Of a stretch of 64,000 bases of DNA, positions 1-64,000 are shown one piece after another. The notes below the pieces were generated by a model. It was given only the letters and a program-made list of their open reading frames with translations. It did no database searches and was not told where the DNA came from. The translations under genes and the position numbers were made by a program. Numbering within the stretch: position 1 is the stretch's first letter; each line of letters begins with the position of its first letter. The DNA is from Chiloscyllium plagiosum (Eukaryota), in the NCBI RefSeq assembly GCF_004010195.1, contig NC_057718.1:73357573-73421572 (forward strand), written 5' to 3'.

Positions 1-450
1 CTCCCATTCCACCAAGGATATGCAGGTCTTTGGATTCCTCCATCGTCAGACCACAGCGAAACGACGGTTGGATGAAGAACGCCTCATCTTCCGGCTAGGA
101 ACTCTCCAACCACAAGGGATGAACTCGGGTTTCACCAGTTTCCTCATTTCCCCTCCCCCCACCTTGTCTCAGTCAAATCCATCGAATTCAGCACCGCCTT
201 CCTAACCTGCAATCTTCTTCCCGACCTCTCCGCCCCCACCCCAGTCTGACCTATCACCCTCACTTTGACCTCTTTCCACCTATCACATTTCCGACGCCCC
301 TCCCCCAAGTCCCTCCTCCCCACCTTTTATCTTAGCCTGCTGGACAAACTTTCCTCATTCCTGAAGAAGGGCTTATGCCCGAAACGTCGATTCTCCTGTT
401 CCCTGGATGCTGCCTGACCTGCTGCGCTTTTCCAGCAACACATTTCCAGC
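1..450 (+). mobile_element. Penelope-like element 3' part: end of GIY-YIG endonuclease ORF plus pseudo-LTR (family A)
   Basis: ORF 20-205 (RRLDEERLIFRLGTLQPQGMN) resembles the C-terminus of PLE GIY-YIG ORFs. It is followed by a C-rich tract and the recurrent cctgaagaagggcttatgcccgaaacgtcga...cttttccagca terminus. Confidence 0.85.
357..392 (+). ncRNA. Minimal hammerhead ribozyme motif (PLE family A), intact core
   Basis: CUGAAGA(361-367), extra A, GGGC-uuau-GCCC helix II, GAAA(381-384), then CGUC. Predicted cleavage after 388; helix III would be the ACGU palindrome. Confidence 0.7.
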
Positions 451-454
451 CCCT

Positions 455-1110
455 TTTTTTATACCCTTGGTTACAGATTAATATTCCTTACATAGGGTTG
501 GTCCAATGTTGTCAAAATCATCAGATTAAAATTTGATAGGTTTTGGTATCTAAGTGTTTGGTTCAAATTGATTAGCTAAATTCAAAAACCTTGTCTTGGT
601 AAAAACTGCTGTGTGGCCTATTAACTGTATGGCCTTTCGATACCATAGAATCATAGAACCCCTACAGTGTTGAAACAGGCCATTTGGCCCAACAAGCCCA
701 TACCGACCCTCCTAAGAGTACCATACCCAGACCCATTCCCCGATATTTCCCCTGACTAATGCACCTACCTACACATTCCTGAACACTATGAGGAATTTAC
801 CGTGGCCAATTCACCTAATTTGCATATCCTTGGACTGTGGGAAGAAACCCAGAGCACCCAGACAGAAGGAAAATGTACAAACGGTACAAAGTCACCCAAG
901 GTTGGAATTAAGCCCAGTTCCCTGATGTTGTGAGGTAGTAGTGCTAACCATTCAGCCACTGTGCCATCCTAATGTTTTAGTTCAGGCTCTCTGTGTCTTT
1001 GCAAAATTTCAAGCTATTGGTCACTGACATCCATTTTAAAATTTTTGAATACTGAAAAAGCATCATCTTTTAAAGGGATCATGCAATGCTTTCCCCCCTA
1101 GCATTTTACA
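455..1110 (-). mobile_element. Gypsy-type LTR remnant, interrupted by a SINE
   Basis: Reverse complement begins tgtaaaatg and shares motifs (ccctttaaaag, tttgaatttagctaatcaatttgaa) with the LTRs at 44622 and 62283. Confidence 0.5.
644..970 (-). mobile_element. HE1-related tRNA-derived SINE (variant)
   Basis: Reverse strand begins ggatggcacagtggctgaatggttagcact (A box region) and ends in a CR1-like tail with catagaat repeats. Confidence 0.8.
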
Positions 1111-1179
1111 ATTTGACAAATACTAAATTCTAATTTCCTGCCTCCAATCCAGAATTACTCTACCCAACTTTGCAAAACA

Positions 1180-2330
1180 GATCATGCATGACAAATTTAA
1201 TTGAATTCTTTGATGAGGTGACACTGGCAATGGATGAAAGTTATTGTTGTCTATCTGGACTTTTGGAAAGCATTTGATACAATGTCATATGGCAGGTTGG
1301 TTAGCAAATTTAAAAAGTTTAGAATTGATGGTTCCTCGGCAGCATGGATTAAAAGTTGGTGAAAAGACAGGAAGCAGAGAATGGGTATAGATGGGCATTT
1401 CTCATTGAATTGAAAGTGGTATTCCCCAAGGATTAGTGTTGGGACCCTTGTATTTTCTGCTATAAATGGTTTAGAGTTGTGATGTTGAGGGCAAAATCTC
1501 TAAATTTGTCAATGATTCTCAGCGAGGGATAATACTGAGGGTGATACTGAGTGACTTCAGAGGGACATTCACAAGTTGGCCAAATGGTCAGACACCTGGT
1601 AGATGAGGTAGTGTATTTTGGTAGAAGAAACATGGATAGCGATACAGGCTCAATGGTACAATATGACGGAAGTACAGGAGCAGAGGGAATTCGGTGTTCT
1701 TGTCTATGATTCTCTGAAGGTGTCCAGGCAAGATAAAACAGCTGTTAAGAAGTCTTATATTGTTCTTGCATTTATACATAGAGACATAGAGTACAAAAGC
1801 AAGACATTAGTCAAAACATATTTGGAGTATTGTGTTCAGTTCTGGGCACCATAATTAAGGAAGGATGTTAAAGCACTGGAAAGAGTTTAAAGGAGACTTA
1901 CTAGAATGATAACAGGAATGAGAGATTTTAAATACAAGGAAATGTTAGAGAAATTGGGCTTATTCACCTTGGAACAGATAAGAAAAAGAAATTACCTTAT
2001 TGAAGTTCAAAATTATTAACAATTTTGACAGAGTAAAGTTTTCACGAATTAGAACTCGGTGTCACAATGACAAGATTGCCAGCAAGAGAGCTAGGAGTGA
2101 GATAAGAAGAAATGTCTTTACTCAGTGTTATTTAGATTTGGAATGTGCTGCCTGGGACAGTGTGGAAGTGAATTCGACAGGAGATTTCAAAGACATCTGG
2201 ATATGTATTTGAAAATGATGAATTTAGAGAGCAACAGAGATTGGACAGGAAAATGGGATGGCTGGATGCTCGTTCGGAAGCATAACAGGTTGAATGACCT
2301 TCTTCTATATTGCAAAATTCTTTGATTCTA
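1180..2330 (+). mobile_element. Decayed CR1/HER1 LINE (RT to 3' UTR)
   Basis: Degenerate LIEFF, VYLDF.KAFD and LEYCVQFWAP motifs with many stops. Confidence 0.85.
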
Positions 2331-2644
2331 TATGAGTGGCTTAGAGCAGATCTTGCAGGTGGTGGTGATGTTCCCATGTGTCTGAAGTCCTTATCCTTCT
2401 AGCTGTAAGTTGGTATGGGATTGGAAAGTGCTGTCTAAGGATCTTTGGCAAACGTATGAAATCTGTGGAGACAGTGCTCCCAATTTTATACATGCCCCCC
2501 AGATGTTAGTTAGGAGGGCTTTGCAGGGTTCACAGGGCTGCCTTTGCTGTAAAGTAGTTTATGTGCTCAAAGAACATTTTTATCACTGAATCACTGTAAC
2601 ATTACTATGGCCAATATTTTGTATAATAATGGCAAACATCCATG

Positions 2645-2927
2645 ACAGGTAGGACCTGTCCATTTTCCTTCCCACTTATCTTCTCCACCCTCCACTCCGA
2701 TCTATCGCCATCCTCCTGCATTCCTAGCTACCTTCCTCCCAGCCTCAGCCCCCTTCCATTGATCTCTCAACCCCCTTGGGCTCCCCCCCACCCCATATTC
2801 CTGATGAAGAGCTTCTGTTCGAAACGTCGACTCTCCTGCTCCTCAGATGCCGCCTGACTGGCTGTGCTTTTCCAGCACCACACTTTTTGACTCCGATCTT
2901 CAGCATCTCCAGTCCTCACTTTCTCCT
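2645..2927 (+). mobile_element. Solo PLE pseudo-LTR (family A) with hammerhead core at 2801-2828
   Basis: ctgatga-a-gagc-ttct-gttc-gaaa-cgtc, followed by the family terminus and the tail ...gcatctccagtcctcactttctcc. Confidence 0.8.
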
Positions 2928-4202
2928 TGGGTTTTGAACTCAGCCTTGTAAGTTGGTTGCTGGGAAATTATGGAGGGGCATAAAATATTAAACAGCATAG
3001 ATAAATTATATCTGATGTATTAAATCAAGTCATCTGAGCCAAGTGGACTTTTGAACTATTGGCAGGCAAATGTAAGGTTTACGAAAGCCTTGAGATGGAC
3101 TTTTATGTAAAGTCATAAAGACTCTCCAGATCACGTGCCAATTGACTTATCAGAGGCCAGATGTCTCTGCATCTTAAAGTCTGCCTGTTGAAGCCGAATC
3201 ACTGAGGAATGTAGCAACAAGAAGATGAGTCCTTCCTTTCTTCTTTTCATGGGCTGGGGTCATGAGAACTGGGGATGAATGCAAGAATTGGTCAAAGCCC
3301 CCATCTGTACTTCCAACTACCCCCAGATTGGGGAAATTCAACATTTCCCTAACTCAATAGGCAGATTATGTTGGTTTTCCAGTTGGGAAACTAGCCACCT
3401 TTCCCATCTACTGGGGAGGCTTGTGATGAGGGAAATGATAGATTGAGGCCCTTAATTGCTTCTTAAGGGCTTTCATCACTGGTGTGTTGTGAAATTTGCC
3501 TATGCACCTTTACTTCTAGCACTTAATTGAAGAGATGGTGAGAAGGTGGAACATTTCTCTCTAGGTCAACTCATCTAATTAGTTCCCTTTTTCACCATTC
3601 TCTCACCACTTCAGGGAGGGGAAATTTCTGCCCATAGTCCATGCATCATGTTTAATTTATCTATGTTGCTTAATATCCTATGCCCCTTGATAGGCTCCCA
3701 GCAAAGGCCACGGAGCTCAAATCTTTCTTTATTTTGAAGGTATTATTTGAAAGAAGAAACAAAGATTCTTGGGACTAGGGGCACTGCTATGAGATTATTT
3801 ACTTGTCCATATCAGAATCACCAGATGAAGTTGACCAGGGCAATTAAGACTCAGTTATGGGATAGAGAGCTGTACTCACACACGGGTCAAACCATAGTCC
3901 ATGGTATCATTGACAGTTGCTAAAATGTTACAGTGAGGCACTATAGACTTTCCTCGATGAGTGAATTATGTTAATCCAAATGGCACTTTTCATTATCCTC
4001 TAATAATACATACCACAGAACTATCATACATTTGTCTCCAGATTTGTTTAAACAAATATTTGCCCCTATCAGAGAAGGGAGTCCGTGAATTCATGTGACA
4101 ACTTATGGGATAAATGTAATCAGCATAAGTGAAAGTGTTGGTGAATGCCAGTCAGATGTATTCTCCAGCTCACTGAAGATAAGGTATACTTAAAGAGGAT
4201 TA

Positions 4203-4523
4203 TGATGTGGAGGTGCCAGTTTTGGACTGGTATGGACAAAGTTAAAAAATACGCAACACCAGGTTATAGTCCAACAAGTTTATTTTGAATATATATTAAT
4301 GAACCAAAACCTGCAACCCATTTTAAAAGATGAAAGACTTAACAGCAATCTAGGTTTGCTCAATATATTGTTTTAGTTGCATGATATTGTGATCTTTTGC
4401 TTTAAATTCTGTGTCCTATGATTATGCTCTGCAGCTACCTGATGAAGGAGCAGCAGTCCGAAAGCTAGTGCTTCCAAATAAACCTGTTGGACTATAACCT
4501 GGCGTTGTGTGATATTTAACTTT
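4203..4523. mobile_element. PLE-type inverted terminal pair (family B) with hammerhead core at 4439-4467
   Basis: 4238-4285 is the reverse complement of 4477-4523. The plus arm has ctgatga-a-gga...tcc-gaaa-gcta. Only the minus arm has a roughly 35-nt tail. Confidence 0.7.
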
Positions 4524-4811
4524 GAAGAGATATAGACTGTAACCTTTATATTATCAAATGGCACCATTGAGCAAACACTTCTCATCATGGGTTAATATTA
4601 AAATATTAAATTCATTAAAGTTATATGGTATTCTGTTATAGCAGTCACCCAGCATGAAGTTCCACACTTCATGTTTCAGATCAGCCAAGAATAGGTGTTT
4701 CCAAGATATTTAGTGCTCCTTGAACTCTCCTACTGCTACTTCCCAAGAACCATAACCAATACCTTGCAGTGTCACAAACATATTCTCAACCTCTTTGTCT
4801 CCAACATCAAG

Positions 4812-5858
4812 TTAGAACAAGTCAACATGGATTTAGTAAAGGGAGGTCATGCCTGACAAACCTGTTGGAATTTTTTGAAGAGGTAACAAGTAGGTTAGAC
4901 CAGGGAAACCCAGTGGATGTGGTCTATCTAGACTTACAAAAGGCCTTTGATAAGGTGCCACACGGGAGGCTGCTGAGCAAGGTGAGGGCCCATGGTGTTC
5001 GAGGTGAGCTGCTGGGATGGATTGAGGATTGGCTGTCTAACAGAAGGCAGAGAGTTGGGATAAAAGGTTCTTTTTCAGAATGGCAGCCGGTGACGAGAGG
5101 TGTCCCGCAGGGTTCGGTGCTGGGGCCACAGCTGTTCGCATTATATATTAACGATTTGGATGAGGGAACCGGGGGCATTCTAGCGAAGTTTGCCGATGAT
5201 ACAAAGTTAGGTGGACAGGCAGGTAGTACTGAGGAACTAGACAGGTTGGGAGAGTGGTCCAGGAAATGGCTGATGGAATTTAACGTGAGCAAGTGCGAGG
5301 TCTTGCACTTTGGCAAAAAGAATAAAAGCATAGACTACTTTCTAAATGGTGAGAAAATTAATAAAGCCAAAGCACAAAGGGATCTGGGAGTCCTAGTCGA
5401 GGATTCTCTAAAGGTAAACATGCAGGTTGAGTCCGTGATTAAGAAAGCGAATGCAATGTTGTCTCTTATCTCAAGAGGGTTGGAATATAAAAGCAGAGAT
5501 GTACCACTAAGACATTATAAAGCTCTGGTTAGGCCCCATTTGGAGTACTGTGTCCAGTTTTGGTCCCCACACCCCAGGAAGGACAGACTGGCACTGGAAC
5601 GTGTCCAGCGGAGATTCACACGGATGATCCCTGGAATGACAGGTCTAACATATGAAAAACGGCTGAGGATTCTACAACTCAATGAAGTCCAGTTGAAGGC
5701 CGAGATTGATAGATTCTTGTTGTCTAGAGGAATTAAGGGCTACGAGGAGAACGCTGGTAAGTGGAGCTGAAATGCGCATCAGCCATGATTGAATGGCGGA
5801 GTGGACTCGATGGGCCGAATGGCCTTACTTCCACTCCTATGTCTTATGGTCTTATGGT
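4812..5858 (+). mobile_element. 5'-truncated CR1/HER1 LINE, RT domain open but internally deleted
   Basis: ORF 4769-5770 has QHGF, YLDLQKAFDKV, GVPQGSVLGP, KFADDTK and LEYCVQFW. The C-terminus is fused across a deletion, and a (tcttatgg)n tail follows. Confidence 0.95.
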
Positions 5859-6796
5859 CTTATCAACAATCTCCTCATCCCAGTGTTGTACAGGTCTACA
5901 ATTTCAATTCATCCTCTATCTCATACTGTACTTTTTCTTTCATTTAACTACAACAGATTGCAAGCTTCAACAGATCTTGAATACCAACATTATTCCAAAT
6001 CCTTCTTTACCTGTCTTTACTCTGATGCGTCCTTTCTTCTAATTTTATCTTTTGCCCTGTTTCTTTATTTCTTCCAACCTGCACTTCTCTGATCATGATT
6101 GACCTTCCCTTAATCAGTTTCATCCCCTTACGACCGCGATTCAAAGAATTTTGAGTTCAACATGATACTCAGCTCTTCTTCTGTTACCTTTGCTTCTGCA
6201 CCACTTCTTTGGCTAGGTATTCAGCTCCCTGCACAGTCAACTCTTTTAGCTGCTCTAGAAATCGCCTTCACTTCCCAACGCCATTTCATTTTTTTGAGAA
6301 TGGTAAAATATGATACTGAAATATCTACACCCTTTACTCAACATAACTTAGCTTCCTCTGAACATGCAAACTCAGATCACTAACGTTGTCATCAAATTTG
6401 CTGACAAAGATGCCATTGTTATTTGCTGAACTAGCCTCAAATGTGCAGATGCTAAATGCCTACACTTTGTCTACCTCTCCTGCACAACAACTCACCAGCA
6501 AACAAATCACCAATCCTCAAACTTGTCACTTTTATCTTCTCTGAAGATCTTTCCTCCATGAACTCCAAATCATAGTTCCCCAAACCTGCACAGCTTATCT
6601 TTATATTTTATTTTCATTATTTCATGGATATGGGTGACACTGCTAAGGCCAACATTTGCTGCTCACTTTTATTTGTCCTTGAACTGAGAGCCTTGCTTGG
6701 TTTTTTCAGAGAGCAGTTAAGAATCAACCACACTTCTGTGAGTTTGAAGTCACACATAAACCAAACCTGAGAAGGATGGCAGATTTCATTACATTT

Positions 6797-7107
6797 TTAG
6801 ATTACATTACATTACAGTGTGGAAACAGGCCCTTCGGCCCAACAAGTCTACACCGACCCGCCGAAGCGAAACCCACCCATACCCCTACATTTACCCCTTA
6901 CCTAAGACTACGGGCAATTTTAGTATGGCCAATTCACCTGACCTGCACATCTTTTGGACTGTGGGAGGAAACCGGAGCACCCGGAGGAAACCCACGCAGA
7001 CATGGGGAGAACGTGCAACCTCCACACAGTCAGTCGCCTGAGGCGGGAATTGAACCCGGGTCTCAGGCGCTGTGAGGCAGCAGTGCTAACCACTGTGCCA
7101 CCGTGCC
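6797..7107 (-). mobile_element. HE1 SINE, inserted in an older repeat spanning about 6627-7290
   Basis: Reverse strand ggcacggtggcacagtggttagcactgctgcctcacagcgcc...gggttcaattcc (A/B boxes), with tagat tail. Confidence 0.9.
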
Positions 7108-7834
7108 TTCCCTAAAGGGCATGAGGAAACCAAATAGGCTTATATGACAACCAATGTTAGTTTAATTGACATCATAAGTGGCACTAGCTTTTAATTCCAG
7201 ATTTGTGGTGGAATTTGTACTAATTTCGCAAGAATATTAGTCTGGGTCTCTGGATTATTCATCCAGTAACATTGATACAACCCCACCATTTGTCAAATAC
7301 ACATATCCGATCACCCTAGTAGACTCATCCTTTCAGCCTGCTCCTGCCCTATCTTTCAAACAAGTCATTTTGTCCCGTATCTTCAAAAACTACATTTATG
7401 ATTTGAGCTATATCTTCCATGGAATCAGAATTATTGCAACATAGAAGGAGACCATTCAGCACCTAGTGTTTGCACTAGCTGTCTGTAGGAGCAAACAGCA
7501 TCATTCCTCCATTCCTCCTGTAGCTCTGCACATTCTTCTTTTCATGTAACATTACAATTTCCTGTTGAATTGAGTGCACCTGTATCCACTACACTCAGGC
7601 ACTGCATTCCAGATTCTAGCCCCTTATTGAGTGAATAGATTGCGCTTATGTCTCCACTGTTTGTTCCGCCACTTACATGACCTGTACATCAACGCAATTT
7701 TAACATTTTCCAGTTTCAAAGAGCAAAGAACAATACAGCACAGGAACAGACTCTTCGACCGAGCAAACCTGCACTGACCCATGTCGACTTTCTAAACTAA
7801 GAATCTTTTGCCTCTATGCTGTCTGTATCCCTAT

Positions 7835-8530
7835 TGTAATGATTTTAATGAGGTCAGACAGGTGGACCTCATAAATGAGTTCCCTGATTAGCGCTGTTAA
7901 TTTGGTTCAATCAGGGAGCCCTGGCTGACAGAAATAAACAGGAGTGCCAGAGGTTCTGATCACACGGAGAGCTGGCTCAGAGGAAGCTGGATCAGTTTCA
8001 AGGACTTTCCATGTGTAAGTAAAAGGGGACTTGGTGATGGAATACCAGCCTCTGTGGAGTTATTTCAGTGGTAGTGAGAGAAAAGCAGGCTCCTGAAGAA
8101 ATTCACTCACAACAGTCATCTTTGAGTTGGGGTAAGCTTTTCTGGTTTCATGCCATTATATGGGAAGTTTAACTCATTCGATCCTGCCATTGTAGATTGG
8201 GCCCAGGTTTCGAGCTATCTTCTAGACCTGTAGCTTTTTCAATTATTAGGAGCCTAATATTCCATGAAGCACCACATACCAAAACCTTTCATCAGTTGAC
8301 AGATTTAGTTAAGAAATATTGCCACCTCAAGCCTTCTCTAATTCTGAGATGTTATCGGTTACACTCGGCACTTTGAGAACCATGGGAATCCGCATAGAGA
8401 TCTTTGATTAGGTTAACATGACTGGCTATGGCTTTGTTTTAACACTTATAATGAAATGCCGAGAGACCGCCTTGTATGTGGGATTAATGATGTAACCATC
8501 AGAAGTGCCTACAAGCCATAGTCCAACTTG
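7835..8530 (+). mobile_element. Gypsy LTR (7835-8067, TG...CA) with PBS-like site and gag remnant
   Basis: tgtaatg...tatttca followed by gtggtagtgag (degenerate tggcgacgag PBS) and MPLYGKFNSFDPAIVDWAQ...RDRLVCGIND gag-like remnants. Confidence 0.7.
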
Positions 8531-8539
8531 AGACAAAAC

Positions 8540-9275
8540 TTGTCTGGCACATCTCCTTTAAACATTCCTCCTTTAATCTTAAACCTATGTCCCCTAGTAA
8601 TTGACATCTCTGTCCTGGGGAATAGACTCTGATTATCCATTCTATCCGAGCCTCATAACTTTTTACGCTTGGATAGGCCCTAAGCCTCCAATATTCCAGT
8701 GAAAACAAACAACATTTATCCAATCTCTCCTCATCGGTAATATCCTCCAAACCAGGCAATATCCTCCGAAACCCTTTCTGTACTCTCTTGAAAGCCTCCA
8801 CATCTTTCTGGTAGTGTGGCAACCAAAACTGTATGCAATATTGCAGATATGGCCTATATAAAGTTCTGTACAGCTGAAACATGACTTGCTAATTTTTATA
8901 CACTATGCTCCGACAGCTGAGGGTAAGCATGCCATATGCTTTCTTGACCACCTATTCCACTTTGTGCTGCCACTTTCAGGAAACATCAAGATCCCTCTGA
9001 AGGTGACGAAGGGTTCTGCCATTTACTATATACACACTTACGTTAGACTTTCTAAAATGAATCACCGTGCATTTGTCAGGATTAAATTCCATCTGCCATT
9101 TCTTTGCCCAAGTCTCCAGTCTATGAATATCCTGTTATATTCTCTGGCAATCCTCCTTATTATTTGCTGTTTGCCCATCTTTGTGTCATCCGCAAACATA
9201 CTAATCAGACCAACAAAACTTTCTTCCAAATCATCTCCATATATGACAAACAACAGGGGTCCTAGCACTGATGAT
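8540..9275 (-). mobile_element. CR1 LINE fragment (its 3' tail continues at about 7718-7834)
   Basis: ORFs 8499-8882 and 9062-9508 contain SVLGPLLF, FADDTK and LQYCIQFW. Confidence 0.85.
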
Positions 9276-9299
9276 TGTGTAACCACCTTCTGTGGTTTT

Positions 9300-9630
9300 A
9301 TTTTGTGTTCCTGGGCACAGCAGTTGCCTTGCCGGGTGGTTATGCACCCAGATAGTATGCTTTCTATAGTGCATCTGTAAAAATTGGCAAGGGCCCTTAT
9401 GGACATGCCAAATCTCCCAAGACACCTAAGGAAGAGAAGGCTTTGCTGTACCTTCTTGATGAAGAAATTTACATGGGAAGTCAAGGGCAGGTTGTAGGTT
9501 ATCATCACTCCCGGAACTTGATGTTCTTGGCCCTCTCCATCTCAGCTCTGTTGATGTAAATGGGGACGTGTATTCCTCCTTTATTCCTGAAGTCAATGAT
9601 CAGTGCTTTTGTTTTGCTGACATTGCAGGA
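9300..9630 (-). mobile_element. Rex1/Babar non-LTR retrotransposon fragment
   Basis: NVSKTKALIIDFR and KKVQQSLLFLRCL...NFYRCTIESILSGCIT are typical Rex1 RT C-terminal motifs. Confidence 0.8.
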
Positions 9631-10031
9631 TGATAATATATAATAAGTAGCTATGATAAGTGCAGTCATAGAATATGGATAGATAAAATAAAGGAAAAAA
9701 TGCCCACTAAGAGTTGGAACACAGGGAATAGTAATTTGCTTCATTCACTCGTGGGACATGGGCATCACTGGCTGAGCTGGCATTTAACGTCCATCCTTAG
9801 ATGCCCTTGAGAAACTGATGGTGAACAGTTTTCTTGCGTCATTATAGTCCATCAGCCGTAGGTAGACCTGCAATACTATTGTGATGAAATTCCAGGATTT
9901 TCACCCAGCAATAGTGAAATAAATTCAAGTCAGATTATGTATGTATTGGAGGAGAACTTGTGGAGGGAGATGTTCCCATGTAACAGGTGCCCTTGTCCTT
10001 CTATATGGAAGCGGTCTTGGGTTTGGAAGGT

Positions 10032-11742
10032 AGGAGAAAGTGAGAACTGCAGATGATGGAGATTAGAGTCCAGCAGTGCGATGCTGGAAAAGCACAGCCG
10101 GTCAGGCAGCATCCAAGGAACAGGAGAATTGATGTTTTGAGCATAAGCCCTTCATTAGGAAAGAGAGCTGTCACCCAAGAGGGCTGAGGGATAAATGAGA
10201 GAGGGATAGGGCTAGGGGAGGGAGGGTGGGGGAATGGCAATAGCTGGGAATGTGATAGGTAGATGAACGTGAGGGGTGAAGGTGATAGGTCAGAGAAGAT
10301 GGTGGAGTAGATAGGTGGGAAGGAAGATGGATAGGTAGGACAGTTCAAAAAGGGGGTGCCAAATTGGAAGGTTGGATCTGCAATAAGGTGGGAGGAGGGG
10401 AAATGAGGAAACTGGTGAAATCCACATTGATCCTGTGTGGTTGGAGGGTTCGAAGGCAGAAGATGAGGTGTTCTTCCTCCAGGTGTTGAGTGGCAAGGGT
10501 TTGGCAATGGACTAGGCCCAGAACTTGCATGTCCTTGGTGGAGTGAGATGGGGAGTTAGTGTTCAGCACAGGGCAGTGGGGCTGTTTCATGCGTGTGTCC
10601 CAGAGATGTTCTGCAAATTGGCAGCCTGTCTCCCCAATGTGGAGGAGACCATATTGGGGACAATGGACACAGTAGATGACATGTATGGAAATACAAGTAA
10701 ATCTCTGTCAAATGTGGAAGGATCCTTTGGGGCCTTGGACGGAGGTGAGGGTGCAGGTTTTGCATTTCTTGTGGTGGCAGTTGAAGATACTGGGAGTGAA
10801 GATCCATTCATTGAATGAATGAATGAAGTTAGCTTCACTGAATGAATGAGTGAAGTTTGATTTATTGAATGGATGAATTTAGTTTGATTCATTCATTGAT
10901 TGAGCAAAGTTTGATTCATTGAATGAATGAATGAAGTTTGATTCATGAATGAATGAATGCAGTTTGATTTATTGATTGAATGAGTGAAATGGAGGGTGGG
11001 TTGGTGGGGGCGTGGACCTAACAAGGGAGTTGTGGAAGGAATGGTCTCTCCAGAACACAGGTTCAGGAGGGAAATATATCCCTGCTGGTGGGGTCTGTTT
11101 GTTGGTGGCAGAAATGGCGGAGGATGATGCGATGTGTCTGGAGGTGTGTGGTGTGAAAGGTGAGGACCAGGGGTGTTCTGTCCTTGTTATGGTTGGACGG
11201 GTGGTGTTCAAGGGCAGAGGTGTGGGAAGTGGAGGAGATGTGCTGAGGGCATCATCGATCATGTTGGAGGGGAAATTGCAGTCTTTGAAGAAGGAGGCCA
11301 TCTGGGATGATCTATGATGGGAGCAGATGTGATGGAGATAGAGGAATTGGGAATAAGGGATAGCGTGTATACAGGAGGCAGGGTGGGAGGAGGTGTAGTC
11401 AGGTAGCTGTGGGAATTGTCGGTTTGTAGTGGATTTCTGAGTTGAGGTTCAGGAAGGAGACGGAAGTGTCCGAAATGGTCCAGGTGAATCTGAGGTCAGG
11501 GTGGAAGGTGTTGGTGAAGTTGATAAACTGTTCAACTTCCTTGTGGGAGCATGAGGTGGTGCTGATACAGTCATTGATGCAGTGGAGGAGGAATTCCCAG
11601 TTACTTCCCCCCATCCCCCCACCTGCCCACCATCCCCAGCCCATTTATCTCTCAGTCCCCGTGGGCCCTAAGCCTCATTCCTGATGAAGGGCTTATGTTC
11701 AAAATGTCTGGCTGTGCTTTTCCAGCACCACACTCTTTGACA
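10032..11742 (-). mobile_element. Penelope-like element: RT C-terminus, GIY-YIG remnant, tailed pLTR and inverted 5' pLTR
   Basis: INDCI...EQFINFTNTFHPDLRFTW (RT) and EEEHLIFCLRTLQPHRIN (EN end). Inverted pLTR at 11590-11742. 14-bp TSD tgggtttggaaggt at 10018-10031 and 11743-11756. Confidence 0.9.
10806..10990. repeat. (TGAA)n-based compound microsatellite inside the PLE
   Basis: Repeated tgaatgaatgaa blocks with a higher-order agtttgattcatt unit. Confidence 0.9.
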
Positions 11743-12121
11743 TGGGTTTGGAAGGTGCTATCTGAGGATTTTTGGTGGATTTCTGCAACGTAGATTGCTG
11801 CTGCTGAGCATCAGTTATGGAATGATTGAACTTTTGTGGATATCATGCCAATCAAGTCGGCTGCTTGTCCCAGATGATGTCAAGCTTCTTGAGTGTTGTT
11901 GGAGCTGCACTCATCCAGGCAAATGGGGAGTATTCCATTATACTCCAGCCTTGTGCCTTGTAGATGGTGGATGGGCTTTGAGAAGTCAAGAAGTGAGTTA
12001 CTCGCTGCTGTATTCCTAGCCTCTGACTCTCGTAGCTTGTTTACTTTCAGGTGATTCCAGCTCAGTTTCTCCTCAGTGGTAACCCCACGGATGCTGATAA
12101 TGGGCGATTCAGTGATGGTAA

Positions 12122-12413
12122 CACAGTGGTTAGCACTGCTGCCGCACAGCCTCACAGCGCCAGAGACCTGGGTCCAATTCCCGCCTCTGGAAATTGTCTG
12201 TGTGGAGTTTGCACATTCTCCCCGTGTCTGCGTGGGTTTCCTCTGGGTGCTCCGGTTTCCTCCCACAGTCCAAAGATGTGCAGGTTAGGTGAATTGGCCA
12301 TGCTAAATTGCCCGTAGTATTAGGTGAAGGTGTAAATGTTGCTCTTCGGAGGTTCGGTGTGGACTTGTTGGGCCGAAGGGCCTGTTGCCACACTGTAAGT
12401 AATCTAATCTAAT
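12122..12413 (+). mobile_element. HE1 SINE
   Basis: cacagtggttagcactgctg...tccacactgtaagtaatctaatctaat pattern. Confidence 0.9.
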
Positions 12414-12954
12414 CACTGAATGTCAAGGGGTGATGCTTAGATTGTCTCTTACTGGAGATGATCATTACCTGGAATTTGTCTGGGGTGAATATTACTTACC
12501 AATATTCAGCCCTAGCCTGGAGATTGTCAAGATCTTGTTGCAGCTGGACATGGACTACTTCAATATCTCAGGGAGGGATTGACAGGCACAAGCCTCAGTA
12601 ACATTGGACATTTCTGGACAATGGTGTCCGCATCTGCTAACCCCTCATGACTATCCTAGTACCTCTCCGATACGGTGCCAGACCACACATGTGGCATTGC
12701 AAGGTACACTGACAACTAGCATTGAAAAGGCTGCAGCAATGAAACTTTCTGCACCTGGACAGACACCCAGCTCAATAGCTGGACCAGACCCCATCTCAGG
12801 ACTACTTGCTTGCCCTCATAGCAATTGCTCATTTTGTGCCTACCAGCATTGTCACAACATCCATACCAGGCCTGGCCTCACCTTATGCCATTCCTGTGAG
12901 CGTATTAGCACTCCAACCAAAGCCAGTTAGATGCTTGTCAGTATTGACTGGATC

Positions 12955-14065
12955 TGGGAGGATTTCCTGGGGATGTTGGGAATACTTTCCAATCCCTTTT
13001 TGGCCAGAGTAGTAAATAGCCAATGTGGTACCATTATTCAATGAAGGAAGGAAGGGATAAACCAGAAAACTACAGAACAGTCAGTCAGTGGTGGGGAAAC
13101 TATTGAAGCAATTTGAGGAGCAGAATGTCTGCATTTGGAGAGGCAAAGATTAACCAAAAACAGTCAGCATAGTTTTTATTAAGTCTAACCAACTTGACTG
13201 AATTTTTAGAAGACGTAGCCAAGTGTGTAGATGAGGGCAATGCATTTGATGTGTCTACTTGGACTTCAGCAAGACTTTTGATAAAGTCATACATGAGAGA
13301 TTAATAGTGAAGGTAAAAGCTCAAGAGATCCAAAGAAATTTGGCTAATTTGATCCAGATTGACCTTTGCAGGAAGCAGAAGGTGATGGTCAAGAGTGTTT
13401 TTATGACTGGAAGCAGTCCAATGGATCCTGAAGTGATCTGTGTTGGAGCCCTTGCAATTTGTGGTATATATAAATGAGTTACACTTGAATGCAGGAGGGC
13501 TGATCAGTAAGTTTGCTGATAATATGGAAATTGGTAGGGTGATAAATAACGAGGAATATAGTCCTGGCTTACAGGATGATATAGATGGGTTGGTCAGATA
13601 GGCCCATCAGTGGCAAATGGGAATTCAGTTTGGATAATTGTGAAGTAATGTGCTTGGGCAGGAAAACACGGCAAGGGATGCATGATGAATGTCTGAAGAG
13701 TTTTAGGTATGAGGAGAGATTAGATAGACATGAATTGGTTTCCTTAGAGTAGAGGAAACTATGTGGGTGTATGATTTAAGATGTATAAAATCATGGGTGG
13801 CTTAGATAAGGTAAGAAACATTTCTCCATGGTGGAGGAATCAACAACCAGAGGCCATTGAAGGGAAGAAGCAGAAGGTTTAGGAGGGAGGTGAGGAAATA
13901 ATTTTTCACCTAGAGGGTAGTGTGAATCTGGAGCTCACTGCCTGCAAGGATAGTAGAGGCAGAAACCTTTACAACATTTAAGAAATATTTAGATGTATAT
14001 CTGCGATGGCAAAGCATCCAAGTCTATTGGCCAAGTGCTGAAAAGTGGGATAAGAATTATTATGT
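12955..14065 (+). mobile_element. Decayed CR1 LINE
   Basis: DFSKTFDKV, KFADN and FFT.RVV.IWSSLP remnants. Confidence 0.8.
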
Positions 14066-15529
14066 CGTTGTTATTGACCAGTCAGTCAGGGGTTGGATCA
14101 GTCGTGTCTAGGAACTGTTCATTAAGGTCTGGGACAAATGCAATCCTGGGTGTCTGTCCATTGACCGATCAGGAGGGTTCAATGTGACGAGTGGTAGAGA
14201 CAGTGGGGAGAATCAGTGACAGAAAGGGAGGTGAAGTCAAGGCTGAGAGGAAAGCAGAGACATTTATAATCGTATAATAATAATTTATAATAGAGACATT
14301 TAGATCATACATACTGTAGAAAACTCAACTTCAATGGGCAGAATTCAGAACATCAACAAAGAGCATGACAGGCTATAGAAATGGTGTTATTTATTGTGAC
14401 CATCACTGTGGTCTCTACAAGGAGAGTGTAAAGGAGTAGGATGGGCATTAAAAAAGTGTAATTCACGGTTCGGGGCAGAAAGAACAGTTGTGGATGATGT
14501 TCAGTTGTGAGTCTCCCCACTTGGGGAATGGGTTGAAATATGCTGTTGGGGTAATGTGAGGTTATCAGGGATGTGCAGACTGTGTGTGTGGTACCTTGCA
14601 GCCAGTGGGGTCCGTTGCTGATGGTATGCAGTGCGATCTGATTTACTTTCCCTTCTCGAGAAGTGAAGTGCTATTTGCAAATGGCAAGAACAACACTCAG
14701 GATGGGCAAAACAAGCATCTGTTTGATGGCTGAAAGTGCAGGATCTATGTTTGTCACAAGAAAAGCATGAAGCAGCCATTAGGAAAGTGCGGCTACTTTG
14801 GATTTGCAATCATTGAATTGCCTGTTTTATATGCATTCAGATTAACAATGCTGCAGGGACAGATGCTGTTCAAAGGCAACATGCCATGAGTGCTTGAAAA
14901 TTGAACCTGGGCATCTCAATAATACTGAAGTTAGCAGCAATGATGGTAAAGGATAAAAAGCTACTTCTGGCAGAAGGCAAATGACTATTAGTTCCACCTC
15001 CAAGAATTCTATGTGAGACACACAAATTCCAGTCCTCATCTAATAAGTTAAGTGCAACCATTGCGCACAATGTAGTGTGAAGTTCAGCATTTGATGTGGG
15101 TGTACGGTTTGGAGGGTAAAATTGTGCTGCAGACAGGCCCTTTTTTTGGTTGACATGTGGTGGTTACTCAGCTGGCACAGCACCTTCAGTGATTGCACGT
15201 GCTGAGGCAGAATCTGGATGCCCAGTGCAGACATATCTCACTGGGTGCTGAATTATGCTCAGCCCTCATCTAGAGAGTATGCCCCTGATTCCTGCCCCTA
15301 AGAAACTCATTTGCTCTTTCTGTACCCAATCTTCCACCAAAGTGGGATGTTGTTTGCTGTTTAGGTGAGAAGACAACAATAAATGCAGGAGGAACAGGAC
15401 CAATGGCAAGTCCAGGAGCATCAGCAGGTCACCACAGAAGGTGAGGATCACCCAATTCAGGGAGAGGTCAAAGCTGCTGGCCTCTCAGGATGTGTGGAGT
15501 GAGCAAGAGTTAGATAGTTTTCTGGCCAC

Positions 15530-16380
15530 AAATCCATTTCCTGGAGATGAGCAAGCACAGGGCTGATGCAGGCACTATATGATCTAGACATGGTGACAGA
15601 ACAGTGCCTGAATGCTGGAACAGGTCCTCAGACAGGCAGCTGCAGGAGGCCATCCTCTCCCAATGGCTGTGAAGGTCACTGTGTTGTTGAACGTATTTGT
15701 GACTGGGTCTTTCCAAGGAGCAACAGGAATCATGGCTGGGATCTCTTAAATGCATTAGGACAGAAACTGATACCATCTGTACAAGGTCACACTTGTTTAT
15801 TTCATTCCATTATGACAATGTCAGTACTGCAGCCTAGTAGTAGGATTCAAAAAACATAACTGCGATTCCCCAGATGCAGGGTGCCATCCACTCTACACAT
15901 GTGGCCCATGTATCACAATGCTGCAGAATTCATCAACAAGAAGGTATTCCAAGCTCTTAATGCCCAGGTGATTTGTTACCACTTCCTGTAGTGTATACTT
16001 GCTACTCTAGCAGCTGCCGTGATTCCTACATTCTGAAACACATCTCGAGCACTTGGTGCATTTGAGGAGTGAGGTGCATTACAGACCTGGCTACTGGGGT
16101 ATCATGGCTCATAACAACATTGTGCAACCCATTTACTGAGTGATAAAGAGTTAGATTTAATGTCATGCCTCAACCAAGGCCTTGATAGATCAGATAATAG
16201 TGGTGCTAAAAATGAGGTTTTTCAGCTCAGATTAGTTTGGGTATGCCCTCCAGTATAGTCTGGACAAAAGATTCACGTGATCCTGGTGTGCTGTACTTCG
16301 GAGCATGCAATGGGCAATGTCCTGAATGCAGAGGAACTGGCCGAAGAGACGTCCTCTGAGGAGAACAAGAACATGGTGCA
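15530..16380 (+). pseudogene. PIF/Harbinger DDE transposase (HARBI1-like) remnant
   Basis: Frameshifted motifs MAVKVTVLLNVFVTGSFQ, FPQMQGAIHSTHVA, FINKKVFQALNAQVIC, SCRDSYIL, WLLG, IDQIIVVLKMRF and ALQYS. A possible TIR gggcagaatt lies at 14336. Confidence 0.85.
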
Positions 16381-16396
16381 ACAATGCTGACGCTTT

Positions 16397-17290
16397 AGAC
16401 CATAAGACTGTAAGACATAGGAGCAGACATTAGGCCATTCAGCCCAACAGGTCTGCTCCACCATTCAATCATGGCTGATATGTTTCTCAACCCCATTCTC
16501 CTGTAACTCTTGATCCCCTTGATTCTTAAGAAACTATCTATCTCAATCTTAAATGTACATAATGACCTGGCCTCAATAGCCTTCTGTGGCAATGAATTCC
16601 ATGGATTCACCACTCTCTGGCTAAAGAAGTTTCTCATTATCTCTGTTCTTAAAGACCCTTCCTTTACTCTAAGGCTGTGCCCTCGGATCCTAGTCTCTCC
16701 TACCAATGGAAACATCTCCCCAATATCCACTCTGTCCAAACCATACAGCATTCTGTATGTTTCAGTTAGATCCCCCTTTATCCTTCTAAACTCCATCAAG
16801 TATAAACCCAGAGACCTCAAAGGTTCCTCATATGTTAATCTTTTCATTCTTGGGACCATTCTCGAGAACCTGCTCTGTACATGCTCCAGGACCAGTACAT
16901 CCTTCCTGAGGTATGGGTACTAAAACTGCACACAATACTCCAAATGTGACCTGACCAGAGCCTTATAGAGTCTCAGATGTAGATCCCTGCTTTTATGTTC
17001 CGGTCCTGTCAAAATAAATCCCATCATTGCATTTGTCTTCCTAATTACTGACTCAGCCTGCAAGTTTAGCTTGAGAGAACCTGGACTGGGCTCTATTCCT
17101 GATGAAGGGCTTTTGCCCAAAATGTCGATTTTCCTGCTCTTCGGATGCTGCCTGAACTGCTGTGTTTTTCCAACACCACTCTAATCTAGAATCTGGTTTC
17201 CAGCATCTGCAGTCCTTGCTTTTACCTGGAACTCCCAAGTCTCTTTGCACTTCAGACTTATGAATTTTCTCCCTATTTAGATAGTTATTT
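16397..17290 (-). mobile_element. CR1 LINE 3' fragment with a PLE pLTR (about 17089-17225) inserted
   Basis: ORFs 16395-16859 and 16920-17120 (LEYCVQF, FFSQRVVNPWNSLP). The insert begins ctctattcctgatgaagggcttttgccc and is flanked by acctgga. Confidence 0.9.
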
Positions 17291-17291
17291 A

Positions 17292-20200
17292 ACAAGGTTA
17301 TTTTGTCCTTGAGTTTTTTTCAAGAGAGGTCATAAAGGCAGAGGTGGTGAAATGTCTGGAAATGTCTAGTTTAACAATGGCAGGAAAGTGGCCAGTTCTC
17401 CCAGTTCAAGTTTTCTCTAGTTTGGTTTAGTTATAGCAGAAAAGCTGCTGATAGCTGTAGCAGAAGCTGCTACAGTGCATACAGGTTCCATGTTTCAGCA
17501 AATAATTCTTGACTGGCTTCTTTCTCTGAAATGTCTCCTGCCTGTAAGAACCTGTGTTTGAATTTACCTTTTGCCAAGGGATGTGTTTATGTGATGTTAT
17601 GGGAATTAGAACAGTTCTTCAGTTAAGTCGCTATATCAAATCAGTTAAGCTTTCCAATAGTTAAGTTATTCTAAATTCTGTTTTTTTTTCTTCATGTTTC
17701 AACTATTGTTTTTAAATAAATTCTGTTTTGCTTAAAGCCGAGTGGTTTGGTCAGCTGAAATGTACCTGGAATATCCATTTCACATCTGCCTTTATAATAA
17801 GAAATATTTAAAGTTTGGGCTCCTTCCTCAAAATATTTTGAGGGGTTCTGGCCTGGCCCATAACAGATTGAAAGCTTTTGTCGGGATTTATTTGATCATT
17901 CCAATTTGGAATTAGCGTTGTGGAACTCAAAGGCCATGAGTGGTAAGTGACACAGGTTCAGGAGGAGATTGCTCTGAGACAGCATAATCAAAGTTGAAGT
18001 GAATGGAGCTCACCCATAGTAATGGTGCCAAAACCAAATAGTACCCAACTGTTATGTGTAGACTACTACAAGGTCAAGGCAGTTACACAGCCATATTCAT
18101 ATCTGATTCCACGTTTGGAGGACTGTATTGAGAAGGTGGGAAAAGCAACTTATATTTCTAAATTGGACTTACTCAAAGGACACTGGCAGGCACCCTTATC
18201 CGAAAGAGCAAAGGCAATTTCAGCTTTCATAACACTGAATGGACCAAATCAACTTAAAGTCATGCCATTTGGCCTGAAAAATGCACCACCTATATTTCAA
18301 AGACTAAGCAATAAAGTCATTTCTAGATTACGCAATTATGTGGTATGCATCGACGACCTGGTGGTTTTTTGACACACATGGAAGAAAGATTTGCAGCATT
18401 TATCAGAATTATTTGATCAACTTTGGGAGGCAGGCTTGGCGGTAAACCTGACTAAGAGTGAATTCGCCAAAGCCCAAGTCATCTTCCTAGGCCATGTTAT
18501 CAGACATGGACAGAAGGCCCCATGGAACGATTCCTGGGTTTGAGTGGGTTTTATCAGAAACTTGCAATGAGTTTTAGCAGTGTGGCTGCTCCAACCACTG
18601 AATTACTAAAGATATGCAGGAAATTTTAGTGGATGGTCATCTGTCAAAAGGCATTTGGCAGCCTGAAAGCTGTGTTAACCACTGCCCTACTATTAGCCAC
18701 ATCTAATTACACAAAGCCATTCAAGGTGGCTATTGATGCCAGTGATTTTGGTGTTTGTGCTGTACTCCTACAGGAAGATGATGAGAAGATACAAAGATCT
18801 ATCAAATATTTCTCAAGGAAATAGAACATTCATCATCAAAAATATTCGACAATTGAGAAGGAGACATTTTGATCTTGTTGTTTGTGTTATAATATTTCAA
18901 CATTTATGTTGACGGTAATGTGTCTGACATAATAATATATAGTGACCATACGTTTTTGGAGAAATTGAAGGACAAAAATTCCAGACTGTTTACATAGAGC
19001 TTATTATTGCAGCTATTCAATTTGAAAATTATACATGAGGTAGGACGAGAAAATGTAATTGACAACATACTGTTGAGATGTGGATAAAAAACAGAGACGT
19101 TTGGTGGCAAGAGTTAACGGACTGAAATAGAATGTAATAGTATTTCATTCGTAAAGTAGTAGTCATTCATAAAGTCAGGAGGTATGGGAGATTTGGCTGT
19201 CTGGGTTCAGAATTGGCTGGCTGACAGAAGGCTGATGTTGTAGATGGGAAGTATTCTGCCTGAAGGTCAGTGTTGAGTGGGGTCCCGCAGGGCTCTGTTC
19301 TTAGACCTCTGCTCTGTGTAGTTTTTATAAATGACTTGGATGATGAGGTTGAGGGGTGGGTTAGTAAATTTGCAGATGACACAAAGGTTGGAGGTGTTGT
19401 CGATAGTATAGAGGGCTACTGAAGGCTGCAGCGCAACATGGACAGGATGCAGAGCTGGGCTGAGAAATGGCAGGTGGAGTTCAGCCTGGATAAATGTGAA
19501 GTGATGCATTTTGGAAGGTCGAACTCAAATGNNNNNNNNNNNNNNNNNNNNNNNNNNNNNNNNNNNNNNNNNNNNNNNNNNNNNNNNNNNNNNNNNNNNN
19601 NNNNNNNNNNNNNNNNNNTACAAAATAATAAGAGGACTAGATAGAATCAATAGCCAGGGACTTTTCCCCAGGGCAGGATTGACTGGTACGAGAAGTCATA
19701 TTTTGAAGATATTAGGGGGAAAGTATAAAGGATACATCAGAGGTAGGTTCTTTACGCAGAGAGTTGTGAATGCATGGAATGCGTTGCCAGCTGTGGTGGT
19801 GGAAGCAGAATCATTGGGGACATTTAAGCGACTGCTGGACATGCATATGGATAGCAGTGAGTTGATGGGTACGTAGGTTAAGTTACTATATTTTACATTA
19901 GGCTTAAATCTCGGCCCAACATTGTGGGCCAAAGGGCCTGTTCTGTGCTGTACTTTCCTATGTTCTATGTTCTATGTATATGTTTGCATGGTTATAATCA
20001 ATGTAAAGCATATGTATTGTAATTACTAACAGAGTAAGACTAAGGGATTTAAAATGAAGTCATCTTTGTATACTGAAGAATTTCTTTTATGGAAGGAAGT
20101 CTGATGCTGCTATCACTTCAACAAGGTTATTTGTTCTTGGCTTTTTTAAAGAGCGGTCGTATAGGCAGAGGTGTCAAAATGTCTGGAAATGCCCAGTTTA

Positions 20201-20732
20201 ACAATATCAAAAATCACATGACATCGGGTTACAGTCCAACAAGTTTAACAATGGCAAGGCAGTGGCCAGTTCTCTTAGCTCAGGTGTTTTCTAGTTTGGT
20301 TTAGTTGTAGCAGAGAAGCTGCTGATAGCTGTAGCAGAAGCTGTTACAGTGCATACAGGTTCCATGTTTCAGCAGATGACTCTTCACTGGCTTGTCTCTC
20401 TGAAATCTCTTCTGCCTGTAAGAACCTATGTTTGAATTTACCTTTTGCCAAGGGTAATGTTTATGGGATGTTATGGGAATTGGAACAGTTCCTCAGTTAA
20501 GTTGCTGTATAAAGTCAGTTAAGCTTTCTAGTAGTTAAGTTATTCTAAATTCTGTTTTCTTTTGTTTGTATTTCAACTGCAATGTTTAAATAAATTCTGT
20601 TTTGCCGAGTATTTTGACCAGCTGCATCACACGTGGTATATCTGCTTCACGTCTGCCTTAAAAATAAGAAAAAGATAGGGTGTGGGCTACCTTCTTAAAA
20701 TATTTTGAGGGGTTCTGGCCTGGTTCATAACA
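17292..20732 (+). mobile_element. Internally deleted Gypsy LTR retrotransposon (LTRs 17292-17865 and 20100-20732; RT and RNase H remnants)
   Basis: Direct repeats of about 600 bp ending cataaca, with PPT ggaaggaag before the 3' LTR. RT motifs LCVDY, KLDLLKGHWQ, MPFGLKNAP, CIDD; RNase H motif AIDASDFGV. Confidence 0.9.
19168..19975 (+). mobile_element. CR1 LINE nested in the LTR element (contains an N gap)
   Basis: GVPQGSVL, KFADDTK, FFTQRVVNAWNALP and a (tatgttc)n tail. Confidence 0.9.
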
Positions 20733-20759
20733 GATGTGCATGGTACAGGCAGAATCTCA

Positions 20760-21286
20760 CTGACACCTGGTTTTAATAAAAGAGATCTGGGTACAGCATT
20801 GATCATCGATTGTAACGTTTTTTGAAGCTCAGTTCTGATTGACATTGTGGGGATGCAGTTGGACAGGGGGCAGAGTGGATGGGGTTGGNNNNNNNNNNNN
20901 NNNNNNNNGTGCTGCACAGGGGGGTGGGTGTGGGGGCACACGGCAGGGCCGGGACTCGTGTGCAATGTGCTGCTGCCTAGTCTTCTGAACGGGGAGAGGA
21001 CTTAGCAAATACTCACTGTGTCACTCCCATTGAACCGACTGGGGTGGGGGTGAGGGGGATGGGGGTAAGGCTTGAGTAATGCTGCAGGTCCTTTACACAC
21101 AAGTGTGTGCCTGTTCAGAAACAAACCCTGAGGCAGATATGGAGCAAGGCAGACAGAGAGAGGAAAAAACAAATTTCAGAAAACTCCGAGCTCCAGAGGA
21201 GAGGCATTGAATCGATTAACCAAACAAACAATTATCTCAACAAAATAGTGCCCGCCCATCTCGTTTGGATAATTGAGGTCCCTCTG
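20760..21286. mobile_element. Probable pogo/Tigger-like DNA transposon remnant (right TIR)
   Basis: Ends tttggataattgaggtccctctg|TA, resembling a CAG-starting pogo/Tigger TIR with a TA target. The left TIR was not found. Confidence 0.5.
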
Positions 21287-21287
21287 T

Positions 21288-21847
21288 ATATAAACAGCAG
21301 GAAAGGGCAGTGTTTGTCACTGGCCACCCGGGTGTTTTCCTATCTTCCTGGTGGTGGAAATTGAATAAAGATTCGTGCACTTTGTGTCTTCCACTGTGTC
21401 TCACACCTGCACACACACACCATGGGTGCTGGGTGAAAAAAATAAGCACTACCGCAGTTAGGTGGTAGTGTGGGGGTTAAATGGAAAAAAAGAAAAAAAG
21501 AAAAGAAAAAAAAAATTAACAAGGAATTCCCTCCCCTTCACTGTTTTGATCACACAGCACTGCCCTTTGAAAAAAAATATATATAAACAGCAGGAAAGGG
21601 CAGTGTTTGTCACTGGCCACCCGGGTGTTTTCCTATCTTCCTGGTGGTGGAAATTGAATAAAGATTCGTGCACTTTGTGTCTTTCACTGTATCTCACACC
21701 TGCACACACACACACCATGGGTGCTGGGGATAAAATAAGCACTACCGCACTTAGGTGGTAGTGTGGGGGTTAAATTTAAAAATAAAAATTAAACTGGAGT
21801 CTCACTGCCCTCTGAAGTGAAGGGCAAAAAAAAAATAAACAGCAGGA
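21288..21847. repeat. Tandem repeat with a unit of about 290 bp (2 copies plus the start of a third), unclassified
   Basis: taaacagcagga starts at 21291, 21584 and 21836. About 190 bp are near-identical between copies 1 and 2. Confidence 0.85.
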
Positions 21848-21884
21848 TGAATCCAACCCAGCCAATTACATCAACTTGGCGAAG

Positions 21885-22240
21885 ATAAGGACTGCAGATG
21901 CTGGAAGTGAGATATAAAGCTGGAAAAGCACAGCAGGTCAGACAGAATTTGAGGTGAAGGAAAGTCAATGTTTCCGCTCTTTATCAAGATGGGGCATGTG
22001 GAGGGTGCAGAACCTATAAATAAATAAGAGGAAGGTGGGGCTGGGGGAAGGGTAGGACAGATGATGCTAGGTGGATGCAGGTAGGGGTTATTGTGACTGG
22101 AGCAGATGAGTTAGTAGGAAGATGGACAGGTTAGGTGAGGAGGAGGAGAACGGCTGGCATGGAATAAGGCTGGGGGTGGAGGGACTTTGATGCTGGTGAA
22201 GTCAATATTGAGGCTATTGGGCTGTAAACTCCCCAAGTGA
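21885..22240 (-). mobile_element. Degenerate PLE 3' end
   Basis: gactgcagatgctgg...ggaaaagcacagcaggtcag terminus plus a purine-rich tract. Confidence 0.65.
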
Positions 22241-22431
22241 ACTTTATGGTTTGTTCAGCACCACTCGTGACTCCTCAGATACTGAAGCAGCCTAAGTTTA
22301 AATGTAACAAGATCTGGACAATAGCCAGGCTTGTGCTGACAAGTGACAGGTAACATTCGTGCCACACAAATGTCAGGCCATGACCATCATCAATAAGAAA
22401 CAACCTAACCACTACCCCCTTGACATGCATA

Positions 22432-23545
22432 ACACATAGAACAATACAGCGCAGAACCGGCCCCTTGGCCCTCGATGTTGTGCCAACATGTGAACTGATC
22501 TAAGCCCATCCCCCTATACTATCCTATCATCATCCACATGCTTATCCAAGGACTGTTTAAATGCCCCTAATGTGGCTACATTAACTACATTGGCAGCAGG
22601 GCATTCTATGCCCTTACCACTCTCTGAATAAACAACCTGCCTCTGACATCTGTCTTAAATCTAATACCTCTCAATTTGCAGCTATGCCCCCTCATACAAG
22701 CTGACATCATCATTCTAGGAAAAGGACTTACACTATCTACCCATCTAATCCTCTGATTATTTCGTATGTCTCTATTAACTCCCCTCAACCTTCTTCTCTC
22801 CAATGAGAACAGGCCCAAGTCCCTCAGCCTTTCCTCATAAAACCTTCTCTCCAGACCAGGCAACATCCTGTTAAATCTCCTCTGCACCTTTTCCAATGCT
22901 TCCACATCCTTCCTGTAATGGGGCAAACAGAACTATACACAATATTCCAAGTGAGGCCGCACTAGCGTTTTGTGTAATTGCAGCATGACATCATGGCTCT
23001 GGAACTGCAGTGGCATGGTGGCTCAGTGGTTAGCACAGCACCAGGGTCCCAGGTTCGATTCCAGCCTTGAGTGGAGTTTGCACATTCTCCCCGTGCCTGC
23101 GTGGGTTTCCTCCGGGTGCTCCGGTTTCCTCCCACAGTCCAAAGATGTGCAGGTCAAGTGAATTGGCCATGCTAAATTGCCCACAATGTCCGGTGCATTA
23201 GTCAAAGGGAAATAGGTCTGGGTGGGTTACTCTTCGGAGGGTCGGTGTGGGCTAGTTGGGGTGAAGGGCCTGTTTCCACACTGTAGGAAAACTAATCTAA
23301 TTTAATCCAATCAACTCAATTCCTCTACCAATCAAACCTAACACAACGTATGCCTTATTAATAGCACTATCAACCTGGGTGGTAACTTACAGGGATCTAT
23401 GTATATGGACACTAAGATCCCTATGCACATTCATACTATCAAGAATCTTTCCATTAATCCAGTATTCTGCCTTCCTGTTATTCTTCCCAAAGTGAATCAC
23501 CTCACACTTATCTGCATTGAACTCCATTTGCCACCTCTCGGCCCT
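22432..23545 (-). mobile_element. CR1 LINE fragment with nested HE1 SINE (22990-23305, +)
   Basis: ORFs 22606-22926 and 23387-23644 (WQMEFNADKCEVIHFG), with a catagaa tail. Confidence 0.85.
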
Positions 23546-24245
23546 GATGGTGTAACTCTCAGCCTCAGTTACCATCACTGAATCCCCCATTATCACCATC
23601 CATGGGGTTACCATTGAGCAGAAATTCAACTGGACCCGCCACATAAATACAGTGTAGAAGAGCAGATCAGAGGCTCGGAATACTGCAGCGAGTAACTCAC
23701 CTCCTGACTCCTCAAAGGCTGTCCATCATCTACAAGGCATAAGTCAGGTATATGATGGAATATTCCCCACTTGCATGGATGGGTGCAGTTCCAACAACAC
23801 TCAAGAAGTTAGATACTATCCAGGACAAAACAGCCTGCTTGATTGGCCCCACATCCACAAATATCCACTCCCTCCACCACTGATACTCAATAACAACAGT
23901 GTGTACTATCTACAAGATGCAATGCAGAAATTCACCAAAGAACCTCAGTCAACACCTTCCAAAGCCATGACTATTTCCACCTAGAAGGACAAAGGCAGCA
24001 GATACATGGGAACATCATCATCTGCAAGTTCCCCTCCAAGCCAATCACCATCCTGACTTGGAAATATATAGACATTCCTTTACTGTCAATGGGTTAAAAT
24101 CCTGGAATTCCCTCCCGAACTGCACTGCGAGTCAACCCACAGCAACGGTTCAAGAAGGCAGCTCACCACCACCTTCTCAGGGAAACTAGGGATGGAAATT
24201 AAATGCTGGCCAGCCAGAATGCCTACATCCCACAAATGAATAAAA
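23545..24245 (+). mobile_element. Second CR1-like LINE family 3' end (upstream part at about 22250-22430)
   Basis: YKA.VRYMMEYSPLAW motif; terminus ...catcccacaaatgaataaaaaa. Confidence 0.75.
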
Positions 24246-24269
24246 AAGGCGTGAGATCTGACTTCCAAA

Positions 24270-24605
24270 GCAGGTTCTGTTCACCCAGCTCAAGGAAGGC
24301 ATGCAAATGAGAGGAAAACAAAGGAAGCATTTCAAAGAACCCCTGAAGGCTACCCTAAAAAATGTAACATAAATATCAATGCATGGCAGGCCTTTGCTCA
24401 GAAGAAGCCAACTTTGAGGAAACTCCTATATGAAGGGATGTAATTCTTTGAGAATAACCAATGGCAAAAGACATATGGTGAAGGAACCAGACAAAGGAAT
24501 GGCAGCAGTCTCAAAACCGAGGACAGTTTCACTTCCTGGAAACACTTGCTAAATATTTGGTCAGATGTGTCACTCTAAGATTGGGCTCATCAGCCACACA
24601 GAACC
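24270..24605 (+). mobile_element. RTE-clade LINE C-terminal fragment
   Basis: KQRKHFKEPLKATLK.CNI...AWQAFAQ and CHSKIGLISH resemble RTE C-termini. Confidence 0.7.
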
Positions 24606-24836
24606 CTCAAAATCCATGCTCAATCATTTTCCTAGGTGAACAATCATACTTATTAGCAAGTGATTGCTGATGATAATGGGTTATCCAGGAATTAGAATAA
24701 TTAGGTTTTAATTCCTCTCATTTCTTTGGGTAACTGATAAGATAATTCAATCATCCCTCCCAGATTTTCAGCTTCAATTCATTGGGGTCTTCTTTGTATT
24801 GGTCTGAATGCTGAGTAATAGCCTTCTACAATTTTC

Positions 24837-25062
24837 AACTTTCTGGACAATTCTTACAGAGTTTGGGATTTCTACATGGTCCTGCTATGCAATGCCTATC
24901 TACATTGTTGTGACAATAATCTGTCAAAAGATCTGAGCTGTTAAACTTTCTGGACAATTCTTACAGAGTTTGCTGCTGTGTTTGGGATTTCTACATGGTC
25001 CTGCTATGCAATGCCTATCTACATTGCTGTGACAATAATCTGTCAGAAGATCTGAGCTGTTA
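24837..25062. repeat. Tandem duplication (107 and 119 bp units)
   Basis: 24837-24943 is near-identical to 24944-25062, apart from a 12-bp indel (gctgctgtgttt). Confidence 0.9.
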
Positions 25063-25067
25063 AATTT

Positions 25068-26045
25068 TGTGACAATACTATGAGAGTTGTATTTTGTCCT
25101 GGCTTATTTTAAAGAGAGGTTTAAGGCAAAGGTGATGAACAGTCTACCAGAGTCATTAGAGTTAACAGCTTGTAAACCCTTGGTTTTATTTTAAGTTGGA
25201 ACAATAGAAGCAGCCTGAATGGGTGTGGTTAAGCTCTCACAGAACCAGGATTTTTAGCTTTAGTTTTCTGCAGTTGCTGTCGGTGTCTCAGCAGGGTCGG
25301 AAGCTGCAGTAAATCTCGCCCAGCTGCTACACTCTCTCACAATTTTCTTGACTTTTTTTCCGCCTGGCCTACTGGGGTTACATGTGAAACAATCTGCATT
25401 TTGCCAAGGGTGTAATTATGGGATCTTACTATATTGGAACAGTTAATTAGTAATAGTTATTGTAATTATTATTCTGTTAAGTTATTCCAATTCCTCTTTC
25501 TTTTGTGTCATTTAACTATAGTGGATGAATGAACAGTATTTTCCTCTAAATCCAGTAGCTTGACCAATCGAATTGCATAGAACATAGAACAATACAGCGC
25601 AGTACAGGCCCTTTGGCCCTCGATGTTGCGCCGATCCAAGCCCACCTAACCTATACTAACCCACTATCCTCCATATCCTCCATAATGGGTGTGGTTAAGC
25701 TCTCACAGAACCAGGATTTTTAGCTTTAGTTTTCTGCAGTTGCTGTCGGTGTCTCAGCAGGGTCGGAAGCTGCAGTAAATCTCGCCCAGCTGCTACACTC
25801 TCTCACAATTTTCTTGACTTTTTTTCCGCCTGGCCTACTGGGGTTACATGTGAAACAATCTGCATTTTGCCAAGGGTGTAATTATGGGATCTTACTATAT
25901 TGGAACAGTTAATTAGTAATAGTTATTGTAATTATTATTCTGTTAAGTTATTCCAATCTGGAATTCAACAACTTTAAAATAAGAAGTAGTTAGGGTCTTG
26001 ACTATCTTCTGAATATTTTGAGGGAGTTTGGTCTGGTCCATAACT
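25068..26045 (+). mobile_element. Solo Gypsy LTR containing a CR1 tail and a local duplication
   Basis: tgtgac...ggtccataac; shares motifs (ttttgccaaggg, atattttgaggg) with the LTRs at 17292 and 20100. Confidence 0.8.
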
Positions 26046-26654
26046 TTTTTTATCCAAAATTTAAATAGCAGTGTATCAAAATCACTTAACAGTTTGAGAG
26101 TCCCATAGATGTTAAGCATCCTTTGCAAACTTTTATGTCTATACTAAAAACTCTTAACTCAAACATTCCTTGCTTCATCAGGAAAGACTTCAAATAGCCT
26201 TGCTGAGGCACTTCGGCTTTCTTCCTGGTGAAAATAGGATCTGTTTGAAGTGAGGGTGGGAATTATCGATCCAGGTTCCTGATGTCACTTTAGATACTCG
26301 GTGGAGAGTCTCGGAGAAATTAAGCCTTTGACAGAGCAGAATGATTGTTCTGTTTGCTACATTCCATAATCATCACATTACTTTATGCGTAAGCATTATA
26401 TTTTTTAACTATTACTTCATTTTTATTTGCACAATGCGTGAGTTTGCAACTAAAACATTCCAGGATTGCTAGTCTTATTTTATTTGCATTGAATCATTTA
26501 CAATTAAAATCAATCAAATTGTATATGTTGGCATATAATAGATATCTATAGCTTGTTGCACAGAGTACAATATTTTGGAGGCAACCATTTTGGTTGTAAT
26601 GAAGATTAAAAAGCAATTATGTGAAAAGAGCAAACATTTGAAAATTACACTTAT

Positions 26655-27820
26655 TGCAGGTAGGACGCAGAAGGTAATAGTGGAAGGATGCTTGTGGATT
26701 GTAGGGCTGTAAATAGTAGAGTGCCTCAGGGGTCAGTGGTGGGCCCATTGTTGTTTGTTATCTACATCAATGATTTAGATGAGAATGTATAAGGCATTAT
26801 CTTTGAGGAGAAAGTGAGGTCTGCAGATGCTGGAGATCAGAGCTGAAAATGTGTTACTGGAAGCGCAGCAGGTCAGGCAGCATCCAGGGAACAGGAGAAT
26901 CGACATTTCGGGCATAAGCCCTTCTTGTTAGAGGGGAAAGAATAAAAGGGAACCTAAGGGGCACCTTCTTACACAGAGGGTGGTATGCATAGATGGTTGA
27001 GGCAGGTACATTAATAACATTTAAAAGGCATTTGGACAAATACATGGATAGGCAAGGTTTAGAAGGATTTGGGTGAAGTGCAGGGAAATGGGGTTAACAT
27101 GGATGGACATTTTGGTCGGCATGGACCAGTTTGGGCTGAAGAGCCTGTCTCCATGCTGTTGGACTCTTGGTTTGATCAAGAGGAGGAAAACAGAATATGA
27201 AGGCAAAATTGCATAAAACAAAGAAACTGACTATAAAAGCTTCCATAAATAGGTCAAGAGAAAATTATTAGGAAGGACAAATGTCAATCTCCTCCAGTAG
27301 GAAGCTGAGGAAATTTTAATGGGGAATGAAGAAATGACAGAATGCATACTTTGGACTGTCTTCACATAAAAAAGGCACAAATAATCTTCCAGAAATGTTA
27401 GGAAATAAAGAGTCTAGTGAAAGGAAATCAGTAGCAGTAAAAAAAAGTAGTGCTGGGGAAATTAATGGAGTTAAAGGATGACAAATCATCAGAGCCTGCT
27501 AATTTATATGCCAGCATAGTAAAGGAAGTGGCCCGAGAAATATTGGATGCTTTAGTGGCTATCTTCCAAAATTCTGTAGACTCTGGAAGAACTCTTACTT
27601 ACTGGAAGGTGGCCAATGTAGCCCCACTATTTAAAAAGAGCAAAGTAAAAACAGAATGACTGATCAGTTAGCCTAACATCAGCTGTGGGCGACCGACTAG
27701 AGTCTATCATAAAACACATGATAACAAAATACTTTGAAAACATTAACGAGATTAGATAAAATCAGAATGAGGTTATGAAAGGGAAATCATGCTTAACTAA
27801 TCTAGACATTTTTGAGAATG
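26655..27820 (+). mobile_element. CR1 fragments with a minus-strand PLE pLTR (about 26806-26925)
   Basis: VPQGSVVGPLLF, CR1 3' UTR and WKVANVAPLFKK. The pLTR reads gagaaagtgaggtctgcagatgctgg...cccttc. Confidence 0.75.
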
Positions 27821-28586
27821 TCACTTTTGTTATTTACTCCTGGGATGGTGGGTCACTGACTGGCTAACATTTACTGCCTGTCCCTAGTTGCCCTTGAGAA
27901 GGTAGTGTGAGCAGCCTTCTTAAACCATTTGCTGTATGTAGACTAACAATGCACTTAGGGAGGTAATTTCATGATTTTGAGCCAGTGCCAGTGAAGGAAT
28001 GGCAATATACTTTTAAGTCAGGATGCTGCATGGCTTGGAGGGGAACTTGTATTTGATAGTGTTCCCATATATCTGCTGCCCTTGTCCTTCTAGATGGAAG
28101 TGATCATTGGTTTGGAAGGTGCTTTCTGAGGATATTAAGTGAATTTCTGCAGTGCATCTTGCAGATAATACTGCTATTGAGCATCGGTGGTGGTGGGCAC
28201 AGATACTTGTGAACATGATGCCAGTCAAGTGGTTTTGTCCTGGATGGTGTCAAGTTTCTTGAGTATTATTGGAACCACACTCATGGAGGCAACTGAGGGA
28301 TTATTCCATCACACTCCTGACTTGTGCCTTTGTATAATGGATAGGCTTTTGGCGAGTCAGGAACTGAGTCACTCTCACAATATTCCTAGCTTTTAACCTG
28401 CTCTTGTAGCCACTGTATTTATATAGTGGGTCCAGCTGAGTTTCTGGTCAATGGTATGTTGATAGCTGTGGATTCAGTAACACCATTTAAAGTCAAGCCA
28501 CAGTAGTTATATTGTCTCTTATTGGAGATGGTCTTTGCCTGATATGAATGTTCCTTTCCACCTGTCAGCCCTGGCCTGGATGTTGT

Positions 28587-28973
28587 TGAGATTAGATTAG
28601 ATTAGATTAGATTACTTACAGTGTGGAAACAGGCCCTTCGGCCCAACAAGTCCACACCGACCCGCCGAAGCGTAACCCACCCATACCCCTACATTTACCC
28701 CTTTACCTAACACTACGGGCAATTTAGCATGGCCAATTCACCTGACTTGCACATCTTTGGACTGTGGGAGGAAACCGGAGCCCCCGGAGGAAACCCACGC
28801 AGACACGGGGAGAACGTGCAAACTCCACACAGTCAGTCGCCTAAGTCGGGAAATGAACCCTGGTCTCTGGCGCTGTGAGGCAGCAGTGCTAACCACTGTG
28901 CCACCGTGCCGCCCACCTGCCACCGTGCCGCCCACCTGCCACCGTGCCGCCCACCTGCCACCGTGCCGCCCAC
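28587..28973 (-). mobile_element. HE1 SINE with 4x reiterated 19-bp 5' end
   Basis: (tagat)n tail; gccaccgtgccgcccacct repeated across 28900-28973. Confidence 0.9.
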
Positions 28974-29137
28974 GAGATCTTGTTGCATTTGAACATGGAC
29001 TGCTTTAGTATCTGATGAGTTGGGAATGGAGCTGAACATTATGTAATCATTGGCAAACATCCTCACTTCGGACGTTACAATAGAGGGAAGGTCATTGATG
29101 AAGCAATTGAGGATGGCTGGGCCTAAGACACTACCAG

Positions 29138-29530
29138 GGGTGGCACAGTGGCTTCATGGTTAGCATTGCTGCCTCACAGTGCCAGGGACCCGGTTTCAAT
29201 TCGGCCTCGAGTGACTGTCTGTGTGGAGTTTGTACATTCTCCCCGTGCCCGTGTGGGTTTCTTCTGGGTAATCCAGTTTCCTCCCTGTACAGCTTTGGAT
29301 GCACAAATTAGGTGGATTTGTCATTCTAAATTGCCCACAGTGTCCAGAGATGTGTGGGTTAGGTGGATTGGGTCAGGTGGATTAGCTATGGGAATTGCAG
29401 GGTTACAGGGATGGGGGAATGGGGGGAGGTGAGTCTGGGTGGGATGCTCTTTGGAGAGTTGGTGTGGACTTCTTGGGCTGAATGGCCTGTCTCTACACTG
29501 CAGGGATTCTATTTTATTCTATTCTATTCT
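29138..29530 (+). mobile_element. HE1-related SINE (variant)
   Basis: gggtggcacagtggcttcatggttagcattgctgcctcacag head and (attct)n tail. Confidence 0.8.
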
Positions 29531-29634
29531 CACCCTTTGCAGTTCCTACAGAGATGTCCTGGAGCTAAGATGACTCACCTCCAATAACCACAATCATCTT
29601 CCTATGTGCCAAATATGCTTCAACCAGTGGAGAA

Positions 29635-31910
29635 TTTGTATAATGACCTTCATTGCAAGAGGATATGAGTTCAGATGTAACGATATCTTATTGTAGCTAT
29701 ATACAGAGTCTTGGTGAGACTGCATATGGGTTATTTTGTACAGTTTTCATTTTTCTACCTAAGGAAGGGTATACTTGTCACAGAGAGAGTGCCGTTGAAA
29801 TACATTAGGTTTTTCCTGGGCATGGTGGGAACTGATATATAAGGAGAGGTTGGTTTGATGGGGTGTTATCCACAAGAGTTTTAAAGGAGGACAGGGGGTC
29901 TGATTGAAACATATGAAAACTAGATATTGGGAGGGTGTTTACCCTGATTTGGGAATCTACACACAGTCTCAAGGTTTGGGGTCAACTTCTTAGGACTGAG
30001 AGGAATAAGCATTTCTTCACTCAAAGCATAGTGAAACCATGGAATTGTCTGCTGCAGAAGACGGTGAAGGCCAAATCATTGAATATTTTTGAGAAACAGT
30101 TAGTTTTTTTAGATTTTGAGAGATATGGGGAGAAAACAAGAATATATAATTGAGATAGGGGATCAGTAGTGAGCTTTTTGAATTGTGGAGCATATTTGAA
30201 GGGCTGTATTATTTCTATATTTTAAAAGTAAGCAGCAAGGTGAATAAAAAGAAAGAAAATAAACAGAGGGAAAAGTACAAAACATAAAGCGAGATATTAA
30301 GAATTTCTTTAAATATATAAAAGTCATAGTCCCAGTGAACATTAGTCCCTTAGAAAACAAGACTGGGGAAATAACAATAGGGAGTCAGGAAATGTCAGAA
30401 GAGTTGAACAAATGCTTTGCATCAGCCTTCACAATATAGGATATGTACAGCATTTCAAAAGTACTAAATGATTAAGGGGTTAAAGGGGGAAGGAACTAGA
30501 CACAATAACTATCACTGGAGAAAATTACTCAGGAAGCTAATGGAACAATAGTTCAATAGATCCCCTGGACCAGATGGGTTACATCATAAAATTTTAAAGG
30601 AATTAACTACAGAGACAGTGGATGCACTGATATTAATTTTCCAAGAATCCTTAAATTTGGGATAAGGCCCAGAGGATTGGAAAATTGCCAAAGTACTGTA
30701 CTGATTCAAAAAGGTTGAGAGAGGTCAATCTGTTAGGGGAATATTATTTTTTATTATAAAGTCTATTATAAAGGATGTTAAAGCAGAACATTTAGAAACA
30801 CATTTTATAATTAAGCAGATGGCTTCCTGAAATGGAAATCATGCTCGACAAATTTGTGAGTTTTTCCAGGAGTTAATAAGCAGGATAGATAAAGGGATAT
30901 CAGTAGATGTAATACACTAAGAAAGAAAATAAAGATCTGCAGATGTTAGAAATCTGAAATAAAATCAGAAATTGCTGCATAAACTCAGTAGGTCTGGCAA
31001 TATCTCCGGAGAGAAAGCAGGGTCCAGTGACCATTCTTGTATTTGGATTTTCAAAGGTGTACCAAAGGTGGGCGGCACGGTGGCACAATGTTTAGCACTG
31101 CTGTCTCAGAGCGCCAGAGACCTGGGTTCAATTCCCGCCTCAGGTGACTGACTGTGTGGAGTTTGCACATACTCCCCGTGTCTGCGTGGGTTTCCTCTAG
31201 GTGCTCCGGTTTCCTCCCACTGTCCAAAAATTGTGCAGGTTAGGTGAATTGGCCATGCTAAATTGTCAATAGTGTTAGGTGAATGGGTAAATTTAGGGGA
31301 ATGGGTGGCGGGTCGGTGTGGACTTGTTGGGCCGAAGGGCCTGTTTCCACACTGTAAGTAATCTAATCTAATAAGGATGCTTAGTAAGATAAGAATCCAT
31401 GGTGTTTGGGGTAGAATATTAGCATGAACAGAGATTAGCTAACTAATAGGAGACAGAGAGTTGGGATAGGTCTGAAACATGTAATTAGTGTAACGTCACA
31501 GGGCACTACAATTAATTACACTATATGTTAATGATTTGGTTGAATGAGATGAATGTACCAATCACCAAGTTTGTGAATGACACAGACACAGGTGAGAAGG
31601 CAAACAGTGAGGATAACACAATGGTCTGCATAGGGAAATATATAACTTAATTGAATAGGCAAAAACTAGACAGATGGAGTATAATGTCAGAAAATGTGAG
31701 GTTATGCACTTCAGGATGAACAGGAGAGCTGACTATTATATAAATGGAGAAAGATTGCAGAAAACTGCAGCAAGAAGAACTTTGGAGGTCTCAGATCATG
31801 AAACACAAAAAGCTTGCAACCAAGTTTGGTCAGTAATAAATAATACAAATATCATGTTCATCTTTATTTCAAAGGAAATGGATATCAAAATAGGGATGCT
31901 TACTTAAACT
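29635..31910 (+). mobile_element. Old CR1 fragments with nested HE1 SINE (31068-31372, +)
   Basis: FFTQSIVKPWNCL, PGPDG and MEYNVRKCEVMHF remnants; the SINE head and tail are intact. Confidence 0.8.
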
Positions 31911-31912
31911 AT

Positions 31913-32020
31913 AAAGTTAAAAATCACACAACACCAGGTTATATTCCAATAAGTTTATTTGGAAGTACAAGCATTCAGAGCACTGCTCCTATGATGCTGC
32001 CCTAATAGCTATCTGAAAAA
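31913..32020 (-). mobile_element. PLE family B terminal fragment
   Basis: aaagttaaaaatcacacaacaccaggttata...ggaagtacaagc is the reverse complement of the 4460-4523 and 58820-58883 sequence. Confidence 0.7.
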
Positions 32021-32194
32021 GGAAATCTACTCCATTGTAACGAGATGAACAGCATGAATTTTATTCCAAATCAGTCTTGAAACATAATGCTTGCTTACTT
32101 AGTGATATTGTAAAATATAAAAGTATAACTTCTATGTTACCTGCAAGCAAATTCAGCTTGTTCTTACTACATTCTCTCATTCTCTTAGCTACAT

Positions 32195-33020
32195 TGAGTC
32201 ATCCAGCGTGGAAACTGACCCCTTAGTCCAACTCATCCGCCCTAACTAGAAATCCCAATCTGCTCTTGTCTCATTTCCCAGCATTTGGCCCATATCTTCC
32301 TATTCATATACCCATCCAGATGCCTTTTAAATGCTATAGTTGTTCCAGTCTCCACCACTTTCTCTGGGAGCTCATTCCATACATGCACCATCCTCTCTGT
32401 GAAAACGTTATCCTTCAGATCCTTTTTAAATCATAGCCCTCTCACCTAAAACCTATGCTCTGTAGTTTTGGACTCCCCCACCCTAGGGAAAAGACAATGG
32501 TTATTCACCTTATCTATGCCCCTAATGATTTTATGAATCTCTACTAGGTCACCCTTTAGCTTCCGAAGCTACAGGGAAAAATGCCCCAGCCTATTCAGCC
32601 TCTCCCTGTATGTCAACTCTAGATGTCCCGGCAACATCATTGTAAATCTTTTCTGCACCCTCTCAAAATTTAACAACCTCCTTCCTATAGAAGGGCAGCC
32701 AGAAATCTTTGCAATATTGTAAAAGCGGTCTCACTAATTTTCTGCACAGCTGCAACATGACATTCCAACTCTATACTCAATGTTCTGACCAATAAAGGCA
32801 ATAGTGCCAAATGCCTTCTTCACCATCCTGTCTACTTGTAACTCCACTTTCAAGGAAATTTGTAGTTGCATATTTGTTCTGCAGCATTCTCCAGGCCCTC
32901 CCATTTAATGCATAAGTCCTGCCCTGGTTTGCCTTATCGTAATGCTACACTTTACATTTGTTTAAATTAAACACCATCAGCCATTCCTTAGCCCACTGGC
33001 CATCGGATCAAGGTCCCATT
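32195..33020 (-). mobile_element. CR1 LINE 3' fragment
   Basis: Collinear with the CR1 copies at 36252 and 39365. Confidence 0.85.
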
Positions 33021-33849
33021 GTACATACTTGCTACTCTCAATCAATAACACGGTGAACATAATTCCTGCAAATTATAGCAAAGTCATCCCATACTACTCA
33101 ATATAATCTTTCCATTGTGGCTTTGTTTTAAGGACAGCAATTGTAATTTGTAGAATTCTTATTTTGTGAGTGTGCACACCATATTTCATATGATGACATT
33201 AATTAAACAGCACTTACACATGATTTATGTAATATTTCATGTTAGAAATCATAGTAAAAGTTTTTATTTAAATTTCATAAGTTATAGTGATTCAAGATGG
33301 GTGCCAAATTCACTTATTACTGCTACCATTGTGAATATATCTCAAACACTTTTAATTAATTTGTTTTAGTTCTGATTATATTCTGCACATTTTTTTAACC
33401 AAATATCTTGGGAAAAATCTCTGAGCAACTGGTTGAAGAATTAAATCTCAATACAAAATGCTCCTCATTTCCTCAATGAGTGTTTGGACCATTGACTTCA
33501 CTGTTGCATAAGCAATTTACACAGACACAGTGTAACAGCAGAGAAGGATAGCCATCAACTCTATCACTCTTAAAGGAATAATTCCAAGCCTTATTTTCAA
33601 ATTTCAATCAACAACACTCATATCTAGTTTCATGGCTTTTGTCAACTCACCCATGCATGTGACAATTTTTTTTCAATGTATTTAGGAAGGCATACTCTAC
33701 TCTAAATAAATTGTGCTCACAAGAAGCATTAAAATTAAGTTTGCTTTGCTCAGAAGACAAGGCAACTCTTCTAATTGGTTTTCCTACCAACAATGGATAG
33801 AGGTGAAATTTGGAGGTGCTAGCAGGATAACCAAAGTCAATTTTCAGGC

Positions 33850-34690
33850 ATGGAAGATGTCATTTTTTGACATTAGAAAATGAATCTGGGGAAACGCTTT
33901 GGGGAACAAGGAAATGACAGAGGAGTAAAACAAATATTTGCATCATTCTTTATGGTAAAATATATTTTGAATATCTCATTAATGCAAAAGAATATGGATG
34001 AAAAATTAAATACTACCATCATTACTAGGGATGTGGTATTAGACAAACTAATGAGGTTAAAGGCAAATAAGGCCCCTGTCCCTGATGGCTTGTATCCTAG
34101 GATCCTAAAAAAAGGAAGGTACAGAGACAGTGGATGCATTGTTTGTCATTTTCCAAAAATTGTTAGATTCTGGGAAAGTACCACAGGATTGAAAAACTGT
34201 TAATATAACATCCCTATTAAAAAAAAAGGAGTGTGGGAAAAAGCACGTAATAGTAGGGTTAGGGTTAGTCTAACATCTATTGTTGGAAATGTATTGGAAT
34301 CAATTATTAAGGAACTAATCGCAGAACATTTAGAAAATCATAATCTAATCAAGCAGAGTCAGCATGACCTAATGAAAATGAAATTGTGTCTAATTTGTTC
34401 AGAATTTTTTAAGAAAGTCTCAACAAGAGTGACAGAGAGAAACCAGTAAATGTGTTGCATTTGGACATCCAGAAGGCATTTGACAAGATACCTCAAGAAA
34501 GGTTAAGTCATGAGATAAGAGCCTTCGGTGTTAGAGCTTATTAGCATAGATGGAGACTTTGCTAATGGATGAGAAACAGTGAGTGGCAATTAGGGGTTCT
34601 TTTTCAGATTGGCATACTATGACCAGTGGGGTTCCACAGGGATCAGTGATGGGACCACATCAGTTTGCAATGTATGTTAATGACTTGGAG
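33850..34690 (+). mobile_element. CR1 LINE fragment
   Basis: KAPVPDGLYPRIL, VSLTSIVG, KAFDK and GVPQGSV. Confidence 0.85.
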
Positions 34691-34699
34691 GAAGAAATC

Positions 34700-36005
34700 T
34701 ACTCAACCTCTCTTCATAGCTAGCACCCTCCATACCAGGCAACATCTTAGTGAATTTCCTCTGCACCCTCTCCAAAGCATCCACATCCTTTTGGTAATGA
34801 GACGACCAGAAATATATGCAGTATTCCAAATGTGGCCAAACCAAAGTCCTGTACAACTGTAACATGACCTGCCAACTCTTATACTCAATACCCTGTCTAA
34901 TGAAGGAAAGCATGCCGTATATTGATCTGCGTTGCCACTTCAGGATAAAATGGACCTGAACACCCAAATCTCTCTGTCCATCAATTTTCCCCAGGGCTTT
35001 TCCATTTACCGTATAGTTCACTCTTGAATTAGGATCTCCCAAAATGCATCATCTTGCATTTGTCCAGATTGAACTCCATCTGTCATTTCTCTGCCCAACT
35101 CTCCAATCTATCCATTTCTGCTGTATTCTCTGACAGTCCCCTTTACTATCTACTACTCCACTAATCTTAGTGCCATCTGCAAACTTACAAATCAGACCAT
35201 CTATACCTTCCTCCAGATCATTTATGTATAACACAAACAACAGTGGTCCCAACACCAGCCCTGTGGAACACTACTGGTCACAGTTCTCCATTTTAAGAAG
35301 CTTCCTTCCACTATACCCTCTGTCTCCTGCTGGCCATCCAGATCTTTATCCATCTAGTTAGTACACCCTGAATCTCATGCAACTTCACTTTCTCTATCAG
35401 CCTACCATGGAGAACCTTATCAAATGCCTTACTGAAGTCCATGTATATGTATATGGCATCTACAGCCCTTCCTTCATCAATCAACTTTGTCACTTCCCAT
35501 AAAAATTCTATTATGTTGGTAAGACATGATCTTCCCTGCACAAAACCATGTTGCCTATCAATGATAAGTCTATTTTCTTCCAAATGTAAATAGATCCTAT
35601 CCCTTAGTATCTTCTCCAGCAGCTTCCCTACTACTGACATCAGGCTCACTGGTCTGTAATTACCTGGATTATCCCTGCTACCCTTCTTAAACAAGGGGAC
35701 AACATTAGCATCTTTGAACCCATGTTCAAAGATGCTTCAAAGATGTCTATTAAGGCCCCAGCTACTTTCTCTCTTGCTTCCCTCAGTAACCTGGGACAGA
35801 TCCCATCTGGACCTGGGGACTTGTCCACCTTAATGCCATTTAGAATACCCAACACTTTCTTCCACCTTATACCAACTTGACCTAGAGTAATCAGACATCG
35901 ATCCCGAGTCTCAACATCCATCATGTCCTTCTCCTTGGTGAATACTGACGCAAAGTACTCATTAAAAATCCTACCCATTTTCTCTGACTCCATGCATAAC
36001 TTTCT
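34700..36005 (-). mobile_element. CR1 LINE RT fragment
   Basis: ORFs 35646-35993, 35311-35694, 35049-35255 and 34677-35042 (NYRPVSL, QHGF, DFSKAFDKV, KFADGTK). Confidence 0.9.
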
Positions 36006-36251
36006 TCCTTTCTTCTTGAAACTAATTCAGCAGGGGGATGGGAACCAGAATTGTAGCTCCAGGGTACAGGAGGTTGAGAGTAGTGAGGTCATGAATAAGG
36101 TTTCAAGGTCGCAGGAGAGTGCTGGCAGGCAGGAAGGTGGTTTGAAGTGTGTCTACTTCAATGCCAGGAACATCCAGAATAATGGAACAAATAATTGGAT
36201 TTTTAAAAAAAACATTCCATCCATTTGTTAAGAAGTCTAGGGTGATGACTT

Positions 36252-36870
36252 AGAGTCATAGTCATAGAGATGTACAGCATGGAAACAGACCCTTCGGTCC
36301 AACCCGTCCATGCCAACCAGATATCCTAACATAATCTCGTCCCATTTGCCAGCACTTGGCCCATATCCCTCTAAACCCTTCCTAATCATATACCCATCCA
36401 GATGCCTTTTAAATGTTGCAATTGTATCAGCCTCCACCACTTCCTCTGGTAGCTCATTCCATACACATACCACCCTCTGTGTAAAAGAGTTACCCCTTAG
36501 GAGCCTTTTAAATCTTTTCCCTTCACCCTAAACCTACGCCCTCTAGTTATGGACTCCCCACCCTAGGGAAAAGACTTTCTCTATTTACCCTATCCATGAC
36601 CCTCATGATTTTATAAACCTCTATAAGGTCACCTCTTAGTCTCCAATGCTCCAGGGAAAACAGGTCCAGCCTATTCAGCCTCTCCCTATAGCTCGAACCC
36701 TCCAACCCTGACAACACCCTTGTAAATCTTTCCTGTACCCTTTCAAGTTTTGCAGCATTCTTCCGATAGGAATGAGACCAGAATTGCTTGCAGTATTCCA
36801 ATAGTGGCCTAAGCAATATCCTGTGCAAGCACAACATGACCTCCCAACTCCTATACTCAATACACTGACA
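36252..36870 (-). mobile_element. CR1/HER1 LINE 3' fragment
   Basis: LLEYCKQFWS and WNELPEEVVEA, with a (gagtcata) tail. Confidence 0.9.
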
Positions 36871-37249
36871 TCTGGTAATTGTTGATTAATTATCACTATA
36901 ATGTTAAGTATTATACAAAAATGAAGTTAATTTACCTTCCTCGTTACATAAAGTACATTATTCTAGTTTGGAAAATATCATTAAAATAAATACAACAATC
37001 AACACATTTTAAACGTTTACAGTGGTCATGAAAGAATAAAACAATTGTTAGGGAGATAATCGTGAGAAATATTAGAGACAAGATTTTTATCTGTGGACTT
37101 GCTTCTCATAGCTTCGCCAAGAATAACGCCAAAATTTCCAAAACTTGGAGGCAACATTTTCACACATGAAGTTATTTGGAGGGCTTTACAACCCAACTTA
37201 AATAGCTTTACAAGCCAAATTTAAAAAAAAATGCTCTGGAAAACGTTAC

Positions 37250-37266
37250 CTTGAAGGAACCCCCAT
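37250..37266 (-). CDS. Candidate first coding segment (MGVPS + AG, phase 2) of an unidentified host gene
   Basis: gtaATGG Kozak context (G at -3 and +4) followed by the donor AAG|gtaacg, inside the TE-free island. No protein identity is recognisable. Confidence 0.35.
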
Positions 37267-38407
37267 TACCAGGTCAATTCAATTCACTTCCAAAATGACA
37301 TCTGGTGTTCCGAATTATTCTTTTCCGTCTGAATATATTTCATTTGACAAGTACAACAGAGTTCACGCAAAGCTCCTTCATCACACTGCCGACTGCATAT
37401 TTTTTAAACGCGCCTCTTCAGACAGTGGAATCCAAGCTGCCAATGACCTCAGTGTCATTGTTCAAGAGCTCCAAGAGAGGACTGACTAAACTCCAACAAC
37501 CCATCCTTCAGTCTTCAAACGAGTTGAATTGACAGGGATATGATGCTGCACTTAACGAAATACTGCTCTTCCAAGGTCAGTGTATATTAATGAATATTCT
37601 GAATAAATATCCTTTTTCCCTGCATCTTTTCCTAATTGATATTCACATTTCTTTTGAATTTTTCTCTGGTTCCGCGTTCGTCTGCGTTATCCTTTGAATT
37701 TCAACTGGGTGCAGGTGGTGGATGGTGAATCTGTCATGTGTCCCTTAATAGCTGTAATGATCATTTAAAACGAAGTACTGTACTTGCACTTGATCCGATG
37801 TATATATTTTTTTCATTCAGCGCGACCTGTCGCTCATTCACAGAACCCCACTCCAAAAAAGATTCCATCAGTAAATATCCACTGAAACGAGGCACTCTCG
37901 TCCTTTGCCGTCCTTAGCTTGCGGCTCAAATTAAAAGCACAGGAACAGTGTTCATGTAATAGGTAAGTAGGCTTTTCTTTATGAAGGTAAGCAAAGATGA
38001 AGTTGTTCCCTGATGCATTCTGAATCAGCCGCCCGTACCCCTCAAAGCTCAGTCCCGAAGAATTTTTATTTCTCCTGACAGCTCTCAGTCAAGGTCACAA
38101 TGCAAATTCAGATCAGAGCTCAGGTGGAATTTTCTCAATCAATTCCCGTACATCAGCAGATTTTTCTAAGAATCAACTGTATGTCAAAAATATAATGTGT
38201 GTTGGGTGGGGTAGGGGTGGGGGTGCCTGGAGTGCTAACTGGGGATCAAGGATATTCCAGACATCAATAACGTCAAATGCAACTTGATTTACAAAAATAA
38301 ACTCCTCGGTAAGGAGCTAAATTCCGATTGCTAAACATTATCAAAATATCACTGAAAAATCGAATTGATTTGTTGAAAGATAATTAAAAAATAAAATCTG
38401 CACATAC

Positions 38408-38720
38408 CTCACCACCTGGCACGGCTTCAGTCTCCAGTTAGTTCTTGTCACCTTGAATTGTGGTTCATTGCCCAGAATCAGGAATCAGAGGAAAGATCCT
38501 ACCAGCTGCAGACAAATATGTTAAGATTCGGTGTTGGACTTCCTAACCTTTCACTAGATACCCTTTCGTCAACTTCTAACCGCAAACGAAACATTTCCTC
38601 TCGTAAACTGCAATCTCCTTCCCCGTGCAATATCTCCAGCTCAGGTCGAAGCGCTGTTCAGCTCGGAGATCCTGCAATCAGTCTTAACAACAATAGGACG
38701 GTGATGGGAGACTGATAGTT
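38408..38720 (-). other. Candidate non-coding 5' exon of the host gene (upstream boundary uncertain)
   Basis: Strong donor GAG|gtatgt at 38408/38407; CpG-containing unique sequence with no long ORF. Confidence 0.4.
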
Positions 38721-39100
38721 ACATTCATTAGCACGTTCTTAGTTTGTGTACATATTTTTCTACATATGTGTGTGCGTGTGCTTGTGGCACAGCGAGCAAA
38801 ATCCTCACCGAACTGGAAAGATTAGGGACGAGAGCTGATGAGCTTGGATGCTGGAGTAAACTGCTGCAGTTTTCCAGAAAGAACCAGTAAATGAATGCAT
38901 CTCCTAAGCCATCTGCAGAACACCAGGGGGAGCACCGAGAAAAGGGCGGCTCGCTGCCTGTACCACAGGTTCAAACTTCTCTGCCGGCTTCACCACATAG
39001 GACGGATAGGGAGTTGATGCCGTGAGATTCAGTTCATACATTCATAAAGGCAGTTCCGTACGATTCTGCCATTCACTGTCAATATGTAACGTTCTAAACA
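38700..39100. promoter_or_regulatory. Putative promoter region with CTCF-like site (38918-38936) and GC box (38944-38949)
   Basis: acaccagggggagcac resembles the CTCF core CCACCAGGGGGCGC; gggcgg follows. CpGs are retained here relative to the flanks. Confidence 0.5.
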
Positions 39101-39364
39101 TCTAGAAATAGCTGAGGGTGCTGAATGGATCGTTTTGCGAAAGATTAGTTTGATGAAACTTCATCAACTTTCCTCATGGGGACCTGGGTGTAATAGAACA
39201 ATTGTGAAGGACAAGAAGCAATATGATATAATTTATACCTATCATTTCCAAACAGTTCTAGTTAATCTGCTGCACTTTCACACATCGGCAGCAAGGCCCA
39301 AATGTAACACAATTCTCTTGCTTATGTTTTAGTCACTAATATGCAAAAATCTAAATACTTTGAT

Positions 39365-40770
39365 TTAGAGTCATAGAGATGTACAGCATAGAAACAGACT
39401 CTTCGGTCCAACCCGTCCATGCCGACCAGGTATCCCAACCCGATCTAGTCCCACCTGCCAGCACTCGGTCCATATCTCTCCAAACCTTCCTATTCATGTA
39501 CCCATCCAAATGCCTTTTAAATGATCAATTGTACAGCCTCCACTACTTCCTCTGGCAGCTCATTCAATACACGTACCACCCTCTGCGTGAAAAAGTTGCC
39601 CCTTAGGTCTCTTTTATATCTTTCCCCTCTCACCCTAAACCTATGCCCTCTAGTTCTGGACTCGCCCACCACAGGGAAAAGACTTTGTCTATTTATCCAA
39701 TCCATGCCCCTCATAATTTTGTAAACCTTTATAAGGTCAGCCCTCAGCCTCCGACACTCCAGGGAAAACAGCCCCAGCCTATTCAGCCTCTCCCCATAGC
39801 TCAAAGCCTTCAAACCTGGCAACATCCTTGTAAATCTTTTCTGAACCCTTTCAAGTTTCACAATATCATTCTGATAGTAAGGAGACCAGAATTGCAAGCA
39901 ATATTCCAACAGTCGCCTAACCAATGTCCTGTTTAGCCGCAACATGACGTCCCAGCTCCTGTACTCAATACTCTGACCAATAAAGGGAAGCGTACCAAAC
40001 GCCTTCTTCACTATCCTATCTACCTGCGACTCCACTTTCAAGGAGCTATGAACATGCACTCCAAGGTCTCTTTGTTCAGCAACACANNNNCATTTATCTG
40101 AATTAAACTCCATCTGCCACTTCTCAGCCCATTGGCCCATCTGGTTAAGACCCTGTTGTAACCTGGTTAAGATCCTGTTGTCCACTACACCTCCAATTTT
40201 GGTGTCATCTGCAAACTTACTAATTGTACCTCTTATGCTCGCGTCCAAATCATTTATGTAAATGACAAAATGTAGAGGACCCAGCACCGATCCTTGTGGC
40301 ACTCCACTGGTCACAGGCCTCCAGTCTGAAAAACAACCCTCTACCACCACCAGTTTGAGCCAGTTCTGTATCCAAATGGCTAGTTCTCCCTTGATTCCGT
40401 GAGATCTAACCTTGCTAGCCTGTCTCCCATGTGGAAGCTTGTCGAGTGCCTCACTGAAGTCCATATAGATCACATATGGAGGGCACCTGCTCTGCCCTCA
40501 TCAATCCCCTTTGTTACTTCTTCAAAACACTCAGTCAAGTTTGTGAGACATGATTTCCTACGCACAAAGCCATGTTGACTATTCCTAATCAGTCCTTGCC
40601 TTTCCAGATACATGTACATCCTGTCCCTCAGGATTTCCTCCAACAACTTGCCCACCACGAATGTCAGGCTCACTGTCTATAGTTCCCTGGCTTGTCTTTA
40701 TCACCCGTCTTAAACAGTGGCACCACGTTAGCCAACCTCCAGTCTTCTGGCACCTCACCTGTGACTGTCA
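39365..40770 (-). mobile_element. CR1/HER1 LINE, 5'-truncated
   Basis: ORFs 39517-40473 (GVPQGSVLGP, KFADDTK) and 40470-40673. Confidence 0.95.
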
Positions 40771-41251
40771 TATTTAATCGTATTTCATTTCAAATAAGAA
40801 TACTAGGGACAAATGGAAAACAGAATTAACCTAAACTGATTGGTTGGTTTGGCTTGGTTCCTGTTATTGTCTGAGGAGCATGAAAATGCCTGACTGATGT
40901 CTGAAACAAAAACAGAAATCACTGGAAAATCTCAGCAAATCTGGCAGCATCTGTGGATAGAAATCCTTCTTCAGAACTGATCGTAGCTAGGAAAAGGATG
41001 GTTTTTAATACAGAAGATGGGGTGAGGAGGAAGGAGAGAGAATAGGTGGAAATAAAGCCCAAAGAGAGAGAAAAACAGTTGAACAAAGGAATAGTTAAAG
41101 GTCAGTTTGGGGACTATTCATGATTGTCAATGGGTACTGTGTGGTAGCAGCCCTTATGATGCCAAAGTCTGATGTCTAGGTGTGTGGGAAAGCATGGAAA
41201 AAGGTGCTCAAGCCATAAAATTGTTGCACTTGATATTGAGACCAGAAAGTT

Positions 41252-44200
41252 TGTTATGAAGGTGAAGGCATTTACTGTACCTTTAAGAGAAACTGAATGC
41301 TGTTCTGAACTGAGAGATTACAAGCACCTGTGTACAGCCTAGGCGGGGGCTGGGTATTGAATTAGTGCCCAATCTCCATCTTCATCTCTGTGAGTAAAGT
41401 TTACCCAGGCAGAACAGAAAAAGAAGGGAAAGAAGTTACAATTTTGAGAGATACGGGATCTAATTAGTGTCGAGAGCGTGGTGCTGGAACAGCACAGCAA
41501 GTCAGGCAGCATCCGAGGAGCAGGAGAATCGACATTTTGGGCATAAGCTGATCTCCAGCATCTGCAGTCCTCATTTTCTCCTTGGGATCTAATCAATCTC
41601 TAATAGAAAGAGATGAACGTACTTGCACGCTTTCTGACATGTTACCCAAGAGAGTGGTAATTTGTGGAATAAATGGACAGAAATTTAGCATTCCCATGAG
41701 TAAGATTTAGTTAGAGAGCCAAATCAAGACTGGGGAAGTAACAGTGGGAGAGATTGACAGAGTGTCAGTTCCAGGAATCCAGTTTGCTCTTAGGAATGAT
41801 TCAGCAGGATCCAAGGTGGGAGTGACACCCCTTATGGTGGAGAAGCCAAAAGTACCAGGGAATTGACGAGTTAAAAGAAAAATACGCTGGAATTTTCCCA
41901 GATTATGCAGGAACAAAATCCCACTGTTATAAGTCACAGCACGAAGCATAAACTAAAGAGCAAGATGAAGGAGTTGAGGTTCAGTTAGCTTTTGATGTAA
42001 TGGTGCATGAAAAATCTGTACAGGCAGAGGATCAGGCAGAAGTGTTTAGTCCTGAAAGGCTAATGGACTTTTAACAGAAAGATGAGACAATAAAATATAT
42101 ATGTCTGCAGTCCTCATTTTCTCTTAGGGATCTAATCAGTTTCTAATAGAAAGAGATGAACGCATTTGCACTCTTTCTGACAAGTTACCCAAGAAAGTGG
42201 TAATTTGTGGAATAGATGTGTACTCAGAAAAGGAATCAGAAGTATTCCTGAGAGTTATTATCTTAAAGATAGAATCCTAAGATTAAAATGGAGACCATGG
42301 CAGGTGAGTGCAGAGGAGAAATGGAAGTGCTCCAGGTTGTGTTGCTGGTAGCATACAGACAGGAAGTGTTATGGGTAGCACATGGGTAGGAGGTCACCTA
42401 GGTGTGAGGAAGCCTCAAACTAAGGTACAAAAGCACTTCTATTGGCCTGGACTGGACAATGATGTGATTAAATTTTGCTGTACATGTCATGCGTGCCAAA
42501 TGTAGGTAAGCCACAGGCAATAATAAAACCAGCATCTTTGTTAATAATCCCCGCATTCAAAGAGCCTTTCATGCGGGTTATGTTCAATTGTGTAGGTCCC
42601 CTCCCTTAAACTAAAAACAGGAACCAGTACTTGCTAACCATATTGGATGCATCTACCAGATTTCTGGAGGCCATTCCATTAAAGAGTATTGAGGCAAAAA
42701 GGGTGATGGAGGAGTTAGTAGCTTTCTTTACTTGGTATTGACTACCTAGAGAGATTCAGTCAGACTCAGGGTCTAATTTTACTGCTATGCTATTTAAGGA
42801 AGTCATGGATAGTTTAACAGGACTTTAAATCAAACGCATACCATTCTGAATCCCAGGGAGCTTTGGAAAGGTGGCAGCAGACTCTGAAGACCATGTTAAG
42901 AGCATATTGTCAGGATTGCGTGAATGATTTGGATAAAGGTATCCCATTCATATTGTTTGCCATTAGAGATGCCCCAATTGAATCATCTCAGTTTACTCCC
43001 TTTGAGTTAATACTTGGCCATGAAGTAGGAGGGCCTTTGAAATTAATTAAAGAAAAATGGACAGGATCGAAGTCGGAGATCTCACATTGGATTATGTATC
43101 TGAGGTGAGAGAGAGATTAAGTCAGTTAGATGAGTTAGCTAAACAGAATCTGAAAAGGGCACAGCATAGAATGAAGCAAGTGGCAGATAAAAACTCTGGA
43201 ATTCAGACTTTTTCCCATAGGGATGACTTATTAGTATTGTTACCAGTGGTAAGAGATCATTTCAATGAAAAGCTTAGTGGTCCCTATCAAATTGAGAAAA
43301 AGTTGAGTCAGCTAAATGATTGGTAAAGATGCCAGATAGAAAAAAAAAACTGTCATGTGAATATGTTGAAACCTTATTATAATAGAGACAGGGAACTGGA
43401 GAAGCAGGTGTTAGTTACTGCAGAGTGAGGAATCAAATACAGATGTTATGGAGTTTGATGTGCCTCAAAATACACTAAATAATGAGGAACTCCTTGAGGA
43501 CTGGGATAGATTAGTGAACTATCTGTCTTTGGAGCAAAGAATCCAGTTGAAAATTGTATTGCAGCAGTATGAGGACATATGAAGGAATAAGGTGGGGAGG
43601 ACTAATACTATTGTGCATGAGGTGGAATTAGGGAATACTATTCCAATTAAAAAAAACACCACTACAAGGCTAATCCTTTCAAAGAAACACAGGTCCAGAA
43701 GGAAGTGGATGTGAAAATATCATCAAACTGAGTCAGAGTGAGTGGAGTTTGCCAATCGTGTTTGTTCCCAAACCTGACAGGACTCAACAATTTGGTGTGG
43801 ACTAACGGAAGGTCAATGCTTTAAACAAATTGGACTCCTATCCAATACCAAGTTTGGAGGACTGTGTAGAGAAAGTTGGACAAGCCACTTTCATCACAAA
43901 GTTGGACTTACTGTGTGGTTATTGGCAGGTACCTTTATCAGATAAAGGAAAGACGTTTCTGCATTTCTAACCCCAAGTGGGCTATATCAATTCAAAGTGA
44001 TACCCTTTGGAATGAAGAACACAAAATTTCAATGGACAGAACAATGCCAGGAGGCATTTGACAATCTAAAAGCAGTACTAACCACCACACCAGTTTCTGC
44101 TAGCAATATAGGAGTTGGAACTGTACTGCTACAGGAAGTTGATGATGAAATTGAACAGCCAATTGGCTACTTTTCAAAGAAACACCCACAGAGAAACTAC

Positions 44201-45385
44201 TCTACCGTCAAAAAAGAATTATTGAGTTTGATACAGACCTTACAGCATTTTAATATTTATGTCACGAGCAATGTGTTGGAGACAGTTATATACAGTGACC
44301 ACAATCCTCTTACATTCTTGGAAAGATTTAAAGACAAAAATATGAGACTATTTCATTCGAGTCCTATGTTACAGACTTTTAATTTACAAATTGTACATGT
44401 TGGGGGCCATAACAATATGATAACAGATGTGTTATTGTGGATTTAAAGGAAAAAGTATAAATAAGATTGGACAGATTCCAATGTTTTATATATATGTGTG
44501 CAGAAATTAATATGAACTTAGATTAATGACCTATGTATTTCATTGTAACAGGATTAAGAATAAGAAAAACAAGAAGGCATCTTTTCATTATGATGGTTCA
44601 ATTTTTTCTTAAACAGCGAGGTATTATGAAGTTGAAGGCATGTACTGTACCTTTAATAGGGATGAATGCTGTTGTGAACTGAGAGTTTATAAGCACCTGT
44701 GTATATGACTAGATGGTAGTCCCAGAATGCACTTGGAAATTGAAAATATGTAACATTTGGCTGTGAAATGGATACCTGAGTTTTGGTTGCTTTTTTAACA
44801 ACAATTTGAATTTAACCAGTTTAAATTATGCCGCAGGATACTAAAACCCAATCAAGTTTGAATTTATTGTTTTGCCAACATTGAACCATTAATATGATCT
44901 GATGTTAGGGATACAATAATACAGACATGTTGAAAATTGCAGAGAGAACAGCTGCCATCAAGATAGATCCAAGAAATTATGAAACACTCTCTATCAAAGG
45001 TACCTCATCATATGAAACATGATCAGAATAAAAGGAAAGAAGATAATCCAGGGAATTCAGCAACTGGAAAACTGAAGACACCAAAGACGACAGTAACTGT
45101 ATGGTTTTGAAATTACATTGATGTAATTTTAATAAGTGTCTTATTGGAATAGCATATTGTTATGGAGTTGGAGGCAGATAATATGCAGTTAAAAGAAACA
45201 GGTCTTAGATCTGTGAATAGTCATTGTTTAACGTTCACTTTTAGATTTAAAAAATAATTTGATGTTATTTTCTTTAAATAGTTGAATTTGGGGGTTCTGT
45301 GTCACTCATATTTTCACAGATTTTGAGGTGAGCTTTTCTGGGTGTTTGGTTTAATTAACAAGGGATTTACCTCCGTGTCATAACA
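41252..45385 (+). mobile_element. Gmr1-like Gypsy LTR retrotransposon (decayed): truncated 5' LTR, PR, IN, RT, RH, 3' LTR 44622-45385
   Basis: ILRDTGS protease at about 41440; GGHLG...HFYWPGL...CCTCHACQ integrase zinc finger at 42380-42500; integrase core; then RT (43590-44020) and RNase H (ORF 43997-44446). Flanks agtt/ggtt. Confidence 0.9.
41465..41583. mobile_element. Short inverted PLE pLTR insertion in the protease region
   Basis: Minus arm joined to a plus-strand tail; TSD gggatctaat at 41455-41464 and 41584-41593. Confidence 0.8.
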
Positions 45386-45481
45386 GGTTACAGGGTTCCC
45401 AAGCAGAAGATGAGGTGTTGTTCTTCCAGCTTGCTTTGAGCTTTGCTGGAGCACTACAGCAAGCCTGAGATAGCAATGTTT

Positions 45482-45810
45482 TAGATTAGATTAGATTACA
45501 TTACAGTGTGGAAACAGGCCCTTCAGCCCAACAAGTCCATACCGACCCGCCGAAGCGCAACCCACCCATACCCCAACCCCTACATTTACATTTACCCCTT
45601 CCCTAACACTACAGGCAATTTAGTATGGCCAATTCACCTGACCTGCACATCTTTGGACTGTGGGAGGAAACTGGAGCACCCGGAGGAAACCCATGCAGAC
45701 ACGGAGAGAACGTGCAAACTCCACACAGTCAGTTGCCTGAGGCGGGAATTGAACCCGGGTCTCTGGCGCTGTGAGGCAGCAGTGCTAACCACTGTGCCAC
45801 CGTGCCGCCC
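45482..45810 (-). mobile_element. HE1 SINE
   Basis: Full head and (tagat)n tail. Confidence 0.9.
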
Positions 45811-47082
45811 ACAACAGGGAACAGAGTGGTGTGTTGAAGTGGTAAGCAACTGGAAGCTCAGGTCCTTTTTTGCAGACAGGACAAAGGTGTTCTGCAAAGC
45901 ATACACCCAGTCTGTGCTTCATTTCTCCAATGTAGAGGAGATCACATTGTGATTATGAATATAGGAGACTAGACTGAGTGAAGTACAGGTAAGTGCTGCT
46001 CCACCAAGGTAAAAGGCCTGAACTGTCCCAATCAACCACCCTGGACGAGCTCATCCTCAGCCTGACTAACTTCTCTTTTGGCTCCTCTCATAATCTTAAG
46101 GTCGAAAGGGTGGCCACGAGCTTAAACATCTTTCCCCATGCTTTGCAATCTTCGGTCTCACTTCACCTGATCCATTTCAGACTCCTCCCTTTTCTCCCTC
46201 GACCGTCTCTGTTTCTTTTCTGTATTTTTTATTCTAATGGTAGCAAACAATTTGTACATGGTCAGAGCCTATAATCAGTAATATAATAAATCACCTCCTA
46301 ATTTGGTTTGATGATTTTGGCTAGATGGGTCAGTATATTAAGATTAGGGAAATGCGACCATGTAGAAAATCCTGCCTGTTGAGTACAAAAGTAGGGAAGC
46401 TGTATTAAATCTTAGGGCTCAACTGAGCCACTACATTCAGTCCTTCCTCTATACTTTAGGAAGGATGTGTGGATCAAAGAGCAGTAATAACAAAGAGACA
46501 GGCCATTCAGCCCATCATTCCTATATAAGCTCTTCAAGTAAGCATCTTTACCTAGTGGCAATCTTCTATTTTTTTCTTATACCATTTCTCATTACTTATT
46601 CTATCCCCATTTTATATTATCTTTCAATGTTCTCCCTTTCAAGTGCATCACTGCACTCTTCTTTGCATCTACCACTTAACCTTCCATCCAACTTTTCAAT
46701 CACCTTTTGGTGTTCCACATTATCTCCTCACTGTTTGCAATTCTTCCAATTTTCTTCATCTTCTGATTTAAATCATAAATCTGATGTGTTGCACTGTTCA
46801 AATGCTTTCTGTTCTGTTCAGTTACTGCTTTTCCCCACTAACCTCTTAATCCAATCAATCCTGCCCAGCTCTTTTCTTGCCCCATTGAAGTCAGCTCTCT
46901 GCAAATCAATTTTTCTCACTCTGGAATGTTACACATAATTTTCCACTTTCATCCTGAGTCTTACAATACAATGATCACTGTCTCTTAAATATTCCTCCAC
47001 TGACACATGGTCTTCTTGACCCAGCTCATTTTCAAGGACCAAAAAAAACAATGTATCCTTTTTTGTTGAAGTAGACACCTAT

Positions 47083-47224
47083 AGGTAAAAACAAGGATTG
47101 CAGATGCTGGAAACCAAATTCTAGATTAAAGTGGTGCTGGAAAAGCACAGCAGTTCAGGCAGCATCCTGCTCCTTGGATGCTGCCTGAATTGCTGTGCTT
47201 TTCCAGCACCACTCTAATCTAGAA
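47083..47224. mobile_element. Short inverted PLE pLTR pair with the hammerhead deleted
   Basis: ttctagattaaagtggtgctggaaaagcacagcagttcaggcagcatcc is mirrored after an 8-nt spacer; only the left arm has the tail. Confidence 0.8.
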
Positions 47225-47720
47225 CCTACTGCTGTATGAAACTTTCCTTAATGCAATCTAGGAACAATTGTCCCTCACTGCCCCTTATACTACCAATATA
47301 ACAGTATATATTTGTTTAGTTGATGTCCTCCATTATAACTATTCCATAATGTTGTCATTTCTCTGTTGTTTCCTCGCAGATTTGCTCCTCTACATGCTTT
47401 CTACTTCTTGAATAGAATAAAGTAGAATAGAGGATCCTTTATTGTCACATGTACTCAAGTACATAAGTACAGGAGGAGCGTGAAGTGTTTCCAATGTCAC
47501 TGAACAAAATACCAAGGTAAAGATCTGAGACACAAAATGCAGGAATAAAAGAAAAAGAAAGTAAAAAAATCAGTTACACTACTTATGGTTGTTCATGGTA
47601 TAAGTTAGAAAAGTTAGAATAAAGTTAAGAATATCAGCATTACAATCTTTCAATAGATCAGTGCAGGGACTTCCATATGTGGTCTGCCTGAGCTCACAAG
47701 CTGCTGATTGCCAACACTGA

Positions 47721-48098
47721 TCTCCAGTCCACCAATCATCCCGCTCCACTCAGGTCTCTAGCCCAACAACCATCCCACTCCACTCAGGTCACTAGTCCAA
47801 CAACCATCCCACTCCACTCAGGTCACTAGTCCAAGAACCATCCCACTCCACTCGGGTCACTATTCCAAGAAACATACCACTCCACTTGGGTCACTAGTCC
47901 AAGAACCATCCCACTCCACTCGGGTCACTAGTCCAAGAACCATACCACTCCACTCAGGTCTCCAGTCCAAGAACCATACCACTCCACTCGGGTCTCCAGT
48001 CCAACAACCATCCCACTCCACTCGGGTCTCCAGTCCAAGAACCATATCATTCCACTTGGGTCTCCAGTCCAACAATCATCCCACTCCACTCAGGTCTC
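47721..48098. repeat. 34-bp minisatellite, about 11 copies
   Basis: Unit ccaa(c/g)aaccatcccactccactc(a/g)ggtc(a/t)c(t/c)agt. Confidence 0.95.
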
Positions 48099-50867
48099 AG
48101 GGAGGGTGGAAAAAGAGGAGGAGGTGTAGCATGGGTAATCAGAGATTGCATCACAGCTGCAGAAATGAAGGTTGTTGAGGAAGGTTTGTCGACTGAGTCA
48201 GGATGGGTGGAAGTTAGGAATAGCAAGGGAGCAGCCACCTCATTGAGGGTTTTCAACAGACCCCCTAATTGCAGTAGGGAGATTTAAGAACTCATAGGCC
48301 GGCAGATTTTGGAAAAATACAGATGTAGCAGGGTTGTTGTTATGGGTGACTTCAACTTTCCCAATATTGACTGGAACGTCCTTAGTACAGACGGTTTGGA
48401 TGGAGCCGTTTTTGTCAGGTGTGTTCAGGAGGGTTTCCTTACTCAGTATGTAGATAGGCCAATGAGAGGAGAAAGTGAGGTCTGCAGATGCTGGAGATCA
48501 GAGCTGGAAATGTGTTGCTGGAAAAGCGCAGCAGGTCAGGCAGCATCCAGGGAACAGGAGAATCGACGTTTCGGGCATAAGCCCTTCTTCAGGAAAGGAG
48601 AGGAGAGGCCATTTTGGATTTGTTGCTCTGCAAGGAGCCGGGACAGGTGTTAGATCTTGCACTGGGAAAACACTTTGGTGACAGTGACCACAACTGCCTC
48701 ACATTTACCATATAAATTTACATTTACCCTTGAAGAGGGAAAGGAGCAGTTACCAAGGGAAGATATTTAATTGGGGAAAAGGAAATTATGACGCTATCAG
48801 CCAGGAGTTGGGAAGTACAGATTGGGAGCAATTGTTCCACAGAAAGGGCACAACAGACATATGGAGACTGTTTAAGGGGCAGTTGTTGTGAGTGATGCAC
48901 AAATTTATTCCTCTGAGACAGGCAAGAAGGGGTAAGATTAAGGAGCCTTGGATGACAAGAACAGAGGAGCTTCACATCAAAAGGAAGAAGGCAGCTACAT
49001 AAGGTGGAGGAAACAAGGATCTAGCACAGCTTGATTAGATTACTTACAGTGTGGCAACAGGCCCTTCGGCCCAATAAGTCCACACCGACCCTCCAAAGAG
49101 CAACCCACCCAGACCCATTCCCCTACACTTACCCCTTCACCTAACACTACGGACAATTTAGCATGGCCAATTCACCTAACCTGCACATTTTTGGACTGTG
49201 GGAAGAAACCAGAGCATCTGGAGGAAACTCACGCAGACACGGGGATAATGTGCAAACTCCACACAGACAGTTGCCTGAGGCGGGAATTGAACCGGGTCTC
49301 TGGCGCTGTGAGGTAGCAGTGCTAACCACTTTAGAGGATTGCAGGCTTACTAGAAAGGAACTCAGAAATGGACTGCGGAGAGCTTGGCAGAAAGAATTAG
49401 GGAGAACCCAAAGGCATTTTACTCATATGTGAGGAATAAGAGAATGATCAGGGAGAAGGTAGGGCTGGTCAGGAATAGCGTAGGGAACTTGTGCATGGAG
49501 TCTGAGCAGATAGATTAGATTAGATTAGATTATATTACAGCGTGGAAACAGGCCCTTCGGCCCAACAAGTCCACACCGACCCGCCGAAGCACAACCCACC
49601 CATGCCCCTACATTTACCCCGACCTAACACTACGGGCAATTTAGAATGGCCAATTCACCTGACCTGCACATCTTTGGACTGTGGGAGGAAACCCACGCAG
49701 ACACGGGGAGAACGTGCAAACTCCACACAGTCAGTCGCCTGAGGCAGGAATTGAACCCGGTTCTCAGGCGCTGTGAGGCAGCAGTGCTAACCACTGTGCC
49801 ACCGTGCCGCCCACGGGATGAGTTTTTGCTTCGGTTTTCACTAAGGGAAAGGGTCCTTGTTGTGAATGAGAACTTTCAGGTGTTAAGAAACAGGCTTGAC
49901 CAGATCAAGATTGATGAAGTTGATGTGCTGGCAAACATTAAGATTGATAAGTTCCCAGGGCCAGACCAGATTTATCCTAGGTTGGTCCAGGAAGTGAGAA
50001 AGGAGGTTACTAAGCTACTGGGGAAGATCTTTGCTTCCTCACTCTCCATGGGAGTTGTACCATAGGTTTGGAGGGAGGCAAATGTTGTTCCTCTTTTCAA
50101 GAAGGGGAATAGGGAAATCCCTGGCAATTACACACCAGTCAGTCTTACATCTGTGGTCAGCAAGTTATTGGAAAGAATTCTGAGGAATAGGATTTATGAT
50201 TATTTGGAAACATGTAGCGTGATTAAAGGCAGCCAGCATGGCTTTGTGAGGGGCAAGTCAAGCCTCACAAATCTTATTGAGTTCTTTGAGGAGGTGATGA
50301 GACAGGTCGATGAAGGTCGAGCAGTGGATGTGGTTTATTTGGACTTCAGCAAGGCATTTAACAAGTTTCCCCATGGTAGGCTCATTCATAAAGTCAGAAG
50401 GTATGGGACACAGGGAGATTTGGCTGTCAGGATTCAGAACTAGTTGGCTGACAGAAGGCAGAGAGTGGCTGTAGATGGAAAGTATTCTGCCTGGAAGTCA
50501 GTGGTGAGTGGTGTCCCGCAGGGCTCTGTTCTTGGGCATCTGCTCTTTGTAGTTTTTATAAATCACTTTGACGAGGAAGTTGTGGGGTGGGTTAGTAAAT
50601 TTGCTGGTTATACAAAGATTGGAGGTGCCGTTGAAAGTATCAAGGGCTATTGCAGGCTGCAGCGTGATATAGACAAGTTGCAGAGCTGGGCTGAAGCAGA
50701 GTCAGTAGCGACACTTAAGTGACTGCTGGACATGCACATGTACAGTAGTGAATTGAGGGGTGCGAAGGTTATGTTATTTTATCTTAGATTTGGAATAATC
50801 CTCGGCACAACATCGTGGGCCGAAGGGCTTGTTCTGTGCTGTACGTCTCTATGTTCTGTATTCTATG
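48099..50867 (+). mobile_element. CR1 LINE (EN to RT, internally deleted, with 3' tail) hosting a PLE pLTR (48470-48597, -) and two HE1 SINEs (49034-49330 and 49508-49813, -)
   Basis: RGGGVA and MGDFNFPNIDW (APE endonuclease), QHGF, YLDFSKAF, GVPQGSVLG and a (tatgttc) tail. Confidence 0.9.
48561..48593 (-). ncRNA. Minimal hammerhead ribozyme motif (family A), intact core
   Basis: Reverse complement cctgaagaagggcttatgcccgaaacgtcgatt is identical to the copy at 360-392. Confidence 0.7.
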
Positions 50868-51040
50868 TCTCCAGCCCGCTGGCAGTCCCCGCTCCATTTA
50901 GGTCTCCAGCCCACTGGCTGTCTCCTCCAGCCCACTGGCCATCCTTACTTCACCTGGGTCTCCAGCCCACCGGCCACCCCTACTCCACCTGGGTCTCCAG
51001 CCCACTGACCATCCCTACTCCACCCTGGTCTTCAGCCACA
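50868..51040. repeat. Continuation of the 34-bp minisatellite (variant units)
   Basis: ctccagcccactggccatccctactccacctgggt units. Confidence 0.8.
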
Positions 51041-52919
51041 CAGTTATATGCCTTTTCTTCTGAATTTCTATATTCACTTGCATATGGCATTGAGAGCAAT
51101 CTGGAGATTAATGAAATTAATACCACGAGTTTTAAAATACTCATGGATAGGGATAACAGCAGTCCTCGGGTGAAGGTTTTGAATTGGGAGAAGGCAAATT
51201 ACAAATATATTAGACAGGAACTGGACAATGTTGATTGGAGGCGGATATTTGAGTGTAAATCTACATTGGACAAGTGGGAATATTTCAAAAGGCAGTTAAC
51301 AGGAATTCAGGAGCAGCACATTCATGTGAGAATGAAGGGTATGTATAGCAGGTTACGTGAACATTGGATGACAAGGCTATTATGAGTTGGTCAAAAAGAA
51401 AAGGGAAGCATATGTAAGGGCTAAGAGGATGGGAACTGATGAAGCTTTTGACCTATATAAGAAAAGTAGGAAAGAACTTATAACAAGGAATTGCTAGGGC
51501 TGAAATGGGTCATGTAAATTCGTTAGCAAACAAGATTAAGGAGAATCCCAAAGCTTTTTATCCCTATATATAAAGCAAGAGGGTAGCCAGGGAAAGGATT
51601 GGCCCACTCAAGGGCAAAGGAAAGAATCTATGTGTGGAGCCAAGAGAGATGGGTGAGGTCCTAAATGAATATTTTGTGTCACTATTCACCAAAGAGAATG
51701 AATTGGTGGAGGATGATCTCAGGGAAGGGAGTGTCAAGTTTTTAAGTCAAGTTGTAATTATAAAGGAAGAGGTATTATCCATCTCAAAAAGTATTAAGGT
51801 AGATAAGTCCCTGAGTCCTGATGGGATCTATCCCAGAATATTGAGAGAGGTAATTATATGCATGTGAGCCTCACATTGGTGGTAGGGAAATTATTGGAAA
51901 AGATTCTCAGGGACAAGATCTATATGCATTTGGAAACGAATAGGCCTATTAGTGATAGACAGTATGGTTTTGTGCAGGGGAGGTCATGCCTCAGTAACTT
52001 TATCGAGTTTTTTAAGGAGGTAACGAAGATGATTGACGAGGGTAAAGAAGTTGCTGTTATTTGCAAGGACTTCAGTAAAGCCTATGACACAGTCTCTCAT
52101 GGCAGATTGTCCAAAAGATTAAGTCACAAGGTATCAGGGGTGAGCTCGCAAGATGGATACAGAACTGGCTTAGCCAGGGTAGCAGTGGAAGGATGCTTTT
52201 CAGAATGGAGGGTTGTGACTAGTGGTGTTCCACAGGGATCTTTTTAGGACCTTTGTTGCTCGTGGTCTATATAAATGATTTGGAGAAAATTGTAGCTGGT
52301 GTACGCGGTAAGTTTGTGGATGATACAAAGATTGGTTGACTTATGAATTCTAAGGAGGATTGTTGGAAGATACAGCAGGAAATAAATTAAGTCATACAGT
52401 CATACAGATGTACAGCACAGACCCTTCGGTCCAACTCATCAATGCCAATGAGATATCCTAAAATAAATCGAGCCCCATTTGTCCACATTGGGCCCATATC
52501 CCTCTAAACCCATCCAGATGTCTTTTAAATGTTGTAATTGTACCAGCCTCCACCACTTCCTTTTGCAGCTCAATCCATGCACGCACCACCCTCTGCATGA
52601 AATGTTTCCCGTTTGGTCCCTTTTAAATCTTTCCCTTCTCACCTTAAACCTATACCCTGTAGTTTTGGCAAGCATGCAGAAGAGGTTTACCAGGATGCTG
52701 TCTGGATTGGAGAGTATGAACTATAAGGAGAGGATAGAAAAACATGGGTTGATTTCTCTAATGCAGAAGAGGTTGAAGAGAGACTTGACAGAAATCAGTA
52801 AAATTTTGAGATCCATAGTTACAGTTGACGGTCAGAATCTTTTTCCCAGAGTTGAAATGTATAAAACTAAGGCAAGAGGGAGAAAGTTCAAAGGAGATGT
52901 GAGGGATAAGTTTTTTTTT

Positions 52920-53150
52920 CAAAGTTTGTGAGAAGATTTGTAGCTCGGGTGCTCGTTGCTGTAGTTCTGTTCGCCGAGCTGGAAGTTTTTGTTGCAAACG
53001 TTTCGTCTCCTGTCTAGGTGACATCCTCAGTGCTTGGGAGCCTCCTGTGAAGCGCTTCACAGGAGGCTCCCAAGCACTGATGATGTCACCTAGACAGGGG
53101 ATGAAACGTTTGCAACAAAAACTTCCAGCTCAGCGAACAGAACCACAGCA
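52920..53150. mobile_element. PLE-type palindromic terminal pair (family C) with two hammerhead motifs
   Basis: 52957-53053 is the reverse complement of 53054-53150 (5 mismatches in 97, no spacer). The 37-nt tail at 52920-52956 is on one arm only. Confidence 0.8.
53074..53113 (+). ncRNA. Minimal hammerhead motif (family C); mirror copy at 52994-53033 on the minus strand
   Basis: GCA-CUGAUGA-U-GUCACC-uagaca-GGGGAU-GAAA-CGUU-UGC. The minus copy has CUGAGGA and GGAGAC. Helix I is GCA/UGC. Confidence 0.65.
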
Positions 53151-54379
53151 TAAGATTTTTTTACACAGAGAATTTTAAGAACATGGAATGCACTGTCGGG
53201 GTGGTGGTGGAGGACACAGATACGATAAAAGTTTGAGGTACTTTTAGATAGGCACATGGATATAAAAGAAATAGAGGGATATGGACCAAAAGTAGGCAGA
53301 AGGGATTAGTTTAATTTGATGTTGTGTTTGGCAGTTCCTGTGTTGAACAGTTCTATGTTTTATGTACCTGTCCTGCTACTTTAAGGGACCTGTGGACATA
53401 CACTTCTTGGTGATTCCCAGGGTCCTACTGTTCATCATGTATTCCCTTGCCCAAGTGTAAGACCTCCATATTTTTCTGAATTGAATTCTACTTACCACTA
53501 ATCTATATCCATCTATATCCTTCTGTAATCTAAGGCTATTCTCACAATTTACCATCCCACCAATGTTTGTATCATCTGTGAATTTAGTGGGACTCCATTG
53601 GATACAGGCTTTCAGTCAGAAAAACACCACCTGCTTCCAGTCAATTGTGGATCCAGTTGCCAAATTTCTTTGGATCCCAAAGGCTTATTTTTCCTACCAG
53701 TCCTCCCTTCAGGACCTTATCAAACGTCTTGAGTAGAATCATAACATCCAAAGCATTTCCCTTATCCACACACCTTGTTCCCCTCTCCAAACATTTTGAT
53801 TAAGTTGGTCAGACATGAGTTAACAAAACCATGATTTACCTAGTAATGACTGGAACTGTCTGGCCAAGGATGAAGGAAGTTGAAGCAATCAATAAATACA
53901 AAAGGAAATTGGATGGACACTGACAGAATCAAACTTGCAGTGCTCCAGGGCCCGAACAGGCAACTCTGACTAGGTTGCTTTGCGGAGAGGTGGCATGGAC
54001 TTGACAGACCAAAATAGCTTCCGATTTTGCTTTAGATGCCTCTGTAACTGTTTAAATACAACAATAAAAGCATTATTTGCCTTCAATTTTTCAAGCAGTC
54101 TAGATTGTTATGATTCTATTTCTTCATCAAATTTATTTTTCAGGAGAAAACTGTTATGATTGTGGCTCTACATTTCCCTGAGGGTATCTGAATCTTCCAG
54201 GCAAGCAACAATTGATTTAGATCTGGGTGTGACACCATAGTAGTTTTATTGATATAATGTCCCATGTTTCATTGCCAATGTGCACATATCCCAGAACTAA
54301 TTAAAATAATAATTCCTCTCAATGAGATTGTAATGCTGTGAAGAGAAAAATAATTGTACAGGAGAATGATCACGAAGGG

Positions 54380-56470
54380 CTCTATGCAGAGAGTTGTGAA
54401 TGCATGGAATGCGTTGCCAGTTGTGGTGGTGGAAGTAGAGTCATTGGGGACATTTAAGTGACTGCTGGAAATGCACATGGATAGCAGTGAGTTGAGGGGT
54501 GCATAGGTTAAGTTACTATATTTTACATTAGGATTAAATCTCGGCACAACATTGTGGGCCAAAGGGCCTGTTCTGTGCTGTACTTTTCTATGTTCTATGT
54601 TCTAAAAGGCACAGATAGATGTTTCTGCGGCTGACGGTGAACATTAGAATGTTGTGCTGCCTTTCTGTTGCCAGGATCAAAGACATTCGGAGAGGGTGCA
54701 GAATGTTCTCAAAGGGGAGAGGGACCAGTAGGAAGTCATTGTATACATTGGAATTAATGACACAGGATGAGAAAAGGCTGAGATTCTGAGGAGAGAATAT
54801 AGGAAGATAGACAAGAATTTGAAAAGGAGGTCCTCAAGGGTCCTCTGGATTAGAATTAGAATCCCTACAATGTGGAAACAAGCCCTTTCACCCCACCGAC
54901 TCTCTGAAGAGTAACCAACCTTTCCCGTCCCCGATATTTACCCCTGACTAATGCACCTAGCCTACACATCCCTAAACACCATGGGCAATTTAGCAAGGAC
55001 AATTCACCTAAACTGCACTTCTTTGGATGGTGGGAGGAAACCCGCACAGACAGCTGACAGAGGCTGGAATCAAACCCAGGTCCCAGGTGCTGTGAGACAG
55101 CAGTACTAACCACTGAGCCAACATGCTGGAGCTATTGAGGGTAGGAATAGGAGGATAGAGCAGATGAATGCGTGGCTGAGGAGTTGGTGCAGGGAGAAGG
55201 ATTTACATTTTGGATCATTGGAATCTCTTCTGGGGCAGAAGTGACCTGTACAAGAAGGGCAGATTGACCCTGAATTGGAAGGGGACTAATATATTGGCAG
55301 GGAGATTTGCTAGAGCTACTCGGAAGCATTTAAACTAGTGAGTAGAAGAGGCAGACCCAGGGAGAGAGTGAGGAGAGAGATCAGTCTGAGACTGCACTGT
55401 TGGGAAAAGAGCAAGTCAAACAGACAGGGAAAGTGGGAACAAGGCAGTGAACGAAATAGGACTGATAAATTAATCTTCATTTATTTCAATACAGGAGGCC
55501 TAACAAAAAAGGCAGATGAACTCAGGGCATATTTGGTACCTGGGACTGGGAAATCATAGCAATTATAGAGATATGGCTCAAGGGTGGAGAGGACTGGCAG
55601 CTTAATGTTTCAGGGCATAGGTACTATAGGAAGGATAGTTTTTGATTAGACATAACATTACGGTTGTACTTTGGGAGGATATTCCTAGGAATATGTCCAG
55701 GAAATTTGTTTGGGTAGAACTGAGGAATAGGAAAGGGATAATCACCTTATTGGGATTGTATTCTAGACCCCCCAGTAGTCAGTAGGAAATTGAGAAACAA
55801 ATTTGTAAGAAGATCTCAGTTGGGTGGTTATGGTAGAGGAGTTTAGCTTTCCAAACATAGACTGGGACTGTCATAGATGCCTAGGGCTTAGATGGAGAGG
55901 AATTTGTTAAGTGTGCGCAATAGAACATTTTCTGATTCAATATGTGGATGTACCTACTAAAGAAGGTGCAAAACTTGACCTACTCTTGGGAAATAAGGCA
56001 GGGCCTATGACTGAAGTGTCAGTGGAGGAGCACTTTGGGGCCAGTGAAGATAATTCTTTTAATTTTAAAATAGTGATGGAAAAGGATAAACCAGATCTAA
56101 AATTTAAAGCTCTAAATTGGAGGAATTTTGACGGTATTAGGCAAGAACTTTCAAAAGTTGATTGGGGGTGGATGTTCACAGGTAAAGGCATGATTGAGAA
56201 ATGGGAAGCCTTCAAAAATGGATAACAAGGGTCCAGAGACAGATATATTTCTGTAAAGGTGGAGGGCAAGGCTGGTCAGTGTAGGGAATACTGGATGACT
56301 AGGGAAATTGAGACTTTGGTCAAGTATAAGAAGGAAGATTTGTCAGGTGTAGACAGCAGGGATAGGGCGAATCGTTAGAAGAGTATAAAGACAATAGGAA
56401 AATACTTAAGAGGGAAATCAGGAGGGCAAAAAGAGGACATGAGATAGCTTTGGTATATAGGGTTACAGAG
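54380..56470 (+). mobile_element. CR1 3' tail (54380-54605), then CR1 ORF1 esterase end and ORF2 endonuclease remnant, with a SINE at about 54850-55125 (-)
   Basis: HIGIND (SGNH-like GxND), YFNTGGL, FSFPNIDW and LDLLLGN motifs. Confidence 0.8.
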
Positions 56471-58794
56471 AGTGCACTTGCAAGATGACAGCAGTGGAAT
56501 AGGCAGCATTCAGGCTCCTGTGTCTGGGCTTATCCTCCTCGCCTGCATTTTTATGTTTTCTGTTTTCTTCTATCCCTTTTTTTCCCCAAACCTATTTTCT
56601 AAAGTGAGCTCTTCGGCAGGAGACAACTTGATGGGGTCCAAAGTGGCAGTGGTGTCCTCAGAGGCAGCTTGACTGCAGAGATGGTTGGCTGGCCTGTGAA
56701 GCCTGGAGTGGACTGTCATTTCTGCATGGAGTGGGCCTCTGACTGAGGCATGGCATGGGCTGGTGTAGCCTGGAGCAGGAAACTCTCTCTGTGGCATAGC
56801 ATGGGCTGGTGTAACAGGCTACTCTAACAATACCAATAACAATAGCTACTTTCTCCTTAACCACCTCCCCATTACTAAGATATAAAACACAGAATTCCAG
56901 CTGCAGGAGGCCAGACCTTAAATAGCTTCGCTAAAGGATAACGTTTCTGGACATGACTGGGCACAGGTATCTTAAGACGCTTGGGCATTTTTGTTAGGTC
57001 ATTGCTGACTCCCGTAGGAGATCTCCTTTAAGTCCATCAGGTGGATCTTATTGCCAGTGTCTCTCAAAGTCGCTATTATTAAATTGGAACGGGTCCTGTT
57101 TAACGTAGTCTTGGTGAAGCTCGGAATCTCTACATCGTTACAGTTTAATGGATGGGAGACAGCTTCAGCACAACTACCAATGTTCAGTTCCCAAACTCCA
57201 GGGTGGCACTGACTGCTTGGTTTCATTCCTCAGTTCCTCAATTCATTTGCCTTTGGTTCCAACTATAAATCTTCTGGTGAAATTTTCAGAATCTTGTAGT
57301 ATGTGGCCCAGCTGTCACTGTCATCAATCTCACTGTCAGGGCTAACAGTTACATTACTTTTGCAGTTGATGAGGCCACATGCTCAGTTTCTGATCTGGTT
57401 GAAGTCCCATCAGTATAGGAGTCATCAACTGTTTCAGTTAATGTTTTTAGTACGGCCATCTGGCACAGCAATTCCAAACAATATGAACCTGCCAGCTTCC
57501 ACCACAAAGAAGCCCCATGGGCAGAAATCCATGTCTTTCACAGATACCCATTAGGAATCTTTAGCTTTTGTCCTACACAATGCAGAGACCAGTTTGCTGG
57601 CAGCAGGTAACAATGCAGAAAATGAATCAAAGGAATGATGAAATAACTGTGATGCTGCATTGCATGTGACCATTCAATACATTGTAAACATCCAAGAGAA
57701 AACCCTTGTGAAATCAGTAATTGTTTATCTTCCTTTTTCACCACTCCTATATATATTACCTCTGTGATTTCAGCAGATCTTGAAACAGAATCCTCAGATC
57801 CCTGTGCTAACTGCTCAGATGTTCTTGGCCAACATCTTCTTGATCTGGATGCGAGAAAGGCCCAGCCAATGTCCATGTCATCTGCACTATTAGTCATCAG
57901 GGCAGGTAGCATCAGGTGGGGCTCTGACAATCCAGAGGCAGGGCTCAAGGCAAAAGGGTGAGGGAAGAGCATCCACTTTATGACACACATGCCCTTCCTT
58001 GCAAGCCAAGAGATGGAGAACTCTTTGCTTCACTATTCAGTGAGGCCTGAAGGCTAAGATGAGCATTTTTCAATTCCATAAAGATTAAGGTCGTAGCATG
58101 TAGACCACTGTTAACATGCTTTCAATTATCTTCATGCAAGTGGCCGCTCATACGATGAGCATCAGATATCAACACTAAAAGCTAAAACATCATGGCTGTC
58201 CTGCCAGCTAGTCTCCTCCAAACTCTCTGAAATCATGTAGAATGTCTCTGAACATGCTGATTAACTGTCACATGATGTTCCTGCTCCAAAAGCATTCCTA
58301 TTTGATGGTCTTCAACATCCAAATGGGCAGGGCTTTAAGTATACCATGCCTACTAATGGAGAATTTCCACTGCTGTTCAGTCTTCAATAATTATTCCTAC
58401 TCACTTGTAACGTGTGAAGTATGATGTGACAATCACTGCCACTCTTGGCAGTGTAAGTGAGGTGGCATAACCAAGGTCCCAGAAGGAGAAATAAATAAAA
58501 CTTCTGATTAACATACAGATCTAACAAGTCTTATATACCACAAAATGGAGGTCCAGTATGATGAGTACATTCATTTCCAAGTATTGTTAAACTATTTATT
58601 CCTCTCTGGACTGGTTGACAGTGCATATTGTGACTGTGCTTTGTCAGAGTGAGTGACCTCCTCTGAGGAGATTAAATCTTCCTCCAGCATTCACCTGCTG
58701 TGAGGCTGAGGTACCTGTGGAAGAGGTACAAGACATAAATGCTTCATTGTCATCACTGTACACATTTTCAGTTTTCAATGTTTACTACCATGAA

Positions 58795-58923
58795 TCACCT
58801 GATGAAGGAGCGTCGCTCCAAAAGCTAGTGTGCTTCCAATTAAACCTGTTGGACTATAACCTGGTGTTGTGTGATTTTTAACTTTGTACACCCCAGTCCA
58901 ACATCGGCATCTCCAAATCATTG
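58795..58923 (+). mobile_element. Solo PLE family B terminus with mutated hammerhead
   Basis: tcacctgatgaaggagcgtcgctccaaaagctagtg (GAAA changed to AAAA); 10-bp TSD ctaccatgaa at 58785-58794 and 58924-58933. Confidence 0.8.
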
Positions 58924-59029
58924 CTACCATGAAGTTAACATGAGTGAATGTTGTGTGTTACAAGACTGTGGGATGTTTAATTCTGTCTTTAGGTATTTGG
59001 AGAATCCATCTCTTCATTGTTAATGCCCA

Positions 59030-59590
59030 GGCTTGTTGATTATCAATTATTCTCCAGTGCCTCCGGTATTCAAAATGCAGTTGACTGGAAGGTCATCTCC
59101 AGTTCTCTCTTCCATTGAGAAAAAGGAAACTCTCAGTGTGAGAACTGAAATGTTTTGAGAGGATGGATGCAAATATTTGTGGAGAGCTATTCTGAGAAAT
59201 TTAATGTCATTGTATTAATTTAAAAGTTAATGTCAGTGATGATCAGATGAGTTTGTGAGATGAGTCAAATGAGATTGATAGATATAAGCATAAGGTATGG
59301 CATGTGTGAAAGTTTGGGAAGGCAGAGTGAGGTGCCTGAGGTTAGTTGCAATTAGAATTTAGATGAATGCAACATGCCTTTCCTATGCTAATAAAGGCTC
59401 TTGACCTCTTTTGACAACTGCATACAGGAACATGGGACTAGACATCTGCAGCTTACCTCCTCAAGCCACGTTTGACTGTTTGCTTGTTTCTGGAGGAGAT
59501 TCCTCCTCATACTCAGGAAACAGAATCTCCCTGTAGGTCCTGACAGCCCACAACATCATGTCTGGAGATGGAATTCTTAATTGTGGTCCT
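59030..59590 (-). pseudogene. Harbinger-type Myb/SANT-like DNA-binding gene remnant (two exon-like pieces)
   Basis: MLWAVRTYREILFP...TWLEEVSCR...MQ.QKR...SIGK|gc, then ERTGDDLP...EALE in 59030-59115. Confidence 0.6.
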
Positions 59591-60189
59591 TCAATGTGTC
59601 TTCCATTCCTGTAATTCCTACATCTTAACCCATGGAATGCATTGCAGTCTCAGATAACAATACTTGCAGTAACTTTGCAATTTAGAAAACAGAACAAAAA
59701 GTAGGAGCAGGAGTAGACTATGCAGCCCTTCAGGCCTACTCTGCCTGGTTGAGTCATTTGAACCACTTTAACTCAGAGGCTCTAACTCAGAGTTGCAGAC
59801 ATTCTAGAAGATCATGGAAAAGGAGGATTCTCTGGACACTTTGGAGGTATTATGTCAATAGGTTGGTGTTCCAGACAACAAAACAGCACCATTTCCTATC
59901 TCTCACATCTTGCTTTTGCCCATGCAATTACAATTAAAATTCCAAAAGTGCCAATGATGTGCAAGGAAAGCTCAGGCAATTCAGAGGCAGGGGAAACAAT
60001 TTTTTGGTAAAATAAGACACTAACTGACGATGTTTTAGCTATGGCTGGCCAATGGAGCCTCCTTGTTAAACAGAATGCTCCAGTGCTACAGATTCCTCTC
60101 AGTTCCAATGATGAGCTCATTTGCACTGTCACGTGTGAATGTCAAGTAAGACCAGCCATATGTTTCAGTGATACCTCCCTGCAGGTTCT

Positions 60190-60372
60190 CATTTGATCTG
60201 TAAGAAAAAGGGAGGGGGGCAGAGCTGTTTCCTGCAGATGGCTTCAGAAAGCTTACCCACTAATAAAGGGGACCTGGATCGTGGTCACAGAGAAGGTGAG
60301 AAGCTGTTAAAATAGAACCCGGGCATGGTACAACAAACAGGATAATCATGTATTCCAGTTGGTCAGAGTAAG
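60190..60372 (+). pseudogene. Second Myb/SANT-like (Harbinger ORF1) remnant
   Basis: RAELFP...TWIVVTEKVRSC...QLVR followed by a gtaagt donor. Confidence 0.45.
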
Positions 60373-60939
60373 TGTTTGTATCCAGTTGAGGTTTCTTATA
60401 TGTGGAAGTGAGCAGTTACACCAAAAAATGAATACATGATCAGCATTAGTGCCACACGGGCAGCTGATGTAAAATCATATTGTGGAAGTGTGATCTTTGT
60501 TTGCACTTGGATGTATTGTGCACTATGACAAGCTAGTCCATGTGAGTGGGATGCAGACAAGGGAGTAGGATGTCACTTGATGTATCACTGAATCTGACCA
60601 TTGTCATGCAGAAGTTGTAGACCAACAATACTCGGTGTCAAGGAAGGGAGGCAGACAGAAGGAGAAGCTCCTGACAGCCATTGGAAGGAGATGCTTAAGA
60701 TTGCGAGTGAAGAGGGAGTGCAATCCATTGAGGATGGCAAGGCTGGGCACAGTGTGGCGAAAATGTATCCAAGATTGTCCATTTAAGAAAGTGCAACACA
60801 GCAATAAATCATTGAGCCTGGGAGACAGTGATAACATCACTGAATCCCACTTCCAGAATGAATGAGCTGGATTTGCATGTTATTAATTGTTTGACTCTCT
60901 ATTGGTAATTGGGCAAGCAGCCCTGCTTAATGCAAAGGA

Positions 60940-61797
60940 TATTATGGACCAGACTTGACCCTCTCAAAATATTTTAAGCAGATAGCCTCAACCCTAACTT
61001 TTTCTTCATGTGAAGTGCATGTTCCAGATGTGATGTGACTGGTCAAACCACTCAACATTCAGCAGAACACAGTTTATTTAAACACTATAGTTAAAATGCA
61101 AAAAAAAGGAATTTAGAATGATTAACTATTGAAAAACCTAACCAAATAATAGATATAGTAGCTATTACTAATTATCGGTTTCAATATAGTAACATTGCAT
61201 AAACACACCCCTTGGCAAAAGGTAAATTCGGATGCAGATTACATACAGTTCTCTAATCCAGGAAGAAACAACATCAAGGGAGATTTCAGAGTATGTAGCA
61301 GCTAGGAATCATTCACTGAAGCTTCCAACCCTTCTGGGACCCCAGACAGCTTCTGACTGCTCCAGCTAAAATAAATCTCGAAAGCCTGGTCTGTGAGAAT
61401 TGTGTTGAGAGTGTGGTTTTGGAAAAGCACAGCAGGTCAGGCAGCATCTGAGGAGCAGGAGATTCGACATTTTGGACAAGAACCCTTCATCAGGAATCAA
61501 ATTCCTGGAGAAAGGCTCTTGCCCGAACCTCGATTCTCCTGCTCTTCAGATACTGCTTGACCTGCCGTGCTTTTCCAGCACCACACTCTTGACTCTGAAC
61601 TCCAGCATTTGCAGTCCCCACTTTCTCCCTGTGAGAATTGGCCACCCCTCTTGCATTGTTACAACTGTTTAAAAAAACCCAAATGCCTCATAAATTGTTG
61701 ACTTAGGTCATCTGCGGTTCGGCATCTCTGCCTTTACAGCCTCACTTCAAAAAAATCCAGAACAAAATAACCTTTTCAAAGTGACAGCATCGTTACA
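60940..61797 (-). mobile_element. Solo Gypsy LTR with an inverted PLE pLTR pair (61403-61628) inserted
   Basis: Reverse complement of the 17292/25068 LTR motifs. The PLE insert is flanked by the 12-bp TSD ctgtgagaattg at 61391-61402 and 61629-61640. Confidence 0.8.
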
Positions 61798-62282
61798 ATG
61801 AATTTTGTTATATTTACAGTTCTTAATCTTTTGTGTTACCGAATAAAAGTCTCATTATCCATTTGATTGTGTGTTTGGTGTCTTTCAAATAAATGCCCAT
61901 TGCATGTCCTATTGACCATTAGGTTAAAAGCAGTGGTCAGTGAGATAGTACATGAACATCACATTGCTGTGAAGTTAGATAGCTCTTAAGACTTTTATCA
62001 GGTAATAAAAGAAAAATATTGCGAATGCTGCAATTTTGATATAGTAACAGAAAATACTGGAGAAACTCATCAGGTCTGGCAGCAGAGTTACCATTTCAAG
62101 TTTGATATAACTCTTCTTCAGAGTTTCTGAATGTTGTGCAGTGAAGTTTCTCATGGTTGTCTCTCATGATAATCTCTCATGACAAGGTTGAGAGAAATCA
62201 CTTTCAATCTTCCTTCATCAGTAATCCTTCAGTGTTTCAGACAGTAAATTGCACAGAAATGCTTGAATATTATCTAGGGTAG

Positions 62283-64000
62283 TGTTATGAAATTGAAGAT
62301 GTGTAGTGTACCTTTAAAAGAGAGTGAATGCAGTTTTACACTGAGATCTTACAAGCACCTGTCATACAACTAGCTAGCAGTCTCAGACTGTACTTGAAAA
62401 TTGAAAATATGTAACATTTGGTTGTGAAACAAAAACCTGAGGTTTGGTTGCTGTTTTCATAACAATTTGAATTTAACCAATCAGTTTAAATTATACCCCA
62501 GCATACTAAAACCCAATGATGTTTGAATTTATTGTTTTTTCCAACCTCGAACCAATGAGACAATCCAATGTTTGGGGTATAAAGAAGCAGGCATGTTGAA
62601 AGTTAGGCAGAGAGTAACTGCCATCTTGAGAGAGATTGCCATTCAACACACTCTATAAAAGGTACACTTTTCACATGAAACATCTTTGCAGTAAAGAGTA
62701 GAAGACTACCCAGGAAAATCTTCAGCTGAAAGAAGGAGGACACCATAGATGACTGCAGCTGTGTGGTTTTGAAATTAAATTGATGTAATTTTATATGGGT
62801 TGTTATTGGGACAGTATATTACTAAAGCGTTGGAGGCAGATAACAAGCAGTAAAGGGAAAGGAGGCTTAGAGTTGTAAATAGTTGTTGTTTCATATTCAC
62901 TTTTAGAGTTAAAGAATAAATTGATATTTATTCTTTAAATAGTGGAATTTGAGAGTTACTCTGTCACTCATACATCAACAGATTTCAAGGTGAGGTGAGG
63001 TTGTTTGGGTGTTTTTAATTAGCCGAGGGGTTCATTGCCATGTCGTAACAGTTTGGAGGCTTCAGTTCATGATTTGGACAGTTTTAGAAATATCCAGCCT
63101 GAGATTTTGACAGATTTGCATAGATTTTGAGTATGAAAGATTCTAGTAGATCTAAACACTTCCGATTAGTGTCCTAAATCTTTAAATAAAACATAGGTAT
63201 TTGTTTAATTTTGGTTACTTGTGGTTGGTTAAATTAAAAGTGAGTGAAATGGTGCTTACGATTGCTAAAGAGGTTCTGGGGTTTGAAGTTGATTGCCAAA
63301 TTTTCCAAGAAAGCTTAGAAAGACAGAAGAAAGCCATAGTTTCAGAATTGGGTCTAACCAAGGACAAAAGTAAAGCTGAAATTTTAAGGGTGTTAGTCAA
63401 GCACTTAGATGTGTCAGAGAAACAGACAAGTGCAGCAGAATTTGAAAACTTAAATTATAATTGAGGAAAATAGAGTTAGAAGATAAAGATAGGGAGGGGG
63501 AGAAAGAAAGAGAGAGAAGGCTGTTAGCTGAGAAAAGAGACAGGGAAGAAAGAGAAAAAGAAAGGGAGAGAGAATTTGAACTTCAGAAGTTGTGAGTTAG
63601 TCAGAAAGATCAAGTTAACAGGATAGAGAAGAAGAGAGAAAGTAGTGATATATACAAATATGTTAAAACATTGCCACATTTTGATGAGAAAGATGTTGCA
63701 ACCTTCTTTATTTCATTTGAAAAATGGCTAGGCAGATGGAATTGTCAGAGAGCTTGTGGTAATGCTAGAAAAGACTAAGTTGGTAGGCAGAGCTAGTGAG
63801 GCCATACTGTCAGATGAGGGGCCAAGAGATTATGAAGAGGTCAAACAGGCTATATTGAATTGGTACCAGAGGCATATTGATAGCGGTTCAGAAACACGAA
63901 AAAGGAACCAGGTCAGACTTACGTTGAGTTCAAAAGAATTAAGCATAGTCATTTTGATAGATGGGCATGGGCCTTAAAAGTAGATAAGACCCATGAGGCT
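62283..64000 (+). mobile_element. Gmr1-like element 5' part: LTR 62283-63050, PBS-like site, gag remnant (runs off the window)
   Basis: LTR homologous to 44622-45385, followed by tttggaggct. Gag has an E/R-rich coiled-coil tract, LPHFDEKDVATFFISFEKMA and DYEEVKQAIL. Confidence 0.85.

Follow-up and report, generated by a model that had tools for sequence, protein, structure and literature searches.

The palindrome at 52920..53150 of the window, a 64,000-nucleotide stretch of Chiloscyllium plagiosum DNA, is real, but it is not a separate non-coding element. The unit is very probably a single, heavily 5′-truncated insertion of Penelope/Poseidon type, arranged head-to-head with a one-sided tail and decaying neutrally; its identity as a head-to-head insertion of this type, judged from sequence, appears close to secure. 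Established for the unit are the identity of its arms with the ends of a parent ORF, a target-site duplication (TSD), a junction palindrome native to the parent, two classes of 3′ end and independent decay of the arms. The inverted pLTR, the tail, the TSD, the junction palindrome and hammerheads on opposite strands have all been published already as features of Penelope-like elements (PLEs), and the object itself, a single decayed remnant, in a known layout, from a shark retrotransposon family that is very abundant, is of little weight. Its value is as a clear trace left by PLE insertion, with a junction on a palindrome of the parent and arms that end at two presumed reverse transcription start sites. 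Together with two neighbouring units that cannot be fold-backs, it leads to a countable genomic test of two-ended priming against self-priming.

Results

Architecture and insertion site

Alignment of the arms (52957-53053 and 53054-53150) gave 97 nt on each side, complementary at 92 of 97 positions and with a spacer of 0, exactly as the initial annotation had described. The mismatched pairs are 53026/53081, 53008/53099, 53005/53102, 52975/53132 and 52963/53144. Among 24 inverted-repeat pairs in the window (at least 25 nt, within 1.5 kb) this is the longest without a spacer, and it is far beyond chance. Long degenerate inverted-repeat pairs at 28587-29532 and 34462-35441 (71-84%) consist of other repeats in opposite orientation. 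The 37-nt tail reported for one arm alone is indeed confined to the left arm, with no counterpart on the right. The arms share a perfect 10-bp palindrome, GAAGCGCTTC, at the inversion junction; perfect 10-mer palindromes occur about once per 1000 positions of the window (64 found). The features are collected in Table 1.

The earlier report of a CR1 interrupted between two T-rich flanks was also correct, and the flanks are a TSD. The two copies are 13 nt long with one mismatch, giving a size of about 12-13 bp. When the unit and one TSD copy are removed, the flanks align continuously to three other CR1 copies of the window. Sequencing run X5 has 79 contigs, from other CR1 copies, in which 52916 is followed immediately by ACACAGAGA, the sequence after the right TSD copy. 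No host gene was identified around the unit in the part of the window examined. An exon-like open frame on the plus strand (57653-57961) has plausible splice signals; it gave no PDB match and one uninformative repetitive match among 1.8 billion cluster representatives.

Table 1 Features of the focal unit and of the other head-to-head PLE units in the window
Feature	Position	Strand	Basis or remark
Left TSD copy, in 3′ end of CR1-type LINE	52906..52918	+	boundary uncertain by 1-2 T
Tailed arm, 139 nt: parent ORF end, hammerhead, ORF start	52920..53058	-	P0001 and P0013 matches
Tail, one-sided, 37 nt	52920..52956	-	65% A+C; ORF nucleotides +69 to +105
Minimal type I hammerhead, core intact	52994..53033	-	position map; predicted cut after 52997
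Stop codon of preceding ORF copy, at helix II/loop 2 border	53014..53016	-	closes the frame ending in EALHRRLPSTEDVT
Parent start ATG, made of hammerhead A9, extra U and G10.1	53022..53024	-	aligns with first residues of P0002 and P0003
Perfect 10-bp palindrome GAAGCGCTTC, inversion junction common to both arms	53049..53058	.	native to parent
Tail-less inverted arm, 102 nt	53049..53150	+	stops at ORF +68, where tail begins
Second minimal hammerhead, damaged	53074..53113	+	T at 53102; predicted cut after 53110
Right TSD copy	53150..53162	+	CR1 resumes at 53163
Head-to-head unit, second PLE family, both arms tail-less	4237-4524		TSD none found
Head-to-head insertion, 1.7 kb, decayed coding remains	10032-11742 (10018-11756 with flanks)		TSD exact 14 bp
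Head-to-head unit, abutting non-overlapping arms	41465-41583 (41455-41593 with TSD)		TSD exact 10 bp
Head-to-head unit joined at 3-nt microhomology	47083-47224		TSD none found
Near-spacer-less palindrome, another PLE family	61403-61628 (61391-61640 with flanks)		TSD exact 12 bp

The parent element

Translation of the minus-strand arm finds P0001, a 656-residue reverse transcriptase (RT) named from Chiloscyllium punctatum (1 match among 26 candidates, E 5e-14). Residues 8-53 of P0001 are identical to the translation of 53057-52920 at 42 of 46 positions, and the match starts at K8, upstream of the mirror axis. A second frame of the arm ends in EALHRRLPSTEDVT and a stop codon; these are the last 14 residues of P0013, without a difference (53058-53017). 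P0013 is a shark protein with an RT and a C-terminal endonuclease motif, VYKIPCxxCxxHYIGQTGR, with histidines downstream; it is 85% identical to P0001 over their overlap. The arm is therefore the C-terminus of P0013 followed by the N-terminus of P0001, so that each arm is the junction of ORF end and ORF start which defines a pLTR, here with a hammerhead. In all, the arms encode the last 14 codons of the parent and its first 35 (about 23 without the tail). P0002 and P0003, with which the parent start was aligned, are trematode-type homologues.

The initial annotation had proposed a non-coding derivative of a PLE and had looked to a link with an RT/GIY-YIG ORF. The link was found through the protein matches, which cover both ends of such an ORF, and the PLE origin holds. 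The term non-coding has to be dropped, because the arms are coding sequence of the parent and family copies continue into the parent past the centre.

P0001 matches RVT_1 at E 3.9e-11, with DKG and YVDD motifs in the alignment. The Pfam GIY-YIG model gave a weak match to one of five proteins (P0118, E 0.024), and the endonuclease is recognised by its motif. By eye, no cysteine cluster is seen in the linker that joins RT to endonuclease in P0013, P0007 and P0118. The linker cysteine cluster serves as a criterion for the Penelope/Poseidon clade in PMC8557442, by which the presence of DKG and the lack of such a cluster fit this clade. The parent fits an EN+ PLE of the Penelope/Poseidon clade, a placement made by motifs and not by a tree. 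The layout of the unit comprises an adjacent inverted 5′-truncated copy, a tail of the 30-40 bp class at one end and a TSD, all of which are given as marks of PLEs (PMC8557442, PMC3846280). The best non-shark relatives of P0001 are trematode and cestode RTs, with Dicrocoelium 50% identical along 94% of the length; the 120 relatives listed include no name from a bony fish or a tetrapod, which may reflect annotation bias.

The hammerheads

Both strands read GCA-CUGANGA-U-helix II-GAAA-CG-U-U-UGC, with the cores at 53030 (minus) and 53077 (plus), 47 nt apart. The minus-strand hammerhead has a 3-bp helix I, CUGAGGA, the extra U, a 6-bp helix II composed of GUC/GAC and CCU/AGG around one internal mismatch, GAAA and an ACGU palindrome. 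This copy possesses the complete core of a minimal hammerhead (min-HHR): CUGANGA/GAAA/UH, a nucleotide between 9 and 10.1, the G10.1-C11.1 pair and a palindromic 15.2-16.2. In the plus-strand copy the T at 53102 turns G10.1-C11.1, a pair highly conserved in min-HHRs (PMC4209133), into G.U. Of the two minimal hammerheads originally proposed, the motif on each strand thus stands; the cores lie on opposite strands and the plus-strand one has lost G10.1-C11.1. An Rfam-type search with hammerhead models, a check put forward earlier, returned no hammerhead match for the unit, either at gathering score or at E of 10 or less. A miRNA precursor was rejected: there were 0 Rfam matches at gathering score, and the best reached 53.8 bits against a cut-off of 90. 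The sub-threshold Rfam miRNA hairpins (17 of the 18 matches at E of 10 or less) merely reflect the hairpin.

Folding prediction does not favour the hammerhead in a monomer (-23.5 against -27.4 kcal/mol; z -0.29). For the plus-strand transcript of the unit, a hairpin of -182 kcal/mol is predicted against -112 kcal/mol with the hammerhead forced; the corresponding values for the minus-strand transcript are -181 and -116 kcal/mol, and the DNA hairpin is predicted at -111 kcal/mol. These folding energies support the earlier suggestion that a long hairpin would bury the ribozyme. Nothing supports a function for the hairpin or for a cruciform, and the arms decayed independently. A transcript has a single sense hammerhead, which is paired with its antisense, so the dimer that min-HHRs need is impossible in cis; the monomer is reported to lack activity (PMC4209133). 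No piled-up molecule ends were found in run X21 (about 2 in 100 read), a polyA single-cell library that is ill suited to the purpose. The hammerheads are, on this model, passengers of the insertion.

The family in sequencing runs

A query of 52740-53066, that is one arm and 13 bases past the axis, was aligned to four runs, including X5 and X21. The arm is covered by 29270, 8686 and 1282 records in three contig runs, whose summed depth is not convertible to copy number, and, in X21, by 395 raw RNA reads. Family records in every one of the four runs match to 53058 and then leave as loose ends (189, 66, 123 and 22 records). The consensus of these ends begins TGTGATG and not with the mirror ACAGGAG. 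When translated by hand it yields 6 of the first 7 residues of P0001 and, in the other frame, 7 of 10 residues of P0013. The family therefore continues past 53058 into the coding sequence of the parent, which makes GAAGCGCTTC a palindrome of the parent itself. A second loose-end consensus is seen two bases earlier, at 53056 (67 contigs in X5, 15 reads in X21), and probably represents a sister subfamily with a shorter central palindrome.

Depth past 53058 falls to 0.07, 0.16, 0.19 and 0.26% of that just before in the four runs (absolute depth 816, 1511 and 69 in the three contig runs). The mirror form can account for no more than this, since extensions by a single base through chance would be enough to produce such depth. 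No read or contig was seen to span the junction with this query of the left arm and 13 bases, and no RNA holder was found among the matches listed in the search of the sequencing runs. Read ends in X21 form two classes, at 52918/52920 (66 and 26 reads) and at 52955/52960 (34 and 25 reads), thus both arm ends are typical of the family.

Decay and variation

Compared with the family, the left arm has two private changes (53008 and 52963) and the right arm three (53081, 53102 and 53132), two of which are CpG transitions. No change in one arm is compensated in the other. The arms decayed independently. At 52959/53148, a position with T in about 71-99% of family depth, both carry the same minority letter, and they therefore come from one source copy or subfamily.

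In 40 of 56 rows of variation, the family varies at N7, the mismatch pair, loop 2, H17 and CpG sites; A14 and one base of helix II also vary, chiefly in one run. Invariant in the same rows are C3-A6, G8, A9, G10.1, A13, A15.1, U16.1 and helix I. The core is thus conserved in the family, as had been anticipated, in that variation avoids most core positions. The reading frames overlap the core, so selection on the ribozyme is not cleanly inferable from its conservation. The A>G and T>C rows are not taken as evidence of RNA editing.

Other PLE units in the window

BLAST against the window found no second nucleotide copy of the unit. Two other PLE end modules are present, at 11 and 4 loci, and the view that the unit belongs to a third PLE family is upheld. 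Including the focal unit, 6 of the 16 PLE-end loci are head-to-head and 4 of these 6 have a TSD; the search for one at the remaining two, 47083-47224 and 4237-4524, was negative. The second PLE family also has a simple tailed copy (58783-58933) with a TSD of about 12 bp.

In the longest of the units the end with the tail lies at 10032 and the inverted end, which lacks one, at 11677-11742; inside is an AT-rich simple-repeat block at about 10780-10990. The palindrome at 61403-61628 contains two hammerhead-type cores back to back, one of them degenerate, and has a tail on one side. In the unit at 41465-41583 the minus, tail-less arm corresponds to positions 18-99 of the reference copy and the plus arm to positions 99-131, the tail alone; the two arms share a chance match of 7 bases at most. 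At 47083-47224 it is the arm without a tail that extends further 5′, by 11 nt. These last two units cannot be fold-backs of a single cDNA, which favours two-ended priming; they are two in number and belong to another PLE family than the focal unit.

Discussion

Mechanism of insertion

For the focal unit alone, fold-back and two-ended priming predict the same product. We somewhat favour a two-ended priming step, inferred as follows. The GIY-YIG domain of the element would cut both strands of the T-rich CR1 site some 12-13 bp apart. One DNA end would then prime reverse transcription at the distal start site, which is ORF +105 at the end of the tail, and its partner at the proximal one (ORF +68), with both cDNAs running upstream through the hammerhead. 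Having the same sequence, the cDNAs could pair by their 3′ ends only at a self-complementary stretch. Annealing would occur at GAAGCGCTTC and fill-in would give a palindrome without spacer. Counting against this model, the full overlap of the arms would require strand displacement on one RNA, or two RNAs.

The PAc protein of Anolis carolinensis is described as cutting and extending both strands at AT-rich DNA and as initiating cDNA synthesis internally, at two positions that delimit the tail; the PAc hammerhead works with help from the protein, and insertion in vitro does not depend on it (PMC11167929). By analogy with PAc, the focal tail may be the stretch between two RT start sites (PMC11167929).

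The same element could also have acquired its mirror arm by fold-back or self-priming of one cDNA, or from an antisense template, at GAAGCGCTTC. Arkhipova et al. 2013 proposed self-priming for junction palindromes, and theirs is the reading in the literature (PMC3846280). What lies at the junction is an exact palindrome already in the parent; both arms, moreover, share the minority letter at 52959/53148, consistent with one source copy or subfamily. The stop of the second arm at the start of the tail, the second end class of the family, is left unexplained by fold-back, which is itself excluded for the two head-to-head units of the neighbouring family. We regard this alternative, which concerns the mechanism step alone, as possible but doubtful.

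For head-to-head PLE palindromes in general we lean, by a little, to twin-priming products made from the two start sites that bound the tail and sealed at a self-complementary sequence. If true, twin priming would be a single cause for the junction palindrome, the tail on one side and the head-to-head arrangement, with no need of the antisense template that was put forward in 2013. Its products could be counted in shark genomes, which have many short copies. We found no paper with a twin-priming model of PLE inversion in a search that covered subscription journals and older Penelope reviews thinly, and none on shark PLE hammerheads or on this shark family where subscription journals were thinly covered.

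Other identities of the unit

The unit could also be read as a non-autonomous palindrome of retrozyme-like or MITE-like kind that is itself transcribed and inserted anew as a whole. This would agree with the compact, TSD-bounded form and with the nonzero depth past the centre in the contig runs, and non-LTR retrozymes have been reported as derived from pLTRs (10.64898/2026.07.22.740005). We hold it to be very unlikely. No more than 0.07-0.26% of depth can be mirror form, and by arithmetic the same figures would result if 1-2% of parent copies were extended one base by chance. No strand-change joint occurs among the loose-end rows listed, for a query that extended just 13 bases beyond the axis. 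The arms belong to the coding sequence of the parent, retrozymes are built as head-to-tail tandems unlike the unit, and a hairpin of -182 kcal/mol would hide the hammerhead as well as the 3′ part that is bound by protein in PAc. A non-LTR retrozyme in the strict sense was rejected on the grounds that there is no direct repeat of the unit, that the arms are parent ORF and that the family continues past the centre; a MITE or foldback DNA transposon, on the grounds that the ends are asymmetric by 37 nt and derived from an RT element.

That the host keeps the hairpin, whether as a substrate for dsRNA, small-RNA or editing pathways or in the form of a cruciform, seems highly improbable, in spite of the great predicted stability of the RNA and DNA forms and the presence of the family in one RNA run (395 reads). 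The five changes are split 2/3 between the arms, none is compensated and two are CpG decay. No more than 22 of the 395 RNA reads are at least 99% alike, and in X21 the flank has a depth of 0 at 52740-52805 and of about 3 at most from there to 52904; these reads therefore do not establish transcription of this locus, and no host gene was identified in the part examined. Perfect palindromes are prone to artefacts and no spanning read was seen, as would suit an assembly artefact from a fold-back chimeric read. There are, however, 5 differences between the arms, the right arm ends where the second end class of the family does, and a TSD flanks the unit with the CR1 resuming in register, which leaves an artefact hardly credible.

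Comparison with known systems

The closest published layout is that of Pen2a_Av/Pen2_Av of Adineta vaga, where PMC3846280 describes a head-to-head inverted pLTR overlapping the direct one by 15 bp (10 bp in the focal unit), likewise with a palindrome at the junction. The one-sided tail is 31 bp against 37 in the focal unit, and the TSD 9-10 bp against 12-13; the pLTR holds the opening 12 codons, or 22 with the tail, against about 23 and 35 (PMC3846280). Unlike Pen2a_Av/Pen2_Av, the focal insert has no ORF body and consists of two truncated pLTR pieces (PMC3846280). The inverted-pLTR layout is called typical in PMC8557442.

PAc, a Poseidon element, belongs to a different family and is likened here by description and not by sequence comparison (PMC11167929). 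As in the focal parent, its ORF starts at stem II of the hammerhead, and the cut site lies 26 nt after the start codon, against a predicted 28 in the focal parent (PMC11167929). The PAc tail lies between two internal RT start sites in AC-rich sequence, the distal one at +111-118 compared with +105 for the focal unit, and the target is AT-rich like the focal site (PMC11167929).

The min-HHRs of metazoan PLEs (Cercyon, Xena, Poseidon and Neptune) have the extra nucleotide between 9 and 10.1 and the G10.1-C11.1 pair, as does the focal minus-strand copy, and share with it a palindromic 15.2-16.2, a long helix II and a short helix I (PMC4209133). Dual min-HHRs on opposite strands are reported 100-700 bp apart, compared with 47 nt between the focal cores; helix I has 4-5 bp in Schistosoma and 3 bp in the focal unit, where one copy is damaged (PMC4209133). 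Non-LTR retrozymes resemble the unit in being short, related to pLTRs and equipped with a type I hammerhead; they are described as head-to-tail tandems of two or more units with no protein, whereas the focal unit is a head-to-head coding fragment (10.64898/2026.07.22.740005).

The focal arms differ from the products of L1 twin priming in being copies of one and the same stretch, begun at two fixed and closely spaced start sites. In L1 inversions, the parts of the RNA that are joined do not overlap. L1 twin priming has cDNA synthesis primed from both ends of the target, a junction at microhomology and a TSD that is kept.
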